From Octopus vulgaris (lineage: Eukaryota): a stretch of 64,000 bases of DNA. Shown one piece after another: positions 1 through 64,000 of this stretch. The position numbers and the translations under genes were made by a program. Below the pieces are notes generated by a model that saw only the letters and a list, made by a program, of their open reading frames with translations, searched no databases and was not told the DNA's origin. The stretch spans positions 77,934,001-77,998,000 of the forward strand of contig OX597819.1 of the NCBI GenBank assembly GCA_951406725.2, given 5' to 3'. Every line of letters starts with the position of its first letter. Positions within the stretch are counted from its first letter, which is position 1.

Positions 1-143
1 AAAATAAGGAAGGAGCGATTAAGCTAGGAAATGTGAAAGAGGGAGAGGGGGAGGAGGTGGAGAGAGAGAGAGAGGAAAACGGAGAGAGAAGGGGAGAAAG
101 ACAGAAAAAGAAGGAAGGATGACAAGTGTGACGTGGTATACGA

Positions 144-550
144 AAGAAGAAGAAGAAGAAGAAGAAGAAGAAGAAGAAGAAGAAGAAGAAGAAGAAGAAG
201 AAGAAGAAGAAGAAGAAGAAGAAGAAGAAGAAGAAGAAGAAGAAGAAGAAGAAGAAGAAGAAGAAGAAGAAGAAGAAGAAGAAGAAGAAGAAGAAGAAGA
301 AGAAGAAATAGAAGAAGAAGAAGAAGAAGAAGAAGAAGAAGAAAAAGAAGAAGAAATAGAAGAAGAAGAAGAAGAAGAAGAAGAAGAAGAAAAGAAGAAG
401 AAGAAAAGAAGAAGAAGAAGAAGAAGAAGAAGAAGAAGAAGAAGAAGAAGAAGAAGAAGAAGAAGAAGAAGAAGAAGAAGAAGAAGAAGAAGAAGAAGAA
501 GAAGAAGAAGAAGAAGAAGAAGAAGAAGAAGAAGAAGAAGAAGAAGAAGA
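144..550 (+). repeat. (GAA)n microsatellite, ~400 bp
   Basis: Near-perfect GAA run; explains the poly-E/poly-R/poly-K ORFs at 119-633. Confidence 0.99.
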
Positions 551-850
551 TTGAAGGAAAAGGAATCCGCAGTCGTGTTGTCCCGGGTTCGGTAACTATA
601 CTATATAGTCTGAGGCCGTCTAATGCTCTGTGAGTGGAATGTGGTAGGCGGCAACACGATTGACAGAAGTTCGTCCTCTGTGTGTGTGTGTGTGTTTAGT
701 TGTGTGCTTCCATAGTTATGTCTCTATAATGTATTCGAGAATATAATATCGGTAACATGTGTAATAATAAGTCTTAAATATAATTTAATTAGGGATTGAT
801 TCGATTTACAAAAACCTTAAAAGCAACGTTGAACCCCAATGACAGAAAGC

Positions 851-1000
851 TGTGGTTGTATGGTAAGAATCTTGCTTCCAAACCGCATGGTTCTGGGTTC
901 AGTTCCACAGCGGTACCTCGGGCAAGTGTCTTCTACAATAGCCTCGGACCGACCAAAGCCTTATGAGTGGATTTGGTAGGCGGAAACTGAAAGAAGCCCG

Positions 1001-1003
<3 letters not shown>
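851..1003 (+). mobile_element. SINE family A, 5' half (tRNA-derived head + CORE-like segment)
   Basis: TGGTTGTATGGTAAG...GGTTCAGTTCC...CCTCGGGCAAGTGTCTTCTAC...GGAAACTGAAAGAAGCCCGTCG matches the full copies at 50803-51260 and 27316-27730. Confidence 0.9.
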
Positions 1004-1044
<41 letters not shown>

Positions 1045-1046
<2 letters not shown>

Positions 1047-1325
1047 AAAGTTAATCCAAACATGAACAAAGAGAAAGAAAAAACACAACAACGCGAGGAC
1101 GCGGAACAAGTATAGTGTTATTGGAAGCTCAGGAAAGGAAAGAAAGAACGAGAACGTTTCGAGCGGAGCTCTTCGTCAGAAATATAGAAGAGAGGAAAGT
1201 CCAAGGAAGGGAAGACGGAGAAAGAAAATCGCCGACGATACACACGCTGTCACATATTGAAGTGAGCGAAAGGAAACGGGTGAAGAAAAAGTTCTTTCAA
1301 AGACAGGAGAGTGCAAGAGAAGGAG
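1045..1325 (-). mobile_element. Penelope-like terminal fragment with hammerhead-like core
   Basis: Minus strand ~1154-1179 reads CTGACGA-A-GAGC-TCC-GCTC-GAAACGT; a related fragment lies at ~36877-36980. Confidence 0.6.
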
Positions 1326-1328
1326 GTA

Positions 1329-1369
<41 letters not shown>

Positions 1370-1656
1370 GCATGTATGCATGTATGTATGTATGTATATA
1401 ATCTTATTTGGAAATGGATGCATGGCGTTCAATCATATAATAATATAAATAATATATATATACATAGGACAGCAGACAACTGATGAAGGGGCGTTTTTTA
1501 TGTTATTTGTCTTGTTTCCTATTTGTCTCTCTCGTTCTTTGCGTACCCAACGTTATTATCGTATTTCTTGTTGTTTACGTTTTGTGACGTCCTGTACCCA
1601 TATAGGCATACCTATATACATACTTATGTATGTATGTAAATATGTGTATGAATATA

Positions 1657-1693
<37 letters not shown>

Positions 1694-1695
<2 letters not shown>

Positions 1696-1790
1696 CAACG
1701 GACCGGCGCCCCGTCCAGGCGGTGAACCTATACGCCAAGGAAACCGGGAAACCGGCCCTATGAGCCAGGCATGGCTCGAGAAGGAACAAA
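1694..1790 (+). mobile_element. SINE family C/D 3' fragment (Meta-domain-like)
   Basis: TGCAACGGACCGGCGCCCCGTCCAGG...GAAACCGGGAAACCGG matches the minus-strand copies at 41930-42105 and 44870-45112. Confidence 0.7.
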
Positions 1791-1862
1791 CATATATATA
1801 TATATTTATGCGTGTGTGTGTATACATATACATGTATGTATATATACACATATATGTATGTG

Positions 1863-1946
<84 letters not shown>

Positions 1947-2099
1947 TGTTATTTATATTATTTGATTGAATGCCACGCATCCATTTCAAAGTAAGTTTTA
2001 TCTTAATATATTTGATGCGTTTCTTTCCTCTACCATTCCCCACCTCTCTCTCTCTCTCTCTCTTTCGTTTTCTCTCTCATCCTTTCTCCAATTCGTTTT

Positions 2100-2708
2100 T
2101 TCTCCCCTTCACCGTTTTCTATCTGTCTCTCGTTGCTCACACTTGACCATCGTCCATCTTTCCTTTCCTCACATGATCATCTTTCTTTTCCTTCAGTCTG
2201 TTGTGCGGTCCAGACGCATTCCTATCTGTCTCCTCTCCAAGCTTTTCTCTTATCAAAGAATCTTCTTCCAGCGTTCGCTGCCTTACCTCATCTGAGCCTA
2301 ACGGCCCTCCCTCTTTGTGTTCGTTTGGTTTGGTTTATTGTATGTCTTGTTTTTTTTCTTTTACTGCAAATCCCAAATTTTATTTTGATTTGCGAGATTA
2401 ACTGCCTTCAAAGTCTTATCTTGTCGTTCATTGCTCGAAATAAGGAGTAGGACAACCGACAACTGATGAAGAGCCATTTTTATGTTACTCGTCTTGTTCT
2501 TCATTTGTCTATCTCGTTCTTTGCGTAACCCAACGTTATTTTCGTATTTCCAGTTGTTTATGTTTTGTGACGTCCCATATATCCATATATGCATGCATAC
2601 TTATATGCATACTGATGTATGTATGTACATATATATATATATTATTTGATTGAACGCCATGCATCCATTTCAAGGTAAGTTTTATATAAGTACATACTCA
2701 CATATATA

Positions 2709-2757
<49 letters not shown>

Positions 2758-3223
2758 CATATATGGGTACAGGACACCACAAAACGTAAACAACATGAGA
2801 TACGAAAACAACATGAAATACGAAGGCAAATAGAAAACAAGACAAGTAACATAAAAACGACCCTTCATCAATTGTCGGCCGTTTATCTACTCCACATTTC
2901 GAGCAATTCACGACAATATGTGCCTTCGAGAAAACAGGTACTCCCGCGCGAACCAAAATAAAATTTAGGTTTTGCGGGAGTGGGGTAACAAAAACAGGAC
3001 AGTGAGAACAAACAGTGTGGGCTGCTAAGCAGACGAGGTGAGGTGGCGAACGCTGGAAGAACATTCTTTGATAGGAGAAAAGATAGGAGAAGAGACAGAC
3101 AAGTTGCGTTTGGTATGACGATAGACCGACAGAAAAGATGATCATGTGAAGAAAAGAAAGATGGACGATGGTCACGTGTGAGCAACGAGAGAGTAAAGGA
3201 AGAAGAGGGAAAGAGGGAGAGGG

Positions 3224-3230
<7 letters not shown>
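2100..3230. repeat. Diverged inverted repeat (arms ~2100-2600 and ~2755-3230)
   Basis: ORFs 1966..2295(+) and 2642..3229(-) give nearly the same peptide (SRCSH.TIVHLSF.HMIIF...LFSYQR.FFQRS). Sub-modules recur at 1401-1620 and 1958-1996. Confidence 0.85.
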
Positions 3231-3269
<39 letters not shown>

Positions 3270-3297
3270 ATATATATGTATGTATATACTTATGTGT

Positions 3298-3420
3298 GTG
3301 CGTCATTGTGTCCGTGTTGTCCCCTACCATCACTTGACAACAGATGTTGGTGTGTTTACGACCCCGTAACTTAGCGGTTCGGCCAATAAGCGATAGAATA
3401 AGTTCTAGGTTTACAAAGTA
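3298..3420 (+). mobile_element. SINE family A, 3' half fragment
   Basis: GTCCCCTACCATCACTTGACAACAGATGTTGGTGTGTTTACG...TAACTTAGCGGTTCGG. Confidence 0.85.
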
Positions 3421-4147
3421 TAAAAGAATATATAGAAACATATAACTAGGCATATATGTAAGTTTATGCTTATGGTCTTTGTATATGCTGTGTACAAAGG
3501 TATGCATGTAAAGAGAGGAAGAGAGAGAGAGCGGAAGACAGAAAGAGTGAGAGAAAGAGAGAGAGAGAAAATGATATTGGAAAAAGAAGACCGAAAGATG
3601 AAGAAGGAGTGAAGTTTTGTTTAAGAGAGAGGATTATAGGTAAAAGAAACAGACAGTGGTAAAAGAGGAAAAAGAAAATAGTAGTGAAAATAGGTAGTGA
3701 ACAGAAGTGAAGGCTGAAAGGAAAATGAACATAAGGCGGTGGAGGAGATGAAAAATTTGATTGGCGGAGAGTGTAGAAAATGGTGGAGGGAATAGAAAGC
3801 TGAATAAAAAAGTGAGAGTGGGAGGTAGGTAAATGTAATGAGAAAAAGAAAGAGTGGAAGGAGAGGAGACAAGAATGATAAACAGAAGAAGAAAAAGAAA
3901 GACAAAGAGATAGAGAGAGAGATAGAATGAAGAGTGAGAAATGGGAAGAAGAGAGACATGAAAAATAAAGATAATTCAAGGGAGAACCGAAAATGAATAG
4001 ACGTGCAGAAGAGAAAACTGAAAGAGAGAAAGAGAGTGAGTAACAGAGTAGGAGAGAGGTAGGATGAGGTATGTAAAACCAGTAACAGAGGAGAAAGAAA
4101 GAAAGAACATGAGAGACTTATAAGAAAGAAATGTAAAAATGTTAAAT

Positions 4148-4565
4148 GGATGTGGCTACGCGGTAAGAAGTTTGCTTCCCATCCACATGGTTCCGGGTTC
4201 AGTCCCGCTGTGTTGCACCTTGGGCAAATGTCTTCTAATTTAGTTTCGGTTTGACCAAAGCCTTGTGAGTGGATTTAGTAGACAGAAATGAAAGAAGCTC
4301 CTGTTATGTATGTATGTATGTGTTTGAGTGCGTGTTTGCGATCGTTGTCTTTGTGACTGAGTTTGTCCCCAACCACCGCTTGACAACTAGTGTTGGTGTG
4401 TTTATGACCCCGTAATGTAGCAGTTCGGCAAAAGAGAACGATGAAATAAATACCCGGCTTAAAAACAAATAAGTACTGAGGTCAATTCATTCGACTAAAA
4501 ATTCCTTCAAAGTGCATGGCAACACTCTAATGACTGAAACAAGTAATAGATATAAAAGAAAAGAA
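4148..4565 (+). mobile_element. SINE family A, full-length diverged copy
   Basis: Head, CCTTGGGCAAATGTC, internal microsatellite and the 3' TGACTGAAACAAGTAA tail are all present. Confidence 0.9.
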
Positions 4566-4975
4566 CGAAAAAGAAGACGAACGTTTAGTGAGGAGACCCA
4601 TGCTGTCGTCTGCAACGAATTATCGGCAGCTAATTGGTTGAAATAGCCTGAGAGAGAAGGTGGCAGTAGAAAGATACAGAGAATAAAACTGAAAAAATTC
4701 AGGTATCAATGAAATGTTTGATTGGAGAAAGAAAGAGGAAGAGGGGAGTGTGTAAGACAAAAAAGAAAAAGTAAGAAAGAGACAGAGAGAGAAGTTTGCA
4801 GATAAGAGGAATGAATAAGAAGGTGAGAATGAATTATAGAAGAATTTGGAGAGAAAAGAAGAGAAAGTGAAAGTGAAAGAGGAATAAGAAGAAAAAAGGG
4901 AAAACTAAGAAGGAAGTAACCAAGAATTAAAAGGACGAACAAAATAAAGAAAAAGAGAAAGAAGACGAAGAAGGC

Positions 4976-4988
4976 AATAGCAGCAGCG

Positions 4989-5086
<98 letters not shown>

Positions 5087-5099
5087 TGTAGTGGCGGCG

Positions 5100-5136
<37 letters not shown>

Positions 5137-5138
5137 TT

Positions 5139-5169
<31 letters not shown>

Positions 5170-5182
5170 CAGTAGCAGTAGT
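4976..5182 (+). repeat. (TAG)n/(CAG)n compound microsatellite
   Basis: Direct reading. Confidence 0.97.
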
Positions 5183-5273
5183 ACAAAAAGAAAAGTATAA
5201 AGGGATAAAGTGATAGTTTGGTAGGTAGGTAGGTAAGTATGCATATATATATATGTATACATACATACATACA

Positions 5274-5325
<52 letters not shown>

Positions 5326-5504
5326 TATAATGCAGATATACACATACACACACACATATATCCATACATTCATACATACATACATACATGCATGTATGTA
5401 TGAATGTATGTATGTAAAAGTCTTGCACGGGCGCTACTAACACTTAACACTTTTCGGCAATGATCATGTTCGTCTAACGAGAAGACAGCCATCATGCATG
5501 TATT

Positions 5505-5549
<45 letters not shown>

Positions 5550-5633
5550 TGACAGACAGAGATATATAGATGCAGATATATCGACATCGATATATATGTA
5601 TATGTGTTTGTGTGTGTGGGGGTATGTGTGTGT

Positions 5634-5740
<107 letters not shown>

Positions 5741-6204
5741 TTGATAGATAGATAGGATAGATAGGTACATAGGTTGGTAGGTAGGTAGGCAGGTTGGTAG
5801 GTAGGTAGGTAGATATCACTGCAGCTGGAATAGAGTTACAGAAAGAATTAGCAACACGACAGAACTCCCAGAGCAATAGAAAATGTCGGATAGAGAAAAG
5901 GTATATCTTTTGAATATATTAAGGCTCCTTCCAAAACAGGGTCCCCGGTGACCTAAGGTTTCGCATTAAGGATTGATCGTGTTCTGTTTTAACTCGTCAA
6001 GTTTCCGTAATAAAGTTAGATTACGCCAATTACAAGATTTACAGCGTTGAGAACATTTAAGATACATCAATTAGGTTTTGGTTGGTGAGAGGAAGGAAGC
6101 AAGCGTTAGCGATGACACTGTCGCCATTAACTCATCCTTCTCTCTTACTCTTCTTATTGGTCAACAGCACCAACAACACCAACGCTATCATGACTACCGC
6201 CAAT

Positions 6205-6252
6205 ATGACCATCACTACCACCACCACCACCACCACCACCACCACCACCACC

Positions 6253-6339
<87 letters not shown>

Positions 6340-6700
6340 GCTGCTGCCGCCGCTGCTAGTGTTGCTGCTAGTGTTGCTGCTACTGCAGCTGTTGCTGCTG
6401 TTGCTGCTGCTGCTACTGCTACTGCTGCTGCTAGTGCCACTGCCACCATCATCATCGTCGTCGTCATCGTCATCAATCATCGTCATTATCATCATTGCCA
6501 TCATTGTCATCGTCCCGTCGTGGTCGTAGCGTCGTCTTCGTCGTCATAGCAGTCGTTGTCGTGGTAGTGGCCGTCATTATCATTGTCGCCATCGTCGTCA
6601 TCATCATCATCATCATCATCATCTTCATCATCACTTCTTCACATTGCCGTCACCACCGCTACCGCCACCACCACTGCCGTCGCCACCACCACTTTCGCTG
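6205..6700 (+). repeat. Compound trinucleotide tract (ACC)(ACT)(GCT)(ATC/GTC)
   Basis: Direct reading; explains the poly-T/A/H ORFs. Confidence 0.95.
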
Positions 6701-7114
6701 CAAGTGGTGACGACTACCGGTCGTGATTCTTAACTCGAATAGAACTGTAAGCGTTTGATGCTAGTCTAAATGCCAGACGTCCAGTTTTGGTCTTCCGTCG
6801 ACCAAGGACTGCAGTTCCATCAAAGAGACCAGCTACAAAAAAACTTGTCTCATAAAAAGTGAGTAGACCTTTTTCACTATCCGATAATCTCTGCAGATAT
6901 TACAACTTAAGTACATGCCTGCAAGTTCAACAGCTACGACCGGCCGAGCTCTCCGCGCAGATGGTGTCGGGTGCAGACAATTTCTGACCTTCTACACGGA
7001 GCAAAAGATCAGGGCTCCAAGCATGATGGTCAGATGGCATGATGGTAGAAACGTACGCGTCCACCATACCTTTACTTAACCCATCAGAACTAGCTCTCAC
7101 TTAGAACAGTGATA

Positions 7115-7468
7115 TTATTCATATTATTTACATTCGACGGATATTTGTCCTCATCCTGTTTGTTGTTAACACAGCGTTTCGGCTGATATATCCTCCAGCC
7201 TTCTTCAGGTGTCTTGGGGAAATTTCGAACCTGGGTATTTTTCGATGTTATTATTATTATTTTTTTATACTAATAATAACATTGAAAAATACCTTAGGAA
7301 TGAGAACCCAGGTTCGAAATTTTCCCAAGACGCTTGATGAAAGGTGAAAGATATATCAACCAAAACGTTGTGTTAACAACAAGATGAGGACAAATATCCG
7401 TCGAATGTAACTAATGTAAATAATGTAAAAAATGTACATAATTCCTCATCTCTTGAATATAGAACTGA
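7115..7468. mobile_element. Palindromic hammerhead-bearing retroposon (same family as 33461-33889; tRNA head lost)
   Basis: Inverted arms around an (ATT)/(AAT) centre; flanking direct repeats AGAACAGTGATA (7103-7114) and AGAACAATGACA (7469-7480). Confidence 0.85.
7168..7213 (-). ncRNA. Minimal type-I hammerhead ribozyme motif
   Basis: Minus strand GACAC-CTGAAGA-A-GGCTG-(10 nt)-CAGCC-GAAA-CGCT-GTGTT. Stems I and II pair; the cleavage triplet is mutated in this copy (family consensus CGTT). Confidence 0.65.
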
Positions 7469-7698
7469 AGAACAATGACACCCAACCAATTTTTTGCCAA
7501 TAGACTCCTTTGATTCCTATTTTATTCAGGATGGAACGGTGGTGGTGGTGAGGGCTTCTAGCCATTCAATCTCTAAAAATTCTTTTTATACTTTTATGAT
7601 TAAATATTAGGAATTTTATAGAAAATTGTTTAAATATCTTGAGTATTGTATAAATATAACCTAGTTATTGCACATAAATTTTATTAAAATTTTATATG

Positions 7699-7954
7699 CA
7701 GGGCCGACGCCAGTAAGTGAGGGTCCCCATTAGAGAATTTACACTGCAGAAGCTGAAAATTGATGCTTTATGTTTCGAGTAGTAATGCCAATCTCAGCCA
7801 AAAAAGCGTTGAGAGCTTGAGTCTCCACCATCATCTACAATGATATACTAAATATTCATCATAGTGCCCTTCGCTTAAGCACGTGCGCATGGCCCTCTCT
7901 TGGCGCGGGGTCCAATTTGAACAAATCTGTATAACTGGCTTAAAACTAGCCCTG
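7699..7954. mobile_element. Old hAT-like MITE
   Basis: Termini CAGGGC...GCCCTG; the 8-bp flanks TTTATATG and CTTATACA match only partly. Confidence 0.45.
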
Positions 7955-8147
7955 CTTATACAAACCCCCAAAGTCCATATGGACCCCCCCAAATCATATG
8001 GAGCCTGGTTGAGAACCATTAAGATCGTTTCTGGATCATACTAGACACTTTACCATTACCTCGTTTCAGTTTCTATCTACCTGAACTAGATCTTCAGCAT
8101 CTTAAACCGCACCATCAGGCATATGACACTAGCCGGTATGGACATAA

Positions 8148-8380
8148 GGCGGCGAGCTGGCAGAAACGTTAGCGCGCCGGGCGAAATGCTTAGCGGTATT
8201 TCGTCTGCCGTTACGGTCTGAGTTCAAATTCCACCGAGGTTGACTTTGCCTTTCCTCCTTTCGGGGTCGATAAATTAAGTACCAGTTACGCACTGGGGTC
8301 GATATAATCGACTTAATCCGTTTGTCTGTCCTTGTTTGTCCTCTCTGTGTTTAGCCCCTTGTGGGTAGTAAAGAAATAGG
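8148..8380 (+). mobile_element. SINE family B, full monomer (tRNA-like head, Deu/Nin-like central domain)
   Basis: GGCGGCGAGCTGGCAGAAACGTTAG...GAGTTCAAATTCC (B box)...GACTTTGCCTTTC.TCCTTTCGGGGTCGATAAA...; many copies in the window. Confidence 0.92.
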
Positions 8381-8691
8381 TATCGATCTTCAAATAGCTT
8401 TGCTAACTCATCCTAACTCGAATCCCAAGGTGCATAACACCATATTCACAATGACATCTCTAGCTTCCGCATTAATGGCTCAAAAGACAGAATTTGCAGG
8501 AACAATGAGAGAAGACTCTCCTGACAGATCACATGTAGTCCGAAACGATTTTGGTAAGTAATTAGTTATCTAGCCATCATTCAGTGCTGCATTAGATTGA
8601 AGAGACCTGGCCTCTGGATCAAAACCGGCTACACGCACATATACATACACAAAATTATGCATATATTCTCTCACGCACACACACATATATG

Positions 8692-8825
<134 letters not shown>

Positions 8826-9048
8826 CATACATATATATATACATATATATATTAATTAATTTGGAATAAGTAATAATAAAGGGTTATTGGTGTAATTGAT
8901 AATTATTCCATATATATATATATATATATGCATATATATATATATATATATATATACATACATTCATATATATATATATATATACATACATACACATATA
9001 CACGCACATATATATATATACATATATATACATACATACATACATACA

Positions 9049-9082
<34 letters not shown>

Positions 9083-9239
9083 CATACATGCATATATATA
9101 TATATATATATATATACATAAGAGTGTTGTATAGAAATAAGTGTTGAAATCTGTGTGTATAATATAAATTTATCTGAATTTGATATTTTAAGAAGAATGA
9201 TTTAACACTGGGAAATTTCAGTCACCAAAATATTGGTGA

Positions 9240-10200
9240 CTTTCTCGGCAATGTTACTAAATCTGCAGCATCCGGTATAGTTCATGAGAGAACACAGTTT
9301 CTCATGCACACGTAGATCAGTTGTAAACAACAAATCTATTTTATTCTATGATTGACAACGAGATTTATTAACTGTCATTGTGAAATCCACTCGAACTGGA
9401 ACCTGTAATCGCATAAGGATGAATGGCAGAATGAATGTCAGAAGGTCTCGGTCTCAATCTTGGCACAACGACATGTTTTCCAGTCTGTAACAATGTGACT
9501 TTCAATCATGCATCCATGTTAATGGGTTGTTCACATTTATGTTCCATTGCAAAAGTCCATTAATCTTATTTAAAATTCGTAATAGCATTACAACACATAC
9601 CTTTTCAATGTCAAAGTATGGAAGGAGCACTCTAACTAACTTACAGCTGTTTAAGAGCTCATTCGGATAATTGTACTGACTGACCTCCTAATGGTAGGAT
9701 CGATGTCATATGCTGATAATTTTCTCATTTATAGAATCAACAACAACATTGGTTGCAGTTAGTATTGCTCCGTTTGTGAAGTTTTAACGGTCGAAAGAAT
9801 AGTAAAAAATTTGGTTTATAATTTCTATATCTTTCAGTACAATCTCAGCAGTATTTGTGAATTCACTTTAATTATCAGAGTTCTATTATTTTGCTTCTTC
9901 ACCAACATGAAACAGAAAATCTACCCCGTCACGATGCTCTCGATCTGAAGTCGTCTATTCCACAGTAAGTTTGGTTACTAGCTTCTGAAGTGAAAAATAT
10001 GACGCATAGCTATGCTATAAAAGATTTCTTTAAGAATTTCTTTAAAGAATTTCTTTAAGAATTTATGAATTGTAAGAAACGCCACGAACATACAACGCAA
10101 AAGTAAACCATTTTGCATAAGTTTGCGATAAGCGATTTCAAAAGCGTAATACATATGCATCGATACTCGTGTTGCTTCACTCTAATAAATGTCCGGAATT
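9240..10200 (-). pseudogene. Helitron Rep/Hel Pif1-family helicase fossil (stops and frameshifts)
   Basis: Manual minus-strand translation gives, in order, AFEIAYRKLMQN, YPNELLNS, HTLTLK/VVMLLRILNKINGL/CNGT, GKHVVVPRLRPRPSD, LPFILMRLQVPVRVDFTMTVNKSRCQS (~9349-9429) and VFSHELY. This matches the Helitron helicase motif order (MLLRNL..GLCNGTR, RxQFPVRLAFAMTINKSQGQ, VFSHGQLY). Confidence 0.88.
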
Positions 10201-10972
10201 AATTTTACCAGTTTACTGTTGATATCAATACTGAAAACAGAATTGTCTTTTCAATCAAAACTGAGATGTAAAAAATTAAATAACAATAGAACTACTTGTT
10301 TAGAATGAAGCAGTCCATTCGGTATATATAATACTAATAACTTATTGACCGAAACATAATTCTCATTCAAGAAAAATTCTCAGTCTTCTTTGAGACAGGT
10401 ATTGCTGCAAGAACTGAGCAAATTGCACTTCAAAAGTAATTTTGAACTGTTCTGTATCATTTAGGGAAAACTCTTTAAGTAGCAAACACATTTAAAGAAT
10501 ATCAAACAAAGATCGCTATGTAAAAACGTGGATCCGTGTTTAGTCCCCCTTCCGTGGTGGAAACTCTGTGGAAGACCGTGATATAGTTTTGCTGCTACGT
10601 ACATTTCGTCATTATGGTTGTTCGGAATTCTAATTAGATGTCCCTAGTACAGTTGGATGCTTAACTACAACGGATTATCGGGAAACGTTTTACTGCATTA
10701 TGTTACAGAGGATATAATGTAATAAAAGGATATAAACATGTGTTTATCAATATTTCTTCTAGATTTGCTCAGTATATCATAATTAGTTATACTGCTAATT
10801 ACAAGTACGTTGGCTTAACCATCGCTATACTGGAAACTGATTGAACGATGATAACCTACGTCGAGCTCTAAACTTAACAGCAACAGTTGCACATCTTACG
10901 TTATGTTTCGATGTCGCTTCATCGAAGATGCAAAGGGTAGGTTTAGCATTTTCAAATTTATAATCTTGAAAT

Positions 10973-11029
10973 ATCATGCTGATGAAGGAAATGAGTTCTA
11001 CAATTCTAATCCCGAAACGCGTAAATGAT
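10973..11029 (+). ncRNA. Type-I hammerhead motif
   Basis: ATCATG-CTGATGA-AGGA...TCCC-GAAA-CGCG-TA-AATGAT; palindromic stem III ACGCGT, GUA site. Confidence 0.6.
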
Positions 11030-11203
11030 TAATCGAAGACTGGTTGATTTGGTTATTTTTCTTCTTTTTGCCTATGTGAGTTACGAGTATTGCGGTCTGT
11101 GGAGCAATATTGTAGTTAAAAGAATTCGCGGTTTTTGACTGCTATTTCTAAATTTTCGGTATGTGGTGAAGCAACTTTTTGCTAAACCCTTATATATATA
11201 TAT

Positions 11204-11294
<91 letters not shown>

Positions 11295-11296
<2 letters not shown>

Positions 11297-11446
11297 CATA
11301 CATTCAGAATGATGCTTCAAATCAATTATTTTGAAAGGGTTCGGTTGAAAGGAGGAGAAGTAGGAGGAGGAGGAGAAGCAGGAGGAAATGACAAAAGAAC
11401 ATGTTTGCTAAATATTGAATTCTTAGCGGTCAGTTGCGATGGGTTT

Positions 11447-11496
<50 letters not shown>

Positions 11497-11915
11497 AAAT
11501 ATATATATATATATCTGTGTGGTAAGTAGCTTGCTAACCAACCACATGGTTCCGGGTTCAGTCCCACTGCGTGGCATCTTGGGCAAGTGTCTTCTGCTAT
11601 AGCTCCGGGCCGACCAATGCCTTGTGAGTGGATTTGGTAGACGGAAACTGAAAGAAGCCTGTCGTATATATGTATATATATATATATGTGTATGTGTGTT
11701 TGTGTGTCTGTGTTTGTCCCCCTAGCATTGCTTGACCACCGATGCTGGTGTGTTTATGTCCCCCGTTACTTAGCGGTTTGGCAAAAGAGACCGATAGAAT
11801 AAGTACTGGGCTTACAAAGAATAAGTCCCGGGGTCGATTTGCTCGACTAAAGGCGGTGCTCCAGCATGGCCGCAGTCAAATGACTGAAACAAGTAAAAGA
11901 GTAAAGAGTAAAGAG

Positions 11916-11947
<32 letters not shown>

Positions 11948-12120
11948 AAACCCATCGCAACTGACCGCTAAGAATTCAATATTTAGCAAACATGTTCTTT
12001 TGTCATCTCCTCCTGCTTCTCCTCCTCCTGCTTCTCCTTCTCCTCCTCCTCCTACTTGTCCTCCTTTCAACCGAACCCTTTCAAAATAATTGATTTGAAG
12101 CATCATTCTGAATGTATGAT
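11295..12120. repeat. Fold-back element, arms 11295-11450 and 11944-12120
   Basis: Near-identical inverted arms (ORFs 11309+ and 11876- give the same peptide). The loop is (TA)n plus a SINE. Confidence 0.95.
11515..11915 (+). mobile_element. SINE family A, near full-length, young
   Basis: High similarity to 50803-51260. Confidence 0.95.
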
Positions 12121-13078
12121 AGTCCACTCAGGTAATTATCTATCGTATTATTCACACCCGTAAGTGTCATGTCCAAATGTTTCTCTCCTCTGACCATACA
12201 AAGCAACAATGTGTAACGGACATTTGATTCACTGTTGGTTAATTTACAGCAAAAACCATGGTCATATTCATGTAAAACAATGATACAATGTCCACAAATA
12301 TTTTCATCAATTTCTGGTAGAACAGCTGCCATTTCTGAAGCAGCTGAATCTGTATCTTGGAGAACACAAAGGATTGGCCAACTTCGTAACATTGTATCTC
12401 ACTGTTGCGAAGTGAAATGACATGTTATGTAATGTTCAATGCAGTAGTTGTGCTCTTGCAAAAGTCTTTGCAGAAATATGAAAGTTTGTACATACAATGT
12501 AACATAATGTGAATCAGAGGATAAGGTCTACGTTTATCATAGCATGTACATGCCTTATCATGAATAACTATGATAAGGTCTGTATCATAGTGGTACATTT
12601 GATCAGACATAGATAAGAATCTAGTTGACAGAAATTGAAAAACTTTACTTTCAACACTCCGTGATCAGGTCTTAATCATGGTTTGTATAATTTCTGTAGA
12701 AATTTAATGGGTTTTTTTTTTTATAAGGGAATTTAGTGAAGCTCTTCATTTAATTTTTCCAATTCATTTGTATTTGCATGGAAAATCATCAGAGTGTACA
12801 AAGGACAATACAAGGATTACATTATGACCCGTTTGGAATAAATTAATTTGTATCCATTAGGTCTCTTTGTGTTCTAACTCGATAATAATATTTGATAATT
12901 TACGATATTTTATATAATATATTCATTGAAGAAATATCTCTTCAAAATTTAATATATGAAACTCTGTAAGAGGTTTAAATATCCTCATTGTGATATGTGT
13001 GTGTGTGTGTGTGTGTACATACATTTATAGATGCACAGACATACATCTATAAATTCTTTGTTCGTTCGCATCTATATA

Positions 13079-13330
<252 letters not shown>

Positions 13331-13564
13331 ATGGGACAGTCGGACAAGTTGTTTTGAGAACATTTTGACAACTCAGCACCGCACCGTCCTTTATATTTAT
13401 CTATACACGTGTTATATTTCAAAAACAAGAAGTATTGTCGTAATTAATATTTGTGTCAATGACCTCGTCCTTCACAGTCAATGCAACAAAATATTCATTA
13501 TTAGGGGGTAAACACGCATACAATACAAATTTACTCTATTCTACCGACTCCCTTTTCGCTTACA

Positions 13565-14110
<546 letters not shown>

Positions 14111-15064
14111 AACTACTATATATTCAGAAAAAAATAATCATTTCAAATAGTTTCGAAATAAATGTATAGACGACACATCGAAGAAAGCAGTAATTATTAC
14201 TAGTAAATATTGTGATTGTGAAATCCGCCATGAGTCCTTTATTCAGTATGTTTTATATATCTTATAAGTATCTTATAAAAAAAATTACACATACACACAG
14301 AGATACATGCTCAAAGATATAAAGATATATCTCTATAAAGAAGCAATAATGGCTGTGTGCGTCAAAGTTAACTTTCGCGCCACTACCTGATGATATCTTG
14401 TGCGAGTGTCTTCTCTAAGAATCCCAGCCTGACTAATATATTTGTTATCAACAGAGGAGTCCAGTGTAATCCATGGGAAGGAGAGGTGCAGCTGAAGTGT
14501 ACGATCGTAGAAAGTCCAGGTAGAGAATCCGTAAACGTACGTTGGGTGATGAGAGGAGACAGGATCAACTATCATTCACCATGATAGATCGCCATGATAG
14601 ATTTTTTTTATTCTCTCCCCTTATTTCTTTCCGTGTTCTTTTCTGTGGAAGAGCCCTACTAGATTTGTTAGACGGAAACTACGCTGATGCCTGGCGAACG
14701 CGCCCCGTGCTTATGTGTGTCTGTGAGCATATATTTATCTGCGTGTATATGTGTCAAATTGTGCCTTAACACTTCTGTTGTTGTATATTTCCCGTCCCTT
14801 TATGTTTCATGTATTAGCGGTTGGGCAAATGATAATTGATAAATGAGTATCAATCCGCAATTAATTATTAAGCTTGGTAGGTTAACTTAAAATACTTGAC
14901 ATGTGTACAGTAACATGTTCGAAGTCCAAAAGCTGAAGTAATATACATACATACATACATGCAAGTATCTACTGTCTACTTATCTATATACCTATTTCCA
15001 CTCTCTCTCCCACTCTCTGTCACTCTCCCTCTCTTCCTTTCACCCCGCCTGTCTCTCACTCCTT

Positions 15065-15155
<91 letters not shown>

Positions 15156-15278
15156 ATAGAGATAGGTAGATAGATAAATAGATAGATAGATAGATAGATA
15201 GAAACATACGTACGTACATACATACATACATACATACATACATACGTTCATACAAACATACATACATACATACATACA

Positions 15279-15312
<34 letters not shown>

Positions 15313-15859
15313 CATACAAGCAAGAAGAAGTAAGAGAGTATTTATAAAATGCCTGAGATACGTGTGAGTTTATGTTAGTATAAATGTGTGTATGTGTGTG
15401 CATTTATATATATATACATTTGTATGTGTATGTATTCATATATGTATCTGTGCGTCTCATAATTAATAATTATTCCCATATTTCTCATCCAGTTATAGAC
15501 CCAGTCACCGATTGACAACATCTCTATTGTTACTGTTTCTCTAACAATAAAACTGCTTAAACCAGAAACTGAACTTCTCAAAAGGCCTAGCAGATTTCCA
15601 CGACTTCCGAGATTGACGAAAATTTCAAAATCCGCGTTGATGGCCTTTGTTCGTTGCTCAACAAGTCAAAGTTTTAAGGTTACAACAGAGACAGTTATAC
15701 TGTCTTCAACTAAAGACTACGTACTCTTAAGTCAATGAATGGTCTTCGCCACAATTCTCCTAAGCTTTGCATTAATTTTTTTTTCTTTTCCTTGGTTTTC
15801 ATATTTCTCGTATATACGCACATACAAACACACACACACACACACTCATACATAAGTAT

Positions 15860-15935
15860 ATATATATATACATATATGTATGTATGTATGCATGTGTGTA
15901 TGCATGTATATATATATATATATAGATAGATAGAT

Positions 15936-15998
<63 letters not shown>

Positions 15999-16085
15999 TA
16001 CAAACATGCATACATAAACATACATAGATATACATATATATACACACATACATGCTTACATACACTCACACACACACACACATAC

Positions 16086-16127
<42 letters not shown>

Positions 16128-16166
16128 TAATGTGTGTATATATACATATATAAATATAGAGAGAGT

Positions 16167-16214
<48 letters not shown>

Positions 16215-16289
16215 TACAAACATGCATACATAAACATACATAGATATACATATATATACACACATACATGCTTACATACACTCACACAC

Positions 16290-16336
<47 letters not shown>

Positions 16337-16372
16337 TGTGTGTATATATACATATATAAATATAGAGAGAGT

Positions 16373-16404
<32 letters not shown>

Positions 16405-16473
16405 TACAAACATGCATACATAAACATACATAGATATACATATATATACACACATACATGCTTACATACACTT

Positions 16474-16537
<64 letters not shown>

Positions 16538-16640
16538 TAATGTGTGTATATATACATATATAAATATATATATAGAGAGAGTGATAGATAGATAGATAGA
16601 TGTAGATATTAAATATATACACACACAGAGACACATACAT
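15860..16640. repeat. Higher-order tandem repeat (~190-216 bp units built from microsatellites)
   Basis: GATATACAAACATGCATACATAAACATACATAGATATAC...CATGCTTACATACAC recurs at ~15995, 16211 and 16401. Confidence 0.93.
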
Positions 16641-16735
16641 ACATATACATACATTAGTATATGTATGCATATATATACATGCCTTTCTATGTATGTATGT
16701 ATGTATGTATGAATGCTTGTATGTATGAAAGTATG

Positions 16736-16797
<62 letters not shown>

Positions 16798-17033
16798 CTA
16801 AAAAATATACGAAAAATTTACAAATAAAAATTTACAAAATAAAATTTCATTTTCTTATTTTTTTATTTCTTACTTTATTTTTGTAACTTTTTATTTGAAT
16901 TTTTATCTGAATTGTGGCTTGTAATGTAGGGTCCAGCGAACTTAATTTAAACATACCTATTTTACACATACTTAAGGGTTTAAAAAAATTAAAATATAGT
17001 TTGTTGTATTGAACGTTGATAAAGTGATATAAG

Positions 17034-17128
17034 GGCCTGATGATTGGGGTTACATTTTAAGAAGAGTTCCAGGAAAACACGCAGTGGTTTAGGAACCGGA
17101 GGATGTACCTCATGAAACACGTGTAGCC
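17034..17128 (+). ncRNA. Type-I hammerhead motif with extended stem II
   Basis: GGC-CTGATGA-T-TGGGGTTACAT...GTTCC...GGAAC...ATGTACCTCA-T-GAAA-CACGTG-TA-GCC. Confidence 0.65.
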
Positions 17129-17333
17129 AAGTTATAAAACAGTAGGTATTTAAAATAAAAATTCTTTTTTATATGGTGAGATGAAAGGGCCTACTATCTC
17201 TAAATGTATGTACTTTGTATATGTACCCATTGACGTGGATGTATATGTATACTCCAGTATATATATTTGATTTTCTGTAACCTTATGTGTATGTATATTA
17301 TTATATATATACTTATATATATGTATATACATT

Positions 17334-17393
<60 letters not shown>

Positions 17394-17741
17394 TATATTC
17401 TTGTGTATGTGTATTTTGTTTCATATTTATATTAGCATTTTATATTTTTATAATTGTACTTTATAATCTCCGACGAGGACTTGAGATATATATATATCAG
17501 TAACTCATTTTTAACTGCATATTACCTCAATACATCTGACTAATACCTTTATCTACAGGCTGAAACAGCTGTAAGATCCATTTTATGTGTATTATTTTTA
17601 TGGTATTATCTTACTTATTGATGTATATTGTTTTATTTTGTTGGATTTGGATGTTTCTATTTATGTAGTTAATAAATAATATGAATTGGTAATAGCTGTG
17701 AGTCGATGATTGAAATGAAGCTGTTCCTCCATGTTCTTATT

Positions 17742-17798
<57 letters not shown>

Positions 17799-17837
17799 AT
17801 AAATCTCAGAGCGAGTTATAAACAGTAGCGGTAACAC

Positions 17838-18130
17838 ATCGTGATGAATATTTGCCATTTGAATATGGCTAACCCATAAGGGTGGATGCTACTGTAGTTT
17901 GTAGCCCAGGAAGATATCTCCTCCAGCTGGCTATAGACACACTATCTGTGTCCTCTCAGTATTTGTGAAGGGGAGTCATGACGGGGAGGATGACTCCCCT
18001 TCACAAATACTGAGAGGACACAGATAGTGTGTCTATAGCCAGCTGGAGGAGATATCTTCCTGGGGCTACAAACTACAGTAGCATCCACCCTTATGGGTTA
18101 GCCATATTCAAATGGCAAATATGCATCACG

Positions 18131-18132
<2 letters not shown>
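17838..18132. repeat. Near-perfect ~142-bp inverted repeat with a 10-nt loop, between (TA)n tracts
   Basis: Arms 17838-17979 and 17990-18132 are reverse complements with very few differences. Confidence 0.97.
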
Positions 18133-18157
<25 letters not shown>

Positions 18158-18184
<27 letters not shown>

Positions 18185-18575
18185 CGCATTCTTTTGTCAC
18201 GGGAGACAATGGAGTTGCGCTGAAACTAATCCAGTCTGGTTTTTACATTTCATGTCCTCTCCAGTTTTGCGCATGCCTGCGCTAGATGTAAGAAAATCCT
18301 GGGTAGCCCAATCGTCAGGATTCCTCTCTCAACCTTGCTGACGTTGTCCAAAGGAGTGCAGCGCATTACGTTTGGCACCAGCTTGGTTGCAGGAGCTGCC
18401 GGAAGATTGTCGAGTCGAACACTCAACCGCCTACAGGGCTCCACTACGGATTTCTTTGAAGGTTGTCGCCTTTCCTTAACCCTAGATAGAGGCCCATACC
18501 GGGTGCTGTCAGCCGGAGCCAGCTGAGCCCGGGACTCGTGTCAAGCAGGGTCGTCACTTCCTGAAGTAGTGAAGA
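18158..18575 (-). mobile_element. Short poly(A)-tailed retroposon, RTE 5'UTR-like body
   Basis: T27 run at 18158-18184 (poly-A on minus). The GC-rich body contains GGCAGCTCCTGCAACCAAGCTGGTGCCAAACGTA...CTCCTTTGGAC, recalled from RTE-clade 5' regions. Confidence 0.5.
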
Positions 18576-18669
18576 AAATCACTACCTACTACCTATGTGT
18601 ATATATATATATATATATATAAATAAATGAAAGAATGGAGTTGAACGACGAATTAACAAAATTCCCTTA

Positions 18670-18752
18670 TTCTCGACATATGTTTCGAAGGCTGCATATT
18701 CCTAATTTCGAAGGAATAAGGGGGGCATTATGCCACCTTCTCATCAAGAAAA
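18670..18752 (-). ncRNA. Type-I hammerhead motif
   Basis: Minus: TTTTC-TTGATGA-GAAGG...CCTTC-GAAA-CATATG-TC-GAGAA; GUC site, palindromic stem III, one core change (C3U). Confidence 0.7.
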
Positions 18753-19353
18753 ACAAGGAACTTATGTCAGCATCAAGATGCACAAAAACTTTTAGATGAC
18801 TGCCCACACGGAGCCCATAGCGATAATGAGCGATAATGATATGCACATACATGCATATATATATATATATATATGCATGTATGTGCATATAAATGTACAT
18901 ATATCATAAATGTATGCTTGTGTGTGTTTAAATATATATGACGATATATCAGTATTAATGCATACATAAACTCACGTGCGTGCAAGTATGCTTGTGTGTA
19001 GGTGGGCGCCTGAGCGTGTGGGTGTGTTCGCTTCATTGGCCTTATCTTGCATTGAAATTTTCTGCATGTTTATATTTTCCTATAACTATTGATCAACTCA
19101 TAAAAGCAGTCGAACACTCCATTATTCTGCCAATGTTTTCAGTCATTGGGCTGAGGCCAGACGGAGGCCATCACCTTCAATGTTTTTAATTGTTTTTGTT
19201 GCTCTCCAAACTTGTCTCTGTATGGTACTTAATTTATTGACTTCTGCGTATCGAAATGGCTATTTCGTTTTTAACTTTGATCTCTTTTATTTGTTTCAGG
19301 CATTGAACTATAGCCATGCTGGAGCATTGCCTTGAAAAGTATATTCGAATGTA

Positions 19354-20610
19354 CAGGGGTTGGACAAAATAATGGAAACACCTTAAAATTTCAAACAAAT
19401 TTATTTTAATTTGGCAATAATTACAGCTTGAATTCTACGAGGTATGAACTTGTACAAAGTTTGAATTCTTTCCAAAGGAATTTTTGTCTTTTCCTCAGCT
19501 AAAACAGTCTCCAGGTCTTGTAGTGATGATGGTAGAGGATATTGACTCCTTATTTGTTTTTCTAAAATGTACCATGAATGTTCAATAATTTTGAGATCTG
19601 GGGTCTGTGGTGGCCAGATAAGATGTTCAACTTCCCTAGAATGTTCCTCGTGCCATTCAATAACAACTTTAGCTGTGTGATTTGGTGCATTATCATCCTG
19701 AAAGATTGCGTTCCCCTCCAGAAACAGTTCTGAAACCATAGAATGAAATTGATCAGATAAAATGCTTAAATAATCTTGACTATTAATTCTGCCATGAAAG
19801 GAAACCATTGGGCCGGCGGATTTCCAAGATATAGCCCCACCAGATCATCAGAGACCCGCCTTCATGTTTAACAGTTGGAAGAAGGCAGTCTGGGTCAAAT
19901 GCTTCTTTTGGCTGTCTTCACACGTATACTCGGCCGGTGGTGGCAAATAAGGTAAAGGATGACTTCTTCAAGAAAATAACATTCTTCCATTGCTCTAGAG
20001 ACCAATTCTGCAGGTTTTTGTTCCACTCTAAACGCTTTGCAGCGTTTGTTTCTGAAAGTAGTAGTTTTCTGATTGCAACCCTTTCGTGAAATCTAGCCTT
20101 GTTCAGCTCCTGGCGAACAGTTTTTGTAGAAGTTGGGATCTCGAGGTGATCATTAAGCTCTGCAGTAATTTTGGGAGCTGTACTTTTATGATCCTTTCTA
20201 ACAATTCGCGTAAGAGTCCAGCGGTCCCTATCTGAAAGTTTGGGTTTTGTTCCAGAGTATTGTTTCGACAAGGAGGTTTTTCCTTCTTTCTCAAAGGCTG
20301 TCATTGCTTTCGAGAGAGTACTTCTCGATACACCAAACATTTCGGCTGTTTTCATTATGCTAGCACCTGCTATACGAGTACCAACAATTTGAGCTCTTTG
20401 AAAGTTCGATAGATCTGCCATTTTAATGAATTTTAATTACCTTTTTCTTATGATATCTATAAAGAAACAGTAATTTTAGCAAAACATATTAATCAACAGT
20501 AATAATAAATAAAAACAAACAAAAATAAACAAGCCTTTGACGGTTTTATAGATATTTTAAAAATATGATGTTATGATGCTAGGTGTTTCCATTATTTTGT
20601 ACGACCCCTG
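19354..20610 (-). mobile_element. Tc1/mariner transposon, full-length (1257 bp), DD36E type
   Basis: TIRs CAGGGGTTGGACAAAATAATGGAAACACCT and AGGTGTTTCCATTATTTTGTACGACCCCTG with TA on both sides; inserted into an old SINE-A tail. Confidence 0.97.
19401..20421 (-). pseudogene. Tc1-family transposase, disrupted
   Basis: MADLSNFQRAQIVG (paired-like HTH), WKNVIFLKKSSF (first D lost), FQDDNAP, WPPQTPDLKIIE; stop and frameshift between the two ORFs. Confidence 0.95.
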
Positions 20611-20820
20611 TATATAACGCCACGGTTTTATAGATATTTTAAAAATATGATGTTATGATGCTAGGTGTTTCCATTATTTTGTACGACCCCTGTATATAAC
20701 GCCACCGTTACTTAATTTTTAAGCTTGATATTTATTTTATCGTTTTCTTCTGCTGAGTCTTTAAGCTGTGAAGGCCGTAAACAAACTATGGACACCTGTT
20801 GTCAAGCCGTGAGGGACACG

Positions 20821-20863
<43 letters not shown>

Positions 20864-21778
20864 GCACACACAAACACTGTTTATACATGTATAGTGAGAG
20901 AATCGTGGAGAGAGAGAAAGGGGAGTGAGGGAGAGACGTGTGTGTGTAGTTAATAAACTCTGCTTACAAATACGTGGTTTCGGGTTCAGTCCTACGGCTC
21001 GTCATTATCCTTATTATAGTCTTCATCGCCATCAGCAGCAGCAGCAACAACACCATAGTCATTGTCGTCTTTATCATCGTGGTCAATCTACATAATTCCA
21101 AAAGTATCTATGTCATAATTATATAACATGTGGCGATGCAATGTGATGTGATATGATGCGATATGATGTGATATGATGTGATATGCTATGCGTGGATGTT
21201 TCATTCGTTGCGTGCAAACTCGCTTACGCTTTGGTGTCATTCTCCGTTAGTTCACTTGTATAGTTTACATAATGTACTTCTAATATACCGGATGGCAGTT
21301 TACATGAAACAGCCATAAATTGATGTCAATCACAAAACAAAGCCACGGGTTAGTTTCTCTTACAAACGACTGCTTCTATACAAACTATATTCTTTCCAAA
21401 ATACCTCTAATAAATTGAATAATGGAAGTATTTTCTTCAAGTCATCTTCTGAGAGTCAGACATTGATCTGTCAATGATTGGATTACGGAAGTACACGATT
21501 GTCCAAGTGATATCAATGTCATGTGACTTCATTTATGTATGTATGTATGTATGTATGTATGTATGTATGTATGTATGTATGTATGTATGTATGTATGTAT
21601 GTATGTATGTATGTATGTGGGTGGGTGTGCTTGCATACGTGCGTACGAATGTACGTAGGTCTGCATGTATATATTTATATGTGCGTGAAAGTGCAATGTA
21701 ACCGGCTTAACCCCGCCTCTCCCTCCCCCAGAAATTGGTGGACATGTGCCAAAATTTGGAATCAATATATATATTTTT

Positions 21779-21819
<41 letters not shown>

Positions 21820-21993
21820 GGAGAATTCACAAGAAAAAAAGAAACAAAAGACGAAGACAGGTGGTGTAGAGAACAAACAGATGTATAAATATAACGCTCG
21901 GGAAGTGAAAAAGTCTTTAACGTTTCGAGCCCATGCTCTTCCACAGAAAGAAACAAGGAGAGAAAATAAAGAATGAGTAGTGGCTAGCGATCT

Positions 21994-21998
<5 letters not shown>
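21820..21998 (-). mobile_element. Penelope-like terminal fragment with hammerhead-like motif, in (TA)n
   Basis: Minus: CTTT-CTGTGGA-A-GAGC-ATGG-GCTC-GAAA-CGTT-AAAG; relatives at 14581-14660, 22855-22930 and 49825-50015. Confidence 0.6.
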
Positions 21999-22056
<58 letters not shown>

Positions 22057-22068
22057 TTAATATATATT

Positions 22069-22153
22069 AGCTACTAATAGTTTCATGCGATGACAACAAC
22101 TGAGACAGCATTTTATAACACGCCTAATGCCTTCAGACAATCATCAGGTTCAT
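22069..22153 (-). ncRNA. Type-I hammerhead motif with long stem II region
   Basis: Minus: GAAC-CTGATGA...GAAA-CTATTAG-TA-GCT; the end is repeated inverted at 22154-22167. Confidence 0.5.
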
Positions 22154-22258
22154 AACTATTAGTAGCTCATAAAAATTTATACTGTGTTTATCAAATGATA
22201 TTTATCTCTCACCAGATGGCGTACTTTTTGGTTGATCTTACCATCGCGGAAAAGGTAC

Positions 22259-22316
<58 letters not shown>

Positions 22317-23075
22317 TATATATAGCGAGCTGCAACTGTCATTAGCACGTCAAACAAAATGTTTCGTCCATATTTATGCTCTGAATTCTAATTCCGACAT
22401 GGTCGACTATTATTCTCTTTATTCATGTTCCCATATGGACATATATGATTTTGACTAAAACATTTACGTATTCATGTGTGTGTGTGAGGACACGCACACT
22501 CACGCAAAGCACGCAGACACACAGCCACACGTATATATATACATTGTGGGTGCGTGTGTTTAAGTGTGCTTGTGTAAATATATATATATATATATTTGTG
22601 TGTGTATGTGTGTGTATGTGTGTGTGTGTGCGTGTGCATTTACATAACCACGGGGATAGACAGATGGCTTTCTATATGTTTTTGCTATAGATATATATGT
22701 CCGTATATCCGTATAGCAAAATATATGTCCGTATGTCCGCATAGCACAATGCCTGAAATTTGGAGGAGGGGTGACTGTCGATGACTTTGACCATAGGGTT
22801 GAACTGGTTTCATTTATATATATAGCGCTATACTAATACATTTCTTTTTCTATTCCTGAGCGCTATACTAATACATTTGTTTGTTTGTACACCACCTGCC
22901 TTCGTCTTTTGTTTATTTTCGTAAACTTTACCTTTATATATATATGGATACATAAAACCCTGCAAGGCCGCAGTCAAAGAATAAAATAACATATTATTTA
23001 TACATGTATATATAAATGATATATATATATATATCTGTGTATGTGTGTATATATATATATACATACCTGCATATA

Positions 23076-23116
<41 letters not shown>

Positions 23117-23309
23117 GCGCGCGCGTATGTGTCTGTATCTCTGTGTGTGCGTGTATGTATATGTTTGTGTGTCTGTGTCTGTGTGTTTATGTAACTATTT
23201 TCTTGTCTGGTCCATTAGTAATCTTTATTTCATTTAATGTTGCCTAGCGGGATTTAAACAACTCTTTTGTATTTGTTTGTTTGATGTTATGTCCCCCTCG
23301 TCAGCAGTC

Positions 23310-23525
<216 letters not shown>

Positions 23526-23616
23526 AGTAATTTGCGATTGCTATAATATAATTTTCTATATTGCTACAATTCTCTTTATTTCAAATCATATGTATATTTA
23601 TGTGTGTGTATGTGTA

Positions 23617-23700
<84 letters not shown>

Positions 23701-23716
23701 CATATGTATCTATATG

Positions 23717-23766
<50 letters not shown>

Positions 23767-23922
23767 CTAATATGTTCATATATATATATATTTGGGTGGC
23801 TAACTACAACGAGTATTCAAACAACCCCGTACCGAAAGAAAATGCTGCCGTTTTGCTTTTCTTTAATCTGCAAGGTAATCTTCCTCAAATTTTATTCCAA
23901 TCCCTTTATTCTCTCTCTCTCC

Positions 23923-23968
<46 letters not shown>

Positions 23969-23992
23969 GTACATACATACATACATACATGC

Positions 23993-24023
<31 letters not shown>

Positions 24024-24069
24024 CATACATACATACATACATACATACATACATACATACATACATACA

Positions 24070-24101
<32 letters not shown>

Positions 24102-24137
24102 AATCACTTTCTTGCTGTCGCTCTAACTGCCGGCCTG

Positions 24138-24240
<103 letters not shown>

Positions 24241-24616
24241 CCTGTTTCTGTGTCTATCTTTTTGTTTGTCTGTCTGTGTGTCTCTATCTATATATGTATG
24301 TATGTATGTATTACATACATACGTACATGCATGTATTGCATAAATGTATGTATGCATTACATGTATGTATGTTTATATTACATGTATGTATGCATGTTTG
24401 TATGTATTACATACATACATTAGTGCCTGTATTATATATATGTATGTATGTATTACATGTGTGTATGTATGTATGTATGTATCTTTTTTCTTATATTTTT
24501 CATTTTGGTAAAGCATCCGAGATCCCTTCCATATATATTTTTTGTATTATTTTACATCATTCCCCTTTCGTATTTCTTTCCACAACCGGGGGTATCGTTT
24601 TTTAAATTTTATATAC

Positions 24617-24664
<48 letters not shown>

Positions 24665-24874
24665 GAAAAAAATTGGGATTTTTTTTGCATTTTTTTTTCT
24701 AAAGATAGATTTATTCATTTATAATATGGTTTCTTACGTAGCCATCTTTTGTTTTGTTTTTTAATTCCAATTTCGTTAAAGCTCTCATAAAAACCAAGAA
24801 AAAAAGGACATATAGATAACACAAAAGAATAAATGAACACACACACATATCTATATATATACATATACATATAT

Positions 24875-24938
<64 letters not shown>

Positions 24939-25486
24939 ATAGATAGATTTGCAAATAAAAACTCTACAGTTCAAGACTATCTTATATCATTCGCTTCAAC
25001 TACTCTTTATTTTTCTCTTCTGCAACGTTACACTCAATTCCGTTAAATTCCACCCTTATCCCATCTTCTTTCCTTTCGTCTTTCTGACTTTTTCCGTCTT
25101 GTTTTCATTTATTTATTTATTTATTTATATATTTATATATTTATTTATTTATTGTTCCTTACTGCACATCTTCCATTTGTTTTGTTCATTTTCCCCTAGA
25201 ACCGATGCTACTACTCCTTTTCCACTTTAATAGCATTGTATTTAAATCTCTGTCTGTCCTTCTCTGTCTCATTGCCTATCTCTCTTTTTCTCTCTCTCCC
25301 CACCTCACTTTATCTCCCTTCTCTCTCTCTCTCTCCCTCTCCCCCCTCTCTCTCTCTGTCATTCCTTTTCTTAAGAACTTTCTGGCGATTACAAAATGTA
25401 CGTAGAACCGCACTTACGCACACACGCACACACATACATGGGTATGTATATAATACGCCCATATATGTATGTGTATATGTACATAT

Positions 25487-25548
<62 letters not shown>

Positions 25549-25685
25549 TGTGTGTTTGTGTTTGTGTAAAGAGAGATAAACAGATACGCAGACAGAGAGA
25601 CGGACAGATAGACAGATACGCAGATAGAGAGACGGACAGATAGACAGATAGATAGACAGACAGACAGATAGATAGACAGACAGAC

Positions 25686-25833
<148 letters not shown>

Positions 25834-26196
25834 CTATACAAACGTTGTTTACAACCATCTCTCGCCAAAATACTTTAATCTTTCCCGCCTACTTCCCACT
25901 CTTGTGGCATCTATATTATAATATCGGTTTATTCTTCATTCTTCTTCCATTTATTTCTTTCGAAATTTTTTTTACGCATTCTCTCCCCCCATTCCCTTCG
26001 TGTGTGTATCTAGATTCATGTATGCGTATGTGCATGCGTATGTGTTTACCGGTGTTTCAAAGAATATGAGAACGCATGTGCGAGCCTGATGTGGTTTTAT
26101 ACACATGTACTATCTTACATACCTGTATGCATATTCACACATAAATTTGTATATATTATGCATGAATATACAATATACAAGCATGCTTCTCCTCTC

Positions 26197-26246
<50 letters not shown>

Positions 26247-26268
26247 TATATATATCTATCTATCTATC

Positions 26269-26309
<41 letters not shown>

Positions 26310-26385
26310 CTATTTACTAACAAGACGCACACCTGCATGTTTCGTTCGATTTTGTTTATATACATTCATACACACACACATGCAT

Positions 26386-26445
<60 letters not shown>

Positions 26446-26750
26446 AGGCGTGTAATCGCTAATTTGCTTCGCAACCACATGATCCCGGGTTCAGTCCCTC
26501 TACGCGGCACCTTGATCAAATATCTTCTAATGTAACCTTATTTCTGTGTGTGTGTATCTAAAATAGTAACTAAGCAGATAGAGGGTGTTGCGTTTATTCA
26601 TGACACTACTCGCTTAAACATATGAAATCGATGCTCCAGCAGAATGGTAACCAACTTGATTTAAATAACTTTAAGAATTAAGTAACTAAATATATGCACT
26701 TTTGCACAAAGACATGCATCGATGCATTGTATGTACTACATCGACGAAAG

Positions 26751-26797
<47 letters not shown>

Positions 26798-26798
26798 G

Positions 26799-26834
<36 letters not shown>

Positions 26835-27007
26835 TACACATATGTAAAGGGGACATAGAATATATACTACGCTTACAGAAGCAAGTAAAAGAATACGTAT
26901 ATCTGTACATATATATGTGTGTGTGTGTGTGTGTGTCCCGACTCAGGCCTGTGGTATTTTACAGACAGGCAAGTATATTTCGAACACAGTTTAGCCATAA
27001 AAACACC

Positions 27008-27074
<67 letters not shown>

Positions 27075-27315
27075 AAGAAGGGCTTAAAAATCCATATAAA
27101 TCAAAAATGATAGTTAAAAAATATAAAGTATAACTAAAGATTGTTTAATATTTTATTGCATCGAGTGACTTTCTACAAAATATTATCGCTTTCGATGTGT
27201 ACTCGTATGTATATCTTATCAAATATAAAAAAATTAACAATAGTTTGCTCTCATATTTTGCGAGTAGCTAACTGTGCACAAATTATGAGAACAAAGTTTT
27301 TACTTCCAATTGTTT

Positions 27316-27730
27316 CTTATTCTCTTTACTCTTTTACTTGTTTCAGTCATTTGACTGCGGCCATGCTGGAGCACCGCCTTTAGTCGAGCAAATCGACCCC
27401 GGTACTTATTCTTTGTAAGCCCAGTACTTATTCTATCGGTCTCTTTTGCCGAACCGCTAAGTGACGGGGACGTAAACACACCAGCATCGGTTGTCAAGCA
27501 ATGCTAGGGGGACAAACACAGACACACAAACATACACACACATACATATATATATACATATATACGACAGGCTTCTTCTTTCAGTTTCCGTCTACCAAAT
27601 CCACTCACAAGGCATTGGTCGGCCCGGGGCTATAGCAGGAGACACTTGCCCAAGTTGCCACGCAGTGGGACTGAACCCGGAACCATGTGGTTGGTAAACA
27701 AGCTACTTACCACACAGCCACTCCTGCCTG
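27316..27730 (-). mobile_element. SINE family A, full-length
   Basis: Reverse complement of the 50803-51260 type, both ends intact. Confidence 0.95.
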
Positions 27731-28864
27731 ATTTTTAACTTTCAGTTCTTATTAGATGGTCATGCACATCGAAGCCGGTAATATTTTATAAAAAGATACT
27801 CATTGTAACAAATATAAAACAAACTTTGAACATGCTATTGTCCTGCTTCCAACTTCTTTTCAAACTACGGACTAACACACTCTAACACTCCTGGAAGGTG
27901 TTAATCGAACAAATCGGGCCTCGGACTTATTTTTCGAAGCCTAATACTTATTCTAACTGTATCATTTTGCCAAAAGTTACGAGGATGCAAACACCACCAC
28001 CGGTTGTAAAGCTCGCTTAGCCAGCGGGGTGGCGTCATTCGAAGGCTAAAACAATGCGAACGCATTGTGACCAGCGATGTGTAACAACATCTGATGGTCT
28101 GGTCGGTCACGTGATCACGTGATATATATATATATATATATGTATGCATGTATGCATGTATGTATGTATGTATGTATATGTGTGTGTGTGTGTATATGTA
28201 TATAAATCCAAAAAACGGAACAAGAACGTAACGGACGACAATGAAAACATGCTGACAGATGGACAGGAAAACCAGGACGGAACATTCGTGGCTTTCTATT
28301 CATCAGTCAAGCTTCCCATTATCACTACAGTTTCGACCTATTACATTTGAGACTATTCAAAATTGGTGGGCTCCAAAAATCTAAGCTAAGGGCATTCGAT
28401 TTTTGGAAGAAAGCGGGCGAATATATATGACAACACGGACAAAAACCACGAGAAAACGGAGGAACTGTTACACGATTACAAATACAAACAAGAATAGCAA
28501 CAAGCGTCTTTCGACTAAAAGGACAAGATAAGTTAAGCTGGCGTGTGAAGTGGAAGCCTTGCAGCAACAAACATAAATGAAAGTTAGGAGACAGGAAAAT
28601 AAGGTGTTGTGTGGGCGACGGTCAGGCCAAGAAAGAAGTATCATGCTTGGTCGAGCACCGGTCACGTAGGAGGAACAGAGAGAGGTAGGCATTGAAGAAT
28701 AAGGGAAGGAACTAGAGAGAGGAGGAAGGTACAAGGTGTTAACAGAGAAAAATAGAGAGAGTAAAGAAAGAGAATGTCAAGAAATGTGAGAGAGGGAGTG
28801 AGAAAATGAAAAGAGGAAAGAAAGAAGTAAGTCGTACAGAATTTAGATATATACTTACTTACAA

Positions 28865-29050
28865 GCTGAGTCTGTACCCCCACCATCGCTTGACAACGGA
28901 TGTTGGTGTGTTTCCATCTCCGTAACATAGCGGTTCGGCATAAGAGACCGTTATAATAAGTATTAGTCTTACAAAGAATAAGTCCTGCTGTCGATTTGTT
29001 AGACTAAAGGTGGTGCTCCAGCATGGCCGCAGTCAAATGACTGAAACAAA
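28865..29050 (+). mobile_element. SINE family A, 3' half
   Basis: CCATCGCTTGACAAC...CAGCATGGCCGCAGTCAAATGACTGAAAC. Confidence 0.9.
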
Positions 29051-29058
29051 TATATATA

Positions 29059-29091
<33 letters not shown>

Positions 29092-29520
29092 CATACACAA
29101 AGATACATTTATATGTGGCTATATAGACGCATGCGTATATATGTATATGTTTATATACACACACACATATAATACATGTATATAGCTCAAAGAAAACAAT
29201 GCAGTTTGACAGTTAATCTCAAAGATATCTCTAAAAACAAATTCTCAAACGATATTTGCAAAATCGATACTAGGAAAACTAAACCTTAATCATACTAAAA
29301 CCTAACAATAGAACTGTTTTAAATAAATTAACAGATAAATCTATTATCAATAAACAAATTAAGAATACACCCCTTCATCAATAATCAACATATGTAGCGA
29401 CAGAAAAATAAGAACCAATCAATAAGCGCAAAGCGCAAGTCTTTGAACAAATACAAGTATGAAACCACGCCCACATCAACGATTATAAATGTAACATCTT
29501 TGTAACAAGTTGTTATAGTT

Positions 29521-29561
29521 CTCGTCTGAAGATTGCAGCGGCGTAAAACTCGAGTCGTGAG
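29521..29561 (+). ncRNA. Degenerate type-I hammerhead motif
   Basis: CTCGT-CTGAAGA-TTGCAGCGGCGT-AAAA-CTCGAG-TC-GTGAG; GAAA mutated to AAAA. Confidence 0.5.
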
Positions 29562-29588
29562 ATAACGATTTAGTTTTAAATAATTTTA

Positions 29589-29855
29589 TCTATATATATA
29601 AAACTGAGAGTGTGTGTGTGTATGTCTGTCTGTATGTCTGTATGTGTACATCACGAAAACTCGAGAAGTACCCTACCGATTTCATTCAAATTTTACACAT
29701 AAAATACTTAGGATCAGTGGAGTGCCATGGGTCAAAAGAATTTTCAACTTCTTGCATTATGCGAGCCAGCCGCTATCTCTTAGACTGTTTCGGTATTACG
29801 TGTTAAAAGTGTAACAATAACATCTTTATTGTAATGTGAGATAATAGTTTCACTA
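29589..29855 (+). mobile_element. Non-autonomous Helitron-like 5' fragment
   Basis: A|TCTATATATATAAAA start, GT/GTCT repeats, ACCGATTTCATTCAAATTT. Confidence 0.6.
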
Positions 29856-30184
29856 AAGACCCCCTTCGGTCATGAATGACCATGGGATTGCACCTAGAAA
29901 GTTACCCTCCTAGACACAAGTCCGGGCAAGGTTGTTTATGGAAGACCAGCAGTCGCCCATGCGTACCAGCCTCCCCTCTCCACGCCACCAGTGTTATCCT
30001 AGGGAAAGACAAAGGTCGATACAGCTTGGCACCAGTGACGTCGCAACTCATTTCTACAGCTGAGTGAACTGGAGCAACGTGAAAAATAAAGTGCTTTGCT
30101 CAAGAACACAACACGCAGCCCGGACCAGGATTCGAGCTCACAACCTCATGATCGTAAGCTCGACGCTCTAACCACTGAGCCATG
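29856..30184 (-). mobile_element. SINE family C, full-length, tRNA(Arg)-like head
   Basis: Minus: TGGCTCAGTGGTTAGAGCGTCGAGCTTACGATC...GAGCTCGAATCC (A/B boxes), then GTGTTCTTGAGCAAAGCACTT. Confidence 0.85.
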
Positions 30185-30369
30185 TATATCATATATACAT
30201 AGTGAAACGATTATCTCACATTACATATAAACATGCATATACATATGTATGTTTGTGTGTGTGTGTGTGTGTGTGTATTCGAGACAATTTGACATATGTA
30301 AAGATATACACAGTGCGACGGTTAAATTGTCGCCATCTTATATTTTAAATTTCGTATATGTTTATTGTA

Positions 30370-31760
30370 CGATACGTCGTGTCTGTTCCATGACCTGTGA
30401 TAAAGCTTACCGAAAACGGAGCTAGCTTTCCCAATTCTGAACTCGATGGAACCAAGATAAGTGAAGGAGGAAACAGATTTTAATGCTTTCCCATCAACAT
30501 ATGCAGTAAGAGAATCAGCGGGAGGATGTTCACGAATGGGCTGATGGACGAGCTCAGTTTTTTTGATGTTGATGGTCTGACCAAAGGCTTTCGATGCATG
30601 CAAGATGTTTAGAATACATTGCATGTCCTCAAGAGTTTGTGTTGCAAGTACATAATCGTCTGCGAAGAGCAAATCTCGAACTATTTGCACCAAAGTTTTA
30701 GTTTTTGCTTTGAAGCGCTGTTGGTTGAACAATCCACCACCAGTTTTGTACTTAAACTTTACTCCTTTAACACCCTCGAACGCTGTTTCCAACATGACGG
30801 AGAAATACAAAGCAAATAAGTGTGGTGCAAGAACACAGCCTTGTTTTGTCCCACTGAGATTGTGAATGAATTGGACATTTCCCCACTAGATCTGACAGAA
30901 GCCATCATCCCTTGATGGAAAGAAATTATCACATTAAGCATCTTTTCTGGAACACCTAGCTTTCTAAGGACAATCCAAAGAGCATTCCTAGATGCGGTGC
31001 CGAAAACATTAGTTAGATCTACAAAAGTGACAAAAAAGGTTTCGGCTGAGCTCACGAGCCTTTTCCTGCAGCTGCCTTAGGTTAAAAATCATATCCACTG
31101 TGCCTCTACTAGCCCGAAATCCACACTGATATTCTGGCAACGCTAAGCTGGCAAGGGCATCATTTAGTCTATTTGAGATAACCCTTCCAAGGATCTTCCC
31201 AGCTACACACAAAAGGGAGATACCTCAATGGTTGTCACATTCACATTTGTTACTTTTGTGCTTATAAAGATAGACAATAGAAGCATCTTTGAACTCCTGT
31301 GGGACTGATCCTGATTTCCAGATTAAAGAGAAGAGTTCACATAACTTGTTCAGCAGGAGACTGCTACCACATTTATATATCTCGGCTGGTATGCCATCGT
31401 TCCCAGGCTACTTTCCATTCGTGAGCTGTTTTATGGCCTTTTTTATTTCAGCATTTGATGTAACAGCTGACAGTTCTTCAAGGACAGGCCTTTGCGGTAG
31501 GTTAATGATCAATTCTTCATTAACAATTGAGTCCATTTTCAGAACATTTGAAAAGTGCTCTGCCCAGGGCTTCGTGATCTGTTTATTTGTCAAAAGATTA
31601 CCTTCAGTTGAAAGTATGGGAGTGAGCCACCAGACACAGATCCAAAAACTCTCTTTAAATTCATGTAGAATGACCTAGAATTACATCTGTCCGCAGCATC
31701 TTGCAATTCTTCCTTTGCCCCCATTTCTCTTTCATTTGCCTCTGTAGAGATTGGCATGTA
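30370..31760 (-). pseudogene. RTE-clade LINE reverse transcriptase fossil
   Basis: WAEHFSNVL, EIKKAIKQLTNGK, GKILGRVISNRL, LPEYQCGFRASRGTVDMIF, FVDL, QGCVLAP, GGLFNQQRFKAKTK, LLFADD, FTYLGS, spread over frameshifted ORFs. Confidence 0.96.
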
Positions 31761-31909
31761 CTTCAGGCCTTTTTAAACTCATTGTGCTTTGTAGCATTAT
31801 TTCTATTTGGCATCCACTGATAGTGGCACTTTGCATATTGTCCAAAATAGGATAGACGTATGGATCATTGATAAATTTGAAAAAAACGCTCATAAATTAT
31901 TCTTCAACT

Positions 31910-31962
<53 letters not shown>

Positions 31963-32010
31963 AAAATGGAGAAACAATTTAGTTGGTTTATCAGCTTTAG
32001 GATATTAGCC

Positions 32011-32146
<136 letters not shown>

Positions 32147-32388
32147 GAATACTTAGCAGCATTTCGTCCGTCTTTACGTACTCAATTCAAATTCCGTCTA
32201 TGTTGATAAAATAAGTACCAGTTGCACACTGGGGTCGTTGCAGTTCGTCTAAATTGCTGGCATTGTACCAAAAATTTGAAATTATTATCATTTTACTTCT
32301 CAGAACGTTCGGCTTTGTTTGTTCTGATAGATTCTAAGAGAGCGGACAGCAGCCTGCTGTCAGAGGTCTCGCAAGGTCTCTTTCCGCA

Positions 32389-32461
<73 letters not shown>

Positions 32462-33548
32462 GTTGTTGTTGTTACTGCTGTTCTTGTTTTAAATTTGCAT
32501 TAGAAATTAATTAAAAAAAAGCTAAGTGCCGCAAATTAATTAACGAAAACAAAATCATGAGCAGTTACCGCATTTGTAAGAAACTCAACGGGATAAAGAA
32601 ATATTAACTTTCAAGTTTTATTTAATAACATCAATGAAGCTGAGTGTAATTAGAGAACAAATCAGACCAGTCTGTTGAATAGGAAATGCTTAACAAAAGC
32701 AACCATTGTAAGCAGATATCACAGACAAAAATATATATAATGTTGTAAGGAAAACAGCATTAAATGCTATTTTCTGAATTATAAAAACCCTCTTCAGGAA
32801 AGTGGAATAGAGAATGCTACAGCCTTTTTCAGATAAAAGGCATTTGAAAGAACGATGTTTTGACCATTTCAAAATCACCGGGCATAAACAGCAACAGCGT
32901 TCATATAAATTCTTACCACAGACAGATTGTTTTTAATCCTATGTTATTGTTTAGAAGAAAATTTTTAACAGTTGGGTGCTGAGAACCGAGCCTTGATGGG
33001 CGCCTACTTGCACAATAAAATCGTTACAGCACGCGAACACATGGTGTGCATGGAATTTCAAAGCCATTTATATAGAATCAGTTTTCCTATCAATCATTGG
33101 AATATAATGCAAAGAAAGTTGTCAAAGGTCTTCTTAAAGTCAATAAATGCCATGAAATGTGGCTAGTAGTTCTTGGCTAAGATCTTATCCCGTAGTTGTC
33201 GTATTAAAAAGAGATATCGGCTCTTCTCTGCCGTTGCACAAACTAGGGCTGTTTCTCATCTAATTTGATTTATCTTATTAATTAGCTGTGCTATTATAAA
33301 AAAAAAAAGAAAAAACACCTGGCAGCGATCTAGCAGAACCGTTAGAAAGCAGGATAAAATGCTTAGAGGATTTCTTTCTGCATTTTCTTTTTGTATTGTG
33401 GGTTGTTTGTGCAATGCAGGTTGTGTTCTTCTTTTGGGTATCGAATTTCTATGGCACATACAGTTCTATATTTAAGAGATGAGGAATTATGTACACTATT
33501 TTCATTATTTACATTCGACGGATATTTGTCCTCATCTTGTTTGTTGTT

Positions 33549-33594
33549 AACACAACGCTTCGGCTGATATACCCTCCAGCCTTCTTCAGGTGTC
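33549..33594 (-). ncRNA. Type-I hammerhead motif (left arm)
   Basis: Minus: GACAC-CTGAAGA-A-GGCTG-(10)-CAGCC-GAAG-CGTT-GTGTT; decayed partner on + at 33792-33834. Confidence 0.6.
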
Positions 33595-33625
33595 TTGGGG
33601 TAAAACAACCACGCCATAAGCTCAC

Positions 33626-33698
33626 GGGCATATGGCGTAGTGGTTAAAAGCGCGGGCTACTAACCCCAAAATTCCGAGTTCGATTCCAAGCAGTGACC
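33626..33698 (+). promoter_or_regulatory. tRNA-derived Pol III head (A box TGGCGTAGTGG, B box GAGTTCGATTCC)
   Basis: Anticodon-like arm GGG-CTACTAA-CCC; the acceptor stem pairs poorly, so this is not called as a functional tRNA. Confidence 0.8.
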
Positions 33699-33718
33699 TG
33701 AACAACAACAACAACAAC

Positions 33719-33768
<50 letters not shown>

Positions 33769-34084
33769 CAACAACATCAAAAATTCCTTAAGACACCTGA
33801 AGAAGGCTGGAGGGTGTTTCAGCCAAAATGTGTTAAGAACAAACAATATGAGGACAAATATCCGTCGAATGCAAATAATGTACATAATATTCTATGGCAC
33901 ATGTTGTGGGTTTTTCATAGTAGTCATGGTTATCTGTCCATCATTCTGTTATTTTTTTTTTTTTGGTTGATTTTGTTATGAGTTCGTAGTTACAGCGGTG
34001 ACTTTTTGACAGACCCCCGCCCATAGACATCCGTTGATATTTCTTTGGTATTGATAATTATTACCGTATTTATTATTATTATTA

Positions 34085-34151
<67 letters not shown>

Positions 34152-34164
34152 CATCATCATCATA

Positions 34165-34410
34165 AGGCGGCGAGCTGGTAAAATCGTTAGCACGCCGGGC
34201 AAAATGGTTAGCGGTATTTCGCCAGTCGCTACGTTCTGAGTTTATATTCCGCCGAGGTCAACTTTACGTTATGAATTCAAATTTTGCGGGCACCAGCTTT
34301 ACCTTTCATCATTTCGGGGTCGATAAAATAAGTACCAGTTATGTACTGGGATCGACACAATCAACTTACACTTCCCATCAAAATTTCTGGTTTTGTGCCA
34401 AGATTCGATG
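34165..34410 (+). mobile_element. SINE family B
   Basis: GGCGGCGAGCTGGTAAAATCGTTAGC...; small internal duplication. Confidence 0.9.
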
Positions 34411-34619
34411 CCCTTATCGAAAAACGAATGAAAAAACCTTGCTTCAAACATAAATCTACCGAACTCTCAGCTCAAATTTCTACAAACGCCCGCCCCATCA
34501 TTGTCATTACCATTATCACAAAATTTCTCTTACAAAATTTATTACCCTCAAAATCTCAAATATGTACACCATCCCCCATAAACTTCCGCTACTACAAATC
34601 TACACAAACTCACCCCCAA

Positions 34620-35515
34620 TAGCATGACCACCACAACCACTACCAGAACCACCACCACCACAACCATCAACACCACCACTATCACTACTACCGCCACCAC
34701 CACCACCACCACCATCACTACAACAACCACTATCAGCACGACGACCCTTACCACTACAACTACCACTACCACCACCAACACAACCACCAACACCACTACC
34801 ACTATCACTACCACCGCCACCACCACCACCTCCATCACTACGACAATCACTACCGCTACCACCAGCAGCACGATGACCCTTACTACTACCACAACTACCA
34901 CCACCACCACAACTACCACCACCAACACAAACACCACCACCACTACCACTGCCGCCACCACCACCACCATCACTACCGCTACCACTTGCAGCACGATGAT
35001 CCTTACCACGACCACAACTACCACCACCGACACCACCACCGACACCAACACCACCATCGCAACCACTACCACTACAACCACCGACGCCACCACCACCAGC
35101 ATGACAATCACTACCACAACCACCGACACGAACACCACGAACACCACCACCGTCATCTTAACCACCATTACGACAACCACCGCCGCCACCCCCAGCAGTA
35201 CAAATACCTCCTACCACTACTATAACTACCGCCACTATCACCTCCACTACCACCATTATCACAAGCACCACCACCATCACCAATGCCACCGCCAACGCCA
35301 CCACCTCTGCCATCCCCAATAGCACGACCACTACTACCATTACCAAAATTTTTTACAATCTGACCCCCGATACCACCACTTCCACGACGACGACTACGAC
35401 CACTACCACGACCACCACTACCACCACCACCACTACCACTACTACTACTACTACTACTACTAAAAAATCCTGCAACTTCACCATCATCGTACTCCACCAC
35501 TACCAGCGCCACCAC
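34620..35515. repeat. Degenerate (ACC/ACT)n array with ~125-bp internal periodicity
   Basis: AGCACGA(C/T)GA(C/T)CCTTAC recurs at ~34735, 34866 and 34990. Confidence 0.85.
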
Positions 35516-36099
35516 ATTATGTTAACTAACACAGTCAGATCATAAATCCACTTACAGCCCGAGAATCCGACTGATGCCAGTACCACCAGCCCGATACTTC
35601 CACCTCATGCACAAGGGTAGAAGGGACTAAGGGATTGCTAACAAGGCCCCTCGCCCCTTGATTTTTCCCCGTCACATGTAATCAGTACAAACCCCCTACA
35701 TGTGTTCATTCAGGTGTAACAAAAAAACCTCGGCGAACATAAGACATGGAGGAGGAAATGAGGTGGGGAGGGGGAGGAGGAGGGGGAGGAGGAGGAGAGG
35801 AGGAGAAATAGAGAAGGAAAAGCGAGTACAGGAGAAGGAGGAGGAAAAAGGAGGAAGAGAAGATAGAGTTGAAGGCGGAAATATACAGAAATTTTAAACA
35901 ATGATAGTAATGGTGGAGAATTTTTTTCCTTTAACCTCAAAGAAAAAAAAACATACTATTTAAGTTTTTTTAGGGATGTATTTGTATACATAAATATATA
36001 CATGCATGAGCAAAGATATATATATATATATATATTATAAGTATGTATCCATATATTTTTATATATAAATACATATATACAAACATGCATATATATGTG

Positions 36100-36133
<34 letters not shown>

Positions 36134-36374
36134 TGTATGTATGTATGTATGTATGTATGTATGTATGTATAAGGTATTTTTGAATGTATATTTATGTGGG
36201 TGTATCTTTCACAATAAATTTGCATAAGTGACTATGAATGTGTGCTGCGTTCGTTTGTATGTATGGGTGTATCCATGTCTATGTTATACACGCATACACA
36301 TTCACACACACACACACACACATACACACACGCACACATACACATGCTGACAGAGGTACATATAATACATATTC

Positions 36375-36505
36375 TTTTCTACTCTAGGCACAAGGCCCGA
36401 AATTTTTGGGGGAGTGAGCCAGTCGATTAGATCAACTCAGTATGCAACTGGTACTTAATTTATCGACCCCAAAAGGATGAAAGGCAAAGTCGACCTCGGC
36501 GGAAT
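36375..36505 (-). mobile_element. SINE family B fragment
   Basis: CTGGTACTTAATTTATCGACCCC...GGCAAAGTCGACCTCGGCGGAAT. Confidence 0.85.
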
Positions 36506-36559
36506 ACACATAATACATATTCCATGCTTGAATACTCGCACGTATGTTTTTATACATCC

Positions 36560-36636
<77 letters not shown>

Positions 36637-36637
36637 G

Positions 36638-36690
<53 letters not shown>

Positions 36691-37121
36691 TTCGTACATG
36701 TATAAATACATGCATACATACATAAATGCATAATACACACACACGCACACACGCGCGCACACATATAAATAGTGAGTATATCAACAGTATATATGTATGT
36801 ATATGTGTGTGTTTGTGTGTGTTTAGAGATAGGGAGAGGGGAGAGAGAGCGAGAGCGAGAGAGATACATATATATAGTTAATCCAAACAAGAAAACACAG
36901 AAAAAAAACACAGAAAAAAAACACAGAAAAAAACACAGCAACGCGAGGACGTGGAACAATTGAAGTATTATTTGACGCTGAGAGTTAATGGTGTCAATAA
37001 GACCCAAAGGTGTCAGGTAATGCTGAGTAAGTGCTATGGATAGACCATATTTAAGCTCCAGGATCGGTGATTATGTGAATAAGGAGTCCAACGTAGGTCA
37101 TATATTAGCATGTGTATATAT

Positions 37122-37683
37122 AAATTTTTTTTGTTTCAGAATGATATAAAAAAAACCCAAGGCTGTGAAGATTTTAAAACATTTATAAATAGAAGGTCTT
37201 ACAGCTGTTTCTAGGATATTTATTATATCCTTTTATCGGAAACGGTGTGAGAATATGGTTAAAAAGTAGTTAATTTAGATAAGATACGAAATAGTGAGTG
37301 AAGTGGAGGAATGAAAATAGATGTAGTAAATGCAGGGATATTGCATTTGTAGATCCATTATTTCGACAGAATGGTATACATATAAGATTCCTGTACCTTG
37401 TGATTAAAATACCTTGTGAGTAAAAATACCTTGTGAGTAAAATCCAATGATATTTAAAATTGGGCATTCCAAATAAAGAGTTTATACACAGTGCTATTCC
37501 TCCACTTCACTCTTTATTTCGTATCTTATCTAAATTAACTATTGCTTAGCCATCTTCTCACACCGTCTTCGATGAAGGGATATAACAAATATCCTGGAAA
37601 CAGCTGTAATACCTATTTATAATTGTTCTAAAATCTTCACAGCCTTGATTTTTTTAAATCTTATTCTGAAACAAAAAAAATTT
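37122..37683. mobile_element. Fold-back element with a hammerhead-like motif in each arm
   Basis: Arms ~37122-37313 and ~37495-37683; motifs at 37196-37243(-) and 37565-37612(+); second copy at 60135-60460. Confidence 0.85.
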
Positions 37684-37685
37684 GT

Positions 37686-37767
<82 letters not shown>

Positions 37768-37770
<3 letters not shown>

Positions 37771-38320
37771 CAAGGAAAAATTACAAAAAGGCAGAATGCT
37801 AAATTGAAGGTAAATTTAATGAAAATGGGTGTAAGGAAATTAAAAAAATTTTTTTTTTTAAATATTAACTCTAACCGGTTTTCGTGGCAATGCGACTTTT
37901 CATGAATTGTAAGGTGAAAAGAACATTTTTTTATAATTGAGGAGGAGCAAAAGAGAAAATTACATTGTTTTTTGCAAAAAAATAATAAACATATACGAAA
38001 ATTAAGAAATAGGTGCACCGATACATTGTAAAGTCTTTGCGTATATCGAGTTCAATGATAGTTCTTGGAAAAATTACCTTGTAAGATTAAGATCCATGTG
38101 GTGTTCAATTTAGGATGCAAAAAACAATGTAATTTTCTTTTTTCCCCTCTCCTCAATCATAAAAAAATTTTCTTTTCACCTTACAATTCTTGAAAAGTCG
38201 CATTGCGACAAAAACCGGTTAGAGTTAATATTTTTTTTTTAATTTTTAAAAATTTTCCTTACACTCATTTTGATTAAAATTTACCTTACATTCTGCCTTT
38301 TTATAATTTTCTCTTGCCTA
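37768..38320. mobile_element. Second fold-back family with a hammerhead-like motif in each arm
   Basis: Arms 37768-37976 and 38116-38320; motifs at 37867-37908(-) and 38185-38226(+); (TA)n on both sides. Confidence 0.85.
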
Positions 38321-38362
38321 TCATTTCTCCACGTGCGGTCAACACAACCCCACCATTTATTG

Positions 38363-38410
<48 letters not shown>

Positions 38411-38465
38411 GTACATACATATATATAGATACATATATATATATACATGTATATACATACATATG

Positions 38466-38513
<48 letters not shown>

Positions 38514-38968
38514 CATGCATACATATGTATGCTTATTCATGATATATGTCATACGTATAATATACATAAATAATATATAATGCATGTCAGACAAGCTTTA
38601 TTTCTATATTATGTGCAATTTATTCTTCATTATGTAATTGATAAGTGAATACATATACACATAAACGCACTGAAACACTCTCTTGCACACACACATACAC
38701 AAACACACTCACTCGCACTCTCATACGGACATGCATATACATGCACACTCGTGTACACATGTTGCACCGTATATATGAATCGGGCGTTTGCTTAATCATA
38801 TTTTACGTGATAAGCAAAATTAAGGCGCTGAGTAAAGCACATGTGTGCATGTGTCTACGTGTGTTTGTATGCATGTGTATTTGCAAGCATATTTGTATGC
38901 ACGTATGTATGTATGTATGAATGCCTGTATACACACACACGCGCGCACACACACACAAACACACTTGT

Positions 38969-39009
<41 letters not shown>

Positions 39010-39019
39010 ATATATGCAT

Positions 39020-39190
39020 AAGTTGTTGGAGTGTTTTCGTCCCCGTAACTTAGCGGTTCGGCAAAAAAGACCGATAAAATAAGTACTAGGCTTACAAAGA
39101 ATAAGTCCTGCGGTCGATTTGTTCGATTGAAGGCGGTGCTCCAGCATGACCGCAGTCAAATGACTGAAACAATTAAAAAGAAAAAAGAAA
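39020..39190 (+). mobile_element. SINE family A, 3' half
   Basis: CGTCCCCGTAACTTAGCGGTTCGGCAAAA...GCAGTCAAATGACTGAAAC. Confidence 0.9.
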
Positions 39191-39344
39191 CAGTACGAAA
39201 ATGAGATGACAAAAGATTAAATGACTATCGTGAATTTCAGTAGCTTACAGTTGTTTCTACTATACGATGCTGTAGACACATAGTTGAGCGCCTGAATAAC
39301 AACTTATAACTTCAAAGCAGCTTCGACTATGAAGCGCAAGAATA

Positions 39345-39686
39345 AGCCCTGGACATCCTAAAGAACTCTTTGTTACTTTGGATGGAGCAGAAGTTTGGGC
39401 TTGACAATGTGGTGCTTATCCAGGATTCTGCACCATCTGAAGTGTCAACAGTTTGAAGGCGTGCATCGTGCGTGCGACACGCTAAATCAAAATGGCAGAG
39501 GTTGCGGCAGCTGCAAAAATATTTCGTTCTCGAGTGGCGGCGGTAATTGCCCAAAAGGGCAGCCATATTGCGTGATAAATGTTTTTGTTGCAATAAATGT
39601 TACATTAAAATCATATCTGTCACTATTTTAGTATTTATAACCGGTTTTATGCATCGTAAAAGTCTCAATTTATCTGGAAGACCCTG
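39345..39686 (+). mobile_element. mariner/maT-like transposase 3' remnant with right TIR
   Basis: LDILKNSLLLWMEQKFGLDNVVLIQDSAPS, then after a deletion LKACIVRA...FRSRVAAVIAQKGSHIA*; ends GACCCTG|TA. Confidence 0.75.
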
Positions 39687-39706
39687 TATAAGTATATGTA
39701 TATGCG

Positions 39707-39742
<36 letters not shown>

Positions 39743-39895
39743 TAAATTAAATTATATATATATATATATATACATATATATATGTATACATATGTATGTA
39801 TATATATATATATATACATATACATACATATATATATACATATATGTATACATACATATATATACATATATATATATATATGTGTATATATATTA

Positions 39896-39972
<77 letters not shown>

Positions 39973-40588
39973 GATTTATTAAAATCATCTCTGCCTCTGG
40001 AGAATGTTTCAATACCAAAAGGTAATTAAGCACAGCGGTATATAAGAAGGGGAGATAATCTGAACGATGAAAGGTATGTCTTCAAAGTTAACACGCCCCA
40101 TTAAGGAAATCATTTCGTTGTATAATATTTGATATACCTGTATTAGTCTATCTACTGTGAGTTATTTCTCTTGGCTCATTTTTGTTTCGGCTTTCGTTAA
40201 AACCAAATGATCGAGGAAGGTAAGCCTGAAAGTGATTATGCCACTTCACAATTTTAAGAGGTGATATTTTGCATGGAATTTCCAACATCTTTCGGCCAGC
40301 TGCTTTTGGGATCACAACTTGTACCCGTATTGATCTGTGCTTGCAGGTGGAAAACAGGGTCAGTTCCTCCAAAAAGTATCACTGTTAATTGCTAAACGTT
40401 AGCAACGCTTAAAATACTTGTAAAATACTTGCAAGCCATCTTATTGGTTACGTACACGCACAGCTTCGAAGGATTGTCTGGTAGGTGGCGGTTGGTTCAA
40501 TATTGCATACACTTCAATAATACATGCACATACACAAAAACACATACACACGCGCACACACGCAGACACGTGTATATGTGTGTGTGTA

Positions 40589-40637
<49 letters not shown>

Positions 40638-41003
40638 TATAATACACATTCACACACATATTTAGGAATAGAGAGAGAGAGAGAGAGACAGACAGACTGT
40701 CTGAAAACTATGGAAATATTTACCTATTTAAAGACTATGAAGATATCTACAAAACATTTCACTTAATTTTGTTCTCCAATTTAAATGTTTTTCTTATTTT
40801 ACTCCTATTTGAAAAAGTCTAAAAGGCGGAAACTGGTGTTAAAATGTGCTTCATGATAAAGTCATTTTAGCATTTTCCCCCTTGTCTTATTTTCCACATG
40901 TGTGTGTGTACATACATTCATCCATACATACATAAGAAGAGGAAAACAATTAATATATATATTCAGGATTAAATAAAGACAACAAACGGAAAACATGACA
41001 TAC

Positions 41004-41065
<62 letters not shown>

Positions 41066-41929
41066 ATAAAAACGGTAAGATAACAAAAGAAAGAAAGAGA
41101 CCTTGATATTATGTAAACAGAGGAAATTATCTGTAAATATAATATATATATATATATATATATAATTTTAAAAAAACGTGATATAAATTTTGTCGTAGAA
41201 TAACTAAACGAATGATAGAATTTCTATACCGAATAGTTTTATGTATTACTGATCCGTTCGACCCACCTTTTAAAAATTTTTTTTCGAAAACCAGTATTTC
41301 TCATTCATTCCATGTTTTTAAAATATCTGTTTTCACTTTGACTTTAAAACATAATTCCTTTGATATATATCCAAATAACTTGTTGAAAAAGGGGGGAAAA
41401 ATGCTTCGTAAAACAAAGATACATATTTTTTCTCCATTTTGTTGAAATAAAAGGAGAGAGAAAAAAAACCTTATCAGTGTCAGTTATTTCTGAGATATCG
41501 CAGCAGACACCGCTGAAGCAATCAATCAAAGAAACAGAGGCTCTAAATGTTAGGGTACTTGGATGTGGATGAGGTATGTGGACGGTGAATATTGACCAGA
41601 TGAACACAATTTAAGTTGGATAGATACGTCTTGTATATATACATCTGATAGATTAGACACAATGTGTAGATGTCAAGTAGAACAGAAGCAAAATGTAGAT
41701 TAATCGCAGATAATGTATGTGATCCCGACAGTATTTGGGAACAAGATTAAATACACAATCTTGTATAAAATGAATCCACTGTTATCGTTGTTGTTGTCGT
41801 CGTTGTTTTTTGTTGTTGCTTTTGTTGATCTCTAGGTAAGCTTTGTTTGAACACATCTATGTTTAAAGTTGTTACAGTTATGGCCATCACGTCCAAGGCA
41901 TTGTATATCTACAACGACATCCAATGCAT

Positions 41930-42105
41930 TAGTAAAGTTCCTTCCAGAATCATACAAACTCATAAGTACTGGTTTCCCGGTTTCTATGGCATATATATTC
42001 CCCAGCTGGATGGGACACCGGTCCGTCGCAAGATTACTCAGGAATCGAAACCACAATCTTACGATCACGAGGCCAACACCCTAACCACTAAAGCCACGCG
42101 CCTCC
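41930..42105 (-). mobile_element. SINE family D (tRNA head + Meta-like domain), internally deleted
   Basis: Minus: GGCGCGTGGCTTTAGTGGTTAGGGTG...GGTTTCGATTCC...TGCGACGGACCGGTGTCCCATCCAG. Confidence 0.8.
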
Positions 42106-42113
42106 AACCAGTG

Positions 42114-42426
42114 CAGGGTGTCCATAAATTATCTTTACATCTTCCACATCTTATCGTCGAGATTGTGTTGCATGCAACCAATGGAACCCACTTGGAAGTT
42201 TTCTGATGTTTCAAATAAAATTTAATTTATTCTTTTATTCTTTTACTTGTTTCAGTCATTTGACTGCGGCCAAGCATCAGTCGGGAAATGAACCCGGGCC
42301 ACCCGCGTGGCAGGTGAGCAGTCTACTACTTTCTATGTTTTCCAATAAACTGTGCTTAGTTATCCTTATTTTTAATTTTTCTTTACAGAATTTTTCAAAT
42401 TGTAAGGGTATTTCAAAGACACCCTG
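42114..42426. mobile_element. Tc1/mariner-type MITE
   Basis: Imperfect 26-bp TIRs CAGGGTGTC...TTACA and TGTAA...GACACCCTG followed by TA. Confidence 0.65.
42274..42328 (-). pseudogene. tRNA-Gly(GCC) pseudogene fragment
   Basis: Minus: GTAGACTGCTCACCTGCCACGCGGGTGGCCCGGGTTCATTTCCCGACTGATGC, close to eukaryotic tRNA-Gly-GCC; the 5' end is missing. Confidence 0.8.
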
Positions 42427-42717
42427 TATATCGTTCACATCTTCCCGGTGGTATTTATGAAATTATTTTGGCTGCATTTTTTAACAATTTTTGTAACCAC
42501 GCACAAACTTGAAATTTCCTTACTTTTTGCTAAGAAATTCCAGTCACCAAAATAAATTTTAATAATAGTCACAGACGTTAATTACTGATCGATGTGGTTA
42601 GCCTTAGCCTGGAACTTAACTGAGAGCCACTACGGTATCCGCTCGGATAATATATCCCTTCAAGCTCGCACACACACACACACACATACATGCACACACA
42701 TATTTGCGTATATATGT

Positions 42718-42766
<49 letters not shown>

Positions 42767-43414
42767 CACGTATTATATGCATACATACATACGTGCATAC
42801 ATACATACATACATACATACATACATACATACATACATACATACATACATACATACAAACATACATACACATACGTTATTATCTTTCTAATCGTTACAAA
42901 TTCTAAAAATGACGAGTACCTCTGAAAAGTCATGTGTTACATCTTTGGTCATCGCCTTCATTATAGGTACGTTTCTGTTCTAAATTTGAAAGTATTTTTA
43001 TACTGAAGCCTACATCACACGAGTCAAATAATTCTGACGTTACAGTCACCGATTGTGGACGTTTCCAGGTGTAAACTACGTTCAGTGATTTCTGTCACGT
43101 TCCCGCTAACTTACGTTTCAAATTAACTAAGTTTATCTGTTCAGTTAGGAAATACTTTCCAAAACCTCTCTCATATTCTTGGCTCTTATCTCATGTCATG
43201 CATCATTCATATTTTTAAATAATTGGTCGTGATAAAGTTCTCCAAAAGCCCGTTAGATTAATTACGTATTCTGTTTTCCCTACTTTTCCTAATAACATGG
43301 AGAAAATTTTTATATAAATAGTAGTCCTTCCATATTCTTATCATATCAGTCAAGTGGTTGCAATTGGTTGCATAGAGTGATAAAAATATGACCATAATAT
43401 CTTGACATAATTTA

Positions 43415-43955
43415 AGGCGGTGAGCTGGCAAAACCGTTAGCACGCCGGGCGAAATGCTTAGCGGTATTTCGTCTGCTGCCACGTTCTGAGTTAAAATTCC
43501 GCCGAGGTCGACTTTGCCTTTCATCCTTTCGGGGTCGGTTAAATAAGTACCAGTTACGCACTGGGGTCGATATAATCGACTTAATCCGTTTGTCTGTCCT
43601 TGTTTGTCCTCTCTGTGTTTAGCTCCTTGTGGATAGTAAAGAAATGAGTTTTTCATCCGTCTTCACGTTCAGAGTTTAAATTCCGTCGAGGTCGACTTTA
43701 CCTTTTATTCTTTCGGGGTCGATAAAATAAGCACTAATTGAGTACTGGAGTCGATGAAACCGACTGTCCCCTCCCCCGAATTCCAGTCTTTGTGCCTACA
43801 GTAGAAAGGATAATTTAAGGCGGCTAGCTGGCAGAATCTTTACCACGCCGAGCAAAATGTCCCAGCCGCATTTCGTCCGCCCTCATGTTCCCATCGGGGT
43901 CAATAAAACAGGTGCCAGTTGAACGACTTACCTCATTCACGCAAAATTTGAAACA
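43415..43955 (+). mobile_element. SINE family B, dimer plus a third partial unit
   Basis: Units at ~43415-43650, 43655-43810 and 43819-43955. Confidence 0.9.
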
Positions 43956-44524
43956 CTCATTTTGACATAATCTATCAACTACTTAGGTGGTTGGCTGACT
44001 CGGAGAATTATCGAAATTAATAAAATTTAAAATCTAAATTTATATATTTATATCTTTCGACCTGGGAATAATCGCTATCTAAATATAACCAAGATTTTCT
44101 ATTGGATTTCTGGAAAGACATTTTTGGTGACTCCTTAAATATTTGTGGGCTGTTTTGATCGATAGATCAACATAGATTTTAGTTTTAAACGTTAAATTAA
44201 CAGTTCATTTCCACTCAAAAATTTTAGACAATCATTAACCCCGTTCAGCCCAAGTTGAAAATTCTCCTTCTTTGTTTATTGTATTAAGCATTTGTTTCTA
44301 AATTTTTTTCAACACAACCATTATGCTCAGTATTTTTTTCTTTTTTTATTACGGCAGCATAAATGGCTGCTCTAAAGTCCGCTCTTGCACTTTCCCCTAC
44401 AATCGAAGCCGTATAGAATCCAGAACAACCAGAAATTTCTTAATTTCATTTTCTTGTCTGTTTTCTTTCGACAGATAGCATACAGACAGACAGATGTCAT
44501 TTCGATCATTTGACTTCAAGTGTT

Positions 44525-44652
44525 CTTTTCTATTCTAGGCACAAGGCCCGAATTTTGTTTTATCAGTCGATTAGATCGACCCCAGTACGCAACTGGTACT
44601 TAATATATCGACCCCGAAAAGATGAAGCGCAAAGTCGGTCTCGGCGGAATTT
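44525..44652 (-). mobile_element. SINE family B fragment
   Basis: TCGACCCCAGTACGCAACTGGTACTTAA. Confidence 0.85.
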
Positions 44653-44869
44653 GGACTCATTTGACTTTAATATTGTCCTTTTGATTACATTCTTCGATCC
44701 AAGTTGACAAAATAAGTTCCAATACATTTATTGTTGGGGTTTTGCTTCCTTGCGTTTGGAATTTTGGTGAAGAAGTATCAATTTGTCCATTTTCGTTATA
44801 AAGCTTCGTTTTCTTTTGAGTAAAATTCTGCATTGTTCTCGACCTATTTTAGAATAAGTATAAAGTAGA

Positions 44870-45112
44870 GGTAAAGTTTCCATCTCGCGTCATACCGACT
44901 CATAAGGGCTGGTTTCATGGCGTGTAAATTCTCCACCTGGACGGAACACCGGTCCGTTGCAGGATTACTCACTTTTGCCAGCTGAGTGGATTGAAGCAAC
45001 ATGAAATGAAGTGTTTTGCTCAAAAACACAACGAGTCGCCCGGTCCAGGAATCGAAACCACAATCTTACGAACATGAGTCCAACACCCTAACCACTAAGC
45101 AACGCGCATCTA
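44870..45112 (-). mobile_element. SINE family D, full-length
   Basis: tRNA-like head, GTGTTTTTGAGCAAAACACTT, Meta-like CCTGCAACGGACCGGTGTTCCGTCCAGG. Confidence 0.85.
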
Positions 45113-45439
45113 CAAGTATAGGGATCATCACCATCATGTCTGCTATTTGTTACTAATTATTCTTCCAATCCTTTTAACATCCTCTTCTTTTTAGCGCTGT
45201 CGCTACTTGCACTGCTGACACTCTTTTCCAATCCATGATGATAGTCATCTGTGTATCATACTTAATGCAGATATATCGCGAAATGCAAATGAACTGCGGT
45301 GTTCGTCCAGCGATAATATCCCTTATGGACGCACTATGTTAAATAACACACAACTATATCAGTAGCAGACGGAAAATGTCGAGCAGCGACCGTGAGAATG
45401 TTAGATGTACATTTCTGTCTTGTTGGGTAGATATCGTTT

Positions 45440-45851
45440 GTCTTTTACTTGTTTCAGTCATTAGACTGTGGCCATACTGAGGCACTGCCTTGAAGAATTT
45501 TAGTTGAACGAATCTACACCAGTATTATTATTTATTTTTAAAGCCTGGTACTTATTCTATCGGTCTCTTTGGCCGAACCTCTAAGTTACGGGGACACTGT
45601 CATACCAACACCGGTTGTTAAGCGGTGGTGGGAGAACAAATACAGACACAAAGACACCCACTCATACATACATACATACATACATACATACATACATACA
45701 TACATACATACATACATACATACATACATACATACATGCATATACATGTATACATATCTATCCATTCGGTAATCTAAAGTGTGATAGAGCCTGGCTTCTA
45801 TTAGAGGCCCGCGAAACTTTAAGTTGCTGGAACCGAAATCAAACTGTTTTA

Positions 45852-45896
<45 letters not shown>

Positions 45897-46182
45897 GCAG
45901 TAAACACATAAATGTGAAACAAGGTGGAAAAAAAGAGTACTCAGAGTAACAAGTTTTGTAGAATTTTCTGCTGCTTTAAATAAAGTATATATATATATAT
46001 TTATATATATGCGCATAGAGAGAGAGAGAGAGAGAGAGATTTCCGTCTACCAAATCCACTTACAGGGTTTTCATCGGCTCAGCTCTATAACAGAAGACAC
46101 TCGTCTAAGGTGCCACGCAGTGGGAGTGAACACGGAACCATGTGGTCGATAAGCAAACTTCTTTACTACATAGCCACGCCTA
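45440..46182 (-). mobile_element. SINE family A split by internal microsatellites and insertions
   Basis: 3' half at 45440-45660, 5' half at 46039-46182. Confidence 0.75.
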
Positions 46183-46607
46183 CGGCTAGGCTGGAAATTT
46201 GCAAATACAATAAACATCAAATAATACGAATTGAATATCTTGGTTCACCAATTAATTCGGTTAATAGGTTGATACGTATTCACGAAAAACACAAAACTTA
46301 TATACATGTGCACAGGCACAGCGGAGAACAACAATGGTAAAATAAAATTAAAAAAAGTATCAAACCATTCCATTTAGCAGCAGCAGTAGTAAAAAGGAAT
46401 AAATAAATAGAAAAATAAATACACTGAAGAAATAGGACCCAATTTTTTTTGTTTCTGAAATTCCGTATACCGCGTTAAATAAAATTTTAGACACGACATT
46501 CAAATTTACGGCAAATTATCAACTGCTAAAATTCGACAGCTGGAGTATTCAAGGCATTGTTAGTAGGGGTGTTTCTGTATATTTTATAAACGCGTGTATA
46601 TATATCC

Positions 46608-46719
<112 letters not shown>

Positions 46720-46722
46720 TAG

Positions 46723-46763
<41 letters not shown>

Positions 46764-46848
46764 CATGCATATGTATATACGTATGTATGTATATATGTAT
46801 ATATATACATATATATATATACATATATATATATATACATATATACAT

Positions 46849-46900
<52 letters not shown>

Positions 46901-47367
46901 ATACATATATACATATATATACACATACATATATACATATATATACATGCATATCCATATATGCTTGCAAACATTAGAGAGAAGCATACACATGTACACG
47001 TGTATGTGTTTACATACAAACAGTGTGTATGCATGTTTATATATGTATATATGTATTTATTACAGGGATAAATTTCCTCCATTTTCTTATCGTCTCTATA
47101 TGTATTTATCTACATATATGTATGTATTTATGTATGCATGTATGTATGTATGCATGCATGTATGTATGTATGTATGTATGTATGTATGTATGAATGTATA
47201 AATGTATGTATGTATGTATGTATGCATGTATGTATGTATTGTCGTGTGTGGGTGCGTGTCAGTGACTGTATCAGTATGTGGTTGTTGGCAACATCAGTCA
47301 ATACGACAATGACAATTTTCAATAAGTGGTTCCCCACCTTCTTGCACACATACATACATTGCATTCG

Positions 47368-47462
<95 letters not shown>

Positions 47463-47861
47463 ACAAACACACACACACACGGTACACTCACACACATGCA
47501 CAGTATATCAACAGGCACAGCGCAGCTTCTGTTTTCTGTAGAGTAAGTAGTAATACCTCGGTCTGGTTCATTTTGGGAACTAATTTAATCACAGACAGTC
47601 GCAACTGACTTCTTGATTCTCTGCAAATGACCCATCCCCCTCTCTCTCTCTCTTTTTTTCTCTCTTCATCTCAACCTCCCTGCTCTCTCCCTCATTCTCT
47701 GCCTCTTTCTCTATCTCTTTCTTCCGCTCTCTATCTCAGTATCTATCTGTTTGTCTGTCTATATCTCAGCGAACCTATAATAATAGATCGCCTTATATTC
47801 ATTATAAGGGCCATATAATCTTGATCATTCCTTCCGCTGGCCCCGCCAGCTTTCGCTGCAT

Positions 47862-47933
<72 letters not shown>

Positions 47934-49597
47934 AAGCAAGTGCTGTCTCATAATTCTTATCACTACCACTACCGCCATCGTTGCGACTACCACTGTTGCC
48001 GTTTCTGCCAATACATCTCTCACAATAGGAAATAGCGTTGCTTTTAATAAAATAACAATGAGTGACATTGATGAAATAAAGATCTAGTTACATTCCACCA
48101 ACAGCACAACTTAAACGCTAAAATAGCCACGACTACAAACCACTTTACCTTTAAGATAACCACCACCACCAACAACAACAATAATAACTACAACGATACG
48201 GCGACACCAACAATATTGCCAGCACCATCGTCACTACCAGCCCTAGTATCAATGGAATCACTGCCACCACCAACAAGGACAAGAACAGCAACAACAGCAA
48301 TACAAAACGACATAGAAATTATGGAATGGTCAATTTAAACATCATTGATCTAAATAACTGCTCCATGCATCTTGATCTTGGCATTTTTGGCACGGCATTT
48401 CACACTCTGTAATTTCTTGCCATAAACAAGAGTTCCAGGTATAAAGTTGAGCTAATAATATTTTAGAATCGCTCAATCGTATTTAAAGCCGTTTGGACTT
48501 CGTAGAATGCCAAAGAAGACAAGTGCCATGATGCCCTACCAACAAAAGAATGTTCCATGTCCGTACATGAAGACCATCTATTATCATTGTGAAAAAGGTG
48601 GTTGTTGCGGACGGTAAAGGCGAGAAAGTCGAACGCCGAGATGTCGAGAAAAATATAGCTATTTGCCATGTCTTCCATATCGCCATTTTGTAATATTTCT
48701 CACTGCGTTTTATTTTACATCTTTGGTCCTCCCCATCTCTTTCTCTATCTTTCCCTCAATCTTTCTTTTGTCTATATATGTGTGTGTGCATATATGTATG
48801 TATGTACGTGGGTTATGTGTTTCTGTGTGTCGATGCATGTATATGTTATCAAACAGCAGTGTGAACGGGCATATGAACATGAAACTTAAGTAACAGTATA
48901 CAGCTTAGGCGAATCAATATAATTATACTCTAAACTATGTACTGCGTACACTTTCTCTTGATCGTGAGTATATGCATATATATGTATGCATGAATGCATG
49001 TATGTATTTATGTATGAATGCATGCATGCATGTATATATGTATATGCATATATACACACGTATATTTCTATGTTATACATATATATATATATATATGTAT
49101 GTATGCATGCATGAATGTATATATGAATGTATGTATGTATGTATGTGTGTGTGTATGCAAGTATGTATATGCGTATTTATGCATATACTTCACAGCTTGT
49201 CTCCTCCAAACGTCTTTGTATTATCTCTTACAACTTCTCTTTGTTCCCAGCTCCTTTCTATTTGTACCTCTCTATCTGTTATTTCGCCCCCCCCCCCTCA
49301 AACTGTTTTCTGTTTATCTTTTCTTCTAATTCCCAACACAAATCTGTTTGTCTTTCTATACATCTACATATTGCCACTTTTCCTTCCTATATGTACCTGA
49401 TATGCTCCTACTCACTTTCTGTCTAGTCTCTCTCTATACAGACACACACACACACACATGTGTTTGTATGTATTTACATACATACAAACATGCATACATA
49501 CATACATACAAACATACATGCATACATACATACATACATACATACATACATACATACATACATACATACATACATGCATGCATGCATGCATACATAC

Positions 49598-49637
<40 letters not shown>

Positions 49638-49644
<7 letters not shown>

Positions 49645-49787
49645 GTAAGTAGCTTGTTTACCAACCACATGGTTCCGAGTTCAGTCCCTCTGCGTGGCAC
49701 CTTGGGCAAGTGTCTCCTACTATAGCCTCGGGCCAACCAAAGCCTCGTGAGTGGATTTCGTAGACGGAAACTGAAAGAAGACTGCCG

Positions 49788-49825
<38 letters not shown>

Positions 49826-50146
49826 GTTGAAATTTACAGAGAAAAAAAAGACGAAGACAGGTGCATGAACAACAAGCAGGTGTAATAGTTTGACGCTCGT
49901 GAAGGTGAGAAAGCCTTTTACGGTTCGAGCCCTACGTTCTTCAACAGAAAGGAATACGAGGAAATAAACAGAGAGAGAATAAAAAAACTTTTGGAGTTAG
50001 CAGCGGTCAATCAATATATGTTTGTGTGTCTGTCTTTCTCTCTTCAGGATCGCCTTTTTGAACCGCTAGGTTACTGGGACATAAACGTACCACCATCCGT
50101 TGTCAACTGAGGGCGGGGAAAATCAAACACAGACATACACACACAC

Positions 50147-50177
<31 letters not shown>

Positions 50178-50346
50178 TGTATGTATGTATGTATGTATGT
50201 ATGTATGTATGTATGTGTGTATGTTTATATTATATATATATGTATGGACTGAACCTGGAACCATGTGGTTGGGAAGCAAGCCATGCCTGCACCTGCGTAT
50301 ATGTGCATGTGTTGTTGAGCGTGCATCTGTGTATGTGTGTGTGCTC

Positions 50347-50381
<35 letters not shown>

Positions 50382-50580
50382 CGTGCGCATGCGCGTCTTT
50401 GTGCCTGTGTTTGTCACCCCCATTTACGTCCCCGTAACTTAAGTTTCTGCAAAAGATACCGATAGAATAAATACCAGACTTACAAAGAATAAGTCGTGGG
50501 GTGTAGTTTTTCTTTGGCTAAAAAAGCGGTGCTCCAGCATGGCCGCAGTCAAATGACTGAAGCAAATAAAAGAATAAAGG
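49638..50580 (+). mobile_element. SINE family A halves (49638-49790, 50390-50580) with nested fragments
   Basis: A Penelope-like fragment (49825-50015) and opposite-strand SINE pieces lie between the halves. Confidence 0.75.
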
Positions 50581-50802
50581 AATATATATGAGGATTATTT
50601 TATAAATTCATTAAACCGAAAAGCAATTTCGTTAAACCGAAGAATAAAAATAGGGCTGCAGCTGAAAGTGCTCAGATGACACTGAGGCGAAGGGCGAAAT
50701 ATATTGAAAGGTATAATGAATAAACGCTCTAATTGGTCAAAACAACTTTATAACATTCGCATATTATCATAAATCGAATATAAATATATATTAAAACATC
50801 AG

Positions 50803-50965
50803 GGCAGGAGTGGCGGTCTGGTAAGTAGCTTGTTTACCAACCACATGGTTCCGGGTTCAGTCCCACTGCGTGGCACCTTGGGCAAGTGTCTTCTACTATA
50901 GCCTCGGGCCGACCAAAGCCTTGTGAGTGGATTTGGTAGACGGAAACTGAAAGAAGCCCGTCGTA

Positions 50966-51053
<88 letters not shown>

Positions 51054-51260
51054 TGTGTCTGTGTTTGTCCCCCTAGCATTGCTTAACAACCGATGCTGGT
51101 GTATTTATGTCCCCGTTACTCAGCGGTTCGGCAAAAGAGACCGATAGAATAAGTACTGGGCTTACAAAAGAATAAGTCCCGGGGTCGAGTTGCTCAATTA
51201 AAAGGCGGTGCTCCAGCATGGCCGCAGTCAAATGACTGAAACAAGTAAAAGAGTAAAAGA
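50803..51260 (+). mobile_element. SINE family A, full-length reference-like copy
   Basis: GGCAGGAGTGGC...GGTTCAGTCCC...CCTTGGGCAAGT...(TA)n(TG)n...AGTAAAAGAGTAAAAGA tail. Confidence 0.96.
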
Positions 51261-51499
51261 CATATATACGAATAAATATATACGAATAAAACGTGATGAA
51301 ACCTAAAAGGGTAATACGAGTGAAGACGAATGAGGAAAAATATATGAATTAAATTAATGCATAATAAAAGCGACGAAAAATCTAAGGCAATGAAACCAAA
51401 ATAATATGTATATACGCTTACACACACGTAATGTGTATATACAAATATATGTACAATAATGTGTGCGTGTAAGAATATATATGTGTGCATATGTATATA

Positions 51500-51731
51500 T
51501 ATTTCTTTACTACCCACAAGGGGCTAAACACAGAGGGGACAAACAAGGACAGACAAAGCGATTAAGTCGATTCCATCGGCCCCAGTGCGTAACTGGTACT
51601 TAATTTATCGACCCCGAAAGGATGAAAGGCAAAGTCAACCTCGGCGGAATTTGAACCCAGAACGTAACGGCAGACGAAATACGGCTACGCATTTCGCCCG
51701 GCGTGCTACCTTTTCTGCCAGTTCGCCGCCT
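51500..51731 (-). mobile_element. SINE family B, full monomer
   Basis: Reverse complement of 8148-8380. Confidence 0.93.
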
Positions 51732-52574
51732 GTGCATATGTATATATGTATGTTTGCATCTGGTTCTTTTTCTCCTCCTTTGGGCCATCATTCACCCTTT
51801 CAATTTTAGCATAATCTTGGAAATTTGGATTTCGTTATGACGATCACCTGTAACAAAGTTTGAATTAGAATCAGCTGTACTTTGATCCAGGAAAGTTGAT
51901 AGTCTATCATGTCGCTCAAATGATAATGGCTATGATGCTGAAAGAATATTTTGTAAAGTTAAAATATATTTTGTGTGCTAGATTCTTAAATTCTTCATCA
52001 ATAATTCAGCGATCTCATCATTCTCGTTTATTTTTTCCTTCTTTCTTTTCCAACTGCATTGCTGTTGAGTGCGTCACTGACCTTCCCAACAGAACACGGT
52101 TTTATTTTCTGGTCTCAAACAATAATATTAGGTAGGATGCGCTTCAATTTAGTTTATCAATTAATAAACTCCACCATTTTTTTTTCATATATCGCTTTCA
52201 ATGCCAACAGACTACAAGGTAATGCTTTCAAGATGTGACAGCAATTGAGTGATTTTTGAAAGATCAAGGCACTATTTAAATGATAGCAACACATGTACCT
52301 TGTGCACACCGGAGAAAAAGCTGAAAGGCTGGAAGACTTATTAAAAAATACAGAAAAAAAAATTCATTGCAACCAGTGTTAATCTGAAGATTTCGGAAAA
52401 TGTAAAGATGCAATTAAATACATCACACGTAAAGGATGTGTGCATGTATGCCTATTTTTCGGATATATGCATATGCCTTTATGCTATATTTACCCTAATT
52501 TACAACACCTTCTACGTATTTCTATCTACCAAGTTGTTACAACGTACCATTTCCTTTCTCTTCCGTTTTCTACC

Positions 52575-53015
52575 TCCATTCTTTTAGAGGTCAGCTGTCC
52601 AGTGAATGTGAATTTACAATCAAAAGTACAGGAAAAAGAGAACATTTATGGTATATTAATGCGGAACTTACAGCTCTTGTTCGCTGACTATGGATTCTGT
52701 TTTGTACCTATCATCATAGGTACATTAGGTTATGTATCCACAAATTTTCACAAGTACCTACAAATACCGACACGGATTCACCAGATCCAATCTGTTAGTG
52801 GCACTGTGAAGATATGTAAGACATCCCTAAAATTCTCTACCTGAGATTCTTTAAGTGAATAGACGCGTACACTTGCATGTATGCATCGACAGTTCAACCA
52901 ATGCGCCAACTCAACCATACGTTAACAAACACTGGAGCCCTCTTAACTCAAAAAGTCATGACGCTTTGTAAGCTTGGACTCTCTCATGAAAAACTTGAAT
53001 AAAACTCTAAGAAAA
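52575..53015 (+). mobile_element. 3' end of an RLE-type non-LTR retrotransposon (R4/Dong-like)
   Basis: ILLEVSCPVNVNLQSKVQEKENIYG...FVPIIIGTLGYV...SGTVKICKTSLKF* fits the C-terminus of a restriction-like endonuclease domain. Confidence 0.75.
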
Positions 53016-53023
53016 CTCGTATA

Positions 53024-53055
<32 letters not shown>

Positions 53056-53082
53056 ATGTGTGTATGTGTATGTGTATTTATA

Positions 53083-53321
53083 TTCTCTTTTATTCTTTCA
53101 CTTGTTTCAGTCATTTGACTGCGGCCATGTTGGGGCACCGCCTTCAGTCGAGGAAATCGACGACAGGACTTATTCTTTGTAAGCCTAGTACTTAGTCTAT
53201 CGATCTCTTTTGCCGAACCGCTAAGTAACGGGGACGTAAACACACCAGCATCGGTTGTCAAACGATGATGGGGAACAAACACACACACACAAACACACAT
53301 GCACCCCCCCACACACACACA

Positions 53322-53369
<48 letters not shown>

Positions 53370-53531
53370 CGACGGGCTTCTTTCAGTTTTCGTCTACAAA
53401 TCCACTCACAAGGCTTTGGTCGCCCGAGGCTATAGTAGAAGACACTTGCCCAAGGTGTCAAGGAGTGGGACTGCACCCAGAACCATGTGGTTGGTAAGCA
53501 AGCTATTTACCACACAGCCACTCCTGCGCCT
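53083..53531 (-). mobile_element. SINE family A, full-length
   Basis: Reverse complement of the 50803-51260 type. Confidence 0.95.
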
Positions 53532-53756
53532 ATACATAATATATACATACGTATGTATGTATGTATGTATTTATTTATATATATATATATCTGTGTGCAT
53601 AAAGAAAGAGAGAAGGAGAGAGATACAAAGGTTGACATTTCTCTCTATCTTTGTCAGAGATATGCAGAAAGACAGGTATCTACCTTGCATTCTACTCCTC
53701 TAAGTCCCCATTTCTGTTTCTGTCAGAATTTTCTACCTTCCTCTCGTCCCCTCGGG

Positions 53757-53827
<71 letters not shown>

Positions 53828-53828
53828 G

Positions 53829-53864
<36 letters not shown>

Positions 53865-54054
53865 GTCTGTCTGTCTGTCTGTTTGCCTCTCTGCCTCACA
53901 TTTCGCATCAATCTCACCCTGTTCTGTTGTTTGTTTGTTTCTTTCTTTCCCATAGCTCATCCAATCTCACCTCTTTCACTGTGTTTCTCTGCCTCTCTGT
54001 GTACCACATTTCTCTCTCTTTGTATATCCTTCAACCCTTTTCCCCACTCCCCAT

Positions 54055-54088
<34 letters not shown>

Positions 54089-54778
54089 TCTCTTACACTC
54101 ACATACAAACATACAAACACACATACGCGCACACATCTCCCAACGATTACCACTCATTTGCTTGCTCGATCCCGCCCGGACCACATTCTCTTTATTTTAA
54201 CTCCCTCTCTCCTATTTCCGGAAACAGGTTTACTGACATTATAACCCGCCCAACACTGACCTGTGACTCAACCCCCTTTATAATTCACTATTTTGTTGTT
54301 CATGTAAACGTGTGTCGGGGGTCCGTTCCGCATGTTTTTCGTCATCTTGCACGGAACGGCTATGATTAGCACTGCCACCTACTGTTGTTGTCCCCTTTCT
54401 TGTCATATACATAGATAAACACACAGAGAGACACACACACGCGTATGCGCGCGTATACAGCTGAGGATGTGTGAGCATGGCGGTGATAATGGAATAAATG
54501 GACAGAAAATATGTATAAAAATGAAAAAAGATTATGTCTACCTTAACCAGTCAGTCTAACTTCACTACATTGCCTAGCTTAATTATACTCTCTTACATAT
54601 ACTTTCACTTAACAGCTCGTTAGATTTCGCTCGCTCCTTCTCAGCGGACAGCTGAGGCGAAGTAAGTTAATACTGATGAGACTTTAAAGAAAGCCGATAC
54701 TAGTCAATCCAATCGTTCATCAGGTTCGCTGAAATCCTTGTAGTTTAAATGAGGGTAGTTATTTCCACAATCAATGTA

Positions 54779-55720
54779 TCTTCTCTATATATAAAAGGCA
54801 GGTTGTCTGTCTGTGTGTCTGTCAGGTTGTACCCTCACTCTGACCACGGCTTTCAACCGATTCTGATAAAACTTGATACACACATAGCCCAATGTCATAA
54901 TTCAAAACTAACGAAGCGAAAATTTTGTAAAATTCCCCCTAGTTCTGAAAAAAATTGATAAATTTGGCATGGGGTCGAGAATCTAAGCTTTTCATATGCA
55001 ACACATTTTCTGTTGTAGTTTTCGCAACTTGCAATCGATTTTCACCAAACTCATGGTGAAGCTTAATGTTTCCCTAAGAAACTTAATTCTGACGTTAGTT
55101 TTCCATGCAATACCATACCATCAGAAAAAATCGATAAAAATCATGCCATTTTGGGAAATCGCGTTCAAATTCAAGATGACATATTTTCGACAATATCTCT
55201 AACAAATTGGCAGGAATTTTTTTTTAAATTCACAGCGAGCATCATGTCTGATCCAAGGAGCTATATGGCCCTTTTTATTCCAATAGGATACTTTATTACT
55301 GGAAAAAATCGGTTAATTAAATCATATGTGGCACACATAGCAAACCCATTTGTGTATTAAACACAAACCACAGACTGTCTAGGGGACGCAACTCGACCTT
55401 CTTTAACTGTCTTACTGCCCCAAATAACTATCGATAATTCAACCCACAGGAGGAAATCTAGACTTAATCTTCAAGGTATCCCACATACAAACCAAAGATT
55501 ACATCGAAACCTCCAGACTAACCTAAGTGAACCAATTCCTACCAGGAAGAAATTACATTCGAGACTTTACCCCCAACACCGCCACTTCAAGCAGTCAACG
55601 AGACAAAACATGACCAGACAACATAACCTTGGCATACTTCTACTAATCGCTGCTGCAGCCACAAGTCGTTGCCTACTAGGGGCTCTTACATACCCGGGCA
55701 ACACCGGGCTATGCTGCTAG
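54779..55720 (+). mobile_element. Complete non-autonomous Helitron
   Basis: 5' TC preceded by A; 3' hairpin CCCGG-GCAACA-CCGGG, then CTAG followed by T (AT target, no TSD). Confidence 0.88.
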
Positions 55721-55950
55721 TTTAATATATTTTTGTAACATTTATGATTGTAAATTTGTGATTATTGTTATGACTGTTAAAGATAGTCTTAAACACGTTG
55801 CGTTGTAAATAGCTACTGATTAATTAAATCGATGCCATCTTGAACTACTTAAGAGAAATGAGTACATTTTTTTCTTCTCATTACAATTCACTTTACACCT
55901 GGCAAGGCAGCAATCCATTATCCAGTTATCTATTAATATAGAGAGTGAAA

Positions 55951-56350
55951 GGCAGCGAGCTGGCAGAAACGTTAGCGCGCCGGGTGAAATGCTTCGCGGT
56001 ATTTCGTCTGCCGTTACGTTCTGAGTTCAAATTCCGCCGAGGTCGACTTTGCCTTTCATCCATTCGGAGTCGATTAAATAAGTACTAGTTACGCACTGGG
56101 GTCGATATAATTGACTTAATCCATTTGTCTGTCCTTGTTTGTCCCCTCTGTGTTAAGCCCCTTGTGGGTCGTAAAGAAATAAGGTATTTCGTCTGCCGTT
56201 ACGTTCTGAGTTCAAATTCCGTCGAGATCGACTTTACCTTTCATCTTTTCGAGGTCGATAAATTAAGTAGCAGTTGCATACTGGGTCGACCTATTCGACT
56301 AGCCCCCCTTCCCAAAATTTTCGGGTCTTGTGCCTAGAGTAGAAAGAATA
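55951..56350 (+). mobile_element. SINE family B dimer
   Basis: The second unit restarts at GGTATTTCGTCTGCCGTTACG (~56183). Confidence 0.93.
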
Positions 56351-56507
56351 TTTAGAGAGTGAGAAAAGGAGAGAGGGGTGGGTCATAAATAAATAGTATA
56401 ATTGACTTTCAATCTATTCTGTTGTAATATTTTGTTTCTAGCCCACTTCATTTTATTTTATGTATCTATCTATCAGTCTATCAATCTACCAATCAATCAA
56501 TCAATCA

Positions 56508-56558
<51 letters not shown>

Positions 56559-56588
56559 AATCTATCAATCTACCAATCAATCAATCTT

Positions 56589-56665
<77 letters not shown>

Positions 56666-56837
56666 TTATCTATCTATCTGTCTGTTTGTCTGTTCGTTTG
56701 TTTGTCTCTCTGTCTAGCTGTCCATCTCTCTGTCTATTTAACTATCCATCAATTACTCTAACTGAAGTAAATTCATATTTCGCTAGAACGTCTGCCACGT
56801 TATTTGGGCAGTTACACCATATGACAACAACTGTATG

Positions 56838-56914
<77 letters not shown>

Positions 56915-57327
56915 TTCAAATAATACATTAGGTTATTGTTACATTAGGGAAAATAAGTTAAAGGAAATGATTCAAGTGGGCGCACATTATGAATCGCGAA
57001 AATTCAGGAAAGTGGTGATGTACTAAATGACTACTCACTGAAATTCACGGATGACAATCGATTGACTTACCTCCGATGATGTTTTTCAATTCCATTTGGT
57101 ATTTTTTAATTACTTAAGCAGAAGCTTAGGTAATTTAATGATAATGACAATGATGTTCACACAGTTTGATTTTATTGAAGGATAACAACTATGTCACACG
57201 AGCTTAAAAAAATATTTGAGTTAATCACAATCTAATGCAGTTGATTAGACAAAAAACAGACAATGGTCTCCATTGATGGGGGTCATTCATAACAATACTT
57301 TTGAAGACACTTTTGCAAATCGTATAA

Positions 57328-57487
57328 GGCGTGGTTGTGTGGTAAGATGCTTGTTCCCAACTGCATGGTTCCACGTTCAGTCCCAATGCGTGGTATCTTG
57401 AGCAAGTGTCTTCTACTATAGATCCGAGCCGACCAAAGCCTTGTGAGTGAATTTCGTAGATTAGATGGAAACTGAAAGAAGTCCGTC

Positions 57488-57568
<81 letters not shown>

Positions 57569-57810
57569 CATGTATTTATTTGTGTGCTCTGTGTCTGTGT
57601 TTGTCACCCCACTCACCATCGCTTGACAACCAATGTTGGTGTGTTTACGTCCCCAAAACGTAGAGTTTATACAAAAGAGACTGATAGAATAAGTACTAGT
57701 CTTACAGAAAACAAGTACTGGGCTCGATTTGTTCAACTAAAATCCCTTAAGGTGGTTCTCCAGAACGGCCGCACCCAAAATGATTGAAACAAGTAAAAGA
57801 ATAAAATAAG
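57328..57810 (+). mobile_element. SINE family A, full-length diverged
   Basis: Head, core, internal microsatellite and tail present. Confidence 0.9.
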
Positions 57811-58124
57811 AATGAAAATAAAGATTAAAAATATGCCGAACAGTTTCCTATTCATTGAAATGTGAGGAATATCTTGAATACATTTATGTCTTTTGATATA
57901 TACCGTTAAAAATACAAAGTACTGACGATCATCCATTCAACTCACTACGAACATGAACAATTTCAGAATTCATTTATTCATATAAAGCCTAATATACCTA
58001 TTTCTTTACTACCCGCAAGGGACTAAACACAGAGGGGACAAACAAGGACAGACAAATGTTCATATCGCGCCATGATATAAGACAGAGAGACAAAATAAAC
58101 TAGCAAAAAAGATTTTACTGGATA

Positions 58125-58183
58125 ATTCAAGATCCTGGATTTCTGGCTTTGCTTCCAATAACCTCTGCCTTCGTCAGTTGAAT
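58125..58183 (-). ncRNA. Type-I hammerhead motif (left arm)
   Basis: Exact reverse complement of 58428-58486. Confidence 0.75.
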
Positions 58184-58427
58184 ATGCCAGATGGGTAAAT
58201 AACTACAAATATATATACAGAACATACGTTATACTTACATATACGAACGACCCTACATACATATATATGCACGTATGTACAAGACCAGTCCAAATTCCCC
58301 CGCCACTGGTCTTTGCCCGACTGGTTTTGTACATACGTGCATATATATGTATGTAAGGTCGTTCGTATATGTAAGTATAACGTATGTTCTGTATATATAT
58401 ATTTGTATTTATTTACCCATCTGGCAT

Positions 58428-58486
58428 ATTCAACTGACGAAGGCAGAGGTTATTGGAAGCAAAGCCAGAAATCCAGGATCTTGAAT
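58428..58486 (+). ncRNA. Type-I hammerhead motif with intact core
   Basis: ATTCAA-CTGACGA-A-GGC-(19)-GCC-A-GAAA-TCCAGGA-TC-TTGAAT; 6-bp stem I, AUC site at 58480. Confidence 0.75.
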
Positions 58487-58706
58487 TATCCAGTAAAATC
58501 TTTTTTGCTAGTTTATTTTGTCTTTCTGTCTTATATCATGGCGCGATATGAACATTTAAGGTGGTTTTTGGAGTCAGGGTCTTGACTGCTATTTCGGCAT
58601 GGTGGTATCTTTCAGATACCCTTATTTATAGTTTTAAATAATTATTACCTTTGTATGGTATTTATTCCCATGCTGGACACTTGATAAGATCGATATTTAA
58701 ATATCG

Positions 58707-58747
<41 letters not shown>

Positions 58748-58825
58748 TGAAATATTTTTGCCACTTAAATGCCAAAAATACTTCACGATGTCTTGCAGCT
58801 ACTGTTTATACCTCGCTCAGAGATT

Positions 58826-58867
<42 letters not shown>

Positions 58868-58929
58868 TAACATTGACACCCGACGAAAACAGAGCAACAT
58901 CGGTTGACAAGAGATGGTTGGGGTACAAA

Positions 58930-59100
58930 CATAAACACAAAAACATACAAACACACACATATATACATTTATATTTATATATGTATATGCATATATATAT
59001 ACACACACACAAATATATATATGTACATATACATATATATCTATACATATATATGCATACATATACATTTATACATATATATATATATACATATATATAC

Positions 59101-59132
<32 letters not shown>

Positions 59133-59481
59133 GCATATATATATACATATATATACGTATATGTACATGTGTATATATATATATATAGATGTATATAAAT
59201 ATATACATGTATATGAATATACATGTATACATATAGATAAATCTATTTATATATACATGTGTATATATATATATCCACATATATCTATATATCTATATAT
59301 ACAAATACATATATGTATATATACATATATATATATACATATGCATATATATATATCTATACATATGTATACATATATATATATATATATATACATTATA
59401 TATACATATATACATATAAATATATATACATATAGATCTATATATATATGCATATAGATCTATATATGCATATATATACAT

Positions 59482-59528
<47 letters not shown>

Positions 59529-59700
59529 CACATATGGGTACAGGACTACCCATATATCCATGTATATATACATGTAGATGTAGGTATGTACATATATGTA
59601 TGTATATATGCATGTCTTATTTATTAATTTGTTATTATACGACAGAACGCACGCATCCATTTCTAGGTAAGTTTGTTCCTAATATATATATCCGTATATA

Positions 59701-59753
<53 letters not shown>

Positions 59754-59852
59754 GTATATATTCATATAAATCTATATACACATCAATAAATATACATCGA
59801 TATATAAATGCATACTTATATAAATATATATACATACCTATAAAAATATGTA

Positions 59853-59912
<60 letters not shown>

Positions 59913-60049
59913 AATATATATTTATATTTACATATATATATGCATATACATACAACATATATACATATATATATATACATATAAGTCTATATATATATAC
60001 TTCTATATATAGACATATATATCTATATATACACATATATATGTATATA

Positions 60050-60099
<50 letters not shown>

Positions 60100-60135
60100 C
60101 ATATTTACATATATTCATACGTATATATACATATA
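58930..60135. repeat. Degenerate (TA)n/(CATATA)n low-complexity array
   Basis: Direct reading; similar arrays at 60665-60980 and 61870-63480. Confidence 0.95.
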
Positions 60136-60460
60136 TAAAAAAAATTACAGAATGAGATAAAAATCCAAGACTGTGAAGATTTCAGAACATTTATAAATAG
60201 GTCTTACAGCCTATTCCGGGATATTTTTTATATCCCTTCATCTGAGACGGTGTGAGAAAATGGTTAAGCAATAGCTATTCTAGAGATGATACGAAATAGG
60301 GAGTGAAGTGGAGGAATGAAAATAGACGTGAGGTATGCAGGGATGTTGTATCTTCGGTTCCATTATTTAGGTAGAATGTTATACATATAAGATTCCTGAA
60401 CCTTGTGATTAAGTTCCAATGGTATTTAAAATTGGTCTTTCCAAGCATAGAATTTGTAAA
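60135..60460 (-). mobile_element. Single-arm copy of the 37122-37683 family
   Basis: Colinear with 37135-37480; motif at 60201-60248(-). Confidence 0.85.
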
Positions 60461-60845
60461 CGGTGTTATTGAATCGTTTGTTTTTTTTTACTTTTTAAGT
60501 GACCTAAAAGTTTGGAATATGCTTGTAAGGTCACATCAAAAAACAGGAAGAGAGAAAAAAAGAAAGAAAAAAAGAAAAAGAAAGGCGGGGAGAGAGATAA
60601 TAGAGAAATAAAGAGCGGGAAAGTGTACTGGATAGTGGTCAGTCAGGATAAATTGATAGAAGGAATGTGTGTGTGTATATATATAGACACATATATATAT
60701 ATATACACATATATATATACACATATATATATAAATATACACATATATGTGCATATATATATATACATACATATATACATATAAATCTATGTATATATAC
60801 ATGCATATATATATGCATATATACATATACACCTATACATATACA

Positions 60846-60891
<46 letters not shown>

Positions 60892-61384
60892 CATCCATAT
60901 ATATGTGCAGATGTGTATACATTCATATACATATACATATATATATATATACATAACATATGTATATTATGTATATACACGGAAAACTGGAGTAAGACAC
61001 ACGCTCATCTATCGTTAGTTATCGGCAAAAAATCCTTACGACTTCACAGTATACATACATGCATTCATACATACACACATACATGCACACATACATACAG
61101 ACAGACATACACATAGGCATACATACATACATACATACATACATACATACATACATACATACATACATACATACGTACGTACGTACGTACGTACATAGAT
61201 ACATACGTTTTTCAGCGTATATACATAGAAACATCTATATGCATATTCATGTATTTATCGTTCGTTTCAAATTCCTTGGTCCCTGTGAGGTTGGCAGTAA
61301 GAAAAAATTTTCTTACACACAATGTAATAACCTACAATAATCGCACCTAGCTTTAAAACTTGTGACAGCGAAATATGTTAAAGT

Positions 61385-61700
61385 CAATAAAGCTGCACTT
61401 GGTGGTCGTCCTCATACAGAGCTTTCTATGTTGGAGGGCTCATAATAATGCTAGGCGTTAGCTGAAGGCTAAAGTGGAAATTTGTGGACATATTGTGGAC
61501 ATATTTCACATATCGCTACTATTTTCGTTGAGCGAAGAATAGACTTCGCCGGCCATTGGGGCCGGGCTGAACAAGAGGCTACATTTGGTGTTATATTTTA
61601 AAGATTTCCGAATGTTAGTAGCGGGCGAAAATCACGCAACGTACATTGATGGTATTGACGAAGGCAGGCCTAACAAAAGCTGTTGCTGCCGTTTGAATAC
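61385..61700 (+). pseudogene. LINE (RTE-like) ORF2 C-terminal remnant
   Basis: Manual translation RRIDFAGHWGRAEQEATFGVIF*...GRKS/ATYID resembles the RRLxFAGH...R...W...GR..TY.D end of RTE ORF2. Confidence 0.55.
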
Positions 61701-61703
61701 CAA

Positions 61704-61773
<70 letters not shown>

Positions 61774-61931
61774 ACACACACACATCAGAAACAGCCTGAC
61801 GCTAACATCATCGGCCGAACTTTCAAAATACACTTCAGCTCTCGCATATCAAAATTATGCACATAACTTTATATGTGTATGTGTATGTTTGTGTGTGTGC
61901 ACGTATATATGCATATATTTATGTATACATG

Positions 61932-61973
<42 letters not shown>

Positions 61974-61997
61974 AATATATATATATATATAAATATT

Positions 61998-62109
<112 letters not shown>

Positions 62110-62223
62110 TATATATATATATATATACATATATATGTGTGTGTGTGTATATAAATATGTATATATATATATGTATGTGTGTGCGTATATATATATATGT
62201 ATGTGTGTGCGTGTGTATATATA

Positions 62224-62283
<60 letters not shown>

Positions 62284-63204
62284 TACAGTAATTTAAAGTC
62301 AGTATTAACCATTGCTGCAAATATTTAATTGAAGAGAAAACTTCGCTTAACATTCTCTCTTCAGATCTTGAATGATTTCAATCAAAATTTTTAATCAAAA
62401 TTCTACAGGAAATTTACAAAAATTGTGATTCTATACAATGTAATGTACCAGTCCTCGCATAAAGGACATTTAAACATTCTCGTCAACAATGTGTGACTGT
62501 CATAGCAAAAAATGCAACTTATTTACTTACTAATTAACCCAAAAACCACTTCTGGATATCTATCATCTCCTGTGTCAAAATTATAATTAAAATCGTTTAG
62601 TAAGGAAGTTATTATATGATAAATGTAACATGAAGAAAAACGGCAGAAGAAAACCTATTTAGTAAATGAAATGTAGTGATGAAGAGGTAACGTGTGCGCG
62701 CGTATGTGTATGTATGCGTATATATATGTGTGTGTGCTTCTGTGTGTGTGTGTGTGTGTGCGTGTGTGTGTGTTTGTGTCTGTGTGTGTGTGTATACACA
62801 TATATATATATATATTTATCTGTGTGACTGTCGCTTTTAAAAATGATTATTTGTTTAACTCTAATTCACGTATTGAGTCCTGCATTTATTTAATGTTTCT
62901 TTTATATGTAATTAAAAACGTGTAACAATCTACACACACACACATAACATACATATCACGTGTGTATATAAATATATAGACTGTTATAAATATTGAATTT
63001 GATATATATACATACATGCATACATATATATATATATATACACACAAACACATCTATACACACACATGCACACACATATATATTGTATATATGTATCTAC
63101 ATATATGCATATATTTACACACACTTATATATGTACATCTATACATATATTCATACATACATACATATTTGTATACATACATACATACATACATACATAC
63201 ATAC

Positions 63205-63281
<77 letters not shown>

Positions 63282-64000
63282 TGTACATACACATACACGA
63301 AGATAAAAGTTTTTGTACATATATTTATACATATATACATACATATACATATATGTATATGTATATATATATATCTTTGTATACATGTAGGTATGCATGA
63401 CTAAAAATATATATACATATATATAAATACACACACACACACATACATATACACACAACTTATACACAATGTAAATTTTATACGTTTGTATGTATGTAAA
63501 CTCTATGAATTCAACTAACGGCGTTTGTCGCCACTCTAAGATGGTGGCAACGTATTGTTGTTTCGTTGATTAACACTGAATGCGTGAGTCAGAAATGAAG
63601 GGCGGCAATTCATAACAAAACGTTTTTCGGGAGGTACATGGTAGGTGATAATTTAAAGGAGAGAAAACTATCTCGAGTTAATTGTGAAAATCAATTACAC
63701 TTATATCTTAAACTGTCTGATACACGCGCCCGATACTCGCAGATTATAAATTAAACCATTCGGCAATTGAATATCCGCCTGCATAGAGATGTGGTTGAGA
63801 GCCTGGAGTTTGTATTTCTCCGCATTAAATCCAGTTGAAATGGCTTATTCTCTTGGACTTTTCAGATGCACATAGCTGACTGTAGGCTTCACCCACCCGC
63901 ATGGGTAGAACCTTGAAAGAAAGCTGCATAGAAATGTCTATATTGGATGAAAGTGTACTGCAGCTGAATTGACTAAATGCACATAATTGGTACATCAAAG

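Follow-up and report, generated by a model that had tools for sequence, protein, structure and literature searches.

A head-to-head repeat of Octopus vulgaris as terminal repeats of an autonomous Penelope-like element with a tRNA-derived head and a candidate RNA polymerase III promoter

We are highly confident that the feature at 33447-33902 of the window (the whole 64,000-nucleotide stretch of Octopus vulgaris DNA that was analysed) is a head-to-head pair of pLTRs, the terminal repeats of an autonomous Penelope-like element (PLE). As a full mechanism we moderately favour an autonomous PLE which carries a tRNA-derived head with A and B boxes and is likely transcribed from this head by RNA polymerase III (Pol III). 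The further-reaching claim, that an autonomous coding retrotransposon captured a tRNA-type promoter, is transcribed by Pol III from end to end (2.65 kb and more), was purged of TTTT and sheds tens of thousands of SINE-look-alike pLTRs by internal priming, has in our judgement about an even chance of being correct. Retrotransposons are described as divided into coding elements driven by Pol II and short non-coding elements driven by Pol III (PMC5786205, PMC10886601), and a coding element with a tRNA promoter would, if true, break this division and show one way in which SINE-like repeats originate directly from an autonomous element. It also raises the testable question of how protein is supplied from uncapped or read-through RNA, and its sharp 5' end would offer a natural readout of the PLE mechanism, with its two internal priming sites, 12-13-bp stagger and template-end snap-back. 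Copies of this kind would in practice receive a SINE annotation although they are PLE ends.

The insertion and its parent element

The layout of the insertion is given in Table 1. The first-pass annotation had described a head with A and B boxes, an (AAC/AAT)n linker, a hammerhead tail, head-to-head arms and a 13-bp target site duplication (TSD), all of which were recovered where it had placed them, as were the four tail arms that it had counted within the 64-kb window. It had also seen an inverted, internally deleted copy upstream: the inverted copy is there, but reads better as a tail arm joined to a fold-back of ~20 nt of the head, and the mirrored stretch at 33604-33623, which is the mirror of the head start, is likely to be cDNA snap-back at the RNA 5' end rather than an internal deletion. 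Similarly, one end is complete and the other shorter as described, although the shortfall is ~28 nt (m151 vs m179) and not about 25 nt. The long arm translates into PKTPEEGWRVYQPKRCVNNKQDEDKY..., resembling the N-terminus of the related protein P0003, and its reading frame agrees with the ORF in locus L092. Elsewhere in the window, a different interspersed repeat lies 260 bp downstream, behind an (ATT)n tract (34165-34350, with similar sequence in several loci), which we take to be probably a common SINE of the host genome, and there are a Tc1-like transposase remnant in two frames (19401-20436, minus strand; L022 sits in a similar element) and a LINE reverse-transcriptase fragment (30322-30885, minus strand, ..DLLFADD..).

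Table 1. Features of the head-to-head insertion, of a second insertion in the window, and of insertions into the linker at other loci
Feature	Position	Strand	Remark
TSD, left copy, 13 bp, TTCTATGGCACAT	33447..33459	.	letters read directly
Long arm, 3' part of pLTR (m43-m179), start of the PLE ORF	33460..33603	-	the one-sided tail is formed by the outer ~28 nt
Minimal type I hammerhead, left arm	33549..33595	-	core GAAA mutated to GAAG
Fold-back of the head's first ~20 nt plus 2-nt loop (AC) of the TGCCC-AC-GGGCA hairpin; symmetry axis	33604..33625	-	
tRNA-derived head, first part of pLTR	33626..33700	+	A box 33633-33643, B box 33678-33686
(AAC/AAT)n linker	33701..33771	+	length differs between copies
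Remnant of middle segment	33772..33790	+	~30 nt with the ORF's ATG absent relative to the family majority
Minimal type I hammerhead, right arm	33791..33834	+	G12>A and 3-nt in-frame deletion in stem III
Short arm end, without tail	33835..33889	+	stops at m151
TSD, right copy, 13 bp, TTCTATGGCACAT	33890..33902	.	letters read directly
Second head-to-head insertion of the same PLE family	7114..7467	.	short arm and long arm joined in the linker, headless
Insertions interrupting the linker	L009:886-1392, L025:1653-2115, L039:816-1483, L049:1583-2699, L062:2643-3215		

Across the family, the order of the unit is head, linker, ATG, hammerhead, tail, the rest of an 835-codon frame, a 29-nt spacer and the next head. 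This majority frame of the copies opens at the ATG in the middle segment and runs through hammerhead and tail, which make up its first ~50 codons. In 27/29 loci selected with the ORF (L069, L077 and L086 in this set apparently being duplicates of one locus), the ORF lies directly upstream of a head that begins 29 nt after the stop; L081 and L086 break off earlier, and L089 keeps only 10 nt of the head. At the other side, the tail runs straight into the ORF in 12/30 loci selected by the N-terminal part of the ORF, in frame in L092; L128 has the full arrangement of pLTR-ORF-pLTR, and L094 opens with the head and runs on into the ORF. A Penelope-type reverse transcriptase (RT) frame also lies upstream of the head in L022 and L052, which were recovered with the short unit and no ORF query. 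Apart from 400 kb of arbitrarily chosen sequence, all loci are best matches and not a random sample, and a recurring inverted junction in the ORF-selected loci was discarded as an artefact of the query.

The 835-aa majority protein carries YVDD and YSIPC..YKGET..HVW..EAAH. A real copy matches Pfam RVT_1 (E 5.5e-10), telomerase RT is among the weak PDB matches, and 51 relatives were found at E<=1e-20, with a 53%-identical relative having the same hammerhead-like N-terminal peptide. The C-terminal motifs YSIPCSC..YKGET..R..EH..DHVW..E are common to P0003, and the putative GIY-YIG-type endonuclease is assigned by motif only: Pfam GIY-YIG (PF01541) matched 1/12 aligned relatives (E 0.017) and left the 835-aa protein itself unmatched. 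An autonomous PLE sharing the tail, as suspected earlier, has been found, in the form of an RT/GIY-YIG-type frame of 835 codons whose first part comprises the hammerhead and tail. The accompanying view of a non-autonomous SINE with a borrowed PLE tail is not supported, since the head is the autonomous element's own terminal repeat and the tail its ORF start. Of the SINE2 characteristics, the unit has the tRNA-derived head with A and B boxes; it is not a non-coding lineage sharing only the 3' tail of a partner, and it ends at two fixed sites in the ORF start and not in a simple repeat or poly(A) made by LINE-type priming.

The linker does attract insertions of other elements, which speaks for an unrelated tRNA-(AAT)n SINE nested by chance inside a PLE palindrome at 33447-33902, but the linkage counts refute this reading, to which we assign next to no probability. 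The head is linked to middle or tail sequences downstream on the same strand in 28/29 other head-selected loci, confirming for other copies the head-tail linkage first seen in the window, and it is linked to the ORF end in 27/29 loci; moreover, all 4 head matches in the 400 kb of random sequence lie inside PLE insertions.

Hammerhead and tRNA-derived head

The majority sequence of the ribozyme (209 arms) reads GACAC-CUGA(U/A)GA-A-GGCUG(A..)CAGCC-GAAAC-GUU-GUGUU, with a core that is conserved across the arms and N7 as the main non-CpG polymorphism. The same hammerhead core combined with different stem II sequences was found in 21/79 related loci, and together with the 209-arm profile this bears out the original assignment to the minimal type of PLE hammerheads. 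RNAfold recovered stems I and II and missed the catalytic fold, as is usual for hammerheads, and was left out of the evidence. Runs under four organism labels all contain the family, and the contigs of these four runs had identical majority letters, with no cross-species covariation readable among them. Shared with the metazoan minimal type I hammerheads of PLEs (PMC4209133) are the CUGANGA core, the single unpaired base before stem II, G10.1-C11.1 and the palindromic AACGUU replacing stem III, and the ribozyme itself does not differ from those described there, save for core mutations in both copies at this locus; pairs of minimal hammerheads on opposite strands, 100-700 bp apart, were already noted in the same paper. 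The hammerhead tail reported for the locus stands, but no intact core is present at 33447-33902 itself, where the cores of both arms are mutated and read ..GAAGCGTT (left) and ..CAGCC-AAAAT-GTGTT (right); the 3-nt deletion in stem III of the right arm belongs to a class common to many copies. Of 281 arms, 20 have one in-frame 3-nt deletion of stem III and 15 have another, so that cleavage by the hammerhead is probably dispensable for insertion, by analogy with Poseidon, whose insertion in vitro is described as not needing the ribozyme (PMC11167929).

With regard to the head, tRNA-Arg(TCG) was the best match among 30 sampled genomic tRNA loci, agreeing at 49/71 aligned positions with a score of 63.5, compared with 38 for the best of 2000 shuffles. 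The A and B boxes are intact and the cloverleaf is decayed. ARAGORN at default settings reported no tRNA in the window, in 30 head loci or in 50 related loci, and a relaxed run on the head was rejected for its implausible fold; Rfam searches of the window, the element and two good copies returned neither a tRNA nor a hammerhead match. The A/B-box pattern was absent from 79 related loci, many of which are incomplete, and from two other PLE families of the genome. These families (L268-L292 and L293-L317) are both abundant, have open stretches of 753 and 557 aa, and contain no canonical hammerhead or A/B pattern in their assembled parts, and the near-identical copies of L268-L292 (94-98%) suggest that this family may be young. 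The (AAT)n linker of the octopus unit is often broken by other elements, some of them LINE endonuclease-like, and is apparently an insertion target (Table 1).

RNA 5' end, snap-back and insertion

Among the arms of the tail-selected and random loci, 52/158 reach the head start, and of these 48 stop within -19..+10 and 4 enter the ORF, with the true ends that were inspected lying mostly between -7 and +8. In genome-wide searches with exact patterns of equal length there were 2335 head starts vs 395 spacer-linked heads. Because 48/52 arms stop at the head start, the sequences suggest that the 5' end of the RNA lies closely upstream of the A box, and the RNA would begin about 4-7 nt before tRNA position 1. 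The sequence TGCCC-AC-GGGCA lies at the head start of the element, and a mirror of the head start is found directly upstream in 38/95 head matches (some loci counted on both strands), with 598 exact matches to the fold-back pattern genome-wide (many counted on both strands). At the template's 5' end, the cDNA would often snap back on this 5-bp hairpin and recopy the head start, giving the symmetry axis, and this would explain positions 33604-33625 of the window. At L060:1357-1575 the first ~17 nt of the head are found three times in tandem at the symmetry axis, which suggests repeated jumping at the template 5' end.

The 3' ends of the arms are bimodal (n=207), with 93 ending at m140-153 and 101 at m170-188, and a short end is paired with a long end in 70/73 two-armed insertions (one locus counted twice). 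TSDs of 10-16 bp flank 38/73 of these insertions vs 0/72 shifted controls. These pairs and TSDs, and the RVT_1-bearing element, uphold the proposal of insertion by PLE machinery, and an inverted partner and a tail of 30-40 nt are described PLE traits (PMC8557442). By analogy with Poseidon of Anolis, a protein dimer would make a staggered cut, and each of the two DNA ends would prime reverse transcription at an internal site of its own (about +128 and +157 from the ATG). Priming in the first pLTR of the RNA and copying back to the RNA 5' end would lead to the short 'SINE-like' pairs, and priming in the second pLTR to the ORF-bearing copies. An anticorrelation between arms at m146 was dismissed as an alignment effect of short vs long ends, and the concordance between arms at m61 and m130 means no more than that the two arms tend to share a subfamily. 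As the 400 kb of arbitrarily chosen sequence contains six insertions, the host genome (2.8 Gb, 227 contigs) is suggested to contain roughly 40,000 (Poisson range roughly 15,000-90,000), and since the copies have a mean divergence of ~8% from the majority (11 arms from the 400-kb sample and the window), the family may be extinct.

That short copies outnumber ORF-linked ones (48 vs 4 and 2335 vs 395 in the counts above) would also be expected of a SINE lineage, in which short copies are Pol III templates re-amplified in trans by the PLE protein, possibly alongside the autonomous element. Short copies do carry the A and B boxes, no T4 and both of the presumed priming sites, and a subfamily lacking the ribozyme triplet was amplified (20 arms, 1 in ORF-selected loci, in a sample biased by the query). 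We consider such a lineage quite improbable, as 93 head-start and 36 ORF-linked arms have no fixed differences and share segregating polymorphisms: the two sets differ with nominal P<0.05 at six positions and with 0.003 at one more, none of them fixed, in a biased sample. Furthermore, frequent indels preserve the ORF frame, with 23, 20 and 15 arms carrying the three most frequent indels of the ORF-overlapping part, all in frame, and 1-nt indels rare (3-5 arms) and located in homopolymers, although slippage contributes to the in-frame indels, since 53/111 singleton indels are multiples of three. Finally, the Poseidon template needs the ORF up to +172 (PMC11167929), which is beyond the tail end, and if the octopus PLE is alike, solo copies would lack it. 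Derivation of the short pairs from the autonomous PLE by internal priming is thus the reading that we prefer.

Transcription and relation to known elements

Judged from sequence, Pol III transcription of the unit is plausible, and the evidence for it overall is suggestive and not decisive. The sense strand of the 2649-nt unit contains no TTTT (T4), where 4.6 are expected by shuffling (P 0.009), 2.9 by synonymous permutation (P 0.027) and 5.2 after scaling to 31 control PLE ORFs (P 0.006), while the rate at which T3 runs extend to T4 in the controls gives P 0.019; this signal comes from one sequence with zero counts. The control PLE frames contain 150 T4 vs 143 expected, and T4 is missing from 3/30 of them, all short (a near-duplicate, L358, was dropped from one comparison), and from 0/9 controls over 700 aa, which carry 3-18 T4. 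Single copies of the octopus element have 0.46 T4 per kb vs 2.15 expected. TTTT may be absent because templates for new autonomous copies can be made only if Pol III traverses the ORF, and the PLE protein may derive from the Pol III RNA or from Pol II read-through.

It is possible, though rather unlikely, that the same autonomous PLE with its tRNA-derived pLTR segment has its RNA made by Pol II, with the RNA starting at or near the head or being cut there from a longer transcript, and with the lack of TTTT due to chance or composition. A first-order Markov null with the low TT frequency of the element itself lowers the T4 expectation to 2.1 (P about 0.13), and G4 runs are absent too (0 vs 1.9 expected), both of which favour Pol II, as does the usual location of the promoter for the downstream ORF, within the PLE pLTR (PMC6765202, PMC11167929). 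A capped RNA would also solve translation, whereas a Pol III RNA would be uncapped and leave translation unexplained, and Pol III has been described as too weakly processive for autonomous elements (PMC10886601). Three other nulls for the absence of T4 (P 0.006-0.027) speak against Pol II, as do the 5' boundary, whose distance upstream of an intact A box is Pol III-like, and the retention of the boxes in a decayed cloverleaf, which we count in favour of Pol III. For the variant with transcript cleavage, an RNase P cut at +1 does not agree with the inclusion of -4 to -7 in many ends. We therefore keep the PLE likely transcribed from its head by Pol III as the preferred reading.

In the comparison with known systems, Poseidon of Anolis carolinensis (PMC11167929, PMC8557442) shares with the octopus PLE a single ORF with RT and, at its C-terminus, a GIY-YIG-type domain (putative in the octopus protein), the ORF starting inside the pLTR at the hammerhead, copies of the form pLTR-ORF-pLTR, an inverted 5'-truncated partner, and a one-sided tail of 30-40 nt from two internal priming sites, whereas the tRNA-derived A/B-box head, the 5' ends piled up at the head and the lack of TTTT are not described for Poseidon in the available text of these papers; the likeness to Penelope/Poseidon-type elements is one of features. 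Sm-alpha and Sj-alpha of Schistosoma (PMC2770079, PMC6765202) also combine a hammerhead with a tRNA-derived Pol III promoter within a single repeat, and a tRNA-headed SINE with a hammerhead, put forward by the first-pass annotation as a new type, is thus a combination already known. They are non-coding SINE-like tandem repeats, whereas the octopus unit belongs to a coding element, as its terminal repeat and the start of its ORF, and is inserted head-to-head with a PLE tail. The TRIMp3 elements Cassandra, Helenus and Ajax (PMC10886601) share a Pol III promoter derived from a small RNA in the terminal repeat, but are non-autonomous LTR elements of 0.3-1.3 kb, in contrast to the 2.65-kb coding PLE, and the same paper considers Pol II obligatory for their autonomous partners. 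Animal non-LTR retrozymes (bioRxiv 10.64898/2026.07.22.740005) are likewise short hammerhead-bearing sequences derived from PLE pLTRs; they form head-to-tail tandems, are non-autonomous and have no tRNA head mentioned in the available text. A search of the published literature turned up, in the texts available, neither a tRNA head nor a Pol III promoter for any PLE, and no such element is mentioned in the accessible parts of PMC13282606 (the octopus repeat annotation), PMC8967140, PMC5786205 and PMC4758252; the family may already be listed in the supplements of the octopus annotation.

In public RNA reads (3 raw-read runs of one study, organism C) both strands were equally represented and there was no pile-up of starts at the head, a pattern suggestive of passenger transcription that argues neither for nor against Pol III. 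The pLTR part of L126 (2814-3150) was abundant in RNA reads (X21-X23), on both strands. Head-to-head copies in transcripts would form double-stranded RNA and could be substrates for editing.

What the first reader, a model, noticed from the sequence alone, without database searches (positions are those of the whole stretch)
58054..58557. Very young 0.5-kb hairpin element with an intact hammerhead in both arms
Seen: the arms are nearly identical. Each has CUGACGA/GAAA, a 6-bp stem I (AUUCAA/UUGAAU), a GGC/GCC stem II and a near-palindromic stem III (AUCC-A-GGAU) with an AUC site. Transcription from either strand would yield one ribozyme plus its antisense in a long dsRNA stem. This is the best candidate in the window for a still-active ribozyme. 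A stem III with a 1-nt loop implies dimeric cleavage (inference from known PLE and other minimal hammerheads).
Basis: partly seen in the sequence, partly recalled or inferred. Interest (0 to 1): 0.75.

Follow-up and report, generated by a model that had tools for sequence, protein, structure and literature searches.

The report
Two-armed Penelope-type retrozyme insertion scar
This DNA hairpin is one mutated insertion of a scattered, roughly 485-base non-coding repeat, likely copied onto both ends of a chromosome cut by a Penelope-type jumping-gene enzyme; its hammerhead RNA motif has an unusual core shared by the whole family, and this copy is predicted to be a poor, not a prime, candidate for self-cutting.

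Summary
The hairpin and both hammerhead motifs are real, but the hairpin is not the element. It is a head-to-head pair of 5'-truncated copies (58054-58305 minus; 58319-58712 plus, ending in (TA)n) of a ~485-nt non-coding repeat with at least 227 genomic hammerheads. Copies end at two fixed sites ~95 nt apart. Of 43 back-to-back junctions, all 31 with both ends at these sites have one of each. That is the Penelope 'inverted copy plus one-sided tail' footprint, and it fits priming from both cut DNA strands; the scan noted this rule before in other genomes. The hammerhead fold is backed by compensatory changes in four helices. This copy has a private stem-II mismatch and no tandem partner, and read-through RNA makes the antisense first, so 'best active candidate' is not supported. 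'Very young' is only relative: the arms differ by 1.8%. About 92 of 100 listed copies read through the cut site. Cleavage is untested.

The parts
57998..58056 (+). 5' piece of an unrelated, very common dispersed repeat, joined to the left arm through a 3-5 nt shared stretch; the join probably removed the arm's outer ~75 nt and its (TA)n target
   Evidence: The other copies printed (at least 24 stretches) continue differently after this point; no other of 114 segments ends at unit position 76; the deletion is inferred
58054..58305 (-). Left arm: inverted, 5'-truncated copy of the repeat unit (unit positions ~307 to 76), expected to have been the tail-less (site A) arm
   Evidence: the site A assignment is inferred from the family rule
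58118..58190 (-). Hammerhead motif of the left arm, identical to the right one; predicted cut between 58131 and 58130
58306..58318 (.). 13-nt filler at the head-to-head junction, made of short pieces of the element itself
   Evidence: sequence; junction comparison
58319..58712 (+). Right arm: 5'-truncated direct copy running through the hammerhead, site A and the tail to just short of site B
58421..58493 (+). Type I hammerhead motif: stem Ib 58421-24/58490-93, stem Ia 58428-33/58481-86, CUGACGA 58434-40, A58441 facing A58467, stem II 58442-44/58464-66, inner helix 58448-51/58457-60 (broken by G58449), GAAA 58468-71, palindromic stem III 58471-79, predicted cut after C58480
58620..58636 (+). 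End site A of the family (motif shared with site B)
   Evidence: 44 of 114 segments end here
58637..58712 (+). Tail between end sites A and B, with a near-perfect palindrome at 58683-58713; the last ~18 nt of the family tail are missing here
58711..58745 (.). (TA)n target tract
   Evidence: sequence; nearly all family 3' ends abut (TA)n-like DNA

Best explanation
The hairpin is one insertion of a non-coding, ~485-nt hammerhead-bearing repeat (a non-autonomous Penelope-type element or retrozyme) made of two back-to-back truncated copies, likely produced when a Penelope-type enzyme cut a (TA)n tract on both strands and each cut end primed copying of the same RNA. Shown: the unit and its tandem joint; two fixed 3' end sites ~95 nt apart; the one-of-each pairing of those ends; (TA)n flanks; same-subfamily arms; free 5' break points; the covarying hammerhead fold with an A facing an A at the base of stem II. 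Inferred: one DNA end starts reverse transcription at site A and the other at site B, both stop at random, and the two cDNA ends are joined with 0-6 nt overlap or a short filler. The template was mostly uncut or re-ligated RNA. The ribozyme's family role is probably dimer-dependent, perhaps protein-assisted processing of multi-unit transcripts. This copy is most likely a dead scar whose ribozyme would be buried in its own antisense if read through.
For: Unit period 485 and 471 nt in two copies; 21 of 153 segments exceed one unit, longest 795 nt. 132 of 153 segments end at A or B. Of 43 back-to-back junctions, 31 are A+B, none A+A or B+B, and 12 have an end elsewhere; P about 4e-10 if ends were independent. 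In 16 of the 31 the tail-less arm reaches further 5' than the tailed arm, so neither arm can be a copy of the other. Arms swap subfamily alleles at 12 of 229 sites against 39% between insertions. An RT+GIY-YIG family in the same genome (781-aa frame) shows the same layout of hammerhead, two end sites around a palindrome, then (TA)n; by my reading 15 short-ended and 4 tailed among the 19 of 30 loci where the motif was found. Literature: inverted 5'-truncated copy and one-sided tail (PMC8557442, PMC3846280, passages); both strands cut and extended, two RT start sites define the tail, hammerhead cleavage dispensable in vitro (PMC11167929, parts 1-2 of 4); opposite-strand hammerheads 100-700 bp apart (PMC4209133, parts 1-2 of 4). 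Both-sided changes in 4 of 20 pairs in four helices, 95% of cells paired against at most 48% for slid controls; position 7 varies C/U/A 29/24/8.
Against: No autonomous partner was found. None of 30 GIY-YIG loci matches the unit beyond (TA)-rich DNA in the output I saw, which was cut, and no PLE coding remnant continuous with a family copy was seen, so the enzyme class rests on the footprint. The tail (~95 nt) is longer than the 30-40 bp in print. In vitro, PMC11167929 saw no strand difference in RT start site, so the one-of-each rule is not explained by that work. No target-site duplication can be read here. Loci were picked by similarity or pattern, not at random, and 6 of 8 were picked for opposite-strand hammerheads. 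The covariation cells are a few subfamily events counted many times; the count of pairs with both-sided change did not beat the shuffles (55/500 and 324/500), and stem III shows no both-sided change. No RNA evidence either way.
Confidence: 0.85

Rival explanations
1. One reading: a young, self-contained hairpin element whose hammerhead is still active, cutting as a dimer.
For: The most similar arms of 25 comparisons; all catalytic core letters present; palindromic stem III favours an intermolecular duplex. A U-U mismatch at the same stem II position still allows cleavage in an axolotl retrozyme (PMC7229834, section 15).
Against: No other sampled locus has these boundaries. Private G58449, absent from all contigs covering the mirror position in three runs and from 60 other aligned copies. 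Predicted misfolding; antisense made first on both strands; no same-strand partner.
Confidence: 0.07
2. The inverted arm arose by self-priming or fold-back of one strand (as proposed for rotifer PLEs), or by later palindrome formation, rather than by two priming events.
For: PMC3846280 (passages) proposes self-priming on an antisense template. In 15 of 31 pairs the short arm is nested in the tailed arm. Four rare changes are shared by both arms here, which conversion could explain.
Against: In 16 of 31 pairs neither arm contains the other; junctions are asymmetric with 0-6 nt overlap or filler, not palindromes; simple fold-back does not predict the strict A+B ends.
Confidence: 0.1
3. The family hammerhead is no longer a catalyst; the fold is kept as a protein-binding or promoter-linked structure, and the A-A change marks loss of cleavage.
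For: About 92 of the first 100 listed copies read through the cut site, and only 2 begin exactly there. Hammerhead mutants do not affect insertion in vitro (PMC11167929). U-U is reported as the most active mismatch at this pair (PMC3088659, section 8). A sub-lineage lacking the 5' A still spread (L123, L155).
Against: Core letters stay fixed while position 7 and loop II vary across subfamilies down to ~70% identity; several unrelated families keep core plus extra base; re-ligated circles would also read through the site. Part of the core constancy comes from pattern-based selection.
Confidence: 0.3

Closest known systems
Insertions of endonuclease-bearing Penelope-like elements with inverted 5'-truncated copy and one-sided tail (PMC8557442; PMC3846280; PMC11167929)
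   Same: Head-to-head inverted truncated copy, tail at one end only, AT-rich/(TA)n target, type I hammerhead upstream of the two end sites.
   Different: No RT/GIY-YIG frame; the unit closes on itself at ~485 nt; tail ~95 nt rather than 30-40; no autonomous parent identified.
Metazoan non-LTR retrozymes (PMC7229834, passages and section 15; bioRxiv 10.64898/2026.07.22.740005, parts 1-2 of 5)
   Same: Short non-coding unit with a type I hammerhead, more-than-unit copies, low GC, proposed non-autonomous derivation from PLEs.
   Different: Mostly dispersed sub-2-unit insertions; no long array found in 98 loci; circular RNA not tested; unit longer than the 350-390 bp mussel repeats.
PLE hammerheads with bulged base after A9 and palindromic helix III (PMC4209133, main text parts 1-2 and supplement file 2 parts 1-2)
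   Same: CUGANGAH, palindromic stem III suited to dimers, type I topology.
   Different: An extra base (A) also lies between stem II and GAAA. One of the 56 rows of that paper's Fig. S3 reads AGAAA (by line order probably the Cotesia bracovirus PLE; columns are not kept, so this is uncertain), and the passages I read do not remark on it. The family also has a long two-part stem I and a two-part stem II.
Hammerheads with a U-U mismatch at the base of stem II (PMC3088659; axolotl HHR_Amex2 in PMC7229834)
   Same: First pair of stem II is a mismatch in a natural, high-copy ribozyme.
   Different: Here A-A (also C-A, U-A, C-U, U-U in other local groups); activity is unmeasured.

Membership tests
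Type I hammerhead ribozyme | Core CUGANGA, GAAA, NUH | tested here: met
   position 7 varies C/U/A
Type I hammerhead ribozyme | Stems I and II supported by compensatory change | tested here: met
   Both-sided changes at one pair in each of stems Ib, Ia, II and the inner helix; few independent events
Type I hammerhead ribozyme | Stem III | tested here: inconclusive
   98-100% paired but no both-sided change; monomer unstable, dimer favourable by energy
Type I hammerhead ribozyme | Watson-Crick pair closing stem II next to the core (10.1-11.1) | tested here: not met
   A faces A in 60 of 61 aligned copies (about half pattern-selected); only 3 genomic copies have another base before GAAA, all G, none C
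Type I hammerhead ribozyme | Match to an Rfam hammerhead model | tested here: not met
   None at E<=10 in 58000-58620
Type I hammerhead ribozyme | Self-cleavage | not testable with these tools
   Only contigs available; no pile-up of 5' ends at the site
EN+ Penelope-like element insertion | Adjacent inverted 5'-truncated copy | tested here: met
   43 of 98 loci have a back-to-back junction
EN+ Penelope-like element insertion | Tail at one end only | tested here: met
   31 of 31 classifiable pairs are A+B; this locus has lost its left end
EN+ Penelope-like element insertion | AT-rich or microsatellite target | tested here: met
   3' junctions listed
EN+ Penelope-like element insertion | Target-site duplication | tested here: inconclusive
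   (TA)n flanks hide it; left end deleted here
EN+ Penelope-like element (autonomous) | RT plus GIY-YIG reading frame, or sequence link to one | tested here: not met
   No long frame in the unit; no link seen to 30 GIY-YIG loci; only 150 of 6136 candidates were scored
Non-LTR retrozyme | Short non-coding unit in tandem with a type I hammerhead per unit | tested here: met
   Period 485/471 nt; two same-strand hammerheads in L155 and L156; this locus has one per strand
Non-LTR retrozyme | Monomeric linear and circular RNAs in tissue | not testable with these tools
   No holder on record as RNA
MITE / foldback DNA transposon | Fixed terminal inverted repeats shared by copies | tested here: not met
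   Inner break points differ at every locus; 45 of 76 loci have no inverted partner

The most novel reading that the evidence does not exclude
This genome holds an overlooked, long-lived class of working hammerheads with an extra base on both sides of stem II (a 1x1 loop, mostly N facing A), kept by at least three unrelated retrozyme-like families and missed by Rfam; and their insertions record a Penelope enzyme dimer priming the two cut DNA ends at two fixed sites of one non-coding RNA.
Probability: 0.4. Interest if true: 0.6.

Novelty: new variant of a known kind. Interest (0 to 1): 0.37.

Why it matters
The hairpin itself is an expected Penelope-type scar. Two things carry over. First, a natural hammerhead core variant at the most conserved pair outside stem III, present in over 200 copies and escaping Rfam; if it cleaves, ribozyme searches in animals undercount such elements. 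Second, a clean in-genome data set (31 of 31 pairs) tying a non-coding retrozyme-like repeat to two-ended Penelope priming. That bears on the open questions of who mobilises animal retrozymes and how inverted PLE ends form, and it gives a short RNA with two mapped start sites for an in vitro test. The second point repeats what the scan saw in other genomes.

Tried and rejected
Rfam over the whole window returned microsatellite-driven miRNA-type hits among the 150 of 470 rows shown, and no hammerhead locally. Search for an autonomous parent: GIY-YIG family search, DNA comparison, ORF scans and tblastn of family loci found none continuous with a copy. A short peptide-like frame after the hammerhead ends in a stop in this copy and was not pursued. 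A preferred 5' stop or start site near unit positions 300-330 was considered and rejected: the hazard of ending is 0.03-0.26 per 20 nt with no clear peak. A pile-up of 5' ends at the cut site was not seen (the pattern excludes one first letter; 100 of 307 listed). Circle versus linear multimer template could not be told apart: tandem units swap subfamily alleles at 6 of 45 sites, mostly L016. Non-canonical (rewired) topology, suggested by earlier notes on this genome, is not needed: stems Ia and Ib close the motif as type I. Sequencing runs: no RNA holder listed; family pieces lay in contigs under three organism labels; no listed piece bridged this locus's junctions - no evidence on expression or polymorphism. 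Literature: searches for A10.1, G10.1/C11.1, mismatch terms and hammerhead+octopus showed no description of an A-A variant in the listings. The paper on small PLE hammerhead variants that cleave as dimers (Lunse et al., cited in PMC6765202) is not held and may describe it. File 1 of the PMC4209133 supplement could not be searched, its figures came as scrambled text, and PMC9901934 passages gave no value for this double change.

Full report
Observation. The inverted repeat is there: 58054-58290 pairs with 58319-58557 with 4 substitutions and one 2-nt indel. Both arms carry the same 78-nt hammerhead-like motif, with the predicted cut after 58480 on the + strand. Rfam reports no hammerhead at E<=10 in 58000-58620. 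The window is G000:C6:77934001-77998000 of a 2.8-Gb genome. I did not establish the species; earlier scan notes and my recall of the flanking repeats point to a cephalopod.

The element is not the hairpin. Searching the genome with the right arm gave 1443 first-look candidates, 40 scored; the DNA beyond 58557 gave 3300. Exact patterns gave 145 and 227 matches with 0 in reversed controls. Other copies continue past 58557 exactly as the window does, and upstream they lead back into that same sequence: the unit closes on itself with a period of 485 and 471 nt in two copies. No long frame lies in it. Of 153 mapped segments in 98 distinct loci (duplicate fetches dropped), 21 exceed one unit, the longest 795 nt. 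In the window the + copy runs 58319 to ~58712 into (TA)n, the - copy runs 58305 to 58054, and a 13-nt filler lies between. The left end is fused to the first ~57 nt of an unrelated common repeat through a 3-5 nt shared stretch, most simply a later deletion.

Insertion footprint. 3' ends fall at two sites ~95 nt apart that share a motif, and they abut (TA)n-like DNA: 61 at A, 71 at B, 21 elsewhere. 43 of 98 loci have a back-to-back junction. 31 are A+B, none A+A or B+B, and 12, including this locus, have an end elsewhere; P about 4e-10 under independence. The loci were chosen by similarity or pattern, and 6 for opposite-strand hammerheads, but none for their ends. The arms of one insertion share subfamily alleles (12 swaps in 229 sites against 39% between insertions). 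In 16 of 31 pairs neither arm contains the other, and junctions show 0-6 nt overlap or short filler. This argues for two reads of the RNA and against simple fold-back. An RT+GIY-YIG family in this genome has the same arrangement of hammerhead, two end sites around a palindrome and (TA)n, but I saw no sequence link to our unit. In print: inverted 5'-truncated copy with a one-sided tail (PMC8557442, passages; PMC3846280, passages); both strands cut and extended, two RT starts bounding the tail, hammerhead cleavage dispensable in vitro (PMC11167929, parts 1-2 of 4); opposite-strand hammerheads 100-700 bp apart (PMC4209133, parts 1-2 of 4); retrozymes as non-autonomous PLE derivatives (bioRxiv 10.64898/2026.07.22.740005, parts 1-2 of 5). 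Earlier scan notes report the one-tailed/one-tail-less rule in another genome; I had it first.

The hammerhead. I aligned 61 of 72 motif-bearing stretches (dropped: the duplicate arm and 10 truncated or gapped ones) and a 34-row set chosen to span subfamilies. Pairing is 96.6% and 95.3% against at most 51% for slid controls. Both-sided changes occur in stem Ib, stem Ia, stem II and the inner helix, but they are few events, the number of such pairs does not beat the shuffles, and stem III has none. Position 7 is C/U/A in 29/24/8.

The non-canonical core. An A follows CUGANGA and another A precedes GAAA, so stem II starts with A facing A. This holds in 60 of 61 rows. Genome-wide only 3 copies have another base before GAAA, all G. 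Older subfamilies and at least two sequence-distinct groups with a 4-bp stem II have the same extra base. Among 37 matches of that short form the 3' base is A in 31, U in 5, C in 1, and the 5' base is A 14, C 12, U 10, G 1 (my count; the pattern demanded one base on each side). The 5' bulge is the known PLE trait (PMC4209133). U-U at this position is known and active (PMC3088659 section 8; PMC7229834 section 15). One of 56 rows in the PMC4209133 supplement reads AGAAA. My searches listed no paper on A-A, but the most relevant paper is not held.

This copy. Both arms carry G at 58449/58162 where 55 of 61 rows have C paired with G, and contigs covering 58162 in three runs all have the family base. 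Predicted stem II probability is 0.01 against a median of 0.45 for 33 other rows and 0.95-0.99 for L003 and L025. A read-through transcript from either side makes the antisense first and folds as a -405 kcal/mol duplex, and a centre-out transcript is also predicted not to form stem I. These are energy-model predictions. Arm divergence is 4/218, the lowest of 25 comparisons (median of others 5.7%). Yet four rare changes are shared by both arms, and the nearest sampled copy is 5.4% away in the arm region and 2.4% in the tail. So either its source was itself a diverged copy or the arms were homogenised. If the rate implied in PMC13282606 (passages; 0.09 for 25 million years) applied, 1.8% would mean roughly 2-3 million years; this is conditional on the species.

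Use of the cut site. Among the first 100 of 307 copies that contain the sequence just after the site, I count 2 beginning exactly at it, 6 breaking off within the 14 nt before it and 92 reading through. Templates were therefore mostly uncut or re-ligated. No RNA data could decide this.

Verdict. An expected Penelope-type two-armed insertion of an undescribed-looking non-autonomous, retrozyme-like family. The residual interest is the family-wide core variant and the strict end rule, not this copy's activity. Interest 0.37; new variant of a known kind.

Noticed in passing
L166, L168, L171, L174 and L167, L169, L170, L172, L173: Two further old repeat groups with short-stem type I hammerheads that also have an extra base before GAAA; L166 has an inverted partner and L171 a ~325-nt tandem.
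   Followed up: partly
L091, L092 and L031-L060: An abundant, apparently young PLE family with an upstream ~350-aa frame, a 781-aa RT+GIY-YIG frame, a U3-A8-type hammerhead core and two (TA)n end sites ~37 nt apart.
   Followed up: partly
L123:1465-1541, L155:1524-2306: A sub-lineage lacking the A after CUGANGA; both units of the 1.6-mer L155 share it and an altered stem III, so it was in the template.
   Followed up: partly
L016:1429-2108: The two tandem units of one insertion differ at three subfamily-diagnostic hammerhead positions, hinting at a mixed linear template or conversion.
   Followed up: partly
window 33797 (+), 33589 (-), 7208 (-), 10979 (+), 1179 (-): Other hammerhead-like cores of different repeat families; 33589 and 33797 form another head-to-head pair about 200 nt apart, the latter with a damaged GAAA.
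   Followed up: no
L023:979-1216: A common short repeat inserted into a family copy with an apparent ~17-nt target duplication.
   Followed up: no
window 30885 (-) and 20436 (-): Open frames of 187 and 172 aa that look like fragments of a LINE reverse transcriptase and a Tc1-type transposase (judged by eye, recalled motifs).
   Followed up: no
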